This document shows positions 1 through 64,000 of a stretch of 64,000 bases of DNA, piece after piece; the first letter of the stretch is position 1; each line of letters begins with the position of its first letter. This DNA comes from Pelagomonas calceolata (taxonomy: Eukaryota): the NCBI GenBank assembly GCA_918797485.1, contig CAKKNE010000001.1:2046001-2110000 (forward strand). Direction: 5' to 3'. A program made the position numbers and the translations under genes. The notes under the pieces were generated by a model. The model was not told the DNA's origin. It saw only the letters and a list, made by a program, of their open reading frames with translations, and made no database searches.

Positions 1-2644
1 AAATGGTTCTGACCCTCGCTCCAGAACCGCTCGTTGTACCTCGTGACCTCTCCGTGGCTCTTCCCAAACACGTCTTCGGAAACGCGCTCCAGGTCATCGC
101 GCCCATGCCTCGACAAAGCTCTCACGAACTGCTGGAAGTGGCCCCGGTGCCAGTCCGGAAAACCTTGAGACAATAAGTGTTCCTTCTCTTCGGCGTCGTC
201 CGCGTCCAACAGGACCAACGTAGCTAGCGCGTCGTCGTCTCTTAACAGGGCCCGCTTCTTCTCGGGCGTGTCTGTTAACGCTAAGAACCGACGTCTCTCG
301 ACGTCGCGCAGCTGTTTCAAGCGTTCTTGACCCGGAAATAATTGAAAGTCAGCTAAGGAAGGCATCCGCAGCACCTCGGGCATATCAGAGTCGTCATATT
401 CTGGTTCTACGGCTTTGGAAGAACGTTTCCTAGCAGGCTCGCCTAGTAACTCCCCGACCTCGTTCTCGGCCGCATATATATCCGCTTTGTACGTCTGCTT
501 TCGCTCCCGTTTGCCCGTATCTAGGAGGAAGGGCGTCACTCTTTTCGACGCATAATCAGTACCTTCCCACACCGTACTCACGCCCCCGTCCAGCTTGAAA
601 TCCAGCAGGTCGCCCTTCGACGCCTCCTCCAACCGTTTATTTATATCGTCGGTACGTTTCCTACCTCGTTCGATGATCGCGTCGATGTCCTCATCGCGCA
701 GCTCGTCGTTCGCGCGGAAGACCTTGTCCGCGCCGAAGCGGACAGCTTTCAGTAATTCCGCCGTCTGGAGTTTTTTGGAAGCGTCTTGCAATCGACCTGA
801 TTGCACGACGACCGCGTCCAACTTCAATTTTTGGTGGGCCCGCTCGATAATTTTCTCCTCTACCGTTTGTTCAGTAACGAGTCGATACACATGAACGGGC
901 TTCGTCTGGCCGATGCGGTGGCACCGGTCCATGGCCTGCAGGTCGGCCTGGGGGTTCCAGTCCGAGTCGTACAATACTACCGTATCTGCTGTTTGTAAGT
1001 TAATACCGAGACCGCCCGCCCGCGTACTGAGGAGGAAGCAATATAGAGGCGAAGAAGGCGCGTTGTACTGCTCGATGCGCTCCTCCCGCAGTTCGTGGGG
1101 CGTGGACCCGTCGACGCGGACGTAGCGGTGGCCCCTGCGCGGGACGCGTGGTCTCACGACGACGCCATCGACGCGAAATGAAGACGCCGCATCCATACCG
1201 CATCACCAGGAAGTCCTCCAAGACATCTAACATGCGCGTCATCTGCGAAAAAACAAGGACCCTATGATTTCTCTCTTTCAACCGAGCGAGTAGTTTATCC
1301 AGGACTTTCAACTTCCCACAAGCATCAACCAAGTGTTCCCCCAGAGCCGGTAGCGTCCGATCCTCCACGTGGGGAAAGAGGTAGGGGTGGTTGCAGCATT
1401 TCCGGAGCTGCATGACCAGATTCAGCAACGGCCCGCGCGCTTTCTGCGCAGCCGACCCTTGCACCGTCGAGATCTCCCTCAATAAGCACTGCTTGTAGAC
1501 GTCCCGTTGAATAGGTGCCAATGCAGTAAACAATATAGTTTCCGTCTTTCGAGGCAAATCTTTCTCCACATCTGCCTTGAGTCTCCTAATCATGAACGGC
1601 CTTAGCAATCGATGCAACTGCTCCACCAACATCTGGGTCTTGTCCCGATCCGACGACTGCAAGTTAAACAGCTCGTCAAATCTCTCTGCCGAGGCAAACA
1701 CATCGGGCAGTAGGAAATTCAACAACGCCCAGAGCTCGTGGAGGTTGTTCTGGAGCGGCGTGCCCGTCACGAGTAGTCTATTCTCCGTCTTGAGTAGTCT
1801 GACAGTCTTCGAGAGCTGCGCCCGCTCGTTCTTGATGCGGTGCGCTTCATCGATGATGAGGAAGCGCCAGGGCACCTTCTTGAGGGCGTTGACCTGCGTC
1901 GCGGCGGCGCGGTCGCGTGACGACGCCATCGACGCGAGACGCGTAGGTGCTCTCGCGAGACGCGTCGACGCCACCGCCGCGACGGCGTGTTTTCGACGCA
2001 GCAACACGGACCTCGATCGTCGCCACTTCATAAGTCGTGAGACACACGTCCCAGGTCCGCTTGCCGGAGAAGTGCTCCTGCACCAATGCTGTACGCTCAT
2101 CCTTGGTAGTAGCATGCAGCTTCAAAACTTTGAGAGATGGCAGCCACCTCGCGAACTCGTTCTGCCAGCCCGATAATGTGGTCTTCGGCACCAGGACTAG
2201 GTGCGGACCCTTCACAGATGAATACTCCTCCAGATAACCGAGCATCGATATCGACTGTAGCGTCTTGCCCAGACCCATCTCGTCGGCCAGGATGCCGTTC
2301 AAGCCGTTATGGCGCAGCCGGATCATCCAGTTCAGACCCGCCAACTGATAGGGCCGCATCGTGCCTTGAATGACCGACGGCTGTTTGGTCAAAAACTCTA
2401 CAGTATCCGGTTCGTCGGTGATCTTCTCGTCCACCGAATTCTTTCGTCGCTTGTCGCCGACGTTCAGGGGTTCGACGCGCAACGAAGGTTCTTCCACTGG
2501 TCGTTCGAAGAAGCCGTCGCGAAAAAAGTCTCCCAGGCCCGACTGCTGCATGAGGTACTTGAATCTTCGGCCGGCCGCTTGCTGGTTCGCGAGCTGCAGT
2601 TTCGCGTGCGCGTCTCTCCTGCTTTCGGCGGCGCCGCGCGTCAT
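1..2644 (-). CDS. ISWI: ISWI/SNF2-family chromatin-remodelling ATPase; 3' end runs off the window; introns 1135-1198 and 1894-2011
   Basis: Motifs GILADEMGLGKTLQ, IIDEAHRIKN, TGTPLQNNLHELW, QLRKCCNHPYLF, FSQMTRMLD and WNPQADLQAMDRCHRIGQ; SANT-like segment near the window start. Removing the two GT-AG introns joins the frames. Confidence 0.93.
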
Positions 2645-3119
2645 GGTGGCTCGTCGCTCGTGTTTTTCGTTGTGGGTGCGTGTGCAGCGCTATCAAGGTA
2701 ACCACGTGCGCTGCGGCTGCGGCGCGGTTTCCGGGTCGCGCTGCGCTTTCAAAGTACGCGCGCGTCGCGAGCGGCGCGGTTTCGCAGGGGTGCTCTCCCT
2801 GGTCTTCTGCTGCTCTGCTGCGGTTGCACCGCACGGCGCAAAAGCAGCGCTCTTTTTTCTAGGTCGCAGTGCTTCGATTTATGCGACGCGCGCCTTTCGC
2901 CGACGATCGATGCCGCTTTTTGGAGTGCCTCTATGGCCGCCCCATCGTCGAGCAGAGGAGAGGCGCCGCCCGAGTGACGCCTCCGCGACGCGTAGCACGC
3001 GCTACGGACCCGTAGTCTACTACTGTATACTTGTAGAAGGGCGGGACTTTAGTGTGAGCTCGCCCGCGGGCCGCGCGCCCGGACGGTATAATCGAGTGAA
3101 TTCGTTGTTAGGCGTCGCG

Positions 3120-3990
3120 TTCAGAAGAAGAGGATCGGGAGCTTGTGCCGCGGCGGCGTGGCCCTGCCGCGCTTGATCTTCGTCTTCGTCGTCGGCGACA
3201 GGTCGCCTTCGTCGATCCCTTCCTCGAAGTCGAAGCCCTCGACCCCGTCCGGCGTGGCCCCGACCGTCTCGCCCTCCTCGACCTGCGCGCGACGGTCGGG
3301 GCCATCGACCTCTCTACTGCGCCGGGCCGACGGCCGCCTTGACCGCGTCCGTCGTCGCGACGCCGCCCTCGGCGACCTTGCCCTTGGTCAGTTCGGCGGC
3401 CTCGTCGACGACGTCCAGCGACACGGGCGGCGCGTCCACTCCCAACTTCTCGGAGACGGCGTCGACCTGCTCCTTGGCCTCCGTCTTCGCGGAGGCGGCG
3501 GCCTCGTCGACCTTCGTGGCCGCCGCTGCTTCGGCTTTGTCCGTGGCGACCTCGACCTTCTCGATGACGGCCTCCTTCGTCGACGCCGGCGCCGGCGCGG
3601 CCGCGGCCTCCGTCGTGGGCGCGCGGCCCTTGGCGTCGGCGGCGGCCGCCTTGTCGGCCTTCGGCACCGCGTCAGCCTTCTTCTTGCCGGAGAACCTGTG
3701 TGCGCATCGAGGAAATGACGCGCGCTTAGTACGCCGAATAATTCTTCACGCCGCGAGTCACGCTCCAGACATGCCCGTCAGCTTCGCGGCCGCCTTGCGG
3801 ACGGACTTGGCGCGCGACATCGGCGGCGGCTTGGACTCGGGCGTCGCCACGGTGCGGGCCTCGGCGGGCGGCGCGACGGCCTCGGTGGCGCGGTCCTCGC
3901 CCGACTTCGTGATCGACGAGAGCCAGCTGCGCGCCTTGGCCTTGGTCTCGGACGAGGCCGATAGGCTAAACAGGATTGTGAGATCTAAGT
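3120..3990 (-). CDS. Ala/Glu/Lys-rich low-complexity hypothetical protein, probably 2 introns; boundaries approximate
   Basis: Codon-biased frames 3758-3960, 3337-3696 and 3120-3282 separated by CAG acceptor-like sites; no family recognised. Confidence 0.45.
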
Positions 3991-4325
3991 TATTTTCACA
4001 CCGAGCGCTTCTTGATGTGCGTTCGCGATATATCTTTACGCCTTGTCGGGAGTGCCTCTCTAACACACGAGACCCGTGGCCCGCGAAGGCACTGCAGTCT
4101 CGCTTGCATAATCCCGGCGTAGGCTAGCGGACTGTAACACACTAGGGAGGCCACACAAAAGACAAAACCGGCAGCCCATACAAGCTCGTACAGCTGCCAG
4201 GCAGCGTGTCGACCGCACGCACGCCTTCGACGCGCGCCGGAGCCCCTGCGACGCGCCCGTCCACTCGTACGTACGAGAGTGGCCAGCACCACATAGAGCT
4301 ACCATAACAAAAGGGCAGCGCACCA

Positions 4326-5564
4326 ATGGCCGAATTCGCCGAGAAGACGCACACCGATGTGTCTTTGTGGGACGCGCTGGAGTTAAGAGAACCGATGGAG
4401 GGCTTATCGAAAGGCGCGCACGGCTACGTCGTGGGCTGGACGGGCAGCGCCTACGAATTAAAAATAAACAATAGAACGTACGAAGTGCTGCCGCACCAGG
4501 CGAAGCACCGTGAGCGTCCGGCATTAGATGGTGCGGATGAGGAAATAAAGAAGGACTTCGGGACGTGTCCTCTATGCGACAATGAAAAGACGATGACGGT
4601 CGCGGACCCGTACTACGCGTGCTGCGGCGGCCAGATCTGCGAGAGGTGTGCCGATTTACTCGATCTGCACCGGTTATCCAAGCGGAAGTGCCCGTTGTGC
4701 GGCAAGGGCGTCGAGGGGCCCTCTCGCGACTCGTCGACCGAGGCCCACGCGGTGGTATGTAGAAGACGCGCAAAAAAAGGAGACGCGCGGGCGCACTTCG
4801 CGCTCGCGGCCATGGAGGCCGTGCTGTCGGAGGAGGAGCAGGCGCGCCATTTGTTGTTATTGGTGGACGAGGGGTTTGCGGAGGTTTGCGGCGGCGTCCT
4901 CCAATCGACGCGTCGCGGCGATGGCGTCTACGCCGGCAGCACGCCATCGACGCGACCGCCCGCGCAGGCCCAGTACATCTACGGCAGTGCCTGCATCGAC
5001 CACGGGTTTGTGAGCGATGGGTTAAGATGGTGGATTCTGGCCGAGCAGCGGGGCCACGCCCAGGCGTCACTACGGCTGAGCGAGCAGCACTTCGAGAACG
5101 CCCCACCGGAAGTCCTGGGCGAGCCGTCGTCCTTCGCGCGGGGTTTGGATTATCTGCACGACGCGTGCGTGCGTGGTAGTTCGGAGGCGGCCTTTTCCCT
5201 CGGCGTGCTGTACTACGGAGGCCGGGCGCCGCATCTCGATGCGGACCCGGAGGTGGGCACGGCGTTTTATCGAAGTGCCGCGGAGTTAGATCATGCGAGA
5301 GGGTGTTTGGCTTTGGCGGACGCCATTTCCCAAGCCGACGGCGACGCGGCGGAAGCGGAGAAGTGGCTGCACCGCGCGGCGTGGCTCGGCGACGAGGACG
5401 CGGTCCGCGTCTGCAAGGAGGCGGGCTACGCGCCGGAGCCGCCCCATCCCTCCATTTGTGCCGAGCGGGAAAGCTTGAGGCAGCGCCTCTCGACGCTCGC
5501 CGTCGCGGCGGGGCGGGCGCCCGTCGTGTCGCCGAAGAAGGGGCTGAAGAAGAACTTCGTCTAG
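4326..5564 (+). CDS. RING-like zinc finger plus Sel1-repeat protein; in-frame 84-bp intron 4884-4967
   Basis: CPLC..CCGGQICERC..CPLC and Sel1-like repeats (AAFSLGVLYYGG, AEKWLHRAA). The GT..CAG segment carries the CGCCATCGACGCG intron motif. Confidence 0.75.
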   Translation: MAEFAEKTHTDVSLWDALELREPMEGLSKGAHGYVVGWTGSAYELKINNRTYEVLPHQAKHRERPALDGADEEIKKDFGTCPLCDNEKTMTVADPYYACCGGQICERCADLLDLHRLSKRKCPLCGKGVEGPSRDSSTEAHAVVCRRRAKKGDARAHFALAAMEAVLSEEEQARHLLLLVDEGFAEVCGGVLQSTRRGDGVYAGSTPSTRPPAQAQYIYGSACIDHGFVSDGLRWWILAEQRGHAQASLRLSEQHFENAPPEVLGEPSSFARGLDYLHDACVRGSSEAAFSLGVLYYGGRAPHLDADPEVGTAFYRSAAELDHARGCLALADAISQADGDAAEAEKWLHRAAWLGDEDAVRVCKEAGYAPEPPHPSICAERESLRQRLSTLAVAAGRAPVVSPKKGLKKNFV

Positions 5565-5795
5565 GCGTCGCCTCGACGGCGTAAATTGTGTCTTATTTTT
5601 CGTTTATGTCCTCGAGGATCCTCCCATCCCCAAAAAATCGGGTTTTGCAAGCCGAAATAATGCGAGGCAGAAGCCGCACGCTCGAGTTGCGGATCTATTG
5701 GCCGCGTTTCGGAAGTCTTCACTGTCGCCTGGTCCAGCTGTCGCGTAGAACCACAGGAATTCGGTTCTGAGCCGAGAATAGAGCCTGGTCAAAAA

Positions 5796-6991
5796 TCAGT
5801 GTAGATCACAATGTCCGCGCGCGGCGGCAAGAAGAAAGGGAAGGCGAAGAAGAAGACGCCCCCCTGGAGATGCAACTGGTGTCCACGGACCGACGGCAAG
5901 CACTGCCGAGGCCCGGGCGGCCCGAAGACGCTCTGCGGCACGTGCCACACGCGTTGGAGAAGAGGCGAGACCGGCCCGCGCTCGGACGACTGGTCTTGTG
6001 GCTGGTGCGGCGTCCAGGAGACGCCAAGGCGGTGCAAGGGTCCGAAGGGACCAGCTACGCTCTGCGAGGTGTGCCATGGGCACCACAACAAAGCGAGGGC
6101 ACGTGCCATAATCAGAACGCGTCGGGTAGGGCGTCGTCGGCTTCTTCGTCGGTTTTGCCGTCGGTGCCACGCAGACGTTCGGGCATCCATCACGATCATA
6201 GTAGTAGGTGGAGGTGACGCGATACACGCCGCCACCAGCACAATTCATGGGCTTGCTGTGCGGAAATAAACCAGTGAGTCCGACGCCATCGAGCAGACGC
6301 AATCACTGAGCCAAGATCACGTCAGTTGGGATTGATTTCTACGCAGCGCGCGACCAGCCGAACTCGCACTCGTGGCCCACGCAGTCCGTCGCGGCGGGGT
6401 TGCCCGGGAGGCACGTCTTCAGCGGCGCGAGGGCCGGGCACTTGTCGTTGCGCGCCGGGCAGGGCGGGCACTGGAGGCGCGGTAATTCCAGAGCGGACTC
6501 GACGAGGTAGATGGACTTGGCGTCGCCTGCGCGTGGCGTCGGTCTCGTCTCGCGCGCTCGGACGCGGCGCGATGGCGTGGCGGTCGACGCCATCGCGGTA
6601 AGCTCGACGCGTCGCGGCGACGGCGTCGGAGCGGGCCTCTCGCGGACGCCGTCGACGCGAACTCGGCGCGGGGTCGAGCCGGGCGGTTTCGCGGAGTAAA
6701 CGAAGACGCAGCGGCCGCGCAGTTGTGGTGGCCGCTCCCCTTGTCCTCGCTTCCGCAGTACAGCTGGGTCTCAGCTCTACAGTGCATTCCCTTGCAGAGG
6801 CAGGCGTCCGAGCAGACCGGCAGAGCATCAAAGTCTTTGACGTCGGTGCAGTCGTCTTTTTTAATCTTTGTGAGGACGGGGCATTCCGCGAAGTCCTGGA
6901 GCCCGCGGGCGGCCGGGCGCAGTCCTACGGCCGTCTTGAACGGAGGCGACGTCGCCGCCGCCGCGACGAGGGCGGTTATGTGTAGAAGCAT
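5796..6991 (-). CDS. Secreted Cys-rich protein with PT-rich linker; 2 or more introns; 3' end uncertain
   Basis: Signal peptide MLLHITALVAAAA; exons near 6991-6718, 6526-6360 and 6254 onward; PTAKPTKKPTTP motif shared with the gene at 15193. Confidence 0.6.
5811..6269 (+). CDS. Protein with two GATA-like zinc fingers
   Basis: CNWC..RGPGGPKTLCGTC and CGWC..TPRRCKGPKGPATLCEVC. The 3' part overlaps the convergent gene. Confidence 0.65.
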   Translation: MSARGGKKKGKAKKKTPPWRCNWCPRTDGKHCRGPGGPKTLCGTCHTRWRRGETGPRSDDWSCGWCGVQETPRRCKGPKGPATLCEVCHGHHNKARARAIIRTRRVGRRRLLRRFCRRCHADVRASITIIVVGGGDAIHAATSTIHGLAVRK

Positions 6992-7363
6992 ATCAAAATT
7001 GCTCCGCGCTCGCGCGTTCCTGCGCCTCGCTCGCGGCGCGGCGATTCGTGTCGATCCGTGTGGTCCTAGAGCGCGCCCTCGCCCTGCAGGGACGAGCTTT
7101 TGCGGCTACGTAGCTGGCCCAGTTTCAGGCAAAATTAATTGTAAAACCCGTGTGTACAAAAAGCCATCCGACCGGAACGCGGACGCCTCTCCTCCCCGTC
7201 CAGCATCTTCGCGCGCGCTTCTGAGCACTCTCCTGAAGGCTAGTGCGGAGGCCTTGCTGTACAGCCAAAGCAGAGGAAGCGGAGCCAAATCGCCAGCGGA
7301 GGCCGAAATAATGCAAGCGAGAAGATGTGCCCCGCTCCGCCTATAGCTCCTGTAACAGAGAAG

Positions 7364-9934
7364 ATGTCTGCACCGTCCACAAAAGCTTTGAACGCGCGCT
7401 GCCAGCGCCCATCGCCTTATTCAAATTAGTGTCAATCGCAAGCGCTGGCGGCCACGGGCCGGCGACGCGCGCGCGGCCGTCGCATCGCTGCCCCCGCTGC
7501 GCAAAACGCGCGCGCTCGCACGATCTTGAGTGTGACACACTCGAAACGCCCGCGCGACTCGGCACGCTGGGCGAAGAAACGGGGCTAAGCAACGCGCGCG
7601 CGCCAAACTCAAAACCACGCAGGCCTCCGCCAGCGCCTTCGTGCCCAACGCCGCGGCCCCGGCCTTCGTGCCGAGCTTCGCGCTGCCGCCCGCGCCGCCC
7701 GCCGCGCCGAGCTCGCCCGCGAAGAGCCCGCCGACGAGCGTGCCCTCGTCGCCCAAACTCACGGCGACGGCCAAAGAATTCAAGCCCTGCTCGCCGATCG
7801 CGACCAAAAGGGAGCCGCCGGCCATCCCCGCGTCGCCGCCGCGACGGATACGATCGGCCCATACGGGCGTCCCGAAGCATAGCATTGATGATCTACTCAA
7901 ACTCGAGAGCGACTGCGGCTCCTGCTCGGAAGAGGTCAAGAGAAAGCTCGGCGTCTTTGGAGGCTACCGATACGAGAGATCCGGCGCCGGTGGCGGTTCT
8001 TCTGGAGCTGGCTTTGGGAGCCGAGACTTCGCGCAAGCGCGACGCGACACCAGCAAGCCGGGCTTCCCCTCGCATAGAAGTGACTCATCACTACGCGATA
8101 GAACAGCCATGGGCCGGTCCCACTCGTCGACGGGCCAGCTCCGCGACCGATCCCCGATCCGACCGAAGAAGCGACCTCCCAAGGAGTACGTCAAGCCCGA
8201 CTGGGCGAAGAAGGGCGACGACGACGGCGACGCCGCTTTATCCAAGAAGGCCAATTCGATACTGAACAAGCTGACGCTCGAGAAATTCGACCGCCTGTCG
8301 ACGGAATTCTGCGCGCTCGAGTTCTCGACCCTGGAGCGCGTCGCCGGCGCCGTGGACCTCATCGTGACGAAGGCCCAAACGGAGTCCCACTTCGTATCAG
8401 TATATGCATCATTATGTGTCAAACTCGCGAACACCCCCAATGAGGCATTGGGCGAAGACGAAGGGTCCACGAAAAAGTTTCGGCGGCTGCTGCTGGAGCG
8501 GTGCCAGGCGGAATTTGAACGCGACCATAGTCAGACCATCGCCGAGTTGGAATCGCTAGATGAGGAATCTAGAGAGAGGAAGCTTGCGAAGATCCGCAAA
8601 CAATACATCGGCCACATGTTTTTCATTGGCGCACTCTACAAGCAAGGTTTACTGAAGGAGAACATCATGCACCACTGCGTCCAGGAGCTCTTCGGCGACC
8701 CGTCGGAGCCGGATAGCGAGAAGCTCGAGTGTCTGGCTAAATTACTTACTTCGATCGGGAAAAAATTAGATGCGGCAGCCTTGGACAAGAAAGAATCCGC
8801 AAAATTCATGAAGGCCTACTTCAAGCAGCTCAAGAAGCTCGAGAATAATAAATCGCTAGATGCGCGGTTGCGCTTCGCGCTGAAAGATCTTCGCGAATTG
8901 AGAGAAAACACGTGGGTGCCGCGCCGCAAAGTCGAGGAGGCCAAGACCATCCAGGAGATCCACGACGACATCCAGGTCCGTGTACGGCGTCCTTCACGAG
9001 ACTGCGCCGCCGCGATGGCGTCTTCACGAGCCCACGCCGCCTCGACGCCGTCGACACGACACCGCGTCGCTGCAACGCCGCCGGCGCGCCGCCACGCCGC
9101 CGTCGACGCGACCGCGCGAGAGTCTACGGGCGCGTGAATGTACACCGTCGTTCGACACAGGCCGAGGAGGACAAAAAAGCCGGCCGCAAGCCCACGCGCG
9201 TCAAGCGCGACCGCTCCGCGAACAACCTCACGATTATCAGTGATGACGGCTGGGAGACCGTGCCCACGACTACGGCTTCCGTGCGACGATCGTCGTCGCG
9301 AAAGGAGCGGTCCCAGTCCCCCGCAAACGTACCTACTGACGTGAACATGGGCGGCTTCGGTGCCCTATTGGGTGGAGACAAGAAGAAGAAGGACAAGGAC
9401 AAGAAGAAGAAGAAGAAAAGTCGTTCCAAAGATTCTCTTACTGATCTCGAGGAAGTTACGTCTATACCGTTCGACGAGGATAAGTACCGGGGCAAGTGCA
9501 AGGCGGCCGTGGCCGAGTATTTCTCCATCGAAGTGGTTGATGAGGTCGTGGCCTGCGCTCGCGAGGAATTGGCTGGACTTGGGGAGCCGTCTAGATTATC
9601 ATTGTTGGCGTCGGCGGCGTTGGACGTCGTGCTCGACGGCAAGCAAAAGGACCGGGAGCGCGTGCCCCAATTGTTACTGGCTCTATCGGAGAAGGACGTC
9701 CTGACGCCGGCGCACTTCTCGACTGCATTCTTAGAAGCACTTGCGATCCTGCCCGACATCACGATCGATGCCCCGAAGGCGCCGCAGTGGCTGGGGGATG
9801 TCCTGAAGGCGCTCGTCGAGAAGGAGGCCTGTTCCTTGGCCTTCTTGGAGGGCGGGGCCCCGGCGGCTTTGACCGAATTAGGTGAGGAGGGGACGGAGTG
9901 CTGGTCGAAGTTCAAGGACTACGTCGCGTCCTGA
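7364..9934 (+). CDS. eIF4G: Translation initiation factor eIF4G/eIFiso4G (PAM2-like motifs, MIF4G, MA3); introns 7394-7622 (GC-AG) and 8976-9160
   Basis: ILNKLTLEKFDRL, FRRLLLERCQAEFE, FIGALYK and LRFALKDLRELRENTWVPRR (MIF4G); DITIDAPKAP (MA3); splicing gives LNASASAFVP. Confidence 0.9.
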
Positions 9935-10039
9935 TCGCGGGCGGAGGCTCTAGTGTAAGGGTCGTCGTCCGTAGTTACTAGTCTTCGCGTCGACGGCGTC
10001 GAGACCGCTACCCCCACGCCGCCGCCGCGAATACAACAA

Positions 10040-10627
10040 TTAGTTAGGACACCGCACGGCCACGACGCGCGGCTTCGTCTTCTCCCTCCTCCTAAACAGG
10101 AACCGGTGCGCCGCCTTCATGGACGCGAGGACGCCCCGCTTCTTCTTTTGGACGGGCTCGCAGGCCGCCGTCGGGACGGAATGGCGCGATTCGGCCCGCG
10201 GCAGCTGCGCGTGGTGGAAGTCGTCCGCCGCGCCGGGCGGGATCTGTTCAACGTACTGCGGCGGCGCCGGCGGCAGCCGCGCGTGCCTCGCGTGCAATTC
10301 GGCCCCCGTGCGCCGGTGGCCCGTCGCCTGCTCCACCGCGTGCGCGACGCGGGCCCAGTCGATGTGCACTTCACCAATGACGTCGTCGCCGAGCGACGAC
10401 TGGACAGCAAGCTCCTCCGCGGCCACGGCGTCCGACAGGGCCTGATCATCCTCCCGCGTCCAGGGCCGCCGCGCCTGGACGTGGCCGCGGTTTGCCGGTT
10501 CGAGCGTGAAGGCCCACTGATGCCTAGACAAGGCGCGCCGCTCCATCTCGCGGCGGCGGCGGCGGGCGCCATTGTCGTACGACGCCCGATGCGCCGCGCG
10601 GCGCGCGCCCACGATGGCGCCGATCAT
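10040..10627 (-). CDS. Myb/SANT-like domain protein
   Basis: RRPWTREDDQALSDAV..IDWARVA..RRTGAELHARH. Confidence 0.6.
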   Translation of the reverse strand: MIGAIVGARRAAHRASYDNGARRRRREMERRALSRHQWAFTLEPANRGHVQARRPWTREDDQALSDAVAAEELAVQSSLGDDVIGEVHIDWARVAHAVEQATGHRRTGAELHARHARLPPAPPQYVEQIPPGAADDFHHAQLPRAESRHSVPTAACEPVQKKKRGVLASMKAAHRFLFRRREKTKPRVVAVRCPN

Positions 10628-11080
10628 CGCTGCGGCTCGCGTGGGCTGACTTGTCCAGTGCTCGTCGTGGGCGTTTAAGTGCTTGTCGTGGGCGCCCGGG
10701 GCCCTGGCTGGCTTGTCTGACTTGCTTGTCCTAGTGCCTGGAGGCTGCCCGGGGCGGCCTCGTTTCGTGCTGGGCGGCTTGGATGTGTAAGTGGGACACC
10801 GCACGCGGGTGCAGCCCCACGACAAGCTTGGTACTCCAGTCGTATGGCCGCGCAAGCTGGCGCTCATTACAATCCACACATGGAGAGCGCTTGATTGGAC
10901 TCGTCGTTAGCAGGACCGGGGAACGCTCGGACGACGTGCTTGGGGTCGGGACGCATATCTGAAAATACGCGCTAGTGTCTTACAGCGCTAGCTCACCGAT
11001 GTGTCCTCCACATAAAAAACGAGCACAGACGTGTATCATCAGCAGGAGTCGATAAGTGGCATCGTCTTGACGTCCTTGAA

Positions 11081-12349
11081 ATGTCCGAGAGCGCTGCCGC
11101 CGCGCCGACCGCTGCCGACGCAGCTGCAGCGCCGGCTGCAGCGCCTGCCGCCGCAGCGCAGGATTTGTACGCTGTTCTCGGCTGCGCCAAAGGCGACGAC
11201 GCACCGGTGATTACCAAGCGATACCGCAAGCTCGCCCTGAAATATCACCCGGACCGCAACCGCGGCGAGGGCCAAGAGGAAGCCGCGGAGAAGTTCCGCG
11301 CCGTCAGCGACGCCTACGCCGTTCTGAGTGATCCGAATAGAAGACGCCAGTACGACCTGCACGGTTCTACCACGGACGAGGCTTCAAACACGCACGCGTT
11401 CGAGAGCGTCGACGTCAAGTCGCAGTCGTGGGCGACGCGTTTTTTGCTCGCGCAAGTGTCGAAGATCGGCATACCGGTGCCCACTACTGTCGCGGCCGAC
11501 GTGCTGTCGACGGCGTGCGAGCTCTCCAGTGACATCGCGAGCGTGCCTCTCTTGATCCCGGGGGCGGCGCAGCGGGGCACGGTAAAGATCGGCAGCGCCG
11601 CGTTCTTCCGCGTGACGATATCAAACAGCATGCAGGAGCGGGGTTTGTTATTAGCAGCATCCTCGAAGCGGAGGAATGACAAATTCAGGATTCTAGTTTT
11701 CGATGGCAAAGGGAATATAAGAAGGCAGGCCGAATCCCTACAACCGGAAGACAAAAAGAGGCCGCCGCGCTGCCGCCTCTTCGTCGTGCCCGTGCCGACG
11801 CTATTAGTGGGCGCGCCGTTCCCGGCGGCGCAAGAGAATCTGCCCCCCGTCTGCGCCGCGCTCGACACGATGGAGGAGCGGGCCGCGATGGCGCCGCCCT
11901 TCGACGCGACCGGAGACGTCCTGGTGGCCTTCTACAGCGACAACCTGTTGTCGTCGCTCGAGTACACGCTGGCCTGCGCGCCGGCCGTGCTCGACGAAGG
12001 TAGATTGGAGGCGCTGGAAGCGAGCGCCGCGGGGTTGAGAGAGCGCAAGGAAGCATTACAGGCCTTCGGCGAGCGGTTTTCAACACAGTTCGACGACTAC
12101 GTGGCCAAGAAGGCCGCCCTGGACGAGGCCGAGGCGCGCCTGCGGGCCCTGCAGGACGAGGCGCGGACCCAGGCCGAGGAAAATTCCAAGGCTAGAAGCG
12201 TCCACGCGGACGCCGAGCGGGGCCTGCTGGACGCCGCGTTCGCGGAATGCGCCGCGCCGCCCGCGCCGCCGCCGCCTCCCAAAAAGAAGGGGTTCCTCGC
12301 GGCGTTCGCGCCGCCGCCGCCGAGCGGGGACACGCTGGAAGGGCTGTAG
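11081..12349 (+). CDS. DnaJ/Hsp40 J-domain protein with C-terminal coiled coil
   Basis: DLYAVLG..YRKLALKYHPDRN..AYAVLSDPNRRRQYD. Confidence 0.9.
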   Translation: MSESAAAAPTAADAAAAPAAAPAAAAQDLYAVLGCAKGDDAPVITKRYRKLALKYHPDRNRGEGQEEAAEKFRAVSDAYAVLSDPNRRRQYDLHGSTTDEASNTHAFESVDVKSQSWATRFLLAQVSKIGIPVPTTVAADVLSTACELSSDIASVPLLIPGAAQRGTVKIGSAAFFRVTISNSMQERGLLLAASSKRRNDKFRILVFDGKGNIRRQAESLQPEDKKRPPRCRLFVVPVPTLLVGAPFPAAQENLPPVCAALDTMEERAAMAPPFDATGDVLVAFYSDNLLSSLEYTLACAPAVLDEGRLEALEASAAGLRERKEALQAFGERFSTQFDDYVAKKAALDEAEARLRALQDEARTQAEENSKARSVHADAERGLLDAAFAECAAPPAPPPPPKKKGFLAAFAPPPPSGDTLEGL

Positions 12350-12400
12350 TTAGTTGTGTATCTTGTATCTTACAACAAACAAACAACGACAGGAGCTGCG

Positions 12401-12826
12401 TCACCGAAGCGCGGCGCAGTAGAGCTCGTCGATGCCCGACAGCGCGTCCATCTGCTGGCCGTTCGCGACCTGGCACGCGAGCGCGAGGAACGCCCCGGCG
12501 ACGCACGCGAGCGAGAGCCGCTCGGCCCAGCGCGCGACGCCTGGCGGCGGCTCGCCGACGAGCCACGCGTGCGCCGACGCCCCGAAGGCGATCCTACAGA
12601 AGCCGCTCGCGCCGGCGTAGGCCAGGACTGCGACGTACGAGCCCCGCTCGACGGCATCCGGGAGGAGCGCGGGGCCGCAGCCCGTCGCCGCGACGGATGC
12701 CTCGGACCAGAGCGTCGCCGCCGATGCGACCGACGCCGTCAGCGACACCGGTCGCGCGAGCGCCGCCGGCCGCAACGCCCGTGCTCCCAGCACGAGGCTG
12801 CAGACAAGCAGGCTCCTCAGCGGCAT
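12401..12826 (-). CDS. Small hypothetical membrane protein with signal/bipartite leader
   Basis: Hydrophobic N-terminus and 2-3 hydrophobic segments. Confidence 0.5.
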   Translation of the reverse strand: MPLRSLLVCSLVLGARALRPAALARPVSLTASVASAATLWSEASVAATGCGPALLPDAVERGSYVAVLAYAGASGFCRIAFGASAHAWLVGEPPPGVARWAERLSLACVAGAFLALACQVANGQQMDALSGIDELYCAALR

Positions 12827-13134
12827 GTACGCTGTCCCAGGCGGCACTGTGGCACAGCACTGCGCAGTGCTGCCGCACACGATCTCTGGCGTCTGATTGG
12901 CGGCGGCAGGTGCAATAGGGACGAATTGGACCACGCCTACTCGCTCTGCAGCTGCTCCGTGACGCGCTGCCTGATTTTGCCACTCTGCTCAGCTGCGGGC
13001 TGCAGCGCTGCTGGCGGGCATTTGGACCGCGCGCGCGCGTATACATGGGTTCAAGCAAATAAGCAAGACGACAGCGAGTCTGCGACAGCGCGAACGAGCG
13101 CTGCCTTCACGCCGTCGCTCAGGACACGCACACA

Positions 13135-13578
13135 ATGCATGCTGCTCTCAGGCACACCAGAGCGCCCGTCGTCAGACGGATGGCGAGCGAACTGGGCTTC
13201 AAGCCTGTCGTCAAACGCATGATGACGACCGAAGGGCTCGGGTTCAAGGACTTCATCCGCATGTCGCAAGTAAAAGCGCAGTATCGCGAGATGCTGCGCC
13301 TGGCGCGGCGCTACGCAAAAGCGAGACCGGCGGCCGGCGCCGACGTGCTCCGCCAAGTCAGAGACGGCTACCGGCGCCACCGCTCGGAGAGGGACGGCTT
13401 CGCCGTGGCCCAGCTCATCTCTGGTGGGAGGGCGTCGCTGCGCGAGCTCCGGGCGCTCGCGGCGGGCGCGGACGAGGCGGGTCCAGTTGATGAGTACGAG
13501 GTCGGCACGGACTGGCCTTGGGGGAAGGAGCAGTCCTCTCCGGTTCCGCCGAAGCCGCTGGGCCTGCCGCGGCGATGA
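13135..13578 (+). CDS. LYR-motif (Complex1_LYR, LYRM2-like) mitochondrial protein
   Basis: FKDFIRMSQVKAQYREMLR..QVRDGYR; basic N-terminal presequence. Confidence 0.65.
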   Translation: MHAALRHTRAPVVRRMASELGFKPVVKRMMTTEGLGFKDFIRMSQVKAQYREMLRLARRYAKARPAAGADVLRQVRDGYRRHRSERDGFAVAQLISGGRASLRELRALAAGADEAGPVDEYEVGTDWPWGKEQSSPVPPKPLGLPRR

Positions 13579-13742
13579 CGGTTACGTAGCGGTGGCGTCC
13601 TGCGTGTGCACGTGTGTCGCGTCGACAGCGTGCCGGTGGGGCAGAAAAACTCTTGACGTCGCGAGCCTCAACGCCATCGAGGCGACGCGACGCGTCGACG
13701 GGGCGACGGCGTTGTGGTCATGTAACACATTGTTGTAATTAA

Positions 13743-14828
13743 CTAAGCTGATGGCGCGGGCGTCTGCGAGAACCACGCGGCTAAAGCAGACGACTGCTCG
13801 TACTCGTTCTCCTGGCGCTTCGTCGCGACGCGCTCCCGCTCCGAATCCGTGAAGCCCAGCACGGTCATGACCGCCCGCTCCATGTGCTGCTTCGGCGCCT
13901 CCTCGGCACAGACCAGGTACTGGGCCATCAAATTCTTCAGATACGCCATCTGATCATTTTCTCTCACGTTTCCCGCGGGTTTTCTCCTCCCTAAATCGGC
14001 GAGTTGGAGGCCCTTGGCGGCGTCCGCAGCTAAAGCTTTCTGTTCCTGCAAGGCCTTCAGCGCGTTCGCTCTGTATAATTTGTACTCCCTTCGGAGGGCG
14101 TCATACTTGAGCGCGAGATCACCATCACTGTTGGTTGTCGTGGGAGACGGCTGCTTGAGCCGCGCGTTCTCCTGCGTGAGCTCCTCGACCCGTTTTCTCA
14201 ACAGCAGTTCCTCGGAGGACTTCTGATCACTTGGCGCCGTCGCGGCGAGCAGCGCGTCGCGCCTCTTCTTGAGCTCGGCGTCGTCGTCTCGCACTCGGCT
14301 CCGTGTCGCATCTCTCAATAACCCATCCAGCCTCGCCTTGTCGACCGCAAACCTGGACTTCGCTTCTCGTAATTCCGCTCGCGCCTTTTGCACGTCGTCT
14401 TCAGCAGTTCTACGCAGTTTCGACGCCGTGTGCGGATCTAGCGCCGGCTCAGGTAATGTAAGAGGTTCGCGCCCCGGGTCCCTTCGTACGAAGTCATCTA
14501 AGGAGGCTTTGCTGGGGAAGTGGCGCCATTCCGGGGGCAGTACACCGTCGTCGGACTCGAACTCGAAGAGCGCCCAGCGGCCCTCCCTGTCGCTTATATC
14601 TCGACTATTGACCACACATAACGCGCGCGCCGGCTCGCCTTCGCTACTCGTCACGCCGAACGTCTTTTCGCGCTTCCGCTCTCTCTCTAAATCTTCTCTG
14701 AGTTGTTTTATTGTGGCGTCGCGGCTCGTGAGTGCTGCTTGCTGCGCTTGGAGGCGCTCCTTGGCCAGGCCCAGGAGCTGCTGGAGCTTGCCGTCATTTG
14801 TTTTTGGTGGTGGGGGGGCGTCGGCCAT
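13743..14828 (-). CDS. Coiled-coil golgin with C-terminal GRIP domain
   Basis: AYLKNLMAQYL..ERAVMTVLGFTDSE after extended coiled coil. Confidence 0.75.
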   Translation of the reverse strand: MADAPPPPKTNDGKLQQLLGLAKERLQAQQAALTSRDATIKQLREDLERERKREKTFGVTSSEGEPARALCVVNSRDISDREGRWALFEFESDDGVLPPEWRHFPSKASLDDFVRRDPGREPLTLPEPALDPHTASKLRRTAEDDVQKARAELREAKSRFAVDKARLDGLLRDATRSRVRDDDAELKKRRDALLAATAPSDQKSSEELLLRKRVEELTQENARLKQPSPTTTNSDGDLALKYDALRREYKLYRANALKALQEQKALAADAAKGLQLADLGRRKPAGNVRENDQMAYLKNLMAQYLVCAEEAPKQHMERAVMTVLGFTDSERERVATKRQENEYEQSSALAAWFSQTPAPSA

Positions 14829-15192
14829 ATTGTTGCGCGCGTCGGCGGCGTGAGCTGTGGCGGACCCGGCGCGTCGGTGGGCGTGGGCTGTGGCGGACCG
14901 ACGTGCACTGGAATCGAATCCACCACCTTGAAAGGTGTTTTTTGGCAATCGATATCACGAGCTCGCTGCTGCGCTGCGTCCCACGGCACTTTTTTGCCGA
15001 CGATGTCGTGAGCTAGCGGCCTGTAAGACACTAGCAACAAGCAAAAAAAGTTAAATCAAGCTCGTACACGGTTACGTTAACGGTTTACGCGGCGCGACTC
15101 GCGGGAGAAGCGTATCGAAAAGGCAATTGACGCGACGGCGCTCGCGACCGTGAACAGCGAAGGCGAGGGCAAAATAAGCCAGAAGCTTTTAA

Positions 15193-16646
15193 ATGGGTTT
15201 CAGAGCCGCGCTTATTCTCGCGGCCGCCGGGCTTTCGCGCACGGCCGCCCTGCGCCCGCGGATCCGCGGCGGCCTCCCGAGGCGCCGGCTCGAGGCCACG
15301 CCGTGCCCGGCGGACGACTGCTGCCCCGCGAAGCTCGAGCCGATCCCGGCGTCCGAGTGCCCGCCGCCGGATTCAGGTGACGTGGCCCGCTTTAGTTGTG
15401 ACGCTCCAGACCTCGTAGTCGGCAACCTCTGCCGGTCGAACGCCGGCGAGTGCGGCACGGACAAGAACCTGGACAATTGCGAGTATCCGGAGACGAAGCT
15501 CAAGGCCGACATCTACCGCGTCGTCGAGGCGCGGCCCGTCGCGCCGACGGCGAAGCCGACGTCGATCTGCCCCGAGCTCGTGCCCCTCGAGAAGGACTCG
15601 CCGGACTGTCCGCCGGAGCTCGACATCGAGCCCTGCGACACGCCCGGCCTGACCGGGTTCTGCGAGGGCGACGGAGAGTGCGGGACGTCGAAAAAAATAG
15701 ACAACTGCGCCTGCGCCGGCTGCGGCAAGGACGGCGCGCCGATCACGGGGGCCGACATCTACCGCATCGTCGTTTCTGGTGATACGCCGACGCCGCGCCC
15801 CACCAAAAAGCCGACGACGCCGCGGCCGACGGGCGACTGCCCCACCCTCGAGGCGCTCCCGACGGGCTCGCCGGACTGCCCTGCGGAGCTGGACATCATT
15901 CCGTGCGACACTCCTGGCTTGGCGGCGGGCGACTTCTGCGAGGGCGACGGCGGTGCGGACGCGGCGTCTTTACTTTCGTCGGGGGCCACGCCATCGATCC
16001 GGTCGCGTCCGCGCAGAGTGCGGCACCGACAAGAAGCTGGACAACTGCGCGTGCGAGGCCTGCGGCAAGGGCGGCGCGCCGATCAGCGGCGCCGACATCT
16101 ACCGACCCGGACGGCGGCGCCGCGCCCACGCCCCGGCCCTCGGACGCGCCGACGTCGTCGCCCGGCGGCTCGAAGAAGAAGAAGAAGAAGTCGGGGCACG
16201 CCTTCCCCATCTGGGCCATCATCGTCATCATCGTCGGCGGCGTCGGGTGCTGCGTGTGCCTCTTCGCGGCGGCGTCCGGCGCCGCGCTTGGCGGTGCGAA
16301 GAAACAGAAGCCGCGCGCGTCGTCCTACAAGCTCGAAGCGGGCAAGCGGCCGCCGCCGCCGGACTCGGACTCGGACGACGAGAAGCCCGCCGCGGCCGTG
16401 TCGCGCGCGCTCGAGAAGCTCGACGACGAGGAAGAACCGCCGGCGTACGACTTCACGCCTGATAAGGCGAAGCCGGCGAAGCACCGGTCCTCGGTCGAGG
16501 TCGACGAGCTCTGGCCCGCGGCCGGCGTCGCCGGGGCCGGCGCGGCGGCGGCCGCCAACGAGTCCAAGGCGCCGGAGAACGGTGACATGGACTGCGACTC
16601 GGACTCGGACCTGGGCAGCCGCATCTCTCTGCACGCGCCCATGTGA
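15193..16646 (+). CDS. Type I membrane protein with three Cys-rich repeats; intron 15953-16016; apparent frameshift near 16103
   Basis: Signal peptide; repeats C..GECGT.K.(L/I)DNC..ADIYR; TM helix IWAIIVIIVGGVGCCVCLF lies in a different frame. Confidence 0.7.
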
Positions 16647-16787
16647 ACCCACCCCCTTCCCTTCTTCGAGCTTGTAAGAGCTTTACTCACAGTTAAACAA
16701 ATCACACGCCGGCGACGGAGCGTCGAGCCGACGGGTCCCAAAAGCGACGGATCGGGGTCGCGCGCGTCTGCGACATGCGGTTCGAAA

Positions 16788-18680
16788 TCAGGAAGGAGAA
16801 AAGAACGTCGGAAGGGCCCGCGCCGCGGCGGCGACGCGGGCGTGGCACCGGCTCGCGTCGAGGACCCGCGCCTTCGCGGCCGCCGACGCCCGTAGAGACA
16901 TCTTCGATGGAGGCGGCGCGGCGGGCGCTTCGACGTCGTAGAGACCGTAGAGCACGGTCGTCACCGTTTCCGTATCGTCGGCGACGAGCGAAAAAGAGTC
17001 GAGGTGCCGGACCGCCCGGTCGCAGTCGCTCTGCGTCAGGGTTCCGTTCTGGGGCCGGCCGGCCAGGCTCAACACGAAGGCCTGGACGCCCCGGGGGAAG
17101 CGTCTCTCCAGAAATTTATCTGGTGCGAGGCTCCCATCAAAAGTCCTTTGGACGACGGACCAGGCGTCCGCAACCAACAAAATTGTAAAACTTGGTGCCG
17201 GGACCGCCCGCGCGAGCAGACCCTCGTCAAATCGAAAGCGGCCATAGACGACATCGAGGGCCCCGGGGTCCTTCTTGTCCGCTTCCGAAGGGTCGTGGTC
17301 CCGCCGGTGCCGGTCCTTGTGTCGTAACAGGGTGAGGTCCGCGGGCGCGGGCAGCTCCTCACTTTCATAGCAGGCCAGGCCCCGGTCGTCGCACAGATTT
17401 GTGACCCGCATTCCTTCGCCTAGAACAACCACAGAAGCGTAGTCCCAGAACGCCGCCTTGCGTCGCTCGTTGGATTGAATCAGCGGCGACGCGTAGAGCC
17501 GCTCCTTTGGGCTCTCTTCCACATTCGTGGGCCGTCGTAGGAACTCGTCGATTGCGTCGACCAGTTCGGCGAACGACGGCCTCATTTTAGGATAGCCATT
17601 GGACGCTTGTCGAATTATGCTTCTCAAGAAACGACGGTCTCCACTTTTAGCCTGGTCGGCGATGAACGGCAGCAGCCAGGGTCGGTTGGCGACGTCGTAG
17701 ACGTGTGTCTTCTCCGACAGGCGCATACATGTACCCTTCATACATTTCCCGCGGGCCTCGGGCGCGCCGCGCGACCGGGGCTCGCAGCTCCCCGCGCCCC
17801 GGCAGCTGTGGCTCTCGCGCGTCCACGGGCAGTCGTGATCACTTTCACAGGCCTGGGGCGCGCATTTACCGCCATGCACGTCCCGCAACGCCATGCGATT
17901 CAGGTGGCACGGCTCCGACTCGTTGCGCGTGCCCCACGCGTGCACTACACTGTTTCCCAGCGGTGATGATAATAGGAAGTCGTCGGGGCCGTCTACCAGA
18001 AAAATGGCGCCTTCATCAGACAGAGTGAACTGGGGCGCATAAAAGTCGTCCTGCAGGAAGCCGGCCGACGCCCAACTCTGGAAACACGCTAACAGCGACC
18101 GCGCGAGGTGCAACGGGTGCTCTGAGGCGCGCTTTCGGAACGCTTCTGATAGAATCGTCGGGTCGGCGGCGGAGCCGGCGCCGGCGCCGATCATTGCACC
18201 GCAGTCCTGCACTACATAAGTCGCGTGCGCGTGCTCGAACCACGCTCCCAGTAACTCGGGGATGCCCGGCTCGCCCCGTAAGGCTTCGAGATATAATAAT
18301 TCTGTGTAGATCGTCGCGCCGGCGTCGTCTCGACCACGAGGGTCGTGGTGCTTCTTCTTGACGATGACACTTTTGTTGTGTAATGAAGCCCGGAAGACTT
18401 GTTTCGCATGGTTCGTGCCAGAGACTTCCTGCCAGGGCCCGGGCACGTCTTCCTCTTTGGACACGGTCCATGTCGGCGGGACCCAGGGGTCCTTTTCGCG
18501 CCTGGCGGCACTTCTTACGCGGCCGACGATCTCGCGCCGCGGGTGCTGGCGGCGCTCCTCGAACCACCGGTCTATTAGCTTAGCTTTTTCGAGGACCTGC
18601 CGGTCGCGCGCCGTGAGAGCTGCCGGGGCTGCGGTGCGCGCCGCGGCGAGGCCGAGCAGCACGGCAAGTCTTAGCTGCAT
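16788..18680 (-). CDS. Secreted PKDCC/VLK-like kinase domain plus C-terminal sulfotransferase-like domain
   Basis: Signal peptide; VIVKK, ELLYLEALRGEPGIPELLG, DDFYAPQFTL, VDGP and RPSF kinase-like motifs. Confidence 0.6.
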   Translation of the reverse strand: MQLRLAVLLGLAAARTAAPAALTARDRQVLEKAKLIDRWFEERRQHPRREIVGRVRSAARREKDPWVPPTWTVSKEEDVPGPWQEVSGTNHAKQVFRASLHNKSVIVKKKHHDPRGRDDAGATIYTELLYLEALRGEPGIPELLGAWFEHAHATYVVQDCGAMIGAGAGSAADPTILSEAFRKRASEHPLHLARSLLACFQSWASAGFLQDDFYAPQFTLSDEGAIFLVDGPDDFLLSSPLGNSVVHAWGTRNESEPCHLNRMALRDVHGGKCAPQACESDHDCPWTRESHSCRGAGSCEPRSRGAPEARGKCMKGTCMRLSEKTHVYDVANRPWLLPFIADQAKSGDRRFLRSIIRQASNGYPKMRPSFAELVDAIDEFLRRPTNVEESPKERLYASPLIQSNERRKAAFWDYASVVVLGEGMRVTNLCDDRGLACYESEELPAPADLTLLRHKDRHRRDHDPSEADKKDPGALDVVYGRFRFDEGLLARAVPAPSFTILLVADAWSVVQRTFDGSLAPDKFLERRFPRGVQAFVLSLAGRPQNGTLTQSDCDRAVRHLDSFSLVADDTETVTTVLYGLYDVEAPAAPPPSKMSLRASAAAKARVLDASRCHARVAAAARALPTFFSPS

Positions 18681-18822
18681 GATAGATGCATGCTCATGGG
18701 GCTGCCTCTAGGGCCTGCTGCTGGCTGCCGCGCATGGGGCAACAGCGCTGCGGCTCACGAAGAGGCGTATCGTCCTAAAAGTCACCGATAAAGACACCGA
18801 TGAGGAAAATTTTGAGGCATTA

Positions 18823-18844
18823 CTAGTGTCTTACAGGCCGCTAG
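18823..18844. promoter_or_regulatory. Representative copy of the recurrent intergenic motif CTAGTGTCTTACAGGCCGCTAG
   Basis: Exact copies at 18823, 57656 and 15013 (reverse complement); about 11 variants elsewhere, nearly all upstream of gene starts. Confidence 0.65.
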
Positions 18845-18926
18845 CTCGGCGCCGAGGACTTGGAGCTTGGCAGCTCAAAAATCGATTCGTGAACGTGCAC
18901 AAATTGTCTCCTAGCTGGCATTGATC

Positions 18927-19745
18927 ATGCGCTCAAGTGCTGTCGTCGTTTGGCTTGCGTGCCGCGCGGCTGTGGCACTGGGCCTTGTGCAGCCAGTGAC
19001 ACGCCAGCCTGCAACAATCGTTGCAAGTCGTAGAGCTGGAATTACTCTCGCGCAACGACAATGCAGTAGCGATGGAACATCTCTCTCGCAAAGGCATCGC
19101 CTAGACTGCAGGAGAAGCCTGCTGGGCGCAACCGCGGCCGCGGCCGTCGTGGCGCTGCTCCCTTTGCGAGCGTTCGCTGCGGAGGGATCGTGCCGGACGA
19201 AGCCGGGCGCGCTCTACGCGGAGCGCACCTGCGAGCGGTATGGGATTCAAAAAGACGGCCGCCTCGCGGGCTGCCTGCCGTCCGAGAACTGCGTGAGCTC
19301 GTCGGCCATAAAGTCGCCGGCGCAGTTCGACGCGCCGTGGCTCTTCTCGCCCGCGACGCGCGACGCCGACAGGGCCTTCGAGGAATTGGTCAAGGCGGCG
19401 CAGGCGTCGCCCGATTTAAAAATAGCCGAGACTGACCCGGCGCGGCGATACCTGCGGGCTACCGCGCCGTCGCAGATCAGCAACTACAAGGCCACCGATG
19501 TGGATGATGTGGAGGTGTTGATTTCCGCAGAAAAGGGCCTGGTCTTCCACCGGAGCGCGTCGCGGGAGTCGGTCTTCTTCTTCCCTCCCCAGAACATCTA
19601 CTCGGTGCCGCTCGGCGACAACGGCTCGAACCGCGGCCGCCTCGAGGCGCTGCGCAAGGCGCTGGGCTGGGAGTCGACGAACCCGCGGCCCGAAGACGAG
19701 GCCGACCTGCCTAGTTCCTACCAGGCGCTTAAATTTGGGATGTAG
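18927..19745 (+). CDS. DUF1499 family protein, probably thylakoid lumen
   Basis: RLAGCLPSENCVSS, DDVEV, RSASR and DNGSNRGRLEALR; signal peptide plus RR..AFA Tat-like leader. Confidence 0.8.
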   Translation: MRSSAVVVWLACRAAVALGLVQPVTRQPATIVASRRAGITLAQRQCSSDGTSLSQRHRLDCRRSLLGATAAAAVVALLPLRAFAAEGSCRTKPGALYAERTCERYGIQKDGRLAGCLPSENCVSSSAIKSPAQFDAPWLFSPATRDADRAFEELVKAAQASPDLKIAETDPARRYLRATAPSQISNYKATDVDDVEVLISAEKGLVFHRSASRESVFFFPPQNIYSVPLGDNGSNRGRLEALRKALGWESTNPRPEDEADLPSSYQALKFGM

Positions 19746-21422
19746 TTAATCCTCACACAGCACAACGTCGTCCCGCAGGACCTGGGTCAGCGACACGTTC
19801 GCGTGTGCCTCGGACACGTGCCCCCGGCACGTCAGAAAGCAGGCGCGGTCGACGTCCGCCCCGCGGCGGCGCGTCCGGCCCTTGCCCCCTCTACATCTAT
19901 CTCTTCCCAGCCGCGACGTCCACGCGTCGCCGCCGGGGTCTCCAATGCTGCACGGCGCGAATTGTTTTCGAGCGACGTCGCCGAGCGCCCACTTGTTCGT
20001 AGCGTGCCAGTGCTCTAGTAACAGCGCGTCGGCGTCGGCCGGGAGATTCGAGAAGGGCGCCTTACATTTATCCCAATCATTGAGTTGTCCATCAGGCGGC
20101 GAACCCCAGCCGCCCAATGCCACCGGCACGTCAAAGTCCACTAATTCTTGATGCACCAAGCCGTTGTCGTTCGGCGACCTAGTTAACACAACAGCGTCGT
20201 AGCCCACGAGACAAGATAATGAAACGAGCATCGCGTCGAGCGCCGCCCACGGCGCCTTCTGCTGATGGTAGTAGGCCCCCGTCCCGCAGACGTTTGCGCA
20301 CCAGTCTTCTGCGCGGCCTTCTCTCACCCTTTCAAGAAAACCAGCCACGCCCAGCCGCCGCAGGGCGCCGTCCACACGCACGTAGTCGTAGGCGTATTCG
20401 GTCGCATTAAAACAATTCTTCGAGCAGATCGGCGGCTCCCGCAAACACACACATCCTAGACCGCCGCCGCCGTCCGCCGCCGCGGCAGCGACGGCGTCTC
20501 CTATTGAGGCGCCGTGCCGCCGCCTTCTTCCACCATCATACCGCGGCGCTCTTTGTAGTAACCTAACTTTCGCTTCCAAGAGAGGCGACTGGCGCATGAA
20601 ACTCTCCAACACAACTTTCCCGCCCGCCTTCGACGACACTTGCGTGACGAGGTCGACGACCGCAGCAAGGCGATTGACCGCGACGAGCGGCCGGTTCAAC
20701 CTCAAAAAGACGCCCGTGCCCCGCCAGACATTCGCCCAGGTGCCGCAGACCGGCGGGCAGGCCACGTGCGCGCCCGGCGCGGCCCACCGCGGGCCGCCGA
20801 ACTGCTCGACTTCCACGTAGCTACTTTTCAAATCCAGCGTCGTATCATGCGACGCTTTCAGTAGGTCACGCCGCGTCCAATCACTGCCATCGAGCGGGAA
20901 GGGGTACTTCACTAAAGCCAATGGTGAGGTCCACGACGGCGCCGGGCCAAATCTTGAACCGATCGTCGACGCCCGTCCAGCTGCGCTCCTCAAGGCGTTT
21001 CGGTGGCGCACCGTGTTTAATGGAGGCCGCTTGAACTTGGGAGGGTGGTTTTCTTCGGAGACGCGCCACCAGCGCTCCGCGGACGCGGAAGCGATCCAAC
21101 CCGTAAAGCGCGAGTGGTTGTGCGGCGCTGAATAATACGCGCCACTCGGGAGGTAGGGCAGGCGCGGGGCCGCGTCCGTGTTTAGGTGTCGCGCCGGCTC
21201 CAGTATGTCTCTTGTAGGTGCGTAGAAGTAGTGCAGGGCCTCGAAGGTTTGTTTCAATTGATGTGTGTTGGTGGCATGCTTTTGATGGTTGACGGGGTAG
21301 ACTTGTGTTATGTATCTTTCAATGCGGCGCGCGTCTTGTGGTTGTGATGGGACGTGGGGGTCGCAGTCTTGATGGGCTGCTACGGTGGCTGCCCCCAGGG
21401 CCAGCCATGCTTTGTGTTTCAT
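19746..21422 (-). CDS. Secreted hypothetical protein
   Basis: Long ORF with signal peptide MKHKAWLALGAATVAA. Confidence 0.6.
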   Translation of the reverse strand: MKHKAWLALGAATVAAHQDCDPHVPSQPQDARRIERYITQVYPVNHQKHATNTHQLKQTFEALHYFYAPTRDILEPARHLNTDAAPRLPYLPSGAYYSAPHNHSRFTGWIASASAERWWRVSEENHPPKFKRPPLNTVRHRNALRSAAGRASTIGSRFGPAPSWTSPLALVKYPFPLDGSDWTRRDLLKASHDTTLDLKSSYVEVEQFGGPRWAAPGAHVACPPVCGTWANVWRGTGVFLRLNRPLVAVNRLAAVVDLVTQVSSKAGGKVVLESFMRQSPLLEAKVRLLQRAPRYDGGRRRRHGASIGDAVAAAAADGGGGLGCVCLREPPICSKNCFNATEYAYDYVRVDGALRRLGVAGFLERVREGRAEDWCANVCGTGAYYHQQKAPWAALDAMLVSLSCLVGYDAVVLTRSPNDNGLVHQELVDFDVPVALGGWGSPPDGQLNDWDKCKAPFSNLPADADALLLEHWHATNKWALGDVARKQFAPCSIGDPGGDAWTSRLGRDRCRGGKGRTRRRGADVDRACFLTCRGHVSEAHANVSLTQVLRDDVVLCED

Positions 21423-21730
21423 GGGCGCATCGCCTCGCTTGCACGGATAACTCCGTGGTGCAGTCCCGGAGTTGCCTTTGCGGTAGTTTAAAGGCTGCCG
21501 TTCGGGCGGGCTTGAAAATGCAGCTAGCGGCTGTAAGACACTAGCAAGTGTGCGAGTGCAGCTTATGCGGCCCAAACAGCCTATTGCGCCCGTTGCGTAA
21601 ACGGTTTACACACGTCGAACCACTCTCCGCGAAGTGCGCGCATCGATGGTGGCGTAACTGCAGTGCAGGTGCCAGCTGCTGCAGCAGGCATTGGGCAGCC
21701 CCGCCTGCCCCCGCCGGCGTCGCCGCATCG

Positions 21731-22846
21731 ATGGGGGTGCCCGCCAACGCTCTCATGGTAGCGACCCTCGCCGCCGCGCGGCCGGTCACCGACGTGGCGA
21801 GCTGCCGCGCGCATGTCTTGCGGAACCTCGCCGCCGCCGGCAACGTAGAAGACGGGCAGTGGGCGACGCTCGTGTGCGCGCCCGAGCACCTGCCGCCGGC
21901 GGCGGCGGCGACCCCCGCAAATCCGCCCGCCGAAGTATTTGAAGGCCTCATGTGTCCTCGCGAAGGCGCGGCGCCGGACGCCGCGCCGCCCGCCGCGCGG
22001 GAGATGGCCGTCACGCTCGGAAAGTTCTTCTTCAACGCGGCGACGCACCCCAAGTACGCCGCGGCGCGGCGCTTCGACTACGCGGGCTGGCGGTTTCTGC
22101 CCGAGACCTGCGGGGCGGAGGGCTGGTTCCGCGCGGCGTCCTGCGCGAGCGAGGCGTCGCTACCGCAAAACTGGCAGCCGCCGCTGTTGTGGTGGACGGC
22201 CGCGGCGGTCCGCACGCGCCTGAGGTTACTCGGGCCCTGCGCGGAACGGCAACGGAACGCGCTCCTGGCGACGCGCGCGCGGGTCGCGGGGCCGGCGGCG
22301 TCGCCGGCGTGCGTCGCGGTCCACATCCGGCGGGGCGACGCGTGCCAGGTCTTCGGCGGCGCGCCCGTCGAGGACAAGAGAAGGTGCTTCCCGACGCGCG
22401 CGTACGTCGCGGCGGCCCGGCGGCTCGCGCGTCGCTACGGCCTCGGGACGGTCCGCGTCGCCTCGGACTCGCCGGCCGCGATTCGGGAGTTCACGGCGAC
22501 GATGGGCGGCGGCGTCGCCGTGGAGGCGCTGCGCTTCGACCGGCGCGCGGTCGGCGGCCCGGAGAACGCCACGCTCGGCCTTACCTTCGCGGCGGCCCAA
22601 GCAAAGTTTATTGAAACACGGCCCGACGCGCCCGACGCCGCGCTGGCGGCCGCGTCGCTCCTCGCGGACCTCGAGCACCTCGCGTCGTGCGACGCGTTCG
22701 TGGGCACGTGGGAGGCGACGCTGTCGCGGCTCGCCATCCTGAACCTGGCCGCGCGCGCCGGGTCGCTGCCGCCGTTCATCTGGCTGGACGCGCCGAACGA
22801 CCGGCGGGCCTGGGGGCCGCGGCGCGGGCGGCTCCGGCTGCCGTAG
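21731..22846 (+). CDS. GT23/NodZ-like fucosyltransferase-like protein
   Basis: AVHIRRGDAC, VASDS and DLEHLASCDAFVGT GDP-fucose-binding motifs. Confidence 0.75.
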   Translation: MGVPANALMVATLAAARPVTDVASCRAHVLRNLAAAGNVEDGQWATLVCAPEHLPPAAAATPANPPAEVFEGLMCPREGAAPDAAPPAAREMAVTLGKFFFNAATHPKYAAARRFDYAGWRFLPETCGAEGWFRAASCASEASLPQNWQPPLLWWTAAAVRTRLRLLGPCAERQRNALLATRARVAGPAASPACVAVHIRRGDACQVFGGAPVEDKRRCFPTRAYVAAARRLARRYGLGTVRVASDSPAAIREFTATMGGGVAVEALRFDRRAVGGPENATLGLTFAAAQAKFIETRPDAPDAALAAASLLADLEHLASCDAFVGTWEATLSRLAILNLAARAGSLPPFIWLDAPNDRRAWGPRRGRLRLP

Positions 22847-22935
22847 GTTAAACGTATCATGTTACTTACAATAGCCGATAGGGATTCGGACGCCGAAGGG
22901 GATTCGGAAACGAAAAGCGCCAGGCGCATAACTAA

Positions 22936-24369
22936 TCACTCGGGGCCGCAGCAGCACGCGCGGGCCTGTGGGCGCGGGCCGTCCCTCGCGCTCCGGCACT
23001 CGAGCCACGTCGATTTCCGCGACGACGTCAGCAGGGGAAAGTAGTCGGCGCCCCAGCGTTCCTTCGTCGCGTCGCAGGTCTCGATGTGCGAGAAGCACGA
23101 CGCGCAGTCGCCGGCCGCCCAGGCGATACCGTCCGTGGGACGCAGCTCCGCGGCCGAGCAGAGCCGCCGGTCGCCGCAGGCGGCTTTCGCAGCCGCGGCC
23201 GTCGGTACGAGCTGTTGCGAGCAGTTCGGCGTCGCCGCCGCGGGCCGCTCGTGGAAGCGCCGCAATAAACTCCGGTACGGAATTGTCGAAGTGCAGCCAC
23301 GGTTGCCGTCGATGGAGATGGACCGCGCGGCCCTATTATCCATGTCGGCGACCCAAAGGGCGTCCTTCGAGTGCGCGTGTTGCGCCAGGCGCCGTCTTCC
23401 GGAAGGAGGTGGGGCCGCGGCGGCGATGATAGAGTGGGGCCGCGAGAAGGACGGGACGGTCCCGCAGCCGTCGCCGGCGCCGTGTCCGCGGCCCACGACG
23501 CCAACGGTGTACGGGGGCGCGGAAAAGGCGTGCGCTTCGACCCAGCTGGAGTGCCCCTTCGTCACGAGGAGGTAGACCTTCTCCCCGAGCACCGCCAGCG
23601 CCCGCGCGTAGCGCATGTTCTCCGTGACGTAGGTCGCCAGGACCGGCGCGTGTGGTACGAGGGTGATGTTGAGAGTGATGTTGAGGACGACCACGCCGTC
23701 GCCCCCCAAGACGTAGAGCGCCTCGACCCCCATCCATGGCCCGAAGGCCAGCGCGTAGGGCTTCCGCGGGTGGCCGAAAATCCTAGCGGAGGTGGCGTTG
23801 ACCCACACCAATGCATTCTCCGCGAGCGCGAGGTGCCTCCGCTCGCGGAACTTCGCGGAGACGATTTCCACAATGTCCGCGGCGTCCACACTTATTATGG
23901 TGTGGCGCGACTGGAAAGGTAGATAAATAACGCCGTCGTGCAATGCCAATCCTTTGGGGCCGTGCGTCATGTTCCGCCACGGCTCCGCGTCGACGGCGTA
24001 CGTGCCCTCTACAAGAGTCGTGTTCGGCCGGAAGGACGCGAACCACGCCGCGTACGTTGATAGGCGGTGTTGTCGATTCTCATCATAAGCCGACGCGAAG
24101 ACGTGGCCGCCGTGCTGCGCCGTGACGATTATCACACCCGGTTCATGATCTGTCGGTTGTCGTAGACACGCGACGCCGTGCGCGAAGATGCCGTAGGGCA
24201 GCGGGACGATGTCTACGACTTCCGCGCGGCGCGGGTCGAGGATCACGACGCTGTCGGCCGCCGAGTCCGCTATTGCAATGTGGTCCGGGCCGCAGAGCGC
24301 GACGCCGTTCGCGCCGCGGCTGCCTGCTTTTGCTAGCGCCGCGACCATGGGCAGCAGCAGGCGCCGCAT
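22936..24369 (-). CDS. Secreted NHL/beta-propeller-like protein with Cys-rich C-terminus
   Basis: Signal peptide; repeats IAIADSAADSV, GPKGLAL, FSRPHSI and LWVADMDNRAAR. Confidence 0.55.
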   Translation of the reverse strand: MRRLLLPMVAALAKAGSRGANGVALCGPDHIAIADSAADSVVILDPRRAEVVDIVPLPYGIFAHGVACLRQPTDHEPGVIIVTAQHGGHVFASAYDENRQHRLSTYAAWFASFRPNTTLVEGTYAVDAEPWRNMTHGPKGLALHDGVIYLPFQSRHTIISVDAADIVEIVSAKFRERRHLALAENALVWVNATSARIFGHPRKPYALAFGPWMGVEALYVLGGDGVVVLNITLNITLVPHAPVLATYVTENMRYARALAVLGEKVYLLVTKGHSSWVEAHAFSAPPYTVGVVGRGHGAGDGCGTVPSFSRPHSIIAAAAPPPSGRRRLAQHAHSKDALWVADMDNRAARSISIDGNRGCTSTIPYRSLLRRFHERPAAATPNCSQQLVPTAAAAKAACGDRRLCSAAELRPTDGIAWAAGDCASCFSHIETCDATKERWGADYFPLLTSSRKSTWLECRSARDGPRPQARACCCGPE

Positions 24370-24913
24370 GCTTGTTTCACTGCACAGCTGCCATTGTGCT
24401 GCAATGCGCTACTGGCCGCACTGTTGCGGGCAGCGGTTGCTGCAATGGCGGCTGCACGACAAATATTTGATACTATTGTGTGTTGGGGCAGCGTTGGTGC
24501 ATGAATTAAGGGCGTCCCAGTCCCTCGAATGCCCTTGATGACATGAGCAAATAATCAGGATAATCAGGGACCCACCCGCAACTGCACGTAACACCCCTAA
24601 TGTCCGAGTCACGATTACTTAGGTCCGCGACTCAGTAGTTCTCGTTCGCGCTAGCGGCCTGTAAGGCACTAGCGACATGGGGGGATGGTGAATTTCGAAG
24701 GCGTCGGCAAACACAATTGCGGCGCGCGATTGGCCGCAAGGATCATCTCATAAGTATCCAGTAGTCGGCTGCGCGTTGTGGTCGATCGCGCTCCTCTCTT
24801 ATTGGACGCGACGCTTCAGACGAAACGCCCACTCTCAGAGCAGTGCAACAGTGCGTGAGCGCACGCTCGTAAGCAGTGCAACAGTGCGTGCAGCGCAGCG
24901 CTCGTAAGCTCTC

Positions 24914-26398
24914 ATGGATCGACTAGACACGCACCGCCGACACGAGGACGTCGCCCCCGAACACCTGCACAGGGACCGCACCGTCGACGCGCTCGACCTC
25001 GCTGGGCATCAGCGGTGGCAAACGCGCCCCGGGTTTCTTCATGACATGAAGTCGTTTTTAGTGGACTGCGTTTCTCCTTTGATGCTGGCGTCAAGGGGTC
25101 CGCCCCGGCCTCTGCCGCGCGTCGGTCCCGAGCCCACCACGCAGCGCGTCGAACCCAAGCCTGGTGACAGAGTTCGCGTCGTTGATGGGAGTTCCTCGTA
25201 CGAAGCTGAGCTATTGTCGATCGAAGACACGCACCCCGATGGAAATGGGCGCATACATACAGATGGGATCCTGAAACTCGACGACGGTGAATACAGGATC
25301 GTCGACTTCTGGAAAATATCCAAGGTAGCAACGGAACCGCAGACGCCGCGGCCGCCCGACCTGCCGCGCGAGCTCCGGGACGCCGGCTGGTCCATCGAGC
25401 TCCATCGGACGGGTCGGTGGTTCTACCAGCACCGGATGCCGGGCGGCCGCCCCAGTACGCAGTACGAGCGGCCGGGCTGGCCCGACGCGCCGGTCGAGGC
25501 GCCGCTGCGGCGGACGCTGCCGGTCGATCGCGATCCGTTCCGCGCCCTGCCGGCCGACGTCGTGGGCCGCATCCTCGAGAACTTTGCCCTCGACCCATGG
25601 GTCCGCGACGCGCTGGGGCACGCGGCCCTGGATCGCCACGGCCGGCGCGAGTGGAAGAACGACGCGGCGCTCGCGGACCTCCTCGCCTTTGGCCTCTGCT
25701 CTAAGGAAAGTCGGCGGGCCGCGACGACGGACGCGCTCTGGCGCGAGCGAATTGCCCTCCTCGAGCGGACGCACGTCTGTCCGAGCGAACCCGCGGGCGC
25801 CTGGGCGTGGCGTTCTCAGGAACTCGACGCCTACGTGGACCCGCGCATCATTTACCCCAAAGCCTACGCGGCCTATACGTGCTTTCGACGGTACGAGAGA
25901 CTGGGGGAGATTCGAAACAACGTGCGTTGGAAGCTGCAGCGGCTTCGCAACGAAAAGCATTGGACCGCGCGGGACCAGGCAAAGTTAGCGGAGGTCTCCA
26001 ATATGGCTCGCGAGGCTCTCGAGGGCGAACAAGCAGGGGAGGCTGAAGACGAAACGTTGCCGAAGCACGACCTTACGACCTGCACTCGGCACAGCTACGA
26101 GGACTGCTTCAAGTTTTGCGAGAGCCACGTCGTAGCGAGGACGATCGTGCAGTTCGCGATGCGACAGCTCGATGGCGGCGTCGACGGTCAAGTGCGGACT
26201 CTGATCGCGCGCGGATTCGCCGACGTGGATGTTACCGGCCTCATCTCCAAGGAGGAAGATCTCGACCCCGTGGAAGATCCTGAGGACGAGTGGGATGCTG
26301 AAGATAATGTTGCGTTTGCCGTGTCGGGATGCGGCAGGCTGAACCCATTCCGATACGAATTCGACGACCTGCCGCCGGAGCCTGAGGCAGCCGCTTAG
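24914..26398 (+). CDS. Protein with WW-like and F-box-like motifs
   Basis: GWSIELHRTGRWFYQH..STQYERP; DPFRALPADVVGRILENF..DALWR. Confidence 0.55.
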   Translation: MDRLDTHRRHEDVAPEHLHRDRTVDALDLAGHQRWQTRPGFLHDMKSFLVDCVSPLMLASRGPPRPLPRVGPEPTTQRVEPKPGDRVRVVDGSSSYEAELLSIEDTHPDGNGRIHTDGILKLDDGEYRIVDFWKISKVATEPQTPRPPDLPRELRDAGWSIELHRTGRWFYQHRMPGGRPSTQYERPGWPDAPVEAPLRRTLPVDRDPFRALPADVVGRILENFALDPWVRDALGHAALDRHGRREWKNDAALADLLAFGLCSKESRRAATTDALWRERIALLERTHVCPSEPAGAWAWRSQELDAYVDPRIIYPKAYAAYTCFRRYERLGEIRNNVRWKLQRLRNEKHWTARDQAKLAEVSNMAREALEGEQAGEAEDETLPKHDLTTCTRHSYEDCFKFCESHVVARTIVQFAMRQLDGGVDGQVRTLIARGFADVDVTGLISKEEDLDPVEDPEDEWDAEDNVAFAVSGCGRLNPFRYEFDDLPPEPEAAA

Positions 26399-26522
26399 TG
26401 TGTGTAAGTAAGAATAGTGTGTCTACTAGCTAATCCCCGGGCGCCGCGCGCAGCTGACGTTGTGGGCGCGGTGCCTTCTTGCTAGTTACAGACACTAGCT
26501 GCCTAAGCTTGAAGGCAAGCAC

Positions 26523-26661
26523 ACACCATATAGCACGGTGGGATTTTTTTTTTCATCTTCATTTTCTTCAAAAATCCTCACTCCGTTCGAATTTTATCAG
26601 AAAACTCAGTGAAAGCAAAAAATACACTCGCTACGCTCGTTCCCACCGTGCTATATGGTGT
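26523..26661. mobile_element. MITE-like element with perfect 21-bp terminal inverted repeats
   Basis: ACACCATATAGCACGGTGGGA (26523-26543) and its reverse complement (26641-26661) around an AT-rich interior; no clear TSD. Confidence 0.6.
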
Positions 26662-26805
26662 CGACCTCGTCGTCAAAAATGTTCCGCTTCGCTGCACATT
26701 TTTTTCTCCTCGGTCGGGGGGCGGCAAAAATGTTTTAAATTTTGCGTAAGATTTTTTAAAGATTTTTAAGATTTTGATCGGACGGCCTCCGTTTTCCTGG
26801 CGGAG

Positions 26806-27354
26806 ATGATCATCAACGAGGAAACGCAGGGGACGCCGGCCGAGGCTCTCGCCCTCCTCGAGGCGATTCCGATGGGGGACGGGAGAAACCTGTTAACACC
26901 GACCATCGAAGGATCGGTCGAGTTCTTGCTCGGCATGTGCCACAAGAAATTAGCGGCGACGCCGGACGACGAGCATGCGCGCCGTACGTTCCAGCACATG
27001 CAACGTGCGACGAAGATCCCTTCGCCGCACACCTACGACGCCGTCTGCGAGTTCGCGGCGCTCGCGGCGGCGGCGGATTTCCCGACACATGCTGCTATTA
27101 TGTTTCTGTTGGGGTGCAAGGCGGGTCACGCGCGGTGCACCGAGCGCGTGCGAGAGCTCACTGCGGCGGACCCGCTGAACGTGCACTTCGTCCGAGGAGT
27201 CTGGGCCGCGCGGTCGAATGGTCTTTTAACCGACGACGAAGCCAGTCGCAACCCGACGCTCGTGGCGGCCTGGGCGTTGGCGGAAGCCAATCCGTCCGAA
27301 AATCTTCCGATGTTCGCGCAGGCGGCCGCAGCGGAGGCGGAGGAGGCCGCCTAG
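26806..27354 (+). CDS. Hypothetical helical protein
   Basis: 182-aa ATG-initiated ORF with coding-like composition. Confidence 0.5.
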   Translation: MIINEETQGTPAEALALLEAIPMGDGRNLLTPTIEGSVEFLLGMCHKKLAATPDDEHARRTFQHMQRATKIPSPHTYDAVCEFAALAAAADFPTHAAIMFLLGCKAGHARCTERVRELTAADPLNVHFVRGVWAARSNGLLTDDEASRNPTLVAAWALAEANPSENLPMFAQAAAAEAEEAA

Positions 27355-27439
27355 ACCTCGTAAGCAGTAAGTACAATAGTACAATAAAAATGCAAAACCT
27401 CCTCTATGCGGTGGGAACTTGACTTTATGCTTAAATATA

Positions 27440-29506
27440 CTACCCCTCGTCACCCCCGGACGACGACGCCTCGACCAGCGCCCCGAGCCGCGCGACCTCC
27501 TGCTGCAGCGCCTCGACCTCGGCCCGCCGCCGTTCTTCCAGCGCGTTCATGTTTTTTCCAGCATTCCGCAGCAGCTCGCGCGTCCGCTCGAGCGCATCGT
27601 CCTCATTCCGCGAAGCGAGCTCGCCCTCCAACCGGTCGATCTCGTCCCGCGCCGCGACCAACTCGCTCTCGCGCGCGTCACGCAATTCCACGTCGCCGGC
27701 GTGGTCCGCCACGAGCGCCTCCGCCGCCTCCCGCCGTCGAACTTCCGCAGCTAACGCATCCCGCAGCTTCTGCGACGAGTCCCGGTGGTCCCGTTCGAGC
27801 TCCGCGACCGCCACAGCCTGCTCGTCGGCCAAGGCCCGGTAGTCGCTCACGAGCCGTTCCCGCGCGTCCGCGTCCGCCCTAGCGCGCCGTCGTTCGCGGT
27901 CGCGTCGACGAGCGAGTAAAGCCTCCATCCTCAGACCCGTCGCGCGCGCTTCCTCGATGCAGACGCCGACTTCGGTCCTTAATAAAGCTTCCGCCGCTCT
28001 ACGACCGTCTCTCGCGTCGTTGACGTGCTGGTCCCGCCGCGACATCTCGCCCGACACTTGATTGAGTGACGCCGTCGCCGCTGCCAAATCTGCGCCGCGG
28101 CGCTCCGCTTCTCGGCTGATCTCGGACCGTCGCCGCGCGTCCGCCAATCTAGCCTTGTCGTGGGCCTGTTCCAACTCGCTCACCAGATCATTGTGGGTCC
28201 GGGACTGCTCCTGCAAGGCTTTGCTCTTGGACTCGGAGAACTCCTGGCGCGCCCTCGCGACGTCGACTTGCGCTCTTCTCACAATAGTCTCGTGCGCCAC
28301 CGCTGAGGAAGCCGCATCGGCGGCTCGAGCGGCATCGAGCATCTCCACGGAAGACCGTAACGCGTCGATAACTGCATGGGATTCTAGCAGTTGTAAATCA
28401 CGCTGCGCCAGTTGAGCTATTAACGAAGCTTCTAAAGCGTCCCTATCACGCAACGCTTCCGCGGCGTCGTCGTCCCAGGCCGTTTGGAGCTTCGTCAAAT
28501 CCGCGTCGCGCTTCGTATGCAGCTCCTCGAGTTCGGTCTCGAGCCCGCGCGCGTAGTCCAAACTTCCAAGTCGCGCGACCTCCTTCTCCCGCCGATCCGC
28601 AGCTTTCGCCAATCGATCAAAGGCGGCAATCGCGGCGGCCTTCTCGTCCTCCAATTTCTGACAGTTCTCCGCATGTTTTTTGGCCTCGCGCTGCGTCGAC
28701 TCGTGTTTTTCTAGTAACGCCTGGTTCGCCGCCGCGTGGGCCGCGCCGAGTTTCGAAAGTTGTTCGGCATGTCTCGCTTGCTGTCTCCTCTGTAACGCGT
28801 CGCCCCTTGGAGCTTTTTTGGCAACTTCGAGCAGCCGCTGGGCCTGTTCTAGTTTAGATCGGTAGTCGTCGCGCTCCTTCCTTAGTCTCTTCGCGTCGTC
28901 CTCGGCGGCGGTCCTTGCTACTCTAGCAGCAGCGGCCACCGCGCGCGCCTCGGACAGAGCACCTCGCAACGCGTCGCCGTCGTTCGACACGCGCTCGGGC
29001 GAGGGCGGGCCATCTTTCTTCGAAACGCGGGGCACGGGCGGCGGACTGGGAGGCGGCGGCGGCCGTCTTGGGGATGGACCGTCTTTTCTATGTAACCAGT
29101 CGGCCGCGGCCATGTGTCCTTCGGAAGCGGCATCCGCTATGAGTGAATGCGCCTTCTCCGCATCCTTGCGCGTGCCCCGCCCCTCGAACGTGAACAGCCC
29201 GAGTCTATACCTAGCTTCCGCGCAGTCGGCAATTCTTAACCATTCGCAAGCTTCGCGCTCGTCCCGCTTCACACCGCCCGCACCTTCGGCCAACAACTGG
29301 GCGTACTGGCACTGGGCCTCGGTCTTGCCGAGCTCCGCGGACTTGATGAGGAGTCGTAAAGCTTCCTTGCGGTCTCTTTGTACACCGTCGCCGCCTCGCG
29401 CCGTCAACACAGACAACCCGTACGCCGCGTCGGCGTCGACCTCGCAGCGCTGCCTTAATAGCGCGGCCGTCGCGCCCAAAGGTTCCTCGGCCAGTTTCGA
29501 CGCCAT
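27440..29506 (-). CDS. Sel1-repeat and long coiled-coil protein
   Basis: GGDGVQRDRKEA, GGVKRDEREA and ARYRLGLFTFEGRGTRKDAEKA, followed by coiled coil. Confidence 0.75.
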   Translation of the reverse strand: MASKLAEEPLGATAALLRQRCEVDADAAYGLSVLTARGGDGVQRDRKEALRLLIKSAELGKTEAQCQYAQLLAEGAGGVKRDEREACEWLRIADCAEARYRLGLFTFEGRGTRKDAEKAHSLIADAASEGHMAAADWLHRKDGPSPRRPPPPPSPPPVPRVSKKDGPPSPERVSNDGDALRGALSEARAVAAAARVARTAAEDDAKRLRKERDDYRSKLEQAQRLLEVAKKAPRGDALQRRQQARHAEQLSKLGAAHAAANQALLEKHESTQREAKKHAENCQKLEDEKAAAIAAFDRLAKAADRREKEVARLGSLDYARGLETELEELHTKRDADLTKLQTAWDDDAAEALRDRDALEASLIAQLAQRDLQLLESHAVIDALRSSVEMLDAARAADAASSAVAHETIVRRAQVDVARARQEFSESKSKALQEQSRTHNDLVSELEQAHDKARLADARRRSEISREAERRGADLAAATASLNQVSGEMSRRDQHVNDARDGRRAAEALLRTEVGVCIEEARATGLRMEALLARRRDRERRRARADADARERLVSDYRALADEQAVAVAELERDHRDSSQKLRDALAAEVRRREAAEALVADHAGDVELRDARESELVAARDEIDRLEGELASRNEDDALERTRELLRNAGKNMNALEERRRAEVEALQQEVARLGALVEASSSGGDEG

Positions 29507-29931
29507 CGATGACCTGGGGGCTGCCCTCGGCCCCAACGCTGCTTCGTTTGCCGCGCGCGACCGATGTGTTTTGGGGGGCGTCGCCTCGTCGGCGTCGCGC
29601 CGGCGTCCTTGGTCACAGCGCGCAAGCTGTGAGAGCGGCTCCCTGCTCAGGGCTGAGCGCCGTGCATTAAAGCTCCGACCCGGTCCGGAAGCCGTCCATG
29701 GCTACCCGAATCACTCGAGGAGATCCAAAAAGTTGTGAACTCTAGAGAGTCTCAGCTAATAATCTCGGGCGAGGGCAAACGCAGAGCGCGGCGTGCAGCA
29801 CAGCCGCTGTTCAAGTTGAATAGCGCTGCAGCTGTAAATAATATAACTGTTCACGCATCAATCGCGGCACCAGAAATAAATCACTGCAACCACAAAAAAC
29901 AAGCACTCACCGCACTGCTGCAGCGCACAAA

Positions 29932-32900
29932 ATGCGCAGCGCCGACCCCAGCAAAGCCGAGGCCGTCGGCGGCCGCATCCGCTTCCAGGCGCCGCGCAAG
30001 CGCTTCAAAGCTTTGAGAGATGAAGCCGCGACGACGTCGCGCCACGACACGGTGGCGCTCGTCGAGGGCGAAGAAGGTTATGCATTAGCGTTGGGCGATC
30101 AATCGAAAAGCCGCGACGCCTGCCTGCTGAAGGCCGAGCTCGAACGATTGGGCGGCCTCGAGAAACGTGCAGAGTACAAGGAGCGTTACCAGACCCCTCT
30201 GTGGCCCTTGTGCCAATCTTTGCCGGAGGTCGTCGTCAACGTCAATAAAATCGCTTCTTTGCTCGGCGAGGCTTTTACAGAAGCGCCGCTACCGTCCGTC
30301 TTCTCGCTGGCGTCGGTGCTAGCTAGAGATGCGGGGCCCGCGTTGGCCAAAGATTCGTTGGACGTCCTCGTACATGGTTTAGTACAGGCCGTCTCCAGCA
30401 AAGACGCGGACACGGCAAGTGCCGCGGCTAGAGCCTTAGATTATGTGTTCAAGTACTGCGCGTCCCATTTACTGGAAGGCCTCGCGGAGACCGGCTGGCC
30501 GTCTCATTGTAGACGGCACTACGCTTCCTTATTAGGAGCGCCGACGGACGACGCGCGGTTGCTCGGCGCGCGGGCCCTCGCTCGACTCATAAGGAGGGCG
30601 CACGACGATAATGCCGTGGAGGCGCACGTCGGCAACGTCTGTTCATCGGTAGCTCAACGACAAACGAAGCACGTCGCTTCGGGTTTAGCGCATTTCGTGG
30701 TGGAGCTTTCCTTAGGAATTCGCGGGCGGCTGCACACGCGCGCGCGGTCCGCTTTATTGCCTTGCGTTGCAAAGGCGCCAGCCGACGTTTTACAGGAGGT
30801 GCTCCAGCGTATCATGGACGCGACGCGGCCGGGCGACGACATCGAACCGTTGTGGAGTTTGTGTGTGGATCTCCCTGAAACAATACCGCGCGACCGCGCG
30901 TTGGCCACGCTAGCTTGCGTCGTCAGATGGCGGCGCGGGCGCTTACTCACGCCGCGACTGCGGGACGGCGCCGCGGACGACGCGGCGCTGCCTCATTCAT
31001 TAGCGTTGTCTCGGTCAAATCAACTGCGGGCGCTGCTCGACGCGGAGCCGGTCTCGCCAGAATCCATGCAACTGCTCGACGCCTGCGTCCTCGGCGCGTC
31101 CGCGTCGGCGGTCGGCCCGCTGACGCGTCTCTGCAACGAAAGGGTAGGGGCGTGGCTCGCCGCCGCTTTTGATGCGGCACCGGTGCGCGCGAGCCGGTCG
31201 CTGGAAGGCGCGTCGCGGGTCGCGGCCCTCTCTTTTGAACCCATCCTCGCGCGGGCCGCTTCCTTATCATCGCAGGACGCGGCCGCGGCCCTAGTGATCG
31301 CGCGGCGCGCGCTCGACGCCTCTTCCTCATCGGCGGAGCTGCCCTTCGTCGGCGCGCTTCTGCAGAATGAGGACCGGGCGATCCGCGTCGCTGCTTTGAA
31401 TGTTTGTGCGCATTGTAAAAGTGTGCCGCGCGCGCCCGTCGAGGCTTTGTTAGATGAAAACGACGGCGTCGTCTTCGGCGCGGCCCTGGCAGCTTTATCT
31501 GTGATAGACGCGCGCGCGGCGTCGATGAAGGCGGTGCGGGCGCGCGCACTCATCGAGAGCGCCGCCGTGCTCGAGGCGGCCGTCGTCGCTGTGGAAAGGC
31601 GCCCCGTCCCGCTGCCCGACGCGCTCGACGCGACGCTTGTGGACATGCTCGCGTCGCCCTTCACGCGCGCGCGCCGGCTTTCCAGGAGGCTCCTGAGCAC
31701 GACGGAGGCGGCTCCAGAGATTACTGATGACGCTTTAACAGCTACGACGCTCTCCATATTTAGCTCGCACCGGCGGTGGGCGCTGCGCCTCGCGGAGGCT
31801 GTGGATAGACTGCCGCTGGCCCTATCATCGGAGCGCCCTCTACAAAGGTTGTTGGGCGCGGCGGCGGCCGCGGCGCCGCGGCTCGACGCGGACGCGGCTT
31901 CGACTCTAGCAGCGGTCTGCGTCGGGCTTTTATCAATACGGTTCGCGCCGGCCTGGGCGTCGAGCACGCAAGCTTTGCAGGCCCTCGCCACCACGCACCC
32001 GTCAGAAACGTGGCCCTTTCTTCTCCGGCGATTGGAAACTTGCTGCGAGGCGCGAGCGACGCCGCCGCACAAAATAACCGAGAGCGTTTTCGACGCGGAC
32101 GACGCCTCGGAAATATTGAAGGAAGATTTGAGAAGGAAGGACGAGACCAATGGTCTCGGGAGTCCGCTAGGCGACGACGACGCCCCACTAGAAACGGAAA
32201 AGGCCCACGAGGTCTGCTGGAAGGCCGTCGACGCGTGCGGCGGTTTGAAACATGGCACCAAATACGCCGCGCGCACCTGCGTGGCGCTGCTCGAGAAATT
32301 ACTAAGGCAGGACGTCTTTCCGTCGTCGCGAGACGACCCCGACGGTAAAGATGTGTTAAGACACGTCGTCGAGAGCGACGCGCGGACACCGCTACAACCA
32401 TCCATTGCGCAGCGGCGGCTCGAGGTTGTATTAACTGTCTTTGCGAGCGCGCCGGCGCCTCTATCATTACCGCGCGGCGAGCAATTAAGGCGCGTCTACG
32501 AGGGTTTATTAGCGAGGCCGCGGGGCGACGTCGCGTTGCTTTCATTAAGATGCCTCGGGACGTATCGTCTCCCACACCTGAAGCCCTACGCATTGCGACT
32601 GGAGGCTTTGTTAGATGATGCCAAATTGCGAGAGACGCTCGTGAAGTTTCGCGTCGCGCGGGAGGGCGACGCGCGGTTACCGGAAGGTGCCCGAAAAGGC
32701 GACGACGACCAGCTCTGGACCGTCGACGATGCCCACCGGGCGGAGCTGATTCCATTAATCACAAGGGTACTCTATGGGCGGTTCCGCGCGCGGTCAGGCG
32801 CCGCGGGCGGCCGCCGCGGCGCGTCGCCTTCACTAAGACGGGCCACGATTTTAGCTTTTCTCGCGGCGCTGGAAAGCGAGGAGCTCGACGAGTTTATCAG

Positions 32901-35900
32901 ACTCATGTTCCGCGCGTTTTGTGAAGACGTCGATGCCTTGGAGGACGCCGAGACTGCCAAAAAGGCCGTCTCTAGTAATACGCCGGCGCGTGTGCTTGGG
33001 TTGTGTACTTTGCTAAGAGCCGTGGTCGCCAAGCTCGGTTTTAAGATTGAGAAGCGGGCGCCCGCCATCCTGTCGGTCTGCGTCGCGGCGGCCGCGGGCG
33101 ATTCGATCGTCGAGGACGAAGAGCTCGACGAGGACGATGATGATCAAGACGACTCGCCCGCGAAACAAAAAAGACGTCGCGTCGCGGCCCTGCAGTGTTT
33201 GAGAGATTTGCTAGAAAGGTTCGCGGCGTCGCAAGTTTTACGGGAGATGGATCTGGTCGCGCGCCTCTGGACGCCTTTATCAGATCACCTCGCGGCGTTA
33301 AGTAGGGGCGGGGCGGACGGCACGCCCGCGCTGCTCAAGGTCGTGGCGGTCTGTTGTAGAAGCGACGCGCTGCGTTCTATTGTGGATGAACGGTGCGTCG
33401 CCGCGCTGGCGGGCTGTTGTCCCCGAAGCTCCTTTGCCCTCGAGGAGGTCTGCCATTTATTGATTATCGAGGACGACGCGAAGCTCGAAACGCATTCTTC
33501 ATTAATTATCAAGGCCTTGGGCGGGCAGCTCAGTAAAGGAACGCACACGCAATTACAAAGGCGCTGCCTCAGCGCGTTGGCGCGAGTTGGGAGATTGGCG
33601 GCCGACGGCGCGTGGCGGTTGACCGAGTCTGACGCGGACGAATTGATCGGGTGCCTGTGCGCGCGCCTGAAGACTGTTGGAAGTGCGCACGACACGACTA
33701 TTGATTCCGCTAGGGAATCGATCCTGGCGTGCCTCGAGACGCTTTTACCGCGGAGCGGCAGGCCGGGCCAGCAGGCGACGCGCCTCGCGCCGTTGTTAGG
33801 CCCGCCGCGGAGGAAGCGCGACGCCACGAGCTTCTTCGGGGCTTCTGATAGGCACGCGGCGTTACGAGCCGTGGCGACGGCCTACGTCGCGCTGGCGAGC
33901 CACGCGGATTTGCAAAGGGACTGCATCGCGGTGGCCTCTTCCACAATCTCTGCTTTATTCAAGCGCGACGAGGATAGCATCGACGACGCGCCGGACTACG
34001 ACGCGTCGGCCGGCGCGTGCGCCGATCTGACGACAAGTGACGCGTGGGCGGCGCTCTTCGGTGATACTAGAGACGACGCGCGCGCCGCGGCCGCGCCCGT
34101 GGTCCACGCCCTCTGTTCGATCATGCGGGACGACGACGCGACGCTCCGGGACGCGGCCGCGCGGTCGTTGCGCAGCTTCGTCAAGGCCGCGGCGGCGGCG
34201 GACCACGTGCGCGATATTTGTAGAGACGACCTCGTCCCGCACGTCCTCGACGCGCTGGCGCTCGCGGACGACTCGCGGCGGCGCGCGCACGTGTCGGTGC
34301 TCGCCGTCCTCGTCGACGAGAGCTCATCAACGTATGTGCCGCGCTTCGTCCCGCTCAAGCAGTTGAGGGATGCCAGTAATAGGGATGTGGACGTGTTCGA
34401 GAACGTCGCGCACCTGCAAGCGCACCGCCGCGCTAGAGCGTTTGCGAAGGCCGCCGACTGGATTACCGTATCCAAGGACACGGAGAGCGCGAAGATCCTG
34501 CTCCCATTGGCTCTCCAACCTTTGTCGGACCCGTCGCGCGACGGCGTCCACGCGGACGCGGCGCGCTGCGTCGGCGCGCTGGGCGGCGCGCTGCCCTGGT
34601 CGCGGTACGCGGCCCTCCTCAAGCGCCTCGCGACGGTTATTGACCGCCAAGCTGCGGCCGTGGACCGGTTCAGTTCCAAGGAAAAGAAGGCGTCGGCGGC
34701 GCCGGGCGCGGCCTCGCGCAAGGAGAAGCCGAGCCACCAGCAGCAGCGCCTGCGGACGTCGCGGACCCTCGAGGCGACGTTCGTGTCGGCCTTCTGCCAC
34801 GCGCTGGACTGCTTTCCGTTTTCCGAGGACGTCGTCGCCGGTGCCGAGGAGGAGGAGGACGACGACGACGACGACGCCGACGCCGCGGCCGAGGCGCCCG
34901 CCGAGAAGGAGACGCCCCTCTCGCGCGGCGTCGCGACGTTCCTCGTGCCGACGGCGCGGCGGCTGCTGATGCGGCCCGAGCGGCGCGCGAAGACGGGCGC
35001 GCGCGACGAAGTACTAAGGCCGCCCGTGGCCCTCTCGATTCTGAGACTGTCGCGGAAACTACCGCGGGACGGGCGGGAGGTCGCGCGGCAGTTGGTGGTC
35101 GCGGTCTGCGCGTCGCTGCGGCACCGCGACGCGACGAAGAGGGACGCGTCGCGGAAGGCTTTGGCGCGCATGGCGGCCGAGGGCGCGTCCCTCTCGCTCA
35201 TCTTGACGGAACTGCGGGCGGCGCTGCCGACGGGCTACATGCTTGCCGTCCGTTCCGCCGCGGTCCACTCCTTACTGGAGAAGGCGCAGCACCCGCTCCC
35301 GTCGGAAACGGTCGGCGTGATCGCGTCGCTGTTGGTCGAGGATTTACTAGGCGACGCGGCGGCCGCGCGCGACGGCCGCGAGGACGGCGAGCACAAGGCC
35401 GGCTCGGCCGCTGGTCCTTGCCTGTGTCCTTTTCTTGTCTTTGTGATCCGAGGCGCCCCGCGGTCTGACGGCTCCTCTACGCCATCGACGCTACGTGTCT
35501 CCGTAGCTGCGTCCCTCACTGGTTGATTTCCGCACAGGCGTGCCGGAGGCGCGACTCGTCGTCGGTCGGACCTACGAGTCGCTCGAGCTCTGCGGGCGGT
35601 TAATAGCCTACGCCCAGAAGGACGAGCTCGCGACGCCGTTGTTCGACGCTTTGGACAAGCGGCTCGCGGAGCCCGACGCGCGCGGGGCGAGGGAAGCGCA
35701 GCGCTGCCGCGCGGCGGCGCTGCGGCTCGCGGCCGGCCTCGCGGCGAACCCCGAGGCTTCTGGGGAATTGGTCAAGCACGCCGTCGAGGTGCTGTCCCAG
35801 AGCGAGGCCGCGGTCGACGACGACGAGGACTCCTCGGACAGCGACGACGACGACGGCGACGAGCCCATGCTCGCCGTCGTCCGCGACGAGGCGGACCTGC

Positions 35901-38169
35901 CCGCGCGGCGGAAGCCGCGACCCGGGAGCGCGACGCAGTGGCTGCCGAGCCACGGCGACGCGTCGAGCGACGCGTCGGCGGCGCGGCGCCGGAAGCGCGT
36001 GCGCGAGACCGAGGCCGTCACGCTCCTCGACGGCGCGTCGGCGCCGCGGCTGACGGGCCGCGGCCGCCGGGGCGACGTCGCCGCTCCATCGACGACGCGC
36101 CGGGCCGACCGCGCGCGCTTCGCCGTGGCGTTACTAAGGAGGGGCCTGCCGCGCGGCGCGCTCGCCGGCGACGCCGGGGACCTGCTGGGGTTATTAGCAA
36201 GGTGCTACCGCGGGGCTAAGGGCGACGACGCGCTGCAGACGGACGTCGTTATCGTGGCCGCGGCGCTGCTCAAGCGGGAACCGGAGAGCGCGCGGCGCTG
36301 GGCGCCGCGGCTCGCGCGCGTCGCGCTGCAGACGCTAAGGAGGGTCGCGGCTATCGGCGGCGCGCCGACGGGCGACGCCGCCGAGGGCGCCTTCCGCATG
36401 CTCGCCGCGCTGTTGGGTGGCCGCGACGCCGTCGTTTTGTCTGATGCTAAACTCAAAGCTGTCGCGGCCTCCGGCCGGGCCGCTCTGGCGGACGGCGCCC
36501 TCCTGGACCAGGGCACGCTCCAGTCCCATCGAGCGGCCGCTCTACAATTAATCTTAGCACTGGTCACGAAGAAGGTCGTCGTGAGCGAGGTGTATGACGC
36601 CATGGACGCGATCGCGGACCTCGCAATTACAAGTCTCGACAAATCAGATAGGACCAAGTGCGCCAAGGCATTTGTAGGGTTCATTGTGGCCTATCCTCTA
36701 GGTAAAAAAAGAAAGACGCACTACCTCGGCAAGGCTCTGGCTGGTTTGGACTACGCGTACGAAGAAGGTAGAACAGCGGCGTTGGACCTGGTCCTGGCCG
36801 TCGCGCGCGCGCTACCGCAGCCCGAGCTGGATTCTAGGTCGGACGCGTTCTTTTCAGCGCTCGCGCAGCGCCTCGCGAACGAGGACGTCGGGTCGGTCAG
36901 GCTCGCGCGTTCCGCGGCGTCCTTGTTTTTGTTGTTCGTCTTCGCCGCGGCCTTGTACTGCGTCGCGGCGGTGGCGTCGCGGTGGGCGTGCCTCTACCCC
37001 ACCGGCGCGCCGTCGCGGCGGTGCGCGTGGAGAGCCCATGGTCGAGCGCCAAACGCCATCGCCGCGGCGCGCCGTCGACGAGACCTTTTCAAACGCAGGC
37101 CGCGGGCCGGGCGCTCACGGCTTTGATAAGGAAGCTGTCCGACGAGAGGCGCGCCGCGGGCCGCGGACGCGTCGCGTCGTTTGTGGCGGTGTGCAAGTCT
37201 TTTGGTATCCTTCGTTTTGGTGCTGGATGACGCGTACGAAGCGATCGACGAGAGACATGCCCCCCCAGACGCCGTCGACGCGGCGCCCCTCGACGCAGGT
37301 GGCTCCGCGAGGCCGCGAAGGAAGAGAGACTCGAGCGCTTCGCGGAAGCGGAGAAGGTCGGGCGATTACGTGTTTGTGGTGCCGCGTGCGCTGCCGCCTT
37401 TGCGAGGATGGGCGACGCGGCACTTTGTGGAGATATCATCAAGGCGCTGGCCGCTTCCAGTGACGACGACGCGGGCCGCGCGGAGCTCCTGAAGGCCGCG
37501 CGCGGTTGCGTCGAGGCCGACGCGACGGTGTGTGATGGAAAAGTGCTGGCCGCGGTCCTCGCTTCCCTCCAAAGGTGCGGGCCCTTGTCGCGCCGCGCGG
37601 CGCACGAGGCCTTGGGGGCCGTCTTCGCGAGCGGTCGCTGTGCGTTAGAAGAGGTTCAAGCAAGGGACGTCTGCCGCGCGGCCTGCGCCGCGCTCGACGC
37701 GCCGGACGATGTGTTTGATGAGAGTGTCTCAACGCAAGCGGCGAAGAACGCGCTGTACGCCGCGGGGCATTTCCCAAGCTTGGCGGCCGACGTCTTGAAG
37801 CGCCTCGCCGACGCGGCGGGCCGGCGCGGCGCGGCGCGGCGCAAGGCCGTGTTCGCCTTCGTGGCGGCGTGCCTGGCTCATTCAACGATCGGGGCCGCGC
37901 CCGTCCGGGCCGCGCTGGACCGCGTCTGCGCGGCGCTGCGGCGCGCCTTGGACGACGACGACGTCGATGTGGCGGCGCTCGCGACGGACGTCGTCGGGCG
38001 GCTCGAGGACGCGCTGGGCGCGGACGTCGTCGGCCGGGCGCTGGCCGAGGCGGCGGCGGCGCGAAGGCGGAAGCGGAGCGGTCGGGTCGCGGATGCGGCG
38101 CGGGAGAAGGTCGTGGATCCGAAGGGAGCGGCGGCGAGGAAGCGGCGGAGGCGTGATCAGCGTAAGTAG
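29932..38169 (+). CDS. UTP20: U3 snoRNP/SSU processome component UTP20 (HEAT repeats); introns near 35414-35537, 36893-37098 and 37189-37298
   Basis: N-terminal RFQAPRKRFK; LKPYALRLEALLDD..RETL, IPLITRVLYGR, DVFENVAHLQAHRRARA, GYMLAV and YPLG..YAYEEGR. Confidence 0.85.
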
Positions 38170-38697
38170 TGGTGTTGTGAGATCGCGATGTGCAATTGTA
38201 CCCCGTGGTCATGGCGTGGTGCAAATTAATCTGCCAACAATTTACTCGTCTACGCATCTATGTTTCGCGGCACCTCCTCCTCCTCCTCAGGTTCTTCCCT
38301 CTGCGCCTCGTCCAGGGCCACGAGCCGATCACTAAAAACCGCCGCCCCACGTACTCTATGGTGTTACGCGCGGGCGCTCTACCAGCCGCGCTCCGCGCCC
38401 GCGAAACGCCTGAGCAGCTTGCCCAGGACGCGTTTCGGACGGCGCGCGCGAAACTCGCCCAGGAGCGCGCAGAGCTCGCAAAGACGCTCGCCGACGCGTC
38501 TGCAAGGCCGCCTAAATAAACTAGCAAATTCCTCCCAAAACTTACGCGGACAATGGTTTCTTTTCGAGGCCGTCGCGCGTCGTCGAGTTCTGGCTCAACG
38601 CAGGCTACTACTGAGTGTGTAAGCTATGTTGATTGTTAACATGATCCATAATGTTAGCGCATCTCATAACAAAATCACAATTACCCAGAGAGGAAAC

Positions 38698-40058
38698 TCA
38701 CGTGATTGCGTCGAACTGGAACACCTCGTCGAGGATGATCCAGTCCCGGAGCCCGACGTAGAAGAGCGTCCGGAGCGGGATGGACGCCGCCACGACGACT
38801 CCTGTGTACGCGACGCGCAGCGCGGCGCCCGAGAAGAGCGAGCCCTCCGCCGCGACCTCCGCCAGCGTCGCCGCGAGCGCGGGCGGGCCCGATTCCGCGG
38901 CGCCGGGCGCGGTCCGGAGCAGGACGCGCGTCCGCGCGACGTCGAGCGGCGTCGTGAGGAGCGCCGCGACGACCGCGACCGCGACGGTCCGCGCCGTCGC
39001 GTCGAGGACGCCGCCTTTCGTGGGCGTGGTCGCGTCGAGCGCCGCGAGACCCAGGATCCGCAGCAGGCTGTACGGCAGCTCGGCCGCGAAGAGCGTCGGC
39101 CAGCGCCGGAAGCCGACGGCCGCCGCCTCGGCAGTCGTTGTGGCGACCTCCTCGCCGCGCCGCCGGACCTGAGCGCGCGTCGCGAGCACGTCGGCCGGCG
39201 CGCGGACCACGAGCGCCGCCGCCGACGCGGCCGACGCCGAGAGCAGGGCCAGCGCGAGCGGCGGCGGCGCCAGGGGCGCGAGGACCCGCCGCGAGACTTC
39301 GCGCGCGGCGTAGTACGTCGCGGCCGCGGCTGCGCGGGGCACGGAACTGTTGTATTGATGGTGTGGGGCGCGACGCCATCGACGTCGCCTCGACGGCGTG
39401 GAGCGGTACGCCATCGACGCGGCGTCGCCTCGACGGCGCGGAGCGGTACGCCATCGACGTGGTAAAGCGGTACGCCATCGACGCGACCCCAAAAACAGGA
39501 CGCCGAGCGCGCGCGCGCGGCCGCGGACACGGACGGCACGAGGCCCGCGTAGAGGTCCTTCACTTCCCGCGGCTCGATGATGCCGTTGCCGTCGGCGTCG
39601 ATCAACGCGAGCGGGCCCGTGCCCGGGCGCGCCTGTGCCCGCGACTTGAGCGTCGCGAGCGGGTGCAGCGCGGCGACGCGCGCGATCTCCGTCGTGCCTC
39701 CCGCGACGACCGCGGCCAGCGCGAGCTCCGCTTCTGAGACGCGGCGCTCGACGAGACGCGGCGGCCTCAGTGACTTGGGGTAGCCCGCGGGCAGCTGGAT
39801 CTCGCGGAGCTCGTCGCCCGTCTTCGGGTCTATTACGACCTCGGTCAGTAGGTCCTGACGGCGGACAACGACCTTGTTTTTTGCTAGCGCTTCGGTGACG
39901 TTGGTTTTTGGTGGTGGTACCGCGTTCGCGGCCGCAGCGATGATGCCGATGGCGCTGCCGCAGCCGAGGATGTTGCGGCGCGTTTGTCGTGCGCGTGGTG
40001 ATGCGTCGAGCGGTGCGGCTCGGGGCGCGGCGGTGCTGATGAGGAGGAGTCTGAGCAT
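38698..40058 (-). CDS. Mitochondrial carrier (SLC25) family protein, SAM-carrier-like, with organellar leader; intron near 39330-39515
   Basis: Three carrier signatures: HPLATLKSRAQ, APADVLATRAQ and TPLDVARTRVL. Confidence 0.8.
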
Positions 40059-40312
40059 GTGGCGTGGTGCTCGTTGTGAGGCGTTACGTGTTTTTTGCAG
40101 CGCGCATGGTACCGGTGCGCCACTATGCGTTTTTTGCGTTTTTCTCCGCCTGAAGGCGCTCGTTTTGCAGCCGGCTTCGCGAGGTGCGGCTCTGAGCTTC
40201 CTATTTTGCGTTTTTGCGAGTTTTGGCCGCGAAGGCCGCAGCTTTATCTCCGCTGCACGGGTCAAATCATAACAAAAAAGGTCAAACACAGATCACGGGT
40301 TTTTCTTAGCGC

Positions 40313-40324
40313 TAATAAATATAG
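40313..40324 (+). promoter_or_regulatory. TATA-like element upstream of the permuted tRNA
   Basis: TAATAAATATAG about 25-36 bp before the 3' half. Confidence 0.45.
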
Positions 40325-40348
40325 AAAAAAAAAACATCTTTGCCGGTT

Positions 40349-40427
40349 TTCGAGTGGTCATCAGTTCGATCCTGGTTTCGTCCTTATCTATGGACGAATA
40401 GCTCAGTGGCAGAGCGCTCGATTGCAG
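40349..40427 (+). tRNA. trnC-GCA: Circularly permuted tRNA-Cys(GCA): 3' half 40349-40384, 7-nt spacer, 5' half 40392-40427
   Basis: Acceptor GGACGAA/TTCGTCC (7/7), D arm GCTC/GAGC, anticodon stem CTCGA/TCGAG (5/5), T arm ATCAG-TTCGATC-CTGGT, discriminator U73, T9 terminator at 40430. Confidence 0.9.
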
Positions 40428-40429
40428 GC

Positions 40430-40438
40430 TTTTTTTTT
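40430..40438 (+). terminator. Pol III oligo-T terminator of the permuted tRNA-Cys
   Basis: T9 run starting 3 nt after tRNA position 37. Confidence 0.75.
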
Positions 40439-41008
40439 GCTTTTTTGGACACTACTGGACTAGACTATCATCCTGAACGAGTTTGGCTAACGTACAGTAC
40501 CCTTGGTATGTGACAAGAGCCACCGACGACGACGCCACCGCCGGAAACGCAAAAGAAGGACAGCCAAACCACCACAAACCCAAACAACGAGCTGAAGCCA
40601 GACCCTCGTGAGGTGCAGATTGATGCTACAGAACAAACTGGCCCATAAAAGTTTGGGAAAATGTTGAACCGCCCGCGCGTGTCTCCGACCATATTTCCTA
40701 CAGGTACATCGACGACATCGACGCCCCCAAGGTCGCTCATTTGTTTTGTCAAGTGGGCAAGTAGCTACTGAAAAGAGGCACACGCTACTCTAGAGCTAGA
40801 CACCGCGCATGCTGAATCATGAAATTAGTGTGTTACGGCCGCTAGCCTTGGGCTTTGCGGCGCGATGCGGGCGTGATGCGGGCGCACTGGCACGGATAGA
40901 TCAAGCAATAATTCATAAAATTTGCCGTGTGCCCGCTGCCGCCGACTCCGGCATTTATAGCGGTGTCTCTGATGGCTGTGCCAGCAAGCAGGGCGACCAG
41001 TGCTGCCT

Positions 41009-41995
41009 ATGCCTGACTGGAAAGATCGCTCGAACCCCCAGTTCGGCCGGCGGCGCGCTGTCGCCAGGCGGCAGGGCGCGGTCCGGGTCCGGCCGGGAAG
41101 CGCGTGGCAGCGGGCCCTCGCGGTCGCGCGCGAGCGTCAGCCGCGGCACTTTGCCGAGTGGCAAGCATCGGATGCAGTGTGCCACCGCCGCCGCGCCATC
41201 GACTTCCGCGCGCTCCCGCGGTCGTGCGATCCGCTTTGGGGCGGCGGCGTGCCGCCGATCCGGGCCTGGCGGAAGCGGCGCCAGATCGAGAACGTCCTGG
41301 GGCCGCTCGCAGAGCTGACGGCGCTATTGAAGCGACCGGCGCACATCGTCGACTTCTGTGCCTCGAGCGGCCACGTCGCGCTGCCGGCCGCCGCCGTGCT
41401 GAAGGGCGTCACCGTCGAGATCAACGACCTGCGCGAGCGGCCGATCGACATCGCGCGCGAACGCATCGCCGCGCTGCCCCCGGCCCTGCGCGCTCGTTGC
41501 ACGGCCCGCGTCGGTTCCACGGAGACCCATACTGGGCCCTTCGACATCGGCGTGGCGCTCCACGCCTGCGGCGTGGCGACGGACGTGGTGCTGGAGACCT
41601 GCCTGCGCCGCCGCGCGGCCTTCGTGCTCGTCCCGTGCTGCGTCGGCCGGCTCGCGCAGCGGGCGAACAGAGGGCGGAACGCCCGGTCGAGTCTGCCGAA
41701 GACGGAGGCCTTCGCCGCGTGTTTCGATTTACCCAAGTCGGCGGTCTGGCGCGGGGCCCTCAGCTCGGACGAGGCCAAGGCGCTCGCGCGCGCGGGCGAC
41801 TGCACGGCCCGCGACAAGTTGACGGCGGACGACCGGGAGCGTCGCGCCTGCAAGACGGTGATCGACGGCGACCGCCTCGCGCTCGCCGCGGAGCGCGGCT
41901 ACACGGTCTCGCACTTTTTGATGCGCCCGTTCGGCATCACGCCGAAGAACGATGTTATTGTAGGGTACCCGTCCGAGTGGAGGAGTCCAGTCTGA
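41009..41995 (+). CDS. GSTCD-like class I SAM methyltransferase (Methyltransf_32-like), copy 1
   Basis: IVDFCASSGHV, FDIGVALHACGVATD, VPCCVG and TPKNDVIVG. Confidence 0.8.
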   Translation: MPDWKDRSNPQFGRRRAVARRQGAVRVRPGSAWQRALAVARERQPRHFAEWQASDAVCHRRRAIDFRALPRSCDPLWGGGVPPIRAWRKRRQIENVLGPLAELTALLKRPAHIVDFCASSGHVALPAAAVLKGVTVEINDLRERPIDIARERIAALPPALRARCTARVGSTETHTGPFDIGVALHACGVATDVVLETCLRRRAAFVLVPCCVGRLAQRANRGRNARSSLPKTEAFAACFDLPKSAVWRGALSSDEAKALARAGDCTARDKLTADDRERRACKTVIDGDRLALAAERGYTVSHFLMRPFGITPKNDVIVGYPSEWRSPV

Positions 41996-42076
41996 CCGCG
42001 TTTTTTTGTAAGTTGTGTACCACAAACCTTAAATTCCTCCAAACTCCTTCACACGCACGCTAGAAACATGAAAGTC

Positions 42077-42092
42077 AAAAAAAAAGCAAAAA
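42077..42092 (-). terminator. Pol III oligo-T terminator of tRNA-Asn
   Basis: T5 and T9 runs on the minus strand just 3' of the discriminator. Confidence 0.7.
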
Positions 42093-42097
42093 GAACG

Positions 42098-42251
42098 CTC
42101 TCCGTAGTGGGATTGAACTGTCAGAGAATATATTAAAATTTCTCCACTGAAACGGGTATCTATAGATAGATATCACCCAGATTAACAGTCGTATCCTCTG
42201 TTAGAGACTGATGCTCTACCAACTGAGCTGGTCCGTTGAAGAAAACGGAGA
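42098..42251 (-). tRNA. trnN-GTT: tRNA-Asn(GTT) with four non-canonical introns at 8/9, 30/31, 46/47 and 52/53
   Basis: Exons 42251-42244, 42229-42208, 42189-42174, 42150-42145 and 42118-42098 join to 73 nt TCTCCGTTAGCTCAGTTGGTAGAGCATCAGACTGTTAATCTGGGTGTCAGTGGTTCAATCCCACTACGGAGAG; G73 discriminator; oligo-T runs downstream. Confidence 0.9.
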
Positions 42252-42551
42252 CGTGGTAGACACCGATGCGCCTTAGCCGGGTCATTTAATTTCGCGCCTG
42301 TTCAAGTACTTTTTCAAAAAACCCTTTTTCTTGGATTTGACCCTGCCGGTGCGAGTCAAAATCCCCCAATCTCGATAAGGACCCGCGAAGGGGAACGTAA
42401 AAGATCCATAACAACGCGCCGAGTCAGAATCTAGAACGAAAATCGCCGCCAAAAGCGCTGCACACCACTGAGAGCAGCGTCAGCGCTGCCCCACGCCGCA
42501 GGACACGCGCGCTAGCCGAGCGAGCGAATATCAAGCGGCATCACTACGAAA

Positions 42552-43274
42552 ATGGGCCGCAGCACGCGCAACCGCCAGCCCGGCGAGCGAAGGTACCCTC
42601 ACGTGGAGCGAGCGGCGAACGCCGTCAAGCAGCAGCACAACGCTTGGGTCCTCGAAGCAGCGGTAAGGAACGGAGGCGACGTCGTCGCTCTAGATGGCGT
42701 CGACCTGAACACATGCGGAATACTGGTGCGCGGCGGCATCGCGGCGGCGCGCATCCACGTGCCGAACCGGCCGGACTTTGACGCGATCGTGAGCCGGGAA
42801 AGCGACGGCCCTGCGGGCACGGTATACCGTGCGACGGCGCAGGAGTTTTGCGAAGCCTATGCGGCGCTGGCACGGCCGCGGCCGCCCGTACGCACGGTCT
42901 GGCTCGACGTCAACGCGCGCTGGGGGCTGCACGTCGAGCGGGCCGTCCGTGCGCTCGCGCGGTGCGGTTGCGTCGCAGACCTCTTCCTCACGCTCAGTCG
43001 GGGCTACCACGCGCCGCAGCTCCCCGCCCTGCTCGACGCCGTTGAGGCGATCTTCGGCGAGGAGGCGCCAGGCGCCGCGCTGACGCTCGTCGACGAGCAC
43101 ACGGGCGAGTACGGGACGGGCATGATGATCATGCACTGGCGCGTCGCCGAGGGCTGGTGGTGGGAGCGCGCGTGGGCCGCGCGCGCGGCGTCGGCGCCGC
43201 TGGCGGACCGCCTCGCCGCCGAGGGCCCGGAGGCGTTCCGGAAGCCGCGGAACGTGCGGGCGGCTCACGGGTGA
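42552..43274 (+). CDS. Hypothetical protein, possibly a degenerate Rossmann/methyltransferase-like fold
   Basis: 240-aa ORF with alternating beta/alpha pattern (VVALDG, VWLD). Confidence 0.5.
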   Translation: MGRSTRNRQPGERRYPHVERAANAVKQQHNAWVLEAAVRNGGDVVALDGVDLNTCGILVRGGIAAARIHVPNRPDFDAIVSRESDGPAGTVYRATAQEFCEAYAALARPRPPVRTVWLDVNARWGLHVERAVRALARCGCVADLFLTLSRGYHAPQLPALLDAVEAIFGEEAPGAALTLVDEHTGEYGTGMMIMHWRVAEGWWWERAWAARAASAPLADRLAAEGPEAFRKPRNVRAAHG

Positions 43275-43360
43275 TGGGTGAGTGAGAGCAGCGTTGCCTT
43301 GTTTGTATTGTATTAATCTTACCACAAGTCTAAACATGCAACCCGAATTGACTATATGGC

Positions 43361-43478
43361 CTGTAATTTCACCAACACGCCCCGGGCACGGCGACGACGA
43401 CGCACGCTTCTACGACCGGCTGTAATTTCACCAACACGCCCCGGGCACGGCGACGACGACGCACGCTTCTACGACCGG
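43361..43478. repeat. Perfect 2 x 59-bp tandem duplication
   Basis: Identical unit CTGTAATTTCACCAACACGCCCCGGG...TACGACCGG at 43361 and 43420. Confidence 0.9.
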
Positions 43479-43686
43479 CAGCAAGCTTACGTACACGCTC
43501 GCGGGGGATAGCTCGCCGCCACCGCCCCCGCAACCCGAATTGGCTATAGCCATTTGTAATTTCAGTGCAAAGACACAAAGACACTACCCGCAAGCAAGCA
43601 AGCGGATGGAATGGCCGTGGACTCGCCCCGGGTCTACTATGTGTAGGGAACATCGGAATACCAAGCAGTAAAATTGTATTCGTGCC

Positions 43687-45298
43687 ATGGGCGGCCACTG
43701 GCTCATTGCCTTGCTGGCGCTGCCCGGCGCGTGCCAGGAGCCGCCCAGCTACGAGCAGAAGCTAGAAATAGCACGTCACCGCATCGCCCAGCTCGAGCGC
43801 GTCGTCGAGCGGCTGCGGTCCGAGCTCGATGGGCTGCGCCCGCCCTTCGCGGCGCTGTGGCATGCCCGCGGAGTAGCGGCGCGGCAAGCGACGACGTGCG
43901 GCACGCCAGCGATGCGCGCGGTGCTCGACGACCTGAGGGGACGGCGACCGGGGACGCACGGCGAGGTCTGGTTCCCGTTCGAGGGCGGCGGTTTCGGCAA
44001 CGAACTGAACAAGTACCTGGCGGGATGTGCGCTCGCGATTGCTCTGAACCGAACGGCGCGGATCGTTGTAGGTGGGGCGAAGACCATTGGGCTCTTTGAG
44101 CCTCGATTAGGCGACTGGCGCAGCGATTCGGCGCCGAGCGGTGAAAACGCGACGACGCTGGATTATCGCGCCGCCGTGGCGTGCGCGCCACAGGCGTGTG
44201 GCGCTCGCTATGTGCCCCTCGTGCTGACGAAACCGAAGCCGCAGCCGCCCGCAGAGAATTCGACCCTCGCCCGCAAAGTCTACGCACACATAAAAGCGCG
44301 CGTCGCGTCGCCTCCTGCTTGGTCCGACCTCCTCGGGTGCCTGACCGCCGAAGCGCTACGACCGTCAGCAGCGGCGTTCTTCAGCTCTGAGAGAGTCGGG
44401 GAAATGGCGTGCCGCTCCACGTCTTGAGCGTGTCGCGTCGACGGGGTCTCGGTGGCTTGGACGCGTTTCCTCGACGATCGGCGCGATGGAAGGTGGGGTA
44501 GAGGTACTCTGAAGTACCCTCGTGATTTTACGCGGCCTCCACGCCATCGATCCGATTCGTCACGGCGATGACATGGGGCGCCGTCTGCGAGAGCTCGTGC
44601 GCCATCGACGCGGCGGGGGAGGTCGCGAGGTCTCGTCGATGGCGTGGAGGCACCGGAGTTCGCGCACGAGGCTCACCGCCAAAAAACACAGGTCGGCGCC
44701 GCTCGCCGACGAGCTCCGCGCGTACCTCGACGCCGCGCGCGGCCGGCCCCTCGTCGGCGTCCACGTCCGGACGACGGACCGCGACATGGCGATACACATG
44801 GGGCATACCGGCTTTTTGAGCCGCGGCCAGCGCCTTTTGGGCCGCCTCGACTACACGGGCGAGGTCCGGCGAGAGAACGGCTGCGTCACGGACGCGGCCG
44901 CCTACGGTCGGTGCGTCGCTGGCCTCGCGGCGAAGGCGGGCGACGCGACGTACTTTGTGGCGGGCGACGCTCCGTCGGCCGTCGACGCCGTGGCGAATGC
45001 CATTGCTCGCGCGGCCCCGAACACGACCGTCGTCACGACGCCGGGCCACCCGATCCACACGGGCAGCGTGGACCACGTCCAGCACGCGAACCGCACGCAC
45101 TACTCGGGGCACGCCGAAGGGACGCTGAAGGCGCTCGTCGACTTCATGATGCTTGTGGCCTCCGACGTCTTCCTCTCGAACTGTCCCGACGGCGGCTCGA
45201 CGTTCGCCTGGAACGTCCGCACCCTACGGCTAGGCGAGCGGGCCTTCTACGGCCGCGACGCGCGCGTCTGCGAGGGGCGAGTCGCGCTCGGCGCCTAG
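43687..45298 (+). CDS. Fucosyltransferase-like (GT23/GT37-like) protein with one intron near 44365-44691
   Basis: Signal anchor; GGFGNEL, VGVHVRTTD, YFVAGD, ALVDFMML..SDVF and STFA. Confidence 0.7.
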
Positions 45299-45587
45299 CG
45301 AGTCCCCCGGCCTAAGTTCTCGTCTATAGTCATTGGGAAGCTTTTTGACATCAAAAGCTCGTAGAACACGCTCGCGGGGGATAGCTCCCCCGAAACCCCT
45401 CCCTAGGCGCGTGCCCCCGCAACCCGAATTGATCGAGCGCCCGCAGGCGCAAGCGCACGTCGCAGAGGATACCTTGTCGTAAGAGGTCGACGGCGAGCGC
45501 GACCTCGTGTAGGACAAACGCCGCACAGACAGAACCCATAGCGTATGGTGCGCGCACGTAAGTGCGCGCGCGTAGATAAAACAACAT

Positions 45588-46571
45588 TTAAGCTCTACAC
45601 CACTCAGACGGGTACCCAACGATGACGTCGTTCTTCGGCGTGATGCCGAAGGGGCGCATCACGAAGTGCGAGACCGTGTAGCCCCGCTCCGCTGCGAGCG
45701 CGAGGCGGTCGCCGTCGATCACCGTCTTGCAGGCGCGCCGCTCCCGGTCGTCCGCCGTCAACTGGTCGCGGGCCGTGCAGTCGCCCGCGCGCGCGAGCGC
45801 CTTGGCCTCGTCCGAGCTGAGGGCCCCGCGCCAGACCGCCGACTTGGGTAAATCGAAACAAGCGGCGAAGGCCTCCGTCTTCGGCAGGCTCGACCGGGCG
45901 TTCCGCCCTCTGTTCGCCCGCTGCGCGAGCCGGCCGACGCAGCACGGGACGAGCACGAAGGCCGCGCGGCGGCGCAGGCAGGTCTCCAGCACCACGTCCG
46001 TCGCCACGCCGCAGGCGTGGAGCGCCACGCCGATGTCGAAGGGCCCAGTATGGCTCTCCGTGGAACCGACGCGGGCCGTGCAGCGAGCGCGCAGGGCCGG
46101 GGGCAGCGCGGCGATGCGTTCGCGCGCGATGTCGATCGGCCGCTCGCGCAGATCGTTGATCTCGACGGTGACGCCCTTCAGCACGGCGGCGGCCGGCAGC
46201 GCGACGTGGCCGCTCGACGCGCAGAAGTCGACGATGTGCGCCGGTCGCTTCAATAGCGCCGTCAGCTCCGCGAGTGGCCCCAGGACGTTCTCGATCTGGC
46301 GCCGCTTCCGCCAGGCCCGGATCGGCGGCACGCCGCCGCCCCAAAGCGGATCGCACGACCGCGGGAGCGCGCGGAAGTCGATGGCGCGGCGGCGGTGGCA
46401 CACTGCATCCGATGCTTGCCACTCGTCAAAGTGCCGCGGCCGACGCTCGCGCGCGACCGCGAGGGCCCGCTGCCACGCACTTGCCGGCCGGACCCGGACC
46501 GCGCCCTGCCGCCTGGCGACAGCGCGCCGCCGGCCGAACTGGGGGTTCGAGCGATCCTTCCAGTCAGGCAT
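45588..46571 (-). CDS. GSTCD-like methyltransferase, copy 2 (inverted near-identical paralogue)
   Basis: Protein almost identical to the one at 41009-41995. Confidence 0.8.
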   Translation of the reverse strand: MPDWKDRSNPQFGRRRAVARRQGAVRVRPASAWQRALAVARERRPRHFDEWQASDAVCHRRRAIDFRALPRSCDPLWGGGVPPIRAWRKRRQIENVLGPLAELTALLKRPAHIVDFCASSGHVALPAAAVLKGVTVEINDLRERPIDIARERIAALPPALRARCTARVGSTESHTGPFDIGVALHACGVATDVVLETCLRRRAAFVLVPCCVGRLAQRANRGRNARSSLPKTEAFAACFDLPKSAVWRGALSSDEAKALARAGDCTARDQLTADDRERRACKTVIDGDRLALAAERGYTVSHFVMRPFGITPKNDVIVGYPSEWCRA

Positions 46572-46971
46572 AGGCAGCAGTGGTCGCCCTGCTTGCTGGC
46601 ACAGCCGCCCCCAGAGACCGCTATAAATGCCGGCGTCGGCGGCAGCTGGCAGACGGCATATTTATGAGTGATTGATTTGATCTATCAGTACCAGTGCGCG
46701 CCCGAAATCACGCCCTCCCTCCCGCCAAGCCCTCGCAACCGCGCTAGCGGAAGTAAGACACTAGCGGAGCAAAAGCGTCTCGACGTCATAGGTGCCAAGC
46801 CGGCTGCAAGGGTAGTGGTAAGCGCAGTTGCGTGATCAACGGACACCTCCGTGCTGCGACGCTCGACGCTGGTGCGCCAACTTACTGCGCGCGCCTTCAG
46901 TCGGCGATTTTAGCTAGTCTAGTTGGTCAAAGCAAGCAAGCCGCCGCGGCGTGCGCATCGGTGCGCCGGCC

Positions 46972-47511
46972 ATGATTCTGTTGGGATTCATACACGACCT
47001 CGCCAACGGCAAATACGTTGATTCGCCGAGAGACGCGAATCAGCTCGCGCGGTTCGCGGCCGTCTGCAAGGAGGCCGCTTATCTGTCAGCAACTGGCTGG
47101 CTAGATGATAGGTTTGTGGAGCACCCCTCGCTCGACGGCGTCTGGTTCCGGGATTTCACGAGGGAAACACTCGAGGAATTCGCCGTTCTTGAAACGACGT
47201 ACGAAGACCGCGAGTTTATGACTGAATACTTGAAACAATTCGTTAAGGCTCTTCAGTCGTTGTGGGATTGCGATTTTGCAGAGCTCGAAGCCGACCGCAG
47301 TGAGCGCGAGTTAAAGGAGAGTATATTACGGGCTCGGGCGGCGGCCGAGGAGAGGAGAGCCCAGCGCGCGGCGGACCGGAAACGCCTTCGCGAGGAGATG
47401 CTGAGCGACGAGCATTTCCGAAAGTACCGGAAGCAGGCGGAGGAAGGCGACGCCGAGGCCGCGGCGTTCTTTGAGAGCGTTGGCTGGCCCGTCACCGAGC
47501 CCGCCGAATGA
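46972..47511 (+). CDS. Hypothetical protein
   Basis: ATG-initiated ORF of about 179 aa, charged and helical. Confidence 0.5.
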   Translation: MILLGFIHDLANGKYVDSPRDANQLARFAAVCKEAAYLSATGWLDDRFVEHPSLDGVWFRDFTRETLEEFAVLETTYEDREFMTEYLKQFVKALQSLWDCDFAELEADRSERELKESILRARAAAEERRAQRAADRKRLREEMLSDEHFRKYRKQAEEGDAEAAAFFESVGWPVTEPAE

Positions 47512-47608
47512 GCGCGCGGCCCGGCTGTCTAGTATGTAATGATGTTTTGTGCCAGTGATTCAGATTCTCGGTCGCGTCGCGTCGATGGCGTATAGGGGGT
47601 TCTCAACC

Positions 47609-48821
47609 TCAACTTACCCCAAACAAAACCCCCAAGACAAAAACAAAAAAGCAGCCACCAGCAGAAGTCCGCGCCGCCCCGTCGCTATCCTTCCTCGTAA
47701 TGCACTTGCAGTCGTCGCACGCATCTAGGTCCGGCTGATTTGGGTCCGGTTGCTGACAAAAACCGTGATTTTGGCACCTCCGCCCGTCGTAGGGGCCGCC
47801 GTTGCAGACTCGCCCCTCCGGGTCGGGCGTCGGCGCCGGCGTCTTCTCGGGCTCGCACGCTCCGAGCGCCCCGGGGTCCTCGGCACGGACGCCGCGCAGG
47901 ACGCCGCCTGCGCGCGTACGCGACGCCGTGAGGCCGCGTCGATGGCGTTTGGGGGTATTTCTCTCGTCGGAGGCGTGGCCGTAGGCTCCGCGCCACGGGC
48001 GCCGGCGCAAAGTCACCGCGACAGAGAACAAACAAAGGAAGGGAAACGCAGGACACGGCAAAACACAGTCGTTCGACTGGCACGGGGAGGTGTGAAACGC
48101 CCGGTCCACGGTCGCGAGCGTGCACCAGCCGAGGTCCTGGTCGAAGGCCGAGGCGCCGTAGAACATGCGGTCGATGGTCTCGGCGTTGTCGACGCGCCAG
48201 TCACCTGCGCGGGTCCGAGATCGCGGCGATGGCGTGCTGGTGGGTATTTTTCTCAGCTCGGACTGTCGCGGCGATGGCGTGCTGGTCACGCGCCAATGTC
48301 CTCGTCGAAGGAGAATTGCGTCGATAGCGTATAGGTGACGAAAGTCCGATTGCAGCGATGGCGTGCTCGTAACCAAGTCCAAAAACAAAAAGGACGCCGC
48401 AAAACACCGATGTCTTGGTTGAACACCTCCGCGTAGCAGAACATGCACTCAAAGTCCTTGACCTTGCGGACGTCCCAGGCGCCTGCGCGGGTTCGGCTCC
48501 CGGCGGCGCAGAGGACTCGGACGCGGCGAAAGCACCGATCGGTTGATCGAAGTCGATGGCGTACCAGAACATGCGGTTCATCGACGTGACGCTCGACGTG
48601 TTCCACGCGCCGATGTCCTCGTTGAAGTCAGTCGAAAAATGAAACAATTTCTCCATGTCGACCACGTCCGCGGTGTCCCACGAAGAAATGTGGCCGTACG
48701 TCGCCTCGGCGGCGGCGGGATCGGACTCCCACAATTCCACGGCGGCTTTGATCGTGTTGTCGTCCATCGCGCGGCCGCCGCCGACGAGCCCGGCGGCGAG
48801 CACTGCAGCGCAAAGTCGCAT
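47609..48821 (-). CDS. DUF285/BspA-like surface repeat protein with C-terminal hydrophobic anchor; 3 introns including 47908-48066
   Basis: YGHISSWDT..DMEKLF..FNEDIGAWNTSSVTSMNRMF..FDQPIG and FDQDLGWC repeats; signal peptide. Confidence 0.8.
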
Positions 48822-48986
48822 GGTTGAGGCACCTCCTGGGCTGCGTCGCGCCGACGGCGTGCGGGCGGACGTGCCGAGGCCGGGGGCAGCTTTTTGCGAC
48901 CGGTTCGCTCGCAGGGGCTGCTGCACAGCGTTGTACGTTGTGCACATAATGCGCCGGTCAAATCTAGAGTGTAACTACTGGCACAC

Positions 48987-49335
48987 ATAAATAAAATAAA
49001 TTAATGAATTAATTAATTAAGGAAGACCTAAAAAAAGGAACAAGCTCCTAAGAGCCTTCTCCGTGCTCGGTCAGGATGCCCAACCGGAGCTTCGAAATAG
49101 CAATAAGGTATCTATACACAGTATTCTCAGTCTCATGAGGTAAGTCGTCACTCATTAAGAAGTCGCAATGACCTTCGGGGCTCAAACCACGCGCGATAGG
49201 GTGCAACTCGTATAATCGTTCAAGGAACGTGCGGCGTTCTTTCGTAAAAGCCGGGCATTCGAATAGGGTATGTTGAATCGTTTCCGACTCGCGGGATTCG
49301 CAACAGGGACATTGCGCGTTACGGACAAGCTTCAT
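48987..49335 (-). mobile_element. 3' remnant of a non-LTR (LINE) retrotransposon
   Basis: CPCC..ETIQHTLFECP CCHC knuckle typical of ORF2 C-termini; lower GC; followed by a (TTAA/TTTA)n tail. Confidence 0.65.
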
Positions 49336-49600
49336 TCGGGAGCTCGAGCTCCGGAGATCGAGAGACAGTGAGACTCAAATAATAACGCGCGTGGCGCCCG
49401 GCCGCGTCCCCTCCGGGTAGGGCCGATGCGCCCCCATCGCGGGCCTGGGATTCCGGCGTCCGACCTGCTCCCCCCTCGCCGCCGTCGCCTCCGGGCCAAC
49501 ACTCGGGGCGACGGCGTACGTGGGCGGGGGCGCCCGGGGCGGGCATGCGGTCACGCAGACCCTAGCTCGAAGCAGAACAAAGCCAAAAAAGAGAATACTA

Positions 49601-51250
49601 CTACAAAACTACACGACAGAAGAAGCAGAAGAAGAAGGCGCTCCATCGACGAACTCGAACGGCGGCACGCGCCCCAGCCTCCCAATCATTGCCACCAGCC
49701 CGGCCTGCGTGGAAACCAAATTTCGGGCGCCCCGCCGTACGTGCGGCAGCAACGCCGAGCCCGACGCGGCCGATGGTCGTGCCGGCCGTGCCGACGAACA
49801 CGTCGGCGGCCGCGAGGAGCTCGAGGTCCGCGAGGAACGTGACGAGCGCGTGGCGCGCGTCGAGGTCCGCCCGGTTCTCGATGAAGGCCGCCGGTGCGCG
49901 GCGCCCGAGCGTCGCGTTCTCGGCGCCGCCGAGGCGGTGCCTGTCGAAGGCGAGGGCCTCGACGGCGAACCCGGGCAGCAGCCGGCGGAGCTCGCCTGCG
50001 CGCGGAAAGGGGCGCGTCGACGGCTCGCGCGGGGCGTCCGGAAGGGAGCGAGGAGGACGACCGCGGGACAAGCCGGCGCAACGTCACCGCGACGGAGAAC
50101 GGGTCGAAGAGGACCGCGGAAGGGAAAACAACAAAAACAAGGGACGCGGCACAACGCCGACGACGGTCGGCGAGTCCGTCGCCACCGCGACACGTTGGAC
50201 GCCGTACGTCCGGCGCATCCGTCGGAGAGCCGCGGCGTACGCGCCGGCGGGGTAGCACGCGCGCAGCGTCGGGTCGCCCTCGTCGCCGAACCGCTCGCAC
50301 GCGTCGCCGCGTCGCACGTGCACGCCCGCGGTGAGGCCTCGCCCGGCGGCGCGCCGCAGGGGACCGAGGAGCTGGTCCCGCGCCGTCGCGGCGCAGGGGC
50401 CCGCGCCCGCGAGCCGGTGCCGCACGCCCGCGGCGAGCCGCCAGAGGCCGGGCGGCAGGTCGACGTCGTTCTCTACCGTGCCTCGCGGCGGATCGACGAC
50501 GCCGGCGCAGGCCGGCGGCGCGAACCAGTCGTCCTGGGTCGCGCCGCATCCCCCGCGAGGCAGGAAGCGCCAGGCCGCGAGCTCGGGGCGCGTGTGCTGG
50601 AACGGCCTGCGCGGGAGTCGCGTCGATGGTGCAGGGGAGGAGCCGCTCACGGACGCCGGACGCCGGACGGCGCCGCCCAGCAGCGGCGGATGCCGTCGCG
50701 CTCCTTCTTGGCGGTGGCCTGTGCGCGGACGTGTCTCGCCGTCCGCCCTAGTACAACATCCCGGGGCCGACTCCCACGGGAGGGCGCGGGACGGCCGCCC
50801 GCGACGGACGTCGCGCCGGACACGCGTCAAGAAGGAGGCCGGCGCGTCACCAGTAATCGGGCTGCCGCTGCACACGGTGGCTCCCAAATCACGGGCGACG
50901 CGGCACGCGCGGGCCAGGATCGACGGCGTTGATTGAAAAGGGACGCGGCGCCAGGCGACGCCATAGTAGAAGAACTTGCCGAGCGACAGGTCGGGGCGCG
51001 GCGCCGCGCGAGTCGGCGGCCGGGCGCAGACGCGCGCGCGCACCGCCGCGTCCCGGAGCCGCGTCTGCGTCGCGTTCGTCGCGAACGAGTAGGCGTCCGG
51101 GTAGTAGCTCGTGCCGCAGCGCAGCGCCGCGAGGCCCGCGTGGGCCGTTTCCGGGCACGCGTCCGCGGCGACGGCGCAGGCCGCGCTGCGTGGCCCGCCT
51201 TCCCACGCTGCGGCGAGGGCGCCGAGCGACGCGACCAGAGCGGCGCGCAT
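49601..51250 (-). CDS. GT23-like fucosyltransferase-like protein with several introns
   Basis: GVHVRRGDACE, VATDSP and DLELLAAADVFVGT; paralogue of the 21731 gene (LGKFF, WRFLP, GGAENATLG). Confidence 0.7.
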
Positions 51251-51536
51251 GGCGCCTCGACTGCCAATGAGCTCTTGGCGCTGCCCAACCGAGCCAGCCC
51301 GAGCTCGCTGCGCTGCCCGAGCACTGATCTCGCGTGCAGCCGCACCGACTCGTGGGCGAGTGCAGCGAGCAATTGCGGGCAGACCGCGGCGCCGCATTTC
51401 CGCCGGCAGCCGGGTTTTTCGGCGCTCGGGATCCGTGCTAGAGGGGCCAGCTCAATAAGCGGCTCTCTCTCTCTCTCTCCCGCACTGCATGAAGCGCTTT
51501 AGGATAGTAATAGTGCGTACTGTGTCTAAAACAACG

Positions 51537-52610
51537 TTAAGAAGCAGGCGCCGCGTTGAGCGCCGCGAGCGCATCCACCAGACTCGGCCGGTCCTCGGGC
51601 GCTTCGCTCCGCATGCGCGCGATGAGCTCCTCCAGCCGCCGCTTCGCCGCCGACGACGGGAACCGACCCTCCTGCAGGATTAATGGCAGCGCCCACGTCC
51701 GCGTCGCCAGGTCGAAGACGTGCGTGCGCGCGTCCACCCCGACGCACGTCGCCCGGCGGCACCAGCCCCGCGTCTCTCGCGCGCCCGCTTCGAAGCCGCG
51801 AATACAGTCGCGGAGCGCGCACCGCTCCATGTCGGACGTCCGCACGCAATCGTCGTCCCGGGAACAGTTCCTCCCCGGCGCCCCGGGGCCGTGGGTCCTC
51901 CGGGCGGCGTCTTTGGGCCGCCGGAGCGCCCAGTCCAGGGTCGCGGCGACGGGCGCGCCTGGGCGCGACTCCGGCGCGTCGATGGCGAAGACCTCGCCCG
52001 CGTCGTTTAGCGTGAACTGCGAGCCGTGCAGGTCCTCCATGTGGTAGCCTGCATCCGTAAACGACCGGAAGCACTCGAGGAGCGCCCGCGCCGCCTCGAC
52101 GGGCGCGTCTTGGCACCGCTTCAACCAAAGCGGCGACGGACGGCCCGACGGAGCGCCGCGGGTCCCGCGCCGCACCAGCGACGCGTCCACGCGCTGCACG
52201 ACGTAGTACACCCTCTCCTGGTCGATCCAGCCGCCGTACAGCGCGGGCACGCCCCGGCGCCCGCGGGCGACCTCGAGGTACAGCACCTCCGCGCGCACGG
52301 CGCGCTCGCCGCGGTGGTTCAAGGCCTGTTTGTGGAGCGCCCCGTGCGCGCGCGTCTTCACGAGCAGCTCCGGCCGGTCCACGACTTCGATCACCCTCTT
52401 GTAGGCGCCAGCGCCCAAGGTTTGGTTGAGGTCGCGCGCGAGCGAAGCCGTGAGCGTCCAGTGCCTCGGCGGCGGGGCACCCCGGAACCAGGCGGCCGCG
52501 GCCGTGGCGCGCGCGACGGCCGCGTCCGTCAGAGATACGGGCTCCGGGATCTCCCCGGGACACTCGCGGCCCGCCGCGAGGGCGTACAAAAGCAGCGGTG
52601 CTGCTTTCAT
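51537..52610 (-). CDS. Secreted PKDCC/VLK-like kinase
   Basis: Signal peptide; LGAGAYKRV Gly-loop, LLVK, EVLYLE, EDLHGSQFTL, IDAP and EDRPS. Confidence 0.7.
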   Translation of the reverse strand: MKAAPLLLYALAAGRECPGEIPEPVSLTDAAVARATAAAAWFRGAPPPRHWTLTASLARDLNQTLGAGAYKRVIEVVDRPELLVKTRAHGALHKQALNHRGERAVRAEVLYLEVARGRRGVPALYGGWIDQERVYYVVQRVDASLVRRGTRGAPSGRPSPLWLKRCQDAPVEAARALLECFRSFTDAGYHMEDLHGSQFTLNDAGEVFAIDAPESRPGAPVAATLDWALRRPKDAARRTHGPGAPGRNCSRDDDCVRTSDMERCALRDCIRGFEAGARETRGWCRRATCVGVDARTHVFDLATRTWALPLILQEGRFPSSAAKRRLEELIARMRSEAPEDRPSLVDALAALNAAPAS

Positions 52611-52990
52611 GCGCGCTGGTTAGGGTCTCGTCCTGCTGGTGGTGGAGACCATGCGAGCGGGTCCGGGCTGCCGGTCTGGAGCCGATTGCGTGCCTCTCTG
52701 GATAAAAATTACTGGCTTGGTGGCTAGTAGGGATGAGGCCTGCTAGTGTCTTGTAACTAGCCTGAGCCTTCAGCAGTTGATTGAAACGCCGACGAGGTGA
52801 CGCTGTTTGGAGCAACCTGACGAGCACTAAGGCTGTAGAGTCTAAGACAAAGCTAAAGATAAATCACTGGCGATCGAGCCCCGGGCCTCGTGAGCTCGCG
52901 GGTTTCTAAAAGGCCACCCCCTACTCTCTCTAGCGCGCGGGATTTCCTAAACGCGGGAGCCCTGGAAGCCGCAACCCGGATTAGGGGTCC

Positions 52991-54087
52991 CTAGTGTCTT
53001 GCAGGCTGCTGGCTACACACGGGGTAGCACCATTGGTCCTCGCGCTGGATCGCGACACGGGCCGCGGCGCCGCGAAGTCGCGCAGCGCGAAGACTCTCGC
53101 GGATCGGGCAGCCTCTGGCCGTCAGGTTGAAGGACAGGTCGCAGCGGTCCTGGCGCCCGCCGTGCACGTAGTCGTACTCGCCGCCGAAACAGACTAGGTC
53201 CGTCCTGCTCGCGAAGAGCGCCAGCTGGATCCACCGGAGCGGCGCGTCGCCCCAGCGGCTCGCGAAGATCTGCCCCGTCCTGCGCGGGGGGCATCGCGTC
53301 GACGGCGCATCGTCAAAAAAATTTTCACTGCGCGGGAGCCGGACGCGTCGACGGCCCGCGCGAGCGCCACGGCGCGCGGTTGCACGAACCAGGACACGTC
53401 CATAATTTCAAAGTTCGTGTAGAACATGGGCGCGGGGCAGTTTTTGTGGGCGTTCGGCGGGAAGCGGAAGAAGGCGTCCTGTATTTGTGGCACGCGCCGC
53501 GCATAGGCAGCGCCAAAAGCGGTTAAATTTCGCGCGACCCGCTGGTGGTCCATCTTGACGGCCACGTAGCCGTAGATGGCGCGCCGCCGGGCCATGACCT
53601 CGAAGGGGTCGCGCGAGTCCGCGCGGCACCGGAGCTCCGAGTCCGTGTCCAGGCGCAGCAGGTACGTCAGGTTCCGCACGTCCTCGAGCTCGAAGACGCC
53701 GGAGAACCAAAAGCGGCACATCCGGCGGTAGCCAAGGCCGAAGGTCCGCTGGCCCCGCCGGCGCGGCCTGTCCACGAAAGCCGGCGCGGGCGCCGCGAAC
53801 ACGTCGGAGACGTCCCGGGCCCGCAGGCGGAGCCCGGTCCGGCGCCGAAGCGCGGCCAGGCGCGGGCGCAGGGCGTCGCCTGCGGCGCCGCCCTCGTGGA
53901 AGACGATCACATCGTAGCGGCGCGCCCAATCGCACGTCCGCGCGAGCGTCGCGAGGTTGCGCAGCATGGCGTCGGTCGTGGCGGGGTTCGCGCCGTCCGC
54001 GAGGAGCGCGACGGCGGCGTCCGTCGCGCACGCCGGCGTCGAGAGCCAGAGCAGCCCGGCCGCCCAGACGCAGTTGCGGCGCCGCAT
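52991..54087 (-). CDS. GT15 (Kre2/Mnt1-like) alpha-1,2-mannosyltransferase-like protein; intron near 53280-53343
   Basis: YRRMCRFW, YLLRLDTDS, DPFEVM..YGY, FYTNFEI and (after splicing) RWGDAP. Confidence 0.85.
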
Positions 54088-54375
54088 CGCAAACCGCAAC
54101 GATGGGGCAGATATATGGGCGACGTAGAGCTGGCCACTGGTCCTCTCAGACACTTTGCCATTTACCAAGTAAAGACCTGCCCCGGGGAGCGGCTACCAGG
54201 GCTCCCGCGCCTACGAGTCCGCGCGCAGCTAGCGGCCTTAGTCACTAGCGCCAAAAAAAGTGATTTTTCAGTGTGATTTTTTAATTCCGGGGCAATGCGC
54301 GTCGAAAGTTTTTTGAGCGAAATGCTCGCCCCCTTCGCACCGTAGCTGCCTGCACTGCACGACACGGGACAGCTG

Positions 54376-55587
54376 ATGAGGATCCTCCTGCTGCTTGCCG
54401 GCCTGGGCAACGCGCGCGCGGGGGCCGCCGAGCCGCCGTGGGACGCGGACGACGCGCTGGCGCGCGCGTTGCGCGTCGACGACTGGATCCGCAACGCGAC
54501 GGACGGGCGGGCCGGCGCACCGCCAAACCACTGGCGCGTCACGCACCCGTCGGGGCTCGCGGCCGCGCCGGCTCCCTTTCACTTCACGGCCAACAACACC
54601 GTCAAGTTCGTTTTTGCGACCAGCATAATGATCAACGCGACCGCGCGCGCCGTCGTCGTCAAGTCGACCAAGTCCCTGGAAAAAAAGTACGCCAGCGGCC
54701 TGCGGCGCGAGGCGCTGTACCTGGAGTACCTGCGGGGCCAGCCCGGCATCCCCCTCCTCCACGGCGGCTATTTCGTGAAGGGGACGCTGCATCTGGTCGT
54801 CGAGCGGTGCGGCCGGCAAATCGGGGACGACGATCACAGCCTCTACCGCGACTACGAGGCGCTGGCCGCGTCGCGCCCCCGGGCCGTCGCGCGCGCCTGG
54901 ATTGAGCTCTTCCGGTCCGTCGAGGGGCGCGGCGGCTTCTTCCTGCGGGACTTCAAGCCGTCGCAGTTCACGTGCGGGGCGGACGCGCGCGGCGCGCCCG
55001 CGCTCTGGCTCGTGGACGGGCCGAACCCGAGCGTGGGGCCGCTCGCGGCCGCCCTGCGCGCGCGCCACGCGCCCGCGCGCATGACGACGCACCATCGCGA
55101 CCGATCGCACGTGCACGACCTCGGCCGCCGCGCGTGGCTGCTGCCCCGGCTCGGCGACCTCGCCGCGGCCGGGGGGGACTCACAAACCGCGTCCCTCCTG
55201 AGGGACGCCGTGCGCCGATGCACGCGCGAGCCGTACCCGACCTACGGCGACCTCCTCGCGCTCCTCGACTCCGACCCGGATGCCTCCGCGTCGCCGAGGA
55301 GAGGGACGTCGAGCCGGGGGGCGCATGCAGAACTGCCTGTCTACTCTTTCAAGCCGTGCGTAGAAGCCGTGCGTACCCGCAGTACTGTAGGTGCTAGCTC
55401 GGTAAAACCCGCGGGAGGCTCGTCCTCCGTGCGCACGCTGCCCCAGCGGATCGCAATTGCGACGGCTTGGGGGCGGCCGTCGCGCCGGAAAACCCCCGTT
55501 TTACTAGGTGAAGTCCGGGTTCCCGCCCACGAGCCGGAGGCCGTCGATCTTGATCCGGGCGTACTCGCGCGCCGTTTTTTTGGCTAA
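54376..55587 (+). CDS. Secreted PKDCC/VLK-like kinase; C-terminus uncertain
   Basis: Signal peptide; VVVK, EALYLEYLRGQPGIPLLHG, RDFKPSQF and VDGP. Confidence 0.7.
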   Translation: MRILLLLAGLGNARAGAAEPPWDADDALARALRVDDWIRNATDGRAGAPPNHWRVTHPSGLAAAPAPFHFTANNTVKFVFATSIMINATARAVVVKSTKSLEKKYASGLRREALYLEYLRGQPGIPLLHGGYFVKGTLHLVVERCGRQIGDDDHSLYRDYEALAASRPRAVARAWIELFRSVEGRGGFFLRDFKPSQFTCGADARGAPALWLVDGPNPSVGPLAAALRARHAPARMTTHHRDRSHVHDLGRRAWLLPRLGDLAAAGGDSQTASLLRDAVRRCTREPYPTYGDLLALLDSDPDASASPRRGTSSRGAHAELPVYSFKPCVEAVRTRSTVGASSVKPAGGSSSVRTLPQRIAIATAWGRPSRRKTPVLLGEVRVPAHEPEAVDLDPGVLARRFFG

Positions 55588-55595
55588 TTGCTCCT

Positions 55596-57419
55596 CTAAA
55601 TCGGTTTTTTTACTAGTGGGGGACGCCCGGCGCCCGGCAGTGCCACCCGCCCCGCTCCGTTTCCCACGTGACCGCGCGGTAGGGCCGGTCCAGGAGCACG
55701 TACGGCGGCAGGCCCGGCAGCTTGCCCCGCTCGCTCGCGGCGCCGCCGCCGATCGCCTGCGTGGAAATCGACCAGTGAGTCGGGCGCGTTCGACACGATG
55801 ATCGCGGCGCGGAGGCTCGCCAGCAGCGCGAGCCGCGACACCCACGACACGGCCGTGCCCACGAAGGCGTCGGCCTCCCGCGCCAGCAAGCGCAGGTCCG
55901 CGGCGATGTCCAGGGTCACGTCCAGCGCCGCCTCCGGACGGAAGCGCCGCTCCTCGATGAAGCGCGCCGCGGCGTACTTCGTGCGGTTCGCCTCGAGGAA
56001 CGCCACCCGCCTGCGACGCGCCGATGGCGTCGAAAGGGACGTCGACGGGACGCCGCGTCCGCACAGCCCGCGCGGCGTCAGGGCCGTCACTAGGTCCTGG
56101 ACGGCGTCTTGCGCGTCCGAGGCGACGACGACCGTCGAGATCGTCGGGTATTCGGCGACGAGCGTCTCGACGGCCGCGACGTATAAACGGGACGGATAGC
56201 AGGGCCGCTCCGCGGGACGCTTGTGCTGGCCGCCCGCGCGAACGGCCCAACTCTCGCACGCGTCGCCGCGACGGACGTGGACGCCGACGCTCCGGACGCC
56301 GCGCGGCGCGTCTCCGGCCGGCGGCGCGGCCGCCGGCGGCCCACGCGCCACGACGCGGCCGAGGCGCGCGTCGATGAGCCCGGCGCCGCAGCGCGACCAG
56401 CCGCGCGTCACCGCCCAATACGACGACAGGAGCCACCAGAGCAGCCTATGGGGATATAACATTTCCCGGCGCCTTCGTGGCGAATCGGCGCGTCGACCTC
56501 CGCGCCATCGACGCGACGTCCGCGCGACTGCGTGGCGATGCGGGCCCCTCACCGCGCGACTTCGCCGGCGACGACGCGGGTGGAGAACTGTCACGGTTGA
56601 TTTCCCCACGGAGCGGAGCTGGTGGCCGTGGTGGGGGAAGACGTCCCGGGGCCCGACCGCCAGCGCGTCGAGGCGCGCCGCGAGCGGCCGGGGCACGGCT
56701 GCCGCCTCCGCGCACGCGGCCGGCGGCGCGCCGCGCCAAAGCGCGCGCGCGTCCGGTTCCCCCGGCCCGGGACAGTTCGCCGCGAACTTGCCGGTCCCGC
56801 GCTGCGCCCGGGCGAACGCGGCCGCCGCGGCCCCGTAGTCCACGCGCGCCGGCGCCGCGACCGCCGCGCGCCGGAAGCGCCGCGAGTCGGCGAGCGCGAA
56901 GGCCTGCGCGGCCGCGAGCGCGCCGAGCGTCTTGCCGACCTGTGCGTCGTTGGGTCCTCTTCTCCACGCCATCGAGCGGCCGCCGTGCGTGTGTGACGGT
57001 GCGCGTTCGCCTCCACGCCATCGAGCCGAAGGCGCGCCGTCGCGGTGGACCGCGGCACTTCCTCTGGGACCGCCCCGACACCGTCGCCGCGGCTCCCCGA
57101 AGGCACCGGCGGAAACGGGAGACGCCGGGGCCACCGTGAAGCTCGTCGGGAAGGCCTCGTGCGCCGGGAGCCCGCACCACCAATCGTCCAGGGCCCCGCC
57201 CAGCGCGCGACCGCGCGCCACGGACTCGCCTTCTACGAACGCGGGCGGCAGGTACGTGCGGTTCGTGTGCAGGTTGTGCGTGCAGGTGGGGCCTACCTTA
57301 CAATAGCCGGCGCAGCGCAGCCCGTCCTTCTCGAGCAGCGCGAGCGCCCGGTTGGCGGCGCGCGGGTCCCAGGCGGAGGCGGTCCGTAGGACGAGTGCTG
57401 CGAGTGCGACGCGCCTCAT
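55596..57419 (-). CDS. GT23-like fucosyltransferase-like protein with several introns; 3' end approximate
   Basis: GVHVRRGDACE, VASDA and DLRLLAREADAFVGT..SWVSRL; signal peptide. Confidence 0.7.
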   Translation of the reverse strand: MRRVALAALVLRTASAWDPRAANRALALLEKDGLRCAGYCKVGPTCTHNLHTNRTYLPPAFVEGESVARGRALGGALDDWWCGLPAHEAFPTSFTVAPASPVSAGAFGEPRRRCRGGPRGSAAVHRDGAPSARWRGGERAPSHTHGGRSMAWRRGPNDAQVGKTLGALAAAQAFALADSRRFRRAAVAAPARVDYGAAAAAFARAQRGTGKFAANCPGPGEPDARALWRGAPPAACAEAAAVPRPLAARLDALAVGPRDVFPHHGHQLRSVGKSTVTVLHPRRRRRSRAVRGPHRHAVARTSRRWRGGRRADSPRRRREMLYPHRLLWWLLSSYWAVTRGWSRCGAGLIDARLGRVVARGPPAAAPPAGDAPRGVRSVGVHVRRGDACESWAVRAGGQHKRPAERPCYPSRLYVAAVETLVAEYPTISTVVVASDAQDAVQDLVTALTPRGLCGRGVPSTSLSTPSARRRRVAFLEANRTKYAAARFIEERRFRPEAALDVTLDIAADLRLLAREADAFVGTAVSWVSRLALLASLRAAIIVSNAPDSLVDFHAGDRRRRRERAGQAAGPAAVRAPGPALPRGHVGNGAGRVALPGAGRPPLVKKPI

Positions 57420-57858
57420 CGGTTGTTGCTGTATCGACGCATCGACGCTCGCGGACGTCTTCGTCCTCCGCTTCCAAGAGCGATGAGCTCCTGGCCGCTG
57501 CCCGGCTGAGGGCTGCCCGAGCTCGCTGCGCTGCCCGAGATCAGTACTCGGGCTGCGAGTGTGCTTGCTAGTGTGTGTTGTTATAGCCCCCCCTCGCCCG
57601 CTAACGAGCGGTTGCGAAAAACGAGACTTGCTGCCCCTCACACCCCAGGAGAACGCTAGTGTCTTACAGGCCGCTAGCAGCATTCTGGCCACCATGCATG
57701 TGGACTGCAGAGGCTTGGACTCCCCGCAGCCTGAAAGCCTGAATTTATGAACCGAGCGACGGATTAGGGTAGCTGAATTGACGAATGGCAGTCGACCGAG
57801 GGGGCAGCGTCGCGGCGACACGGCGGGCAGCCCCTCAGCAGCGGCTGCCACACGGATC

Positions 57859-59610
57859 ATGAGGCGGCGCACGCGCGCGCTCCTCCTGGCCGGGGCGGTC
57901 GCCGCCCGCGTCCTCGACACGCAGCGCGCCGTGTCGCTGCCCGTCGACTCGGAGCGCCAGCGCGTCGTGACCGTCGACGCCTCGCCCCTCGCCGTCAAGC
58001 GGGCGCTGCGGCGCTACGACGCGCGGAGTCACAAGGTCTGCGGCGCCGTCGTCGCCAAGGCCCACCGGCGGCACGAGCGGAACCAGGACGGGCTCGGCGC
58101 CCAGGTGCTGCGCGCGGACCAGCTGGCTCCATTACTACTCGCGCACGCGCTGACGGGGCTGCGCATCGCGTGCCGGTCGCACGAGTGGGACTTCGGGCAT
58201 GCTTATGGAGAGGAGGGCGCCATGGCGTTGTTCGGGTGCGGCCGCGATGACCGGGGCGGGATGGCGGGCGTCGGCGTCTTCGCGGCCTCCGCGGCCTTGG
58301 ATCGGTTGCTGGGCGTCGATGAGACGGAGCCTCGGGAAACATCTTGGGTCCAGCGCGTCTTCTCGCGGTTCCAGCCAGCGCCGGCGCCCGCGCCGGTTGT
58401 CACAGTCGTCAACCCCCGGATCTCCATCGAACGGCGCGACGCCTTCCTGGCGGCCGTGCCGCTGCTCAAGCCCTTGCAACGAGGCGAGGCCAACGCGTCC
58501 TTCGCGTGCGCGGCGTACGACGTCTACTGCGTCAAGGTCTCGGCGGCGTGGTCGAAGAACGTTTCTCTCACCAGCGTCGCCGGCGCCCACAGCTTCCAGC
58601 TCGCGCGGAAGGTGCTCCGGCCCCAGTTCGATTTGGTAAAAGCAGCGCGGCCGCGGCCGCTGGACGTCTGGGGCAACGCCACCGTGCGCGTCGCGCTCCA
58701 CGTCCGCCGCGGCGACGTCATGCCCGTGGACAAGGGTGATCGCGGCGCCCGCGAGGGCGCCGCCTGGGGCCTGCCCCTCAAGGCCCAGTGCAAGGCCGTC
58801 GAGCTCGCCGCGTACTGGCCCTGTCTCCGGGCCTACCTGGAGAGCCGCGCGAACGAGACGGCGCGCGTCGTCGTCGTCTCGACCGCGGGCCGCGCGGACC
58901 TGCCCGGCGCCGACGACGCGCCCGTCGCGGACGTCGCGTACCTCGCCGACCGCCCGCCGCCGCCGTGTGTTTCCTGCGTCCTGTTGGTTTTTGTGTCTTC
59001 GTCCTTCTGTCGCGGTGCCGAGCCCACGGAGCCGATGTTTGAGACGGGCCCCCGAAGACGCCATCGACGCGGCACGCCATCGATGCGGGGCCTGATGACT
59101 CAGCGACCACGAGAGACATACTACCGTATCACACGCCATCGATGCGATCAAACCCGTCAACGTTGTGCACGCAGGCGGGCGACGCCGCGGTCGAACGCGC
59201 ACGTCGATGCGATCGCGCGCGATTTGGACGTGATGGCGTCGGCGACGGCCATCTTCTTCTCGCCGGCCTCGTCGATGGCCCTGCTCGGCGCCGCGCTCGC
59301 GCCCGAGGACGTCCACCTCTTCGAGGTGTGTTTTGCCGCGTCCTTTTGTCCTTTTCGATTTGTTGTTCTCGGGACTTGCGCCGGCGCCCACTGGCTCGGA
59401 GCCTACTTCGGAGCCGCGCCCGCGGGCCTCCGACGCGAGAGATACCCCCCAGACGCCATCGACGCGATCTCACGTCGTCGCGTACCCACGCAGGTGCGGA
59501 GCCACGCGAAGGGCTGCGGGGGCGTGGGCGCCGCATGCCACCGGCTGAAGAGCCACAAGCGGGGCGGCGGCGTGTATACGGCGTCGTCGCCGTCGTCGCT
59601 TCCGAGCTAA
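57859..59610 (+). CDS. Fucosyltransferase-like (GT11/GT23-like) protein; in-frame introns including 59326-59493
   Basis: DGLGAQ, VALHVRRGDV and DLDVMASA..SSMA. Confidence 0.65.
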   Translation: MRRRTRALLLAGAVAARVLDTQRAVSLPVDSERQRVVTVDASPLAVKRALRRYDARSHKVCGAVVAKAHRRHERNQDGLGAQVLRADQLAPLLLAHALTGLRIACRSHEWDFGHAYGEEGAMALFGCGRDDRGGMAGVGVFAASAALDRLLGVDETEPRETSWVQRVFSRFQPAPAPAPVVTVVNPRISIERRDAFLAAVPLLKPLQRGEANASFACAAYDVYCVKVSAAWSKNVSLTSVAGAHSFQLARKVLRPQFDLVKAARPRPLDVWGNATVRVALHVRRGDVMPVDKGDRGAREGAAWGLPLKAQCKAVELAAYWPCLRAYLESRANETARVVVVSTAGRADLPGADDAPVADVAYLADRPPPPCVSCVLLVFVSSSFCRGAEPTEPMFETGPRRRHRRGTPSMRGLMTQRPRETYYRITRHRCDQTRQRCARRRATPRSNAHVDAIARDLDVMASATAIFFSPASSMALLGAALAPEDVHLFEVCFAASFCPFRFVVLGTCAGAHWLGAYFGAAPAGLRRERYPPDAIDAISRRRVPTQVRSHAKGCGGVGAACHRLKSHKRGGGVYTASSPSSLPS

Positions 59611-59754
59611 CCCAGGTCACAACATTCTAAATTAGGAGTCCGGGCCCCATCGCGACCCCGTGCCGCCGCCGAAGGCTCGTAGCACGCGCCCGCGCCCCGC
59701 ACGACGTTGTGCGCGTACAATTGTGCCGGCCGAGGAATCGACGCCGCCGCCACG

Positions 59755-60516
59755 ATGGTGCTGGACGGTGATGGGAACCGCTGGAACGCCCACGTCGACC
59801 CGGCCTCGGGCAACACCTACTACGTCAACGAACGCACGGGCGTGTCCAGCTGGACGCTGCCCAAGAAGGGCACCTCCGCCAACGGTGCGGCGTCGGGCGG
59901 CGCGAGCCCGCTGAAACTCGCGCTGGGCGTCGTGATCATCGCGGTCCTGGCGTGCTTCCTGCCCGCGGACTCGGCGCTGCGAGGAGCCGTCCCGTTTTCG
60001 TTTCCCACGCTGTACGGAGCCGCGTCCGAAGTCCCGACTCCGTCGCGACGCGAACGCAACCCTCCCGCGCAGGAGCCTGGCCGCGCTGCGGTCGCTGCGC
60101 CTCGTCGACGTCGTCGCCGCGCTGCCCGGTTCGCTTGCGGTGTCCTTTTGCTCTTTGCTCGTCCTCGCGTCGCGCGTTCTCGCGGCACTCCGTGCGTGGC
60201 GAGAGGACCCCGCCGGACGCCGTCGACGCCGACCCGCGCGGCCGCAGGCGCGCCGTCGGCCGAGCGGCTCCTCGAGGCCGTGTCGACGCGGCACCTGCCC
60301 GACGCCGCGACGGCCGCCGGCGGCTCGGTCCCAACGAAGAAGCTCGCCGGCGCCGCCGTCGTCGGCCTGGTGTGTTTCCCGCGTCCCCTTTTCCAGTCTT
60401 TGTGATCCGACGCGTCCCGCGGTCTCGCGGCTGAGCCCACTTCGGAGCCGCCCAAGACGCCATCGACGCGATTCATCTGCGCGCAGGCGGGCTACAAGAA
60501 GTTCGTCGCCAACTGA
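59755..60516 (+). CDS. Small WW-domain membrane protein with introns; start uncertain
   Basis: WNAHVDPASGNTYYVNERTGVSSWTLP followed by hydrophobic segments. Confidence 0.55.
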
Positions 60517-60564
60517 TCCCATGTTCCCCCCCCTCTGCCTAAGCGGTGGTTTTGTCGATACTAT

Positions 60565-61867
60565 TCAAAGATTTATCGTCGCCCCCGTGAGCCGCTCGGA
60601 CACGTCCCAGAGCCGCCGCGCGAGCGCCGCGTCGCCCGCCGCTTTGTTTGGGTTCCCCCGCTTCAGACCGTCGAAGTAAGGGCCGCCCGGGTCGGCTGCG
60701 AGGTCCGCCTCGGCCGCGAGGCGCACTTGGCCGTTCGCGCCCAAAGACACGGGCAAGATGAACTTGGCCATGCCCTCCATGAGCTTCTTTTGTAGCGGCG
60801 ACATCGTCTCGAACGCCTCCGTCTGCGACACGCCGGCCTCGGCCGCGTCGACACCCTGGACCAGATACCGCGACAGGTCCGTCTGCACGACGCCGGGGTG
60901 CACGGCCACGGCGGTGCCTTTTGACGGGAGCCGCCGTCGCAACTCCTCGACAAATAGAACATTAAAAACCTTGGACAGGCCGTAGTTCGTCCACGCGCCG
61001 TAGGGCGGCTCGAGGTTCGCGTCCAGCGCCTGGGCGATGGCCTTCCCATCTACAATCTTGTTCGCGTCCGACGAGACGGCCACGATCCTAAAAGCGGAAC
61101 TCTTCTCGAGCAGCGGCAGCAAACTCGCGACGAGCGCGTAGTGGCCGAGGTGGTTCACGCCAATCTGCCGCTCGAAGCCGTCCTTCGTCGCGAGGCGCTC
61201 GGGGATGGCCATGACGCCCGCGTTCTCCATCAGCACGTCTATTTTCGATACGGACTTGGGCAGGCGGCTCGGCAGCGACTTGACGCTCTTCAAATCAGCC
61301 AGGTCCAGGGCGACGCCTGATACTTTGCGGCCCGTGCGTTTTTCGATTTCATTCACGGCCTGCTGGGCCTTGGCGTCGGTCCGCGCCGTCGCGACGACGT
61401 CGGCGCCGGCCGCGGCGAGCCGCGCGGCCGACTCGAGGCCGAGGCCCGAGTTCGCGCCCGTGATGAGCACCGTGCGGCCGGCGAGCGAGCCCGGCGCCGG
61501 CGCGAAGACCTCGTCCGTTTTTGCCAAGGCCTGTGTCGGTTGTGCTGTGACGCTCGCGCGTAGACAAAAAATGCCCGTGGTGTGGCGCTCTCTACGCCGT
61601 CGACGCCAGGCATCTGTGGCGCTCTACGCCATCGACGCGAAGCATCTCCTACGCCGTCGACGATGCGACCCGCCGCGCGTCGACAAAAACTGCGCGCAAT
61701 TCGAAGGCACGCATGCAACGCTGGCCAAGCACCGGCAACGACGGCCGCAGCGCGACGCCCGCCGCCGCGAGCCCACCGATGCTGCGGCGTGTGACTGCGG
61801 CCTGGGGCGTGCGCATGCTGCTGCAGGCTCGCAAGAGCAGTGCGACGAGCAGGCGCTGCCGCATCAT
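60565..61867 (-). CDS. Short-chain dehydrogenase/reductase (retinol dehydrogenase/Tic32-like), probably plastid-targeted; intron near 61531-61720
   Basis: TGANSGLG, ENAGVM, GVNHLGH, YGLSK and HPGVVQT. Confidence 0.88.
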
Positions 61868-62169
61868 TGTCAGGGTGTAAACGGCGCGCAGTCGAGGAGT
61901 TCTGGTGTCCTGGGGTGCGAGCTGTGACTCGGAGAGCAGCTCTGTGTGGCGGCACCCCAGTTTGCTAGTGTCTACGACGCTAGCTCACGGTGAAAACAGA
62001 CGTTCTTCAGGTCCGGACGGCTTCCTGGGGGAACCATACTCGTGGGAGCGGCGACGCGTGGTGGCGGCCGACCTCTTCGCAAGTCTTGACGTATTGTTTG
62101 CAACCCCGCGAGCATGTCTTGCGCCCGGCCCGAGGCCGCGCGGCGGATAGTTATTCCAATATAATATAC

Positions 62170-62983
62170 TTACTCTTCCGCGGATTTAAGCTCGACCTCG
62201 ATGGCCTCGCCGACCTTGCGGAACCGCTCCTGGACCATCGCGACGAGCAGGTCCGCGCGGCCGCCCAGCTTCGCGTAGGTGCCGTGGGCCTGGATCGTGA
62301 CCTTCTTGACCTGCGCATAAACCGACCAGTGAGCGGACCGGTCCACGAGACGAAGACGTCGCACCGAAATTGATTTTGGGACGCGGCGTGTTCGTGCCCC
62401 GAAAGCGACGGCCATCGCGACAATCTCCCACGCCGCCCACACGGGCGGCGGGAGCAATTTGGCCTCCGCCTCCGAGAGCGGAGTCGATACCCAACCTGCG
62501 CCGCAATATGAACGCGCGCACGGGCGAAAATTACACAGCCGCCACCAGCCCCGGTCCTCATCTCGTCACCGTCCGGCAGGCAGCCGTCGACGACGGCAAT
62601 AATATGCCGCGGGAACACCGGCGCCTGGCACCGCAGTTCTAGCGCCCGCTTCGCCTCCTCGAAAAACTTGGTCTCGGCCGTCGCAAAATCCGGTTTCGCC
62701 CGGTCGGCGACCCAAACCTCCAGGGCCAGAGGCTCTTCGCAGGTGGCGAGGACGCACGAGGCGTCTGCTTTCACGCCTGGATACGCGCCGAGCAATACGG
62801 CTCGTTGCGGCACGAAGTGGACGGCTTTGCGGCCTGGGACAATGTCACAGTCACTCCTCCAAAAGTGTCGTGTACCGTTGCCGCCTTCCGTCCAGCGGTA
62901 ACCGCCTTGCTCGTAGACGTTCTGAGGAGGGCCGTTCGGCACGCGTGCGGTCGTGAAGGCGACGGGAGCCGTCTGGTTTTGCA
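62170..62983 (-). CDS. Hypothetical protein with introns
   Basis: Coding-like frames 62983-62545 and 62310-62170 separated by intron-like sequence. Confidence 0.45.
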
Positions 62984-63282
62984 TGCCCCAACCAAGCAAT
63001 GCAAGGCAAATGGATACAGGAAACCCGCGGCGCGGAACGTTAGGAGACGCGTGCAGGCTGTCGCAGGCGCTCCCGACGCTTCGCAAACGCCGCGAGGCCA
63101 ACGCCAATCGCGCGGTATTTTTGGTCGGACGCGGCGACTTGGCTCTATATATATTCGAATTCTGCATTACTCGGGACTTCTAACCGGCGCACGAGGCGGC
63201 TGCATTATGGTATCGTAGTTCTGTGAATTAGCGCCATGCGAGGAATAACGGCCGCGACGCCGCGCGACGACTCCTGGTCCGT

Positions 63283-63975
63283 CTACAAGACGCGCAGCTC
63301 GTCCGCCCGGACAGTCTCCCTGAAGCAGCCCTTGTCGAAGAAGACGATGAACACGCCCGGCGTGTCCTCGGCCTCGACGACGCCCTCGCGCCCGTACTTC
63401 ATCCAGACGACGCGGTCGCCGACTGCAGCCTCTCGCTGGAAGCGCCGCTTCGGCGGCGGCGGCGCGTCGACGACCCTAGGCCGCTTGTCTCCGCGGCTCG
63501 ACCGGCGCGCCGGCTTGGCCGACGCGAAGAAGGCGTCCAGCTGAGCGTGGCTGGGCGACGGCCGCCGCGCGATGGGCGGCCGCCGCGCGCCCGCCGCAAA
63601 CCGCCGCGCTGTTCGGGGCGCGGCGACCGCGTCCTTCTGCTTCTGCTCCTCGTGGGCCTTGGCGTCGGCGCGGTCGATGTCGCGCACGAGCTCTTCAGCC
63701 CGCTCCGCGCCCAGGCCGAGCGGCCCCAACAAGGCCACGAGCGACTTCACGGCGTCGCCGTCGTGCGGACCCGCCGACGTTATCATCCTTTGCCGCGCCT
63801 TGAGCCGGGCCGTGGCGTCGCGCGAGGCGATGGGCCGCTCGCCCTGCGACGGCGCCGGCGTCGGCGCCGGGGCGTCGCCCGACTCCGTGCGCGGCGCTTC
63901 GGGCGACACCACGTCCACGTCCATGGGCTGCGTCGCGTCCGGCGCCGGCGCCGGCGCCGGCCCCGCAGCGGCCAT
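63283..63975 (-). CDS. Hypothetical protein; may start beyond the window
   Basis: 230-aa ORF, open toward the window end, with an SH3/Tudor-like tail (VGDRVVWMKYGREGVV). Confidence 0.5.
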   Translation of the reverse strand: MAAAGPAPAPAPDATQPMDVDVVSPEAPRTESGDAPAPTPAPSQGERPIASRDATARLKARQRMITSAGPHDGDAVKSLVALLGPLGLGAERAEELVRDIDRADAKAHEEQKQKDAVAAPRTARRFAAGARRPPIARRPSPSHAQLDAFFASAKPARRSSRGDKRPRVVDAPPPPKRRFQREAAVGDRVVWMKYGREGVVEAEDTPGVFIVFFDKGCFRETVRADELRVL

Positions 63976-64000
63976 CGCCGCCGCCGCGATCTTGTTGAGG

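What the first reader, a model, noticed from the sequence alone, without database searches (positions are those of the whole stretch)
40349..42251. Both tRNA genes found in the window are disrupted, implying a broad-specificity tRNA splicing system
The only two tRNA genes I could find are 1.7 kb apart, convergent, and both need non-standard processing. In tRNA-Asn, intron 1 sits at the start of the A box and intron 4 at the start of the B box. In tRNA-Cys the B box precedes the A box. Inference: transcription relies on upstream TATA-like elements (40313-40324; ATTAAAT on the minus strand near 42284-42290), and the host TSEN endonuclease reads BHB structure rather than measuring from the mature body. 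Much of this lineage's tRNA set may be hidden from standard annotation.
Basis: inference. Interest (0 to 1): 0.85.

Follow-up and report, generated by a model that had tools for sequence, protein, structure and literature searches.

The report
Four-intron and back-to-front algal tRNAs
A marine alga, likely a pelagophyte, has one tRNA gene written back to front and another cut by four short introns, while close relatives encode the very same tRNA back to front with five mostly different introns, which likely means that its splicing enzyme cuts by RNA shape at almost any position.

Summary
Confirmed and extended. The window (pelagophyte by named relatives, likely Pelagomonas-like) holds a circularly permuted tRNA-Cys(GCA) (37/38) and a tRNA-Asn(GTT) with four ectopic introns (8/9, 30/31, 46/47, 52/53), each with a bulge-helix-bulge (BHB); standard tools miss both. 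Two related metagenome contigs carry, at the same site, a permuted Asn gene with five introns (one shared) that gives the identical 73-nt tRNA. One contig from a probable RNA run lacks exactly intron 3 (spliced RNA or allele). The papers I could search give three introns as the maximum and report no disrupted tRNA in stramenopiles. Permuted Cys occurs in 59 of 66 metagenome loci, two tied to diatoms; the scan had noted diatom permuted Cys and giant-virus ectopic introns before on other DNA, but not this pelagophyte case. A BHB-reading splicing endonuclease is inferred, not shown. The TATA idea is weak: A- and B-box cores stay intact, and a different upstream element precedes both genes. Whether most of the tRNA set is disrupted could not be tested (no genome held). 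New variant of a known kind.

The parts
40280..40304 (+). Conserved upstream element (GGTCAAA-N11-GGGTTTT type) before tRNA-Cys; likely Pol III upstream promoter element
   Evidence: 2 matches in 64 kb (expected 0.01), one before each tRNA gene; kept in L190
40313..40324 (+).
   Evidence: not conserved in L190
40342..40348 (+). Leader end that pairs with anticodon loop 32-35 (relaxed BHB, 3 of 4 pairs, 1 Watson-Crick)
   Evidence: same leader in L184 and L190
40349..40384 (+). tRNA-Cys(GCA) 3' half, positions 38-73
40385..40391 (+). 7-nt intervening sequence closing the acceptor stem (10 nt in L184/L190)
40392..40427 (+). tRNA-Cys(GCA) 5' half, positions 1-37
40430..40446 (+). T-run, likely Pol III terminator of tRNA-Cys
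41009..41995 (+). GSTCD-like methyltransferase gene between the two tRNA genes; passenger, not part of the system
   Evidence: 97% inverted copy at 45595-46606; only a 3' remnant in L184 and L190
42077..42092 (-). T-run, likely Pol III terminator of tRNA-Asn
42098..42118 (-). tRNA-Asn exon 5 (53-73)
42119..42144 (-). Asn intron 4, 52/53, 26 nt, BHB 4/4 helix plus 4-bp outer helix
42145..42150 (-). tRNA-Asn exon 4 (47-52), 6 nt, the minimum that holds one BHB half
42151..42173 (-). Asn intron 3, 46/47, 23 nt, BHB 4/4 plus 6 bp; the most stable module; exactly missing in one contig of run X3
42174..42189 (-). tRNA-Asn exon 3 (31-46) with anticodon GTT
42190..42207 (-). Asn intron 2, 30/31, 18 nt, relaxed BHB 3/4 plus 4 bp
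42208..42229 (-). tRNA-Asn exon 2 (9-30), holds the A-box core
42230..42243 (-). Asn intron 1, 8/9, 14 nt, BHB 4/4 plus 1 bp; the only intron shared with L184/L190
42244..42251 (-). tRNA-Asn exon 1 (1-8)
42284..42290 (-).
   Evidence: only loosely matched in L184/L190
42318..42342 (-). Conserved upstream element before tRNA-Asn
   Evidence: kept in L184 and L190

Best explanation
The window holds a back-to-front tRNA-Cys gene and a tRNA-Asn gene split by four introns that each fold into a bulge-helix-bulge, and both are likely working genes whose precursors would be cut by the host tRNA-splicing endonuclease reading local RNA shape rather than measuring from the folded tRNA. Shown: layout, BHB pairing, conservation of the mature sequence across different layouts. 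Inferred: Pol III makes one precursor per gene from a conserved upstream element (probably with help from the intact A- and B-box cores) to the T-run; each Asn BHB is built from its own intron and the six preceding exon bases, so the introns can be cut independently, the most stable (46/47) likely first; ligation, RNase P, tRNase Z and CCA addition finish the tRNA. For Cys the two ends would be cut and joined at 37/38 to a circle, and the 7-nt spacer then removed, as shown for C. merolae. Because the enzyme tolerates almost any position, introns are gained and lost and the gene flips between linear and permuted form among close relatives while the product stays the same.
For: Rebuilt sequences are perfect cloverleaves. 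BHB central helices 4/4, 3/4, 4/4, 4/4 with shuffle frequencies of 0.065% or less each. L184 and L190, syntenic and 84-91% identical in flanking DNA, carry a permuted Asn gene with five introns (43/44, 50/51, 66/67, 8/9, 22/23; helices 4,3,4,4,4 of 4; junction 4/4) whose spliced product equals the window's at 73 of 73 bases. Between L184 and L190 all 4 substitutions and 1 indel in the gene fall in introns, two of them a compensatory pair. One contig of run X3 lacks exactly 42151-42173 while keeping intron 4; one contig of X1 spans 42057-42263 unspliced as an island; the letter differences shown for that sample in the neighbouring gene are all variants of the window's own second gene copy, and intron 3 is the most stable module (-7.1 against -2.0, -1.3, +1.1 kcal/mol). 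Permuted Cys with full stems in 59 of 66 metagenome loci, with many stem covariations and a 4/4 junction helix in 34 of 44 distinct genes (shifted controls: 6, 0, 0, 0, 0 of 44). Same processing route shown experimentally in C. merolae (PMC3978253, PMC3728597).
Against: No mature or circular tRNA was observed: poly(A) raw reads of 4 runs (one sample, 6-12% of each read) do not cover either gene, and no contig of the 4 runs laid covers Cys. The RNA status of X1-X3 is the tool's guess, and the intron-less contig could be an allele. The window's own Cys junction is weak (3 of 4 pairs, 1 Watson-Crick, C-C mismatch). The modules of introns 2-4 fold no better than dinucleotide shuffles (z -0.21 to -0.45) and the lowest-energy folds differ from the ideal BHB. 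TSEN and TFIIIC subunits could not be examined. The upstream element was defined after the fact and both genes lie head to head with mRNA genes that it could serve instead.
Confidence: 0.82

Rival explanations
1. Both genes work, but they are exceptions: permuted Cys is an old ochrophyte trait, the Asn gene is one hypervariable locus, and most other tRNA genes of this alga are conventional.
For: In diatom-type loci the 12 full-length Ala and Leu genes beside permuted Cys are intronless and linear. Only two isotypes were seen in the host lineage. In giant-virus bin G001 only 3 of the tRNA genes examined, all on one contig, have ectopic introns.
Against: Nine different intron or junction sites occur in this one Asn gene across four versions, which points to a genome-wide tolerance. 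A giant virus whose tRNA-Asn matches the window's over the first 43 bases also has ectopic introns in Tyr and Leu.
Confidence: 0.35
2. The loci are pseudogenes or decayed copies, and the inserts are random or mobile-element debris.
For: No mature tRNA was seen; the region is unstable (duplicated and truncated methyltransferase gene).
Against: Mature sequence unchanged (73/73, 71/72) while introns, spacer and flanks diverge; every insert carries a BHB at the exact register; terminators and upstream element are kept.
Confidence: 0.04
3. Transcription still depends on TFIIIC binding the internal A and B boxes; the upstream motif belongs to the divergent mRNA genes.
For: None of the nine sites seen in host Asn genes lies within 9-21 or 53-65 (by rough arithmetic about 1 in 20 by chance). 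Both genes are head to head with mRNA starts. The element's distance to the first tRNA base varies from 69 to 91 nt.
Against: The boxes are in reverse order in Cys and in the L184/L190 Asn gene. The element occurs only twice in 64 kb, each time in the tRNA's orientation, though the window holds many mRNA genes, and in 5 of 5 upstream regions available.
Confidence: 0.3
4. The ectopic introns are removed by an enzyme other than the standard TSEN (a separate or virus-derived endonuclease).
For: Giant viruses carry a matching tRNA-Asn with an intron at 43/44, the site used in L184/L190, so tRNA genes move between virus and host.
Against: No tRNA intron endonuclease domain (PF01974) in bin G001, 85% complete; BHB geometry is the TSEN/EndA substrate; non-Amorphea eukaryotes are proposed to have archaeal-like (alpha-beta)2 TSEN (PMC10485636, section 6).
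Confidence: 0.06

Closest known systems
[quoted passage not shown] 2013, PMC3728597; review PMC3978253)
   Same: Permuted genes and ectopic, multiple BHB introns in one nuclear genome; some genes both permuted and intronic; missed by tRNAscan; T-run terminators.
   Different: C. merolae has at most three introns per gene and one intron in permuted genes; its sites are D-stem, D-loop, 37/38, variable arm, T-stem, T-loop. Here four introns (five plus permutation in relatives), sites at 8/9, 30/31, 43/44 and 66/67 included, in a stramenopile, with box cores spared and a non-TATA upstream element.
Type II (37/38) permuted tRNA-Cys(GCA) of Ostreococcus lucimarinus, O. tauri and Micromonas pusilla (Table 1 of PMC3978253, after Maruyama et al. 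2010)
   Same: Same isotype, same junction, short spacer, relaxed BHB. The Micromonas gene (spacer 12) was recovered by my search as a positive control.
   Different: The window's Cys shares U32-U38 and the variable-loop type with the diatom-type genes (41 of 44 distinct genes) and is 45-48/72 identical to the three divergent GC-rich types against 50-58/72 to the diatom type, so it likely has a separate, ochrophyte origin.
Multi-intron tRNA genes of Thermoproteales archaea and the Guillardia theta nucleomorph (PMC8450103, PMC4090602)
   Same: Several non-canonical introns per gene; intron sites differ among relatives.
   Different: Reported maximum three introns; these are archaeal or nucleomorph genes, not a host stramenopile nucleus.
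Non-canonical tRNA introns of Chondrus crispus (PlantRNA 2.0, 10.1101/2021.12.21.473619) and permuted tRNAs of Auxenochlorella (PMC12633428)
   Same: Algal nuclear tRNA genes hidden from standard annotation; splicing confirmed by RT-PCR in Chondrus.
   Different: Chondrus introns sit at two fixed ectopic sites (20/21, 58/59), at most two per gene; here sites are many and change between close relatives.

Membership tests
Type II circularly permuted tRNA gene | 3' half upstream of 5' half, joined by a short intervening sequence across the acceptor stem | tested here: met
   36 + 7 + 36 nt, 7/7 acceptor pairs
Type II circularly permuted tRNA gene | Junction at 37/38 restoring a 7-nt anticodon loop and canonical cloverleaf | tested here: met
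   ARAGORN call; best register; helix register fixed in 34 of 44 relatives
Type II circularly permuted tRNA gene | Leader and trailer form a BHB or relaxed BHB | tested here: inconclusive
   window 3 of 4 pairs, 1 Watson-Crick, 1-bp outer helix; 4 of 4 in 34 of 44 distinct relatives
Type II circularly permuted tRNA gene | T-run terminator after the 5' half, no encoded CCA | tested here: met
Type II circularly permuted tRNA gene | Maturation through a circular intermediate | not testable with these tools
   no reads or contigs on the Cys gene
Ectopic multi-intron BHB tRNA gene (C. merolae / crenarchaeal type) | Introns outside 37/38 whose removal gives a canonical tRNA | tested here: met
   identical product from a different layout in L184/L190
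Ectopic multi-intron BHB tRNA gene (C. merolae / crenarchaeal type) | Each exon-intron junction forms a 4-bp helix between two 3-nt bulges | tested here: met
   helices 4/4, 3/4, 4/4, 4/4; shuffle control; but not the lowest-energy fold
Ectopic multi-intron BHB tRNA gene (C. merolae / crenarchaeal type) | Introns are spliced out in vivo | tested here: inconclusive
   one contig of a probable RNA run lacks exactly intron 3; allele not excluded; introns 1, 2, 4 not seen spliced
Ectopic multi-intron BHB tRNA gene (C. merolae / crenarchaeal type) | Endonuclease with reduced or archaeal-like subunit set; TFIIIC box-binding subunits missing | not testable with these tools
   no genome held
YrlA Y RNA-like (Rfam RF02553) | Reaches the family's gathering score | tested here: not met
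   33.7 bits against 69 over 40330-40447; reflects the permuted T-arm/D-arm order only

The most novel reading that the evidence does not exclude
Pelagophytes, among the most abundant ocean algae, have the most fragmented tRNA genes known: much of the set is cut by up to five BHB introns or permuted, the layout is rewritten between sister populations without changing the product, a lineage-specific upstream element drives Pol III, and their giant viruses carry host-type intron-bearing tRNA genes that mark the host. The locus would be a live model of tRNA intron gain, loss and permutation.
Probability: 0.45. Interest if true: 0.9.

Novelty: new variant of a known kind. Interest (0 to 1): 0.78.

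Why it matters
It raises the intron count per tRNA gene above the three reported for archaea, C. merolae and nucleomorphs, and extends BHB-disrupted nuclear tRNA genes to stramenopiles. It gives a natural experiment on an open question (how tRNA introns and permuted genes arise): one syntenic gene in linear four-intron, likely five-intron and permuted five-intron forms with one product, in a cultured, abundant alga. It offers a direct test of the proposal that non-Amorphea eukaryotes have an archaeal-like, shape-reading TSEN (PMC10485636). In practice, tRNA annotation of pelagophyte and diatom genomes is incomplete, and ectopic introns in viral tRNAs may help predict hosts.

Tried and rejected
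No whole genome is held, so the anticodon inventory and the TSEN/TFIIIC check were not possible. Relaxed ARAGORN settings gave 13 and 46 calls in the window, none matching the two genes' layout. The methyltransferase found no relative in viral contigs. Poly(A) raw reads gave no cover of either gene, which says nothing about tRNA expression; X2 contigs also miss both, and no run covers Cys. The upstream element searched in viral and prokaryote collections gave 1 and 19 matches with no tRNA recognisable downstream; treated as chance. Blind BHB-subset splicing of the viral Asn gene returned many wrong calls; the intron was placed by comparison with the window's product instead. The tree of Cys sequences printed nothing and is not used. 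The atlas search gave only 'Eukaryota'. Of 20 proteins looked up for taxonomy, 13 were in the collection and 2 gave a species. Rejected: YrlA membership; the methyltransferase as part of the system (remnant in both relatives); a conserved TATA box as the promoter in this lineage. Maruyama et al. 2010 is not held and is cited only through reviews.

Full report
Observation. The window gives no tRNA with ARAGORN or Rfam at gathering score. The sequence nevertheless holds two tRNA genes. On the + strand the 3' half of tRNA-Cys(GCA) (40349-40384) precedes a 7-nt spacer and the 5' half (40392-40427), followed by a T-run. On the - strand tRNA-Asn(GTT) (42251-42098) is split into exons of 8, 22, 16, 6 and 21 nt by introns of 14, 18, 23 and 26 nt at 8/9, 30/31, 46/47 and 52/53. 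Both rebuilt sequences are called as ordinary tRNAs with complete stems. A scan for loop and terminator cores found no third gene, with the limit that introns inside those cores would hide one. The only Rfam match at relaxed threshold in 39500-43000 is YrlA at 33.7 bits, far below its cut-off of 69.

Organism. The genes are eukaryotic (UTP20, eIF4G, SNF2 and others). The nearest named relatives of the eIF4G frame are Aureococcus anophagefferens (68-69%), Chrysophaeum taylorii (69%) and Aureoumbra lagunensis (61%), then the oomycete Achlya (42%). GC is 57-74% in 2-kb bins and marine metatranscriptomes hold part of the stretch. I infer a pelagophyte, likely Pelagomonas or close (63% GC in PMC9481584). 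No whole genome is held.

BHB anatomy. With the cut two bases into each 3-nt bulge, the central helices of the Asn introns pair 4/4, 3/4, 4/4 and 4/4, with outer helices of 1, 4, 6 and 4 pairs; where two registers give the same product, only one gives the helix. Shuffled introns reach these values in 0.055%, 0.065%, 0 of 20000 and 0.025% of trials. Each helix uses only the six exon bases before its intron, and no exon is shorter than six, so no intron has to wait for another. The helices compete with the acceptor, anticodon and T stems, so the mature body cannot fold first; this is the basis for inferring a shape-reading endonuclease. Against: modules 2-4 fold no better than dinucleotide shuffles and their lowest-energy folds are not the ideal BHB. 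The window's Cys junction is relaxed (3 of 4 pairs, one Watson-Crick).

Relatives of the locus. One metagenome scan with a permuted-Cys pattern gave 66 loci (three are listed twice). Two, L184 and L190, are syntenic with the window at 84-91% identity. Their Cys gene is permuted, 71/72 identical, with a 10-nt spacer. At the Asn site they carry a permuted gene with five introns, 43/44, 50/51, 66/67 in the 3' half and 8/9, 22/23 in the 5' half, helices 4, 3, 4, 4, 4 of 4, and a 4/4 junction at 37/38; the spliced product equals the window's at all 73 bases. Only the 8/9 intron is shared. Between L184 and L190 the 4 substitutions and 1 indel in the gene all lie in introns, two as a compensatory pair. 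A further relative, run X20 (kind unknown), has a linear version that aligns over 42097-42229 with 19 other letters and an extra 21-nt insert at 37/38; its first intron and 17 unlisted difference rows could not be seen. An unchanged product under three layouts is the strongest evidence of function. Which layout came first is unresolved.

Expression. Poly(A) raw reads of four runs (one sample, 6-12% of each run read) cover the flanking mRNAs but neither tRNA gene. Among contigs of four other runs (RNA status of X1-X3 is the tool's guess), X1 has an isolated contig over 42057-42263 with all introns, and no cover of 40322-40857; X3 has a contig over 41720-42197 that lacks exactly the 23 bases 42151-42173 and keeps intron 4; X2 covers neither gene; none covers Cys. 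The letter differences shown for that sample in the methyltransferase gene all match the window's own second copy, and intron 3 is the most stable module, which fits the order-by-stability seen in C. merolae (PMC3728597). I read this as a likely splicing intermediate; an allele is not excluded.

Breadth of permuted Cys. Of 73 matches in the 66 loci, 65 in 59 loci have full acceptor and anticodon stems; 8 were dropped (L140, L143, L145, L161, L168, L173, L179 and one copy in L185). With the window they give 30 distinct mature sequences with many paired changes in the stems and 44 distinct gene-plus-leader forms, 34 with a 4/4 junction helix against 6, 0, 0, 0, 0 at five shifted registers; 41 of 44 share U32-U38 with the window, which the pattern did not demand at 38. 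Taxonomy rests on three loci: L187 clusters with a Fragilariopsis cylindrus protein, the named species among the best 120 hits of an L162 protein are all diatoms, and L188 clusters with Micromonas pusilla, whose permuted Cys with a 12-nt spacer is published (PMC3978253). The rest are diatom-like by signature and GC only. The 12 full-length Ala and Leu genes beside them are conventional. The pattern was built from the window's gene, so other types are under-counted.

Promoter. In 42 upstream regions of the metagenome loci TTTATA is enriched (14 against 1.5 expected, background inflated by coding DNA), so TATA-like elements fit the diatom type better. In the pelagophyte loci a bipartite element, GGTCAAA-N11-GGGTTTT, lies 69-91 nt upstream in 5 of 5 available regions and occurs only at these two places in 64 kb (expected 0.01; pattern chosen after the fact). 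Both genes are head to head with mRNA genes, so the element could serve those. None of the nine sites in host Asn genes falls inside 9-21 or 53-65, so the internal boxes may still be used.

Viruses. Two giant-virus contigs (L191, L201) have a tRNA-Asn identical to the window's product over the first 43 bases, with a 24-nt 4/4 BHB intron at 43/44, the site and 3' end type of L184/L190; L201 differs only by one compensatory T-stem pair. L201 also has Tyr and Leu(TAA) genes with D-loop and T-arm introns. The other tRNA genes examined in its bin are intronless or have anticodon-loop introns, and no endonuclease domain was found. A pelagophyte host is a guess.

Known systems and novelty. Permuted tRNAs are reported from C. 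merolae, Ostreococcus, Micromonas, the Bigelowiella nucleomorph and Thermofilum (PMC3978253, section 4 part 1 and passages), and Auxenochlorella (PMC12633428, passages); ectopic introns from C. merolae (up to three; PMC3728597, passages), the Guillardia nucleomorph (up to three; PMC4090602, passages), Chondrus (10.1101/2021.12.21.473619, passages) and archaea (up to three; PMC8450103, passages). A 2026 review names no stramenopile case (PMC13578239, passages and part 1 of supplement 1). Ten searches (listings only unless named here) showed no report for pelagophytes or diatoms and none of four or five introns; two pelagophyte genome papers do not contain the word tRNA. Subscription papers, Maruyama et al. 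2010, bioRxiv supplements and tRNA databases could not be seen and may bear on this. Differences in permutation between Ostreococcus species are already in Table 1 of PMC3978253. PMC10485636 (section 6 and passages) proposes archaeal-like TSEN outside Amorphea; PMC13728533 (passages) has no stramenopile data. The scan's notes, read after my own results for the first two, record diatom permuted Cys, giant-virus ectopic introns and a permuted/linear switch in green picoalgae on other DNA but nothing on this genome or on pelagophyte tRNAs.

Verdict. Real, functional with about 0.8 confidence, works like the C. merolae system; new in lineage, intron number and speed of rearrangement. The lineage-wide and enzyme claims remain inferences.

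Noticed in passing
L184:800-979 (+); L190 minus strand, 925-745: Permuted tRNA-Asn with five BHB introns: six cutting sites in one gene, including one inside the 3' acceptor strand (66/67).
   Followed up: yes
L201:1541-1905 (+) and 2948-3023 (-); L191:3001-3097: Giant-virus tRNA-Tyr, tRNA-Leu(TAA) and tRNA-Asn with ectopic BHB introns; Asn is nearly identical to the window's product. A shared hairpin follows the Asn and Ile genes.
   Followed up: partly
window 40974-41985 and 45595-46606: 97% identical inverted duplicate of a GSTCD-like methyltransferase gene (weak TRM13 similarity); both copies appear in poly(A) reads; the copy between the tRNA genes is a remnant in L184 and L190.
   Followed up: partly
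L130, L133, L138, L142, L167, L172, L176 (Ala) and L147 (Leu): A conventional tRNA gene ends only a few bases upstream of the permuted Cys, suggesting a dicistronic unit in which the upstream gene supplies the internal promoter.
   Followed up: no
L132:410-1527; L134; L180: Tandem arrays of permuted Cys genes; ARAGORN joins the 5' half of one copy to the 3' half of the next as a long-intron gene, the intermediate expected in the tandem-duplication model.
   Followed up: no
window 40430-40446 and 42077-42092; metagenome loci: The first T-run after the gene is followed by GC in both window genes and in 22 of 44 distinct permuted Cys genes.
   Followed up: partly
L140:3700-3930; L168; L187:4800-4900: Degenerate partial copies of the permuted Cys gene beside or in place of an intact one.
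   Followed up: no
L332, L333 (bin G001): Viral tRNA genes of Gly, His and others with anticodon-loop introns, isotypes that rarely carry introns (recalled).
   Followed up: no
window 43361-43478: Exact 59-nt tandem duplication in an intergenic region; a short motif near 43490-43540 recurs near 45370-45430.
   Followed up: no
window 40450-40690: Non-coding stretch downstream of Cys kept at about 85-90% in L184/L190; a low-depth X3 contig covers 40548-40715; no Rfam match.
   Followed up: partly

What the first reader, a model, noticed from the sequence alone, without database searches (positions are those of the whole stretch)
42098..42251. tRNA-Asn(GTT) split by four non-canonical introns, each with bulge-helix-bulge geometry
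Seen in the sequence (minus strand): removing 14, 18, 23 and 26 nt (42243-42230, 42207-42190, 42173-42151, 42144-42119) gives an exact 73-nt cloverleaf. It has acceptor TCTCCGT/ACGGAGA, D arm GCTC/GAGC, anticodon loop CTGTTAA, variable loop GTGTC, T arm AGTGG-TTCAATC-CCACT and discriminator G73. Each intron folds with a 4-bp central helix (TCCG/CGGA; CATC/GATA with one mismatch; TGGG/CCCG; TCAG/CTGA) and two 3-nt bulges. Cutting after the second bulge nucleotide, the BHB rule, gives exactly these junctions: 8/9, 30/31, 46/47 and 52/53. None is at the canonical 37/38 site, and exon 4 is only 6 nt. Established knowledge: multi-intron BHB tRNAs occur in Thermoproteales archaea and the red alga Cyanidioschyzon merolae. 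From memory these carry at most three introns, and I know of none in stramenopiles. Inference: this is a functional gene, and splicing must be ordered because neighbouring BHBs share nucleotides.
Basis: partly seen in the sequence, partly recalled or inferred. Interest (0 to 1): 0.96.

Follow-up and report, generated by a model that had tools for sequence, protein, structure and literature searches.

The report
Four-intron tRNA gene in ocean alga
The ocean alga Pelagomonas calceolata carries an asparagine tRNA gene broken by four short inserts that are likely removed as archaeal-style introns, one more than the three I found reported for any tRNA gene, and a likely rearranged tRNA gene close by suggests that standard tools miss part of its tRNA set.

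Summary
Confirmed. The window is Pelagomonas calceolata nuclear DNA. Removing the four inserts gives a 73-nt tRNA-Asn(GTT); the unspliced gene is missed by ARAGORN and Rfam. A blind BHB-driven parse returns this as the only normal-length solution, with 0 of 3043 shuffles giving any. Giant-virus-type contigs hold a tRNA-Asn 2-5 nt from the predicted product. A homolog in two metagenomes shares intron 2 and lacks introns 1, 3 and 4 at exactly these junctions. The gene shows 0 listed substitutions in 154 nt against 21 in 244 flanking nt. Two metatranscriptome contigs match the unspliced gene's extent. No spliced RNA was seen, so splicing is inferred. The motifs are relaxed, not strict BHBs; folding predicts intron 3 before intron 4. 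A likely permuted tRNA-Cys lies 1.7 kb away. Papers read give three introns as the maximum and name no stramenopile case. The scan noted a three-intron viral tRNA on other DNA, but not this gene. Verdict: new variant of a known kind.

The parts
42244..42251 (-). exon 1, tRNA positions 1-8 (5' acceptor strand and U8)
42230..42243 (-). intron 1, 14 nt, at 8/9; central helix 4 of 4, inner helix 1 bp, outer 1 bp
   Evidence: absent in the homolog
42208..42229 (-). exon 2, positions 9-30 (D arm, A box core, 5' anticodon stem)
42190..42207 (-). intron 2, 18 nt, at 30/31; central helix 3 of 4, inner 4 bp, outer 2 bp
   Evidence: shared with the homolog, which differs near the intron loop
42174..42189 (-). 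exon 3, positions 31-46 (anticodon GTT)
42151..42173 (-). intron 3, 23 nt, at 46/47; central helix 4 of 4, inner 6 bp, no outer helix; most stable motif
   Evidence: absent in the homolog
42145..42150 (-). exon 4, positions 47-52 (6 nt, 5' T stem)
   Evidence: viral genes differ here by one change at 50 that is matched by a change at its partner 64
42119..42144 (-). intron 4, 26 nt, at 52/53; central helix 4 of 4, inner 4 bp; holds an internal T4 run
   Evidence: absent in the homolog
42098..42118 (-). exon 5, positions 53-73 (T loop / B box, 3' acceptor strand, discriminator G73; no encoded CCA)
42077..42092 (-). T5 (42092-42088) and T9 (42085-42077) runs, likely RNA polymerase III terminator
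   Evidence: function inferred from established knowledge of Pol III genes
42252..42264 (-). likely 5' leader; two RNA-library contigs end at 42263 and 42264
   Evidence: weak hint only, DNA contigs also break at 42260-42274
40349..40384 (+). companion gene: 3' half (positions 38-73) of a likely circularly permuted tRNA-Cys(GCA)
40392..40427 (+). companion gene: 5' half (positions 1-37) of the likely permuted tRNA-Cys(GCA), after a 7-nt spacer and before a T9 run (40430-40438)

Best explanation
This is a nuclear tRNA-Asn(GTT) gene of Pelagomonas calceolata whose five exons are separated by four short inserts that are likely excised, one after another, by a tRNA splicing endonuclease that reads local bulge-helix shape instead of measuring from the tRNA body. 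Shown: the exon-insert layout, the 73-nt cloverleaf, the central helices at the BHB register, conservation of the whole 154 nt, and homologs that lack single inserts at the same junctions. Inferred: RNA polymerase III transcription from the nearly intact A and B boxes (111 nt apart) through two internal T4 runs to the T5/T9 run; cleavage after the second bulge nucleotide at each junction and ligation; intron 3 first or early, intron 4 only after intron 3, intron 2 probably late; then end trimming, CCA addition and charging with asparagine.
For:: joined exons are tRNA-Asn(gtt), 73 nt; of 68 candidate BHB introns in the region, 4 combinations of up to four give a cloverleaf; all 4 use introns 1, 2 and 4 as stated, and only the stated intron 3 gives a normal 5-nt variable loop; 0 of 3043 shuffles parse; 15 complete tRNA-Asn genes in 16 low-GC loci (3 labelled giant-virus bins; L004 and L016 look like one record; L008 is cut) differ from the predicted product at 2 (4 loci), 3 (8 loci) or 5 (3 loci) positions, all with a two-sided change of T-stem pair 50:64; the search fixed positions 1-40, so the free test is 41-73, where the best match is 31 of 33; a 757-nt contig in run X14 and a 195-nt contig in X6 match exon 2 + intron 2 + exon 3 only; their loose ends run from exon 3 straight into exon 4 and the start of exon 5, and in X14 an 8-nt acceptor strand (6 of 8 like exon 1) abuts exon 2; 21 listed variable sites in 244 flanking nt, none in the 154-nt gene (p 3e-5), none in the 81 intron nt (p 0.003); in 2 of 4 RNA runs the only contig on the 701-nt stretch is the gene itself (42102-42264; 42098-42248); a likely permuted tRNA-Cys 1.7 kb away would need the same kind of enzyme; helix 4 forms with probability 0.00-0.01 in all 4 states holding intron 3 and 0.63-0.88 in all 4 lacking it (37 C).
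Against: No spliced or partly spliced RNA appeared in the 4 RNA contigs that overlap the gene (no joints, no intron-sized gaps); such libraries and 31-letter contigs are poor at showing it, but the step is unseen. Contigs give no strand, and DNA carry-over is not excluded. Outer helices are 0-2 bp; helix 2 never exceeds probability 0.05 in any of its 8 states at either temperature and costs 2.0-8.7 kcal/mol to force. The whole genome was not available, so neither an uninterrupted tRNA-Asn copy nor the endonuclease subunits could be checked. The variation count rests on listed sites only: differences near contig ends are not placed (2 in X6 record 18, 1 in X6 record 20), 42 records were not shown, and runs are not independent haplotypes.
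Confidence: 0.86

Rival explanations
1. Only three inserts are introns; insert 3 is kept, or cut differently, leaving a tRNA-Asn with a long variable arm.
For: Insert 3 folds as a stable hairpin in the variable region; 3 of 4 blind parses cut it elsewhere and leave a longer variable region.
Against: It has the best central and inner helices of the four (4 and 6 bp) and is the cheapest to fold as a BHB in the full precursor (0.4 kcal/mol). The homolog and all 15 complete viral genes, once their own intron is removed, have the 5-nt variable loop.
Confidence: 0.04
2. A dead or dispensable copy: a tRNA gene that collected inserts and is no longer processed, while another gene supplies tRNA-Asn.
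For: No spliced RNA seen; genome not searchable for another copy; a review notes that insertions in eukaryotic tRNA genes usually mark pseudogenes (PMC4090602, passage).
Against: Every stem of the product pairs; no listed substitution across exons or inserts among wild populations; all four inserts carry a helix at the cleavage register; intron 2 is kept in a more distant homolog.
Confidence: 0.05
3. The inserts are removed, but not by BHB reading of a splicing endonuclease: another nuclease or a different geometry does it, and the helices are only partly relevant.
For: Motifs are relaxed; motif 1 has almost no flanking helix and motif 2 is not predicted to form.
Against: 15 of 16 pairs lie at the exact BHB register; relaxed and even helix-less motifs are processed in C. 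merolae (PMC3728597, passages); the viral 43/44 intron keeps a 4 of 4 helix in all 14 loci, with a one-sided G-to-A change in 3.
Confidence: 0.04
4. An assembly artefact or a remnant of an inserted virus, not a host gene.
For: The nearest sequences found are in giant-virus-type contigs; the gene lies in an AT-richer island.
Against: Contigs from four metagenomes span the gene and join it to host flanks; flanks are host genes; the viral genes carry a different intron at a different site, and no viral contig held intron 2.
Confidence: 0.01

Closest known systems
[quoted passage not shown]
   Same: Nuclear tRNA genes with several short introns at non-canonical sites, relaxed BHB motifs, ordered removal, and permuted genes in the same genome.
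   Different: There the maximum is three introns (3 of 27 intronic genes), and the Phe and Ile examples worked out include the 37/38 site; its tRNA-Asn has one intron, at 37/38. Here there are four, none at 37/38, one at 8/9, a 6-nt exon, and the host is a stramenopile. Processing was shown by RT-PCR there and is not shown here.
Multiple-intron tRNA genes of Thermoproteales archaea (PMC4033280 and PMC8450103, passages; PMC4090602)
   Same: BHB-defined introns at many positions, 30/31 among them; cases in which one intron must go before the next motif can form; introns gained at different sites in related genes.
   Different: Stated maximum three introns; archaeal endonuclease types; here a eukaryotic nuclear gene with Pol III-type signals. 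Sites 8/9, 46/47 and 52/53 are not in the list of the passage read, but that list is open-ended.
Non-canonical tRNA introns of Chondrus crispus (PlantRNA 2.0, 10.1101/2021.12.21.473619, whole text) and of the Guillardia theta nucleomorph (PMC4090602, passage)
   Same: Algal tRNA genes dismissed or missed by standard tools because of introns outside 37/38.
   Different: Chondrus: fixed sites 20/21 or 58/59, at most two introns. Guillardia: up to three, some only 3 nt. PlantRNA 2.0 covers two heterokonts and its text reports no such introns for them.
Type II (37/38) permuted tRNA-Cys(GCA) of Ostreococcus and Micromonas (PMC3978253, table passage)
   Same: The companion gene at 40349-40427 has the same isotype, the same junction and a 7-nt spacer, within the reported 1-74 nt.
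   Different: That review lists no stramenopile (0 occurrences of heterokont or stramenopile), and says those green algae have almost no atypical introns.

Membership tests
tRNA-Asn(GTT) gene | exons join to a full cloverleaf with conserved positions, GTT anticodon and G73 | tested here: met
   68-71 of 73 identity to 15 other tRNA-Asn genes
tRNA-Asn(GTT) gene | transcribed as a precursor | tested here: inconclusive
   gene-sized unspliced contigs in 2 metatranscriptomes; no strand, DNA not excluded
tRNA-Asn(GTT) gene | mature tRNA is made and charged | not testable with these tools
   no small-RNA reads among the 24 runs offered; none seen
BHB-type multiple-intron tRNA genes | 4-bp central helix placed so that cuts fall after the second nucleotide of each 3-nt bulge | tested here: met
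   4, 3, 4, 4 of 4 pairs; sliding junctions lose pairs
BHB-type multiple-intron tRNA genes | strict hBHBh' form with both flanking helices | tested here: not met
   inner/outer 1/1, 4/2, 6/0, 4/0 bp; relaxed forms are accepted members in C. merolae, so this lowers only the claim 'strict BHB'
BHB-type multiple-intron tRNA genes | inserts behave as introns: precisely absent in homologs | tested here: met
   introns 1, 3, 4 absent in the homolog; all four absent in the viral genes
BHB-type multiple-intron tRNA genes | excision by a tRNA splicing endonuclease of relaxed specificity | not testable with these tools
   needs the host enzyme; no genome held
BHB-type multiple-intron tRNA genes | ordered removal | tested here: inconclusive
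   folding predicts 3 before 4; no intermediates seen
Canonical eukaryotic 37/38 intron tRNA genes | single intron between 37 and 38 | tested here: not met
   exon 3 carries 31-46 unbroken
Circularly permuted tRNA genes (companion tRNA-Cys) | 3' half upstream of 5' half, halves join to a cloverleaf | tested here: met
   ARAGORN calls the re-ordered halves tRNA-Cys(gca); 7 of 7 acceptor pairs, T at 73
Circularly permuted tRNA genes (companion tRNA-Cys) | BHB-like motif at the termini | tested here: inconclusive
   read: 3 of 4 central pairs, two of them G-U; the predicted fold uses another register

The most novel reading that the evidence does not exclude
Pelagophyte algae hide a large part of their tRNA set as multi-intron and permuted genes, up to a record four introns, processed by a shape-reading splicing endonuclease; their tRNA introns are gained and lost site by site between relatives, and marine giant viruses that carry a nearly identical tRNA-Asn with their own 43/44 intron rely on the same host machinery and exchange tRNA genes with such hosts.
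Probability: 0.5. Interest if true: 0.9.

Novelty: new variant of a known kind. Interest (0 to 1): 0.78.

Why it matters
It would raise the reported limit of introns in one tRNA gene from three to four and extend BHB-type disrupted tRNA genes from archaea, red and green algae and nucleomorphs to the nuclear genome of a stramenopile, in a cultured alga with a chromosome-scale assembly. Both tRNA-like genes found in this 64-kb window are invisible to ARAGORN and Rfam, so tRNA inventories of pelagophytes are probably incomplete. A single 154-nt precursor with four differently shaped motifs and a 6-nt exon is a compact substrate for the open question of how a eukaryotic splicing endonuclease can drop the 37/38 ruler. 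Homologs with different intron sets (host, a relative, giant viruses) make intron gain and loss traceable, and non-canonical introns in viral tRNAs may point to their hosts.

Tried and rejected
No whole genome is held for the window, so no genome-wide search. The JGI metagenome scan did not return the window's own gene although the pattern matches it, so the absence of an intronless host copy there means nothing. The prokaryote genome scan gave 1 hit, a chance match in coding-like DNA. Viral scans for an intron at 30/31 gave 1 chance match and 0 for intron 2 itself; 11 other viral tRNA-Asn-like hits show no insert between the anticodon and the T loop and are more distant; 0 viral hits for the Cys 5' half. 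The best-ranked phage tRNAs are 78-88% identical to the viral tRNA-Asn. A hunt for further cryptic tRNAs in the window by spliced alignment, T-loop and D-arm motifs found only the permuted Cys gene; genes with both loops interrupted could be missed. The Rfam YrlA match at 40330-40447 (33.7 bits, cut-off 69) is read as a by-product of the permuted tRNA shape, not as a Y RNA. The flanking methyltransferase-like gene has an inverted copy at 45595-46606, but the tRNA gene is not duplicated with it. The host range of the viruses was not determined. PMC1852824 was not held; Maruyama 2010 and Sugahara 2008 were not read.

Full report
Source. The window is 57-74% GC in 2-kb steps and holds eukaryotic genes (UTP20, DnaJ, eIF4G, a SNF2 helicase). 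A 283-residue piece of its eIF4G is identical to a record named Pelagomonas calceolata. It is therefore nuclear DNA of this pelagophyte stramenopile. No whole genome was available.

Observation. On the minus strand 42251-42098 splits into exons of 8, 22, 16, 6 and 21 nt and inserts of 14, 18, 23 and 26 nt. The joined exons are called tRNA-Asn(gtt), 73 nt, with all stems paired. ARAGORN finds 0 tRNAs in the window, Rfam 0 matches at gathering score, and no match at this place even up to E 10. Flanking helices are short (inner/outer 1/1, 4/2, 6/0, 4/0 bp), so these are relaxed motifs.

Chance. Two nulls. First, spliced alignment (up to four gaps of 10-40 nt) of an intronless tRNA-Asn from locus L012 scores 70 of 73 here, at most 48 elsewhere in the window, at most 51 in 40 window shuffles and in 1000 local shuffles. 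L012 was found with a pattern from positions 1-40, so only 41-73 are a free test (30 of 33). Second, a parse that uses no outside sequence: among 68 candidate BHB introns, 4 combinations of up to four yield a cloverleaf; all use introns 1, 2 and 4 as stated, and only the stated intron 3 gives a normal variable loop; 0 of 3043 shuffles gave any parse (248 of 3291 skipped for size).

Independent homologs. Scans returned 13 metagenome loci and 3 giant-virus-bin loci; one bin carries the NCLDV capsid, and the metagenome loci are read as the same virus group from their 25-40% GC and a shared tRNA-Ser neighbour in 12 of 13 (inference). Of the 16, 15 hold a complete gene; 14 have one 23-24-nt intron at 43/44 with a 4 of 4 central helix and 1 has none. 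After removal they differ from the predicted product at 2 to 5 positions, always including both partners of T-stem pair 50:64. This confirms the product, including the 6-nt exon. In two DNA metagenomes a contig matches exon 2, intron 2 and exon 3 only (X14, 757 nt; X6, 195 nt; 2 substitutions and 2 gaps, the gaps at the intron loop). Their loose ends lead from exon 3 directly into exon 4 and the first four letters of exon 5, then into unrelated letters, probably another insert near 56/57; in X14 an exon-1-like octamer abuts exon 2 (tables 7 and 8, read by eye). So introns 1, 3 and 4 are cleanly absent in a natural homolog of unknown origin, and intron 2 is shared.

Selection and expression. 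Contigs spanning the whole gene came from all four DNA runs laid and from RNA run X15. Listed substitutions: 21 sites in 244 flanking nt, 0 in the 154-nt gene (Fisher p 3e-5; introns alone 0.003; exons alone 0.006). Caveats: three differences near contig ends are not placed, 42 records were not shown, contigs drop rare variants, and the gaps listed inside the gene belong to the more distant homologs. In the random-primed run X16 and the rRNA-depleted run X18 the only contig on the 701-nt stretch is the unspliced gene (42102-42264 and 42098-42248). This hints at a discrete precursor; strand is unknown and DNA is not excluded. No joint or intron-sized gap appeared in any of the 4 RNA contigs over the gene.

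Mechanism. Established knowledge: tRNA genes are transcribed by Pol III from internal A and B boxes, and BHB introns are cut after the second bulge nucleotide by a splicing endonuclease. Introns 1 and 4 fall at the 5' edges of the two boxes and leave their cores whole, 111 nt apart; T5 and T9 runs follow, and two internal T4 runs must be read through. Because the inserts break the acceptor, anticodon and T stems, an enzyme that measures from the folded tRNA body cannot be used; one that reads local shape is inferred. Folding of all 16 intermediates predicts helix 3 in the full precursor (0.86) and helix 1 (0.76); helix 4 appears only after intron 3 is gone (0.00-0.01 against 0.63-0.88 at 37 C; 0.14-0.93 at 20 C); helix 2 never exceeds 0.05 and is cheapest after introns 3 and 4 are gone. 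Only motifs 3 and 4 share a nucleotide (47). The order 3 then 4, with 2 late, is a prediction; the weakness of motif 2 counts against the simple model.

Surroundings. A motif hunt found a second hidden gene 1.7 kb away on the plus strand: a 3' half at 40349-40384, a 7-nt spacer, a 5' half at 40392-40427 and a T9 run. Re-ordered, it is called tRNA-Cys(gca). It fits type II permutation as tabulated for Ostreococcus and Micromonas (PMC3978253); its terminal helix is weak. Both tRNA-like genes found in the window are thus disrupted, which argues for a system and not one oddity, on a sample of two.

Literature. Passages read give a maximum of three introns: C. merolae (PMC3728597; its one 'four introns' is a count for the T loop), archaea (PMC8450103; PMC4033280), the Guillardia nucleomorph (PMC4090602). 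A 2026 review names red and green algae and nucleomorphs only (PMC13578239, passages); PlantRNA 2.0 (whole text) adds Chondrus. The main text of the P. calceolata genome paper has 0 occurrences of 'tRNA' (PMC9481584); its supplements and the GenBank annotation were not seen and may bear on priority. Ten searches found no four-intron tRNA, no pelagophyte case and no report of BHB introns in giant-virus tRNAs; subscription papers are not covered.

Verdict. Real, most likely functional (0.86), working like the BHB multi-intron genes of C. merolae and Thermoproteales; membership is met on geometry and intron behaviour, untested on the enzyme. New in intron number, lineage and probably position. 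New variant of a known kind; interest 0.78.

Noticed in passing
window 40349-40438 (+): Likely circularly permuted tRNA-Cys(GCA), junction 37/38, missed by ARAGORN; Rfam gives only a sub-threshold YrlA match. I found no report of permuted tRNA genes in stramenopiles.
   Followed up: partly
L001-L016, e.g. L026 1501-1597: Marine giant-virus-type contigs carry tRNA-Asn(GTT) with a 23-24-nt BHB intron at 43/44 (14 of 15 complete genes; L012 lacks it). ARAGORN miscalls these as tRNA-Phe(AAA). Host unknown.
   Followed up: partly
L028, L030, L034, L036, L037 (about 1501-1610 each): Further over-long tRNA genes (90-110 nt) in giant-virus bins G001 and G002; L030 looks like tRNA-Tyr with two introns, one resembling the 43/44 intron. 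Parses not settled.
   Followed up: no
window 42174-42229, run X14 record 11 and run X6 record 19: tRNA-Asn homolog of an unknown organism with intron 2 and a probable different insert near 56/57, but without introns 3 and 4 (and, in X14, without intron 1).
   Followed up: partly
window 42215-42270, run X6 record 21: A more distant contig shares exon 1, intron 1 (one extra letter) and part of exon 2, then diverges; possibly a third intron arrangement.
   Followed up: no
window 40974-41985 and 45595-46606: 1012-nt inverted duplication (97%) of a methyltransferase-like gene (PF13679, weak TRM13 match). One copy lies between the two disrupted tRNA genes; a link to tRNA modification is untested.
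   Followed up: no
window 43361-43478: Exact tandem duplication of 59 nt.
   Followed up: no
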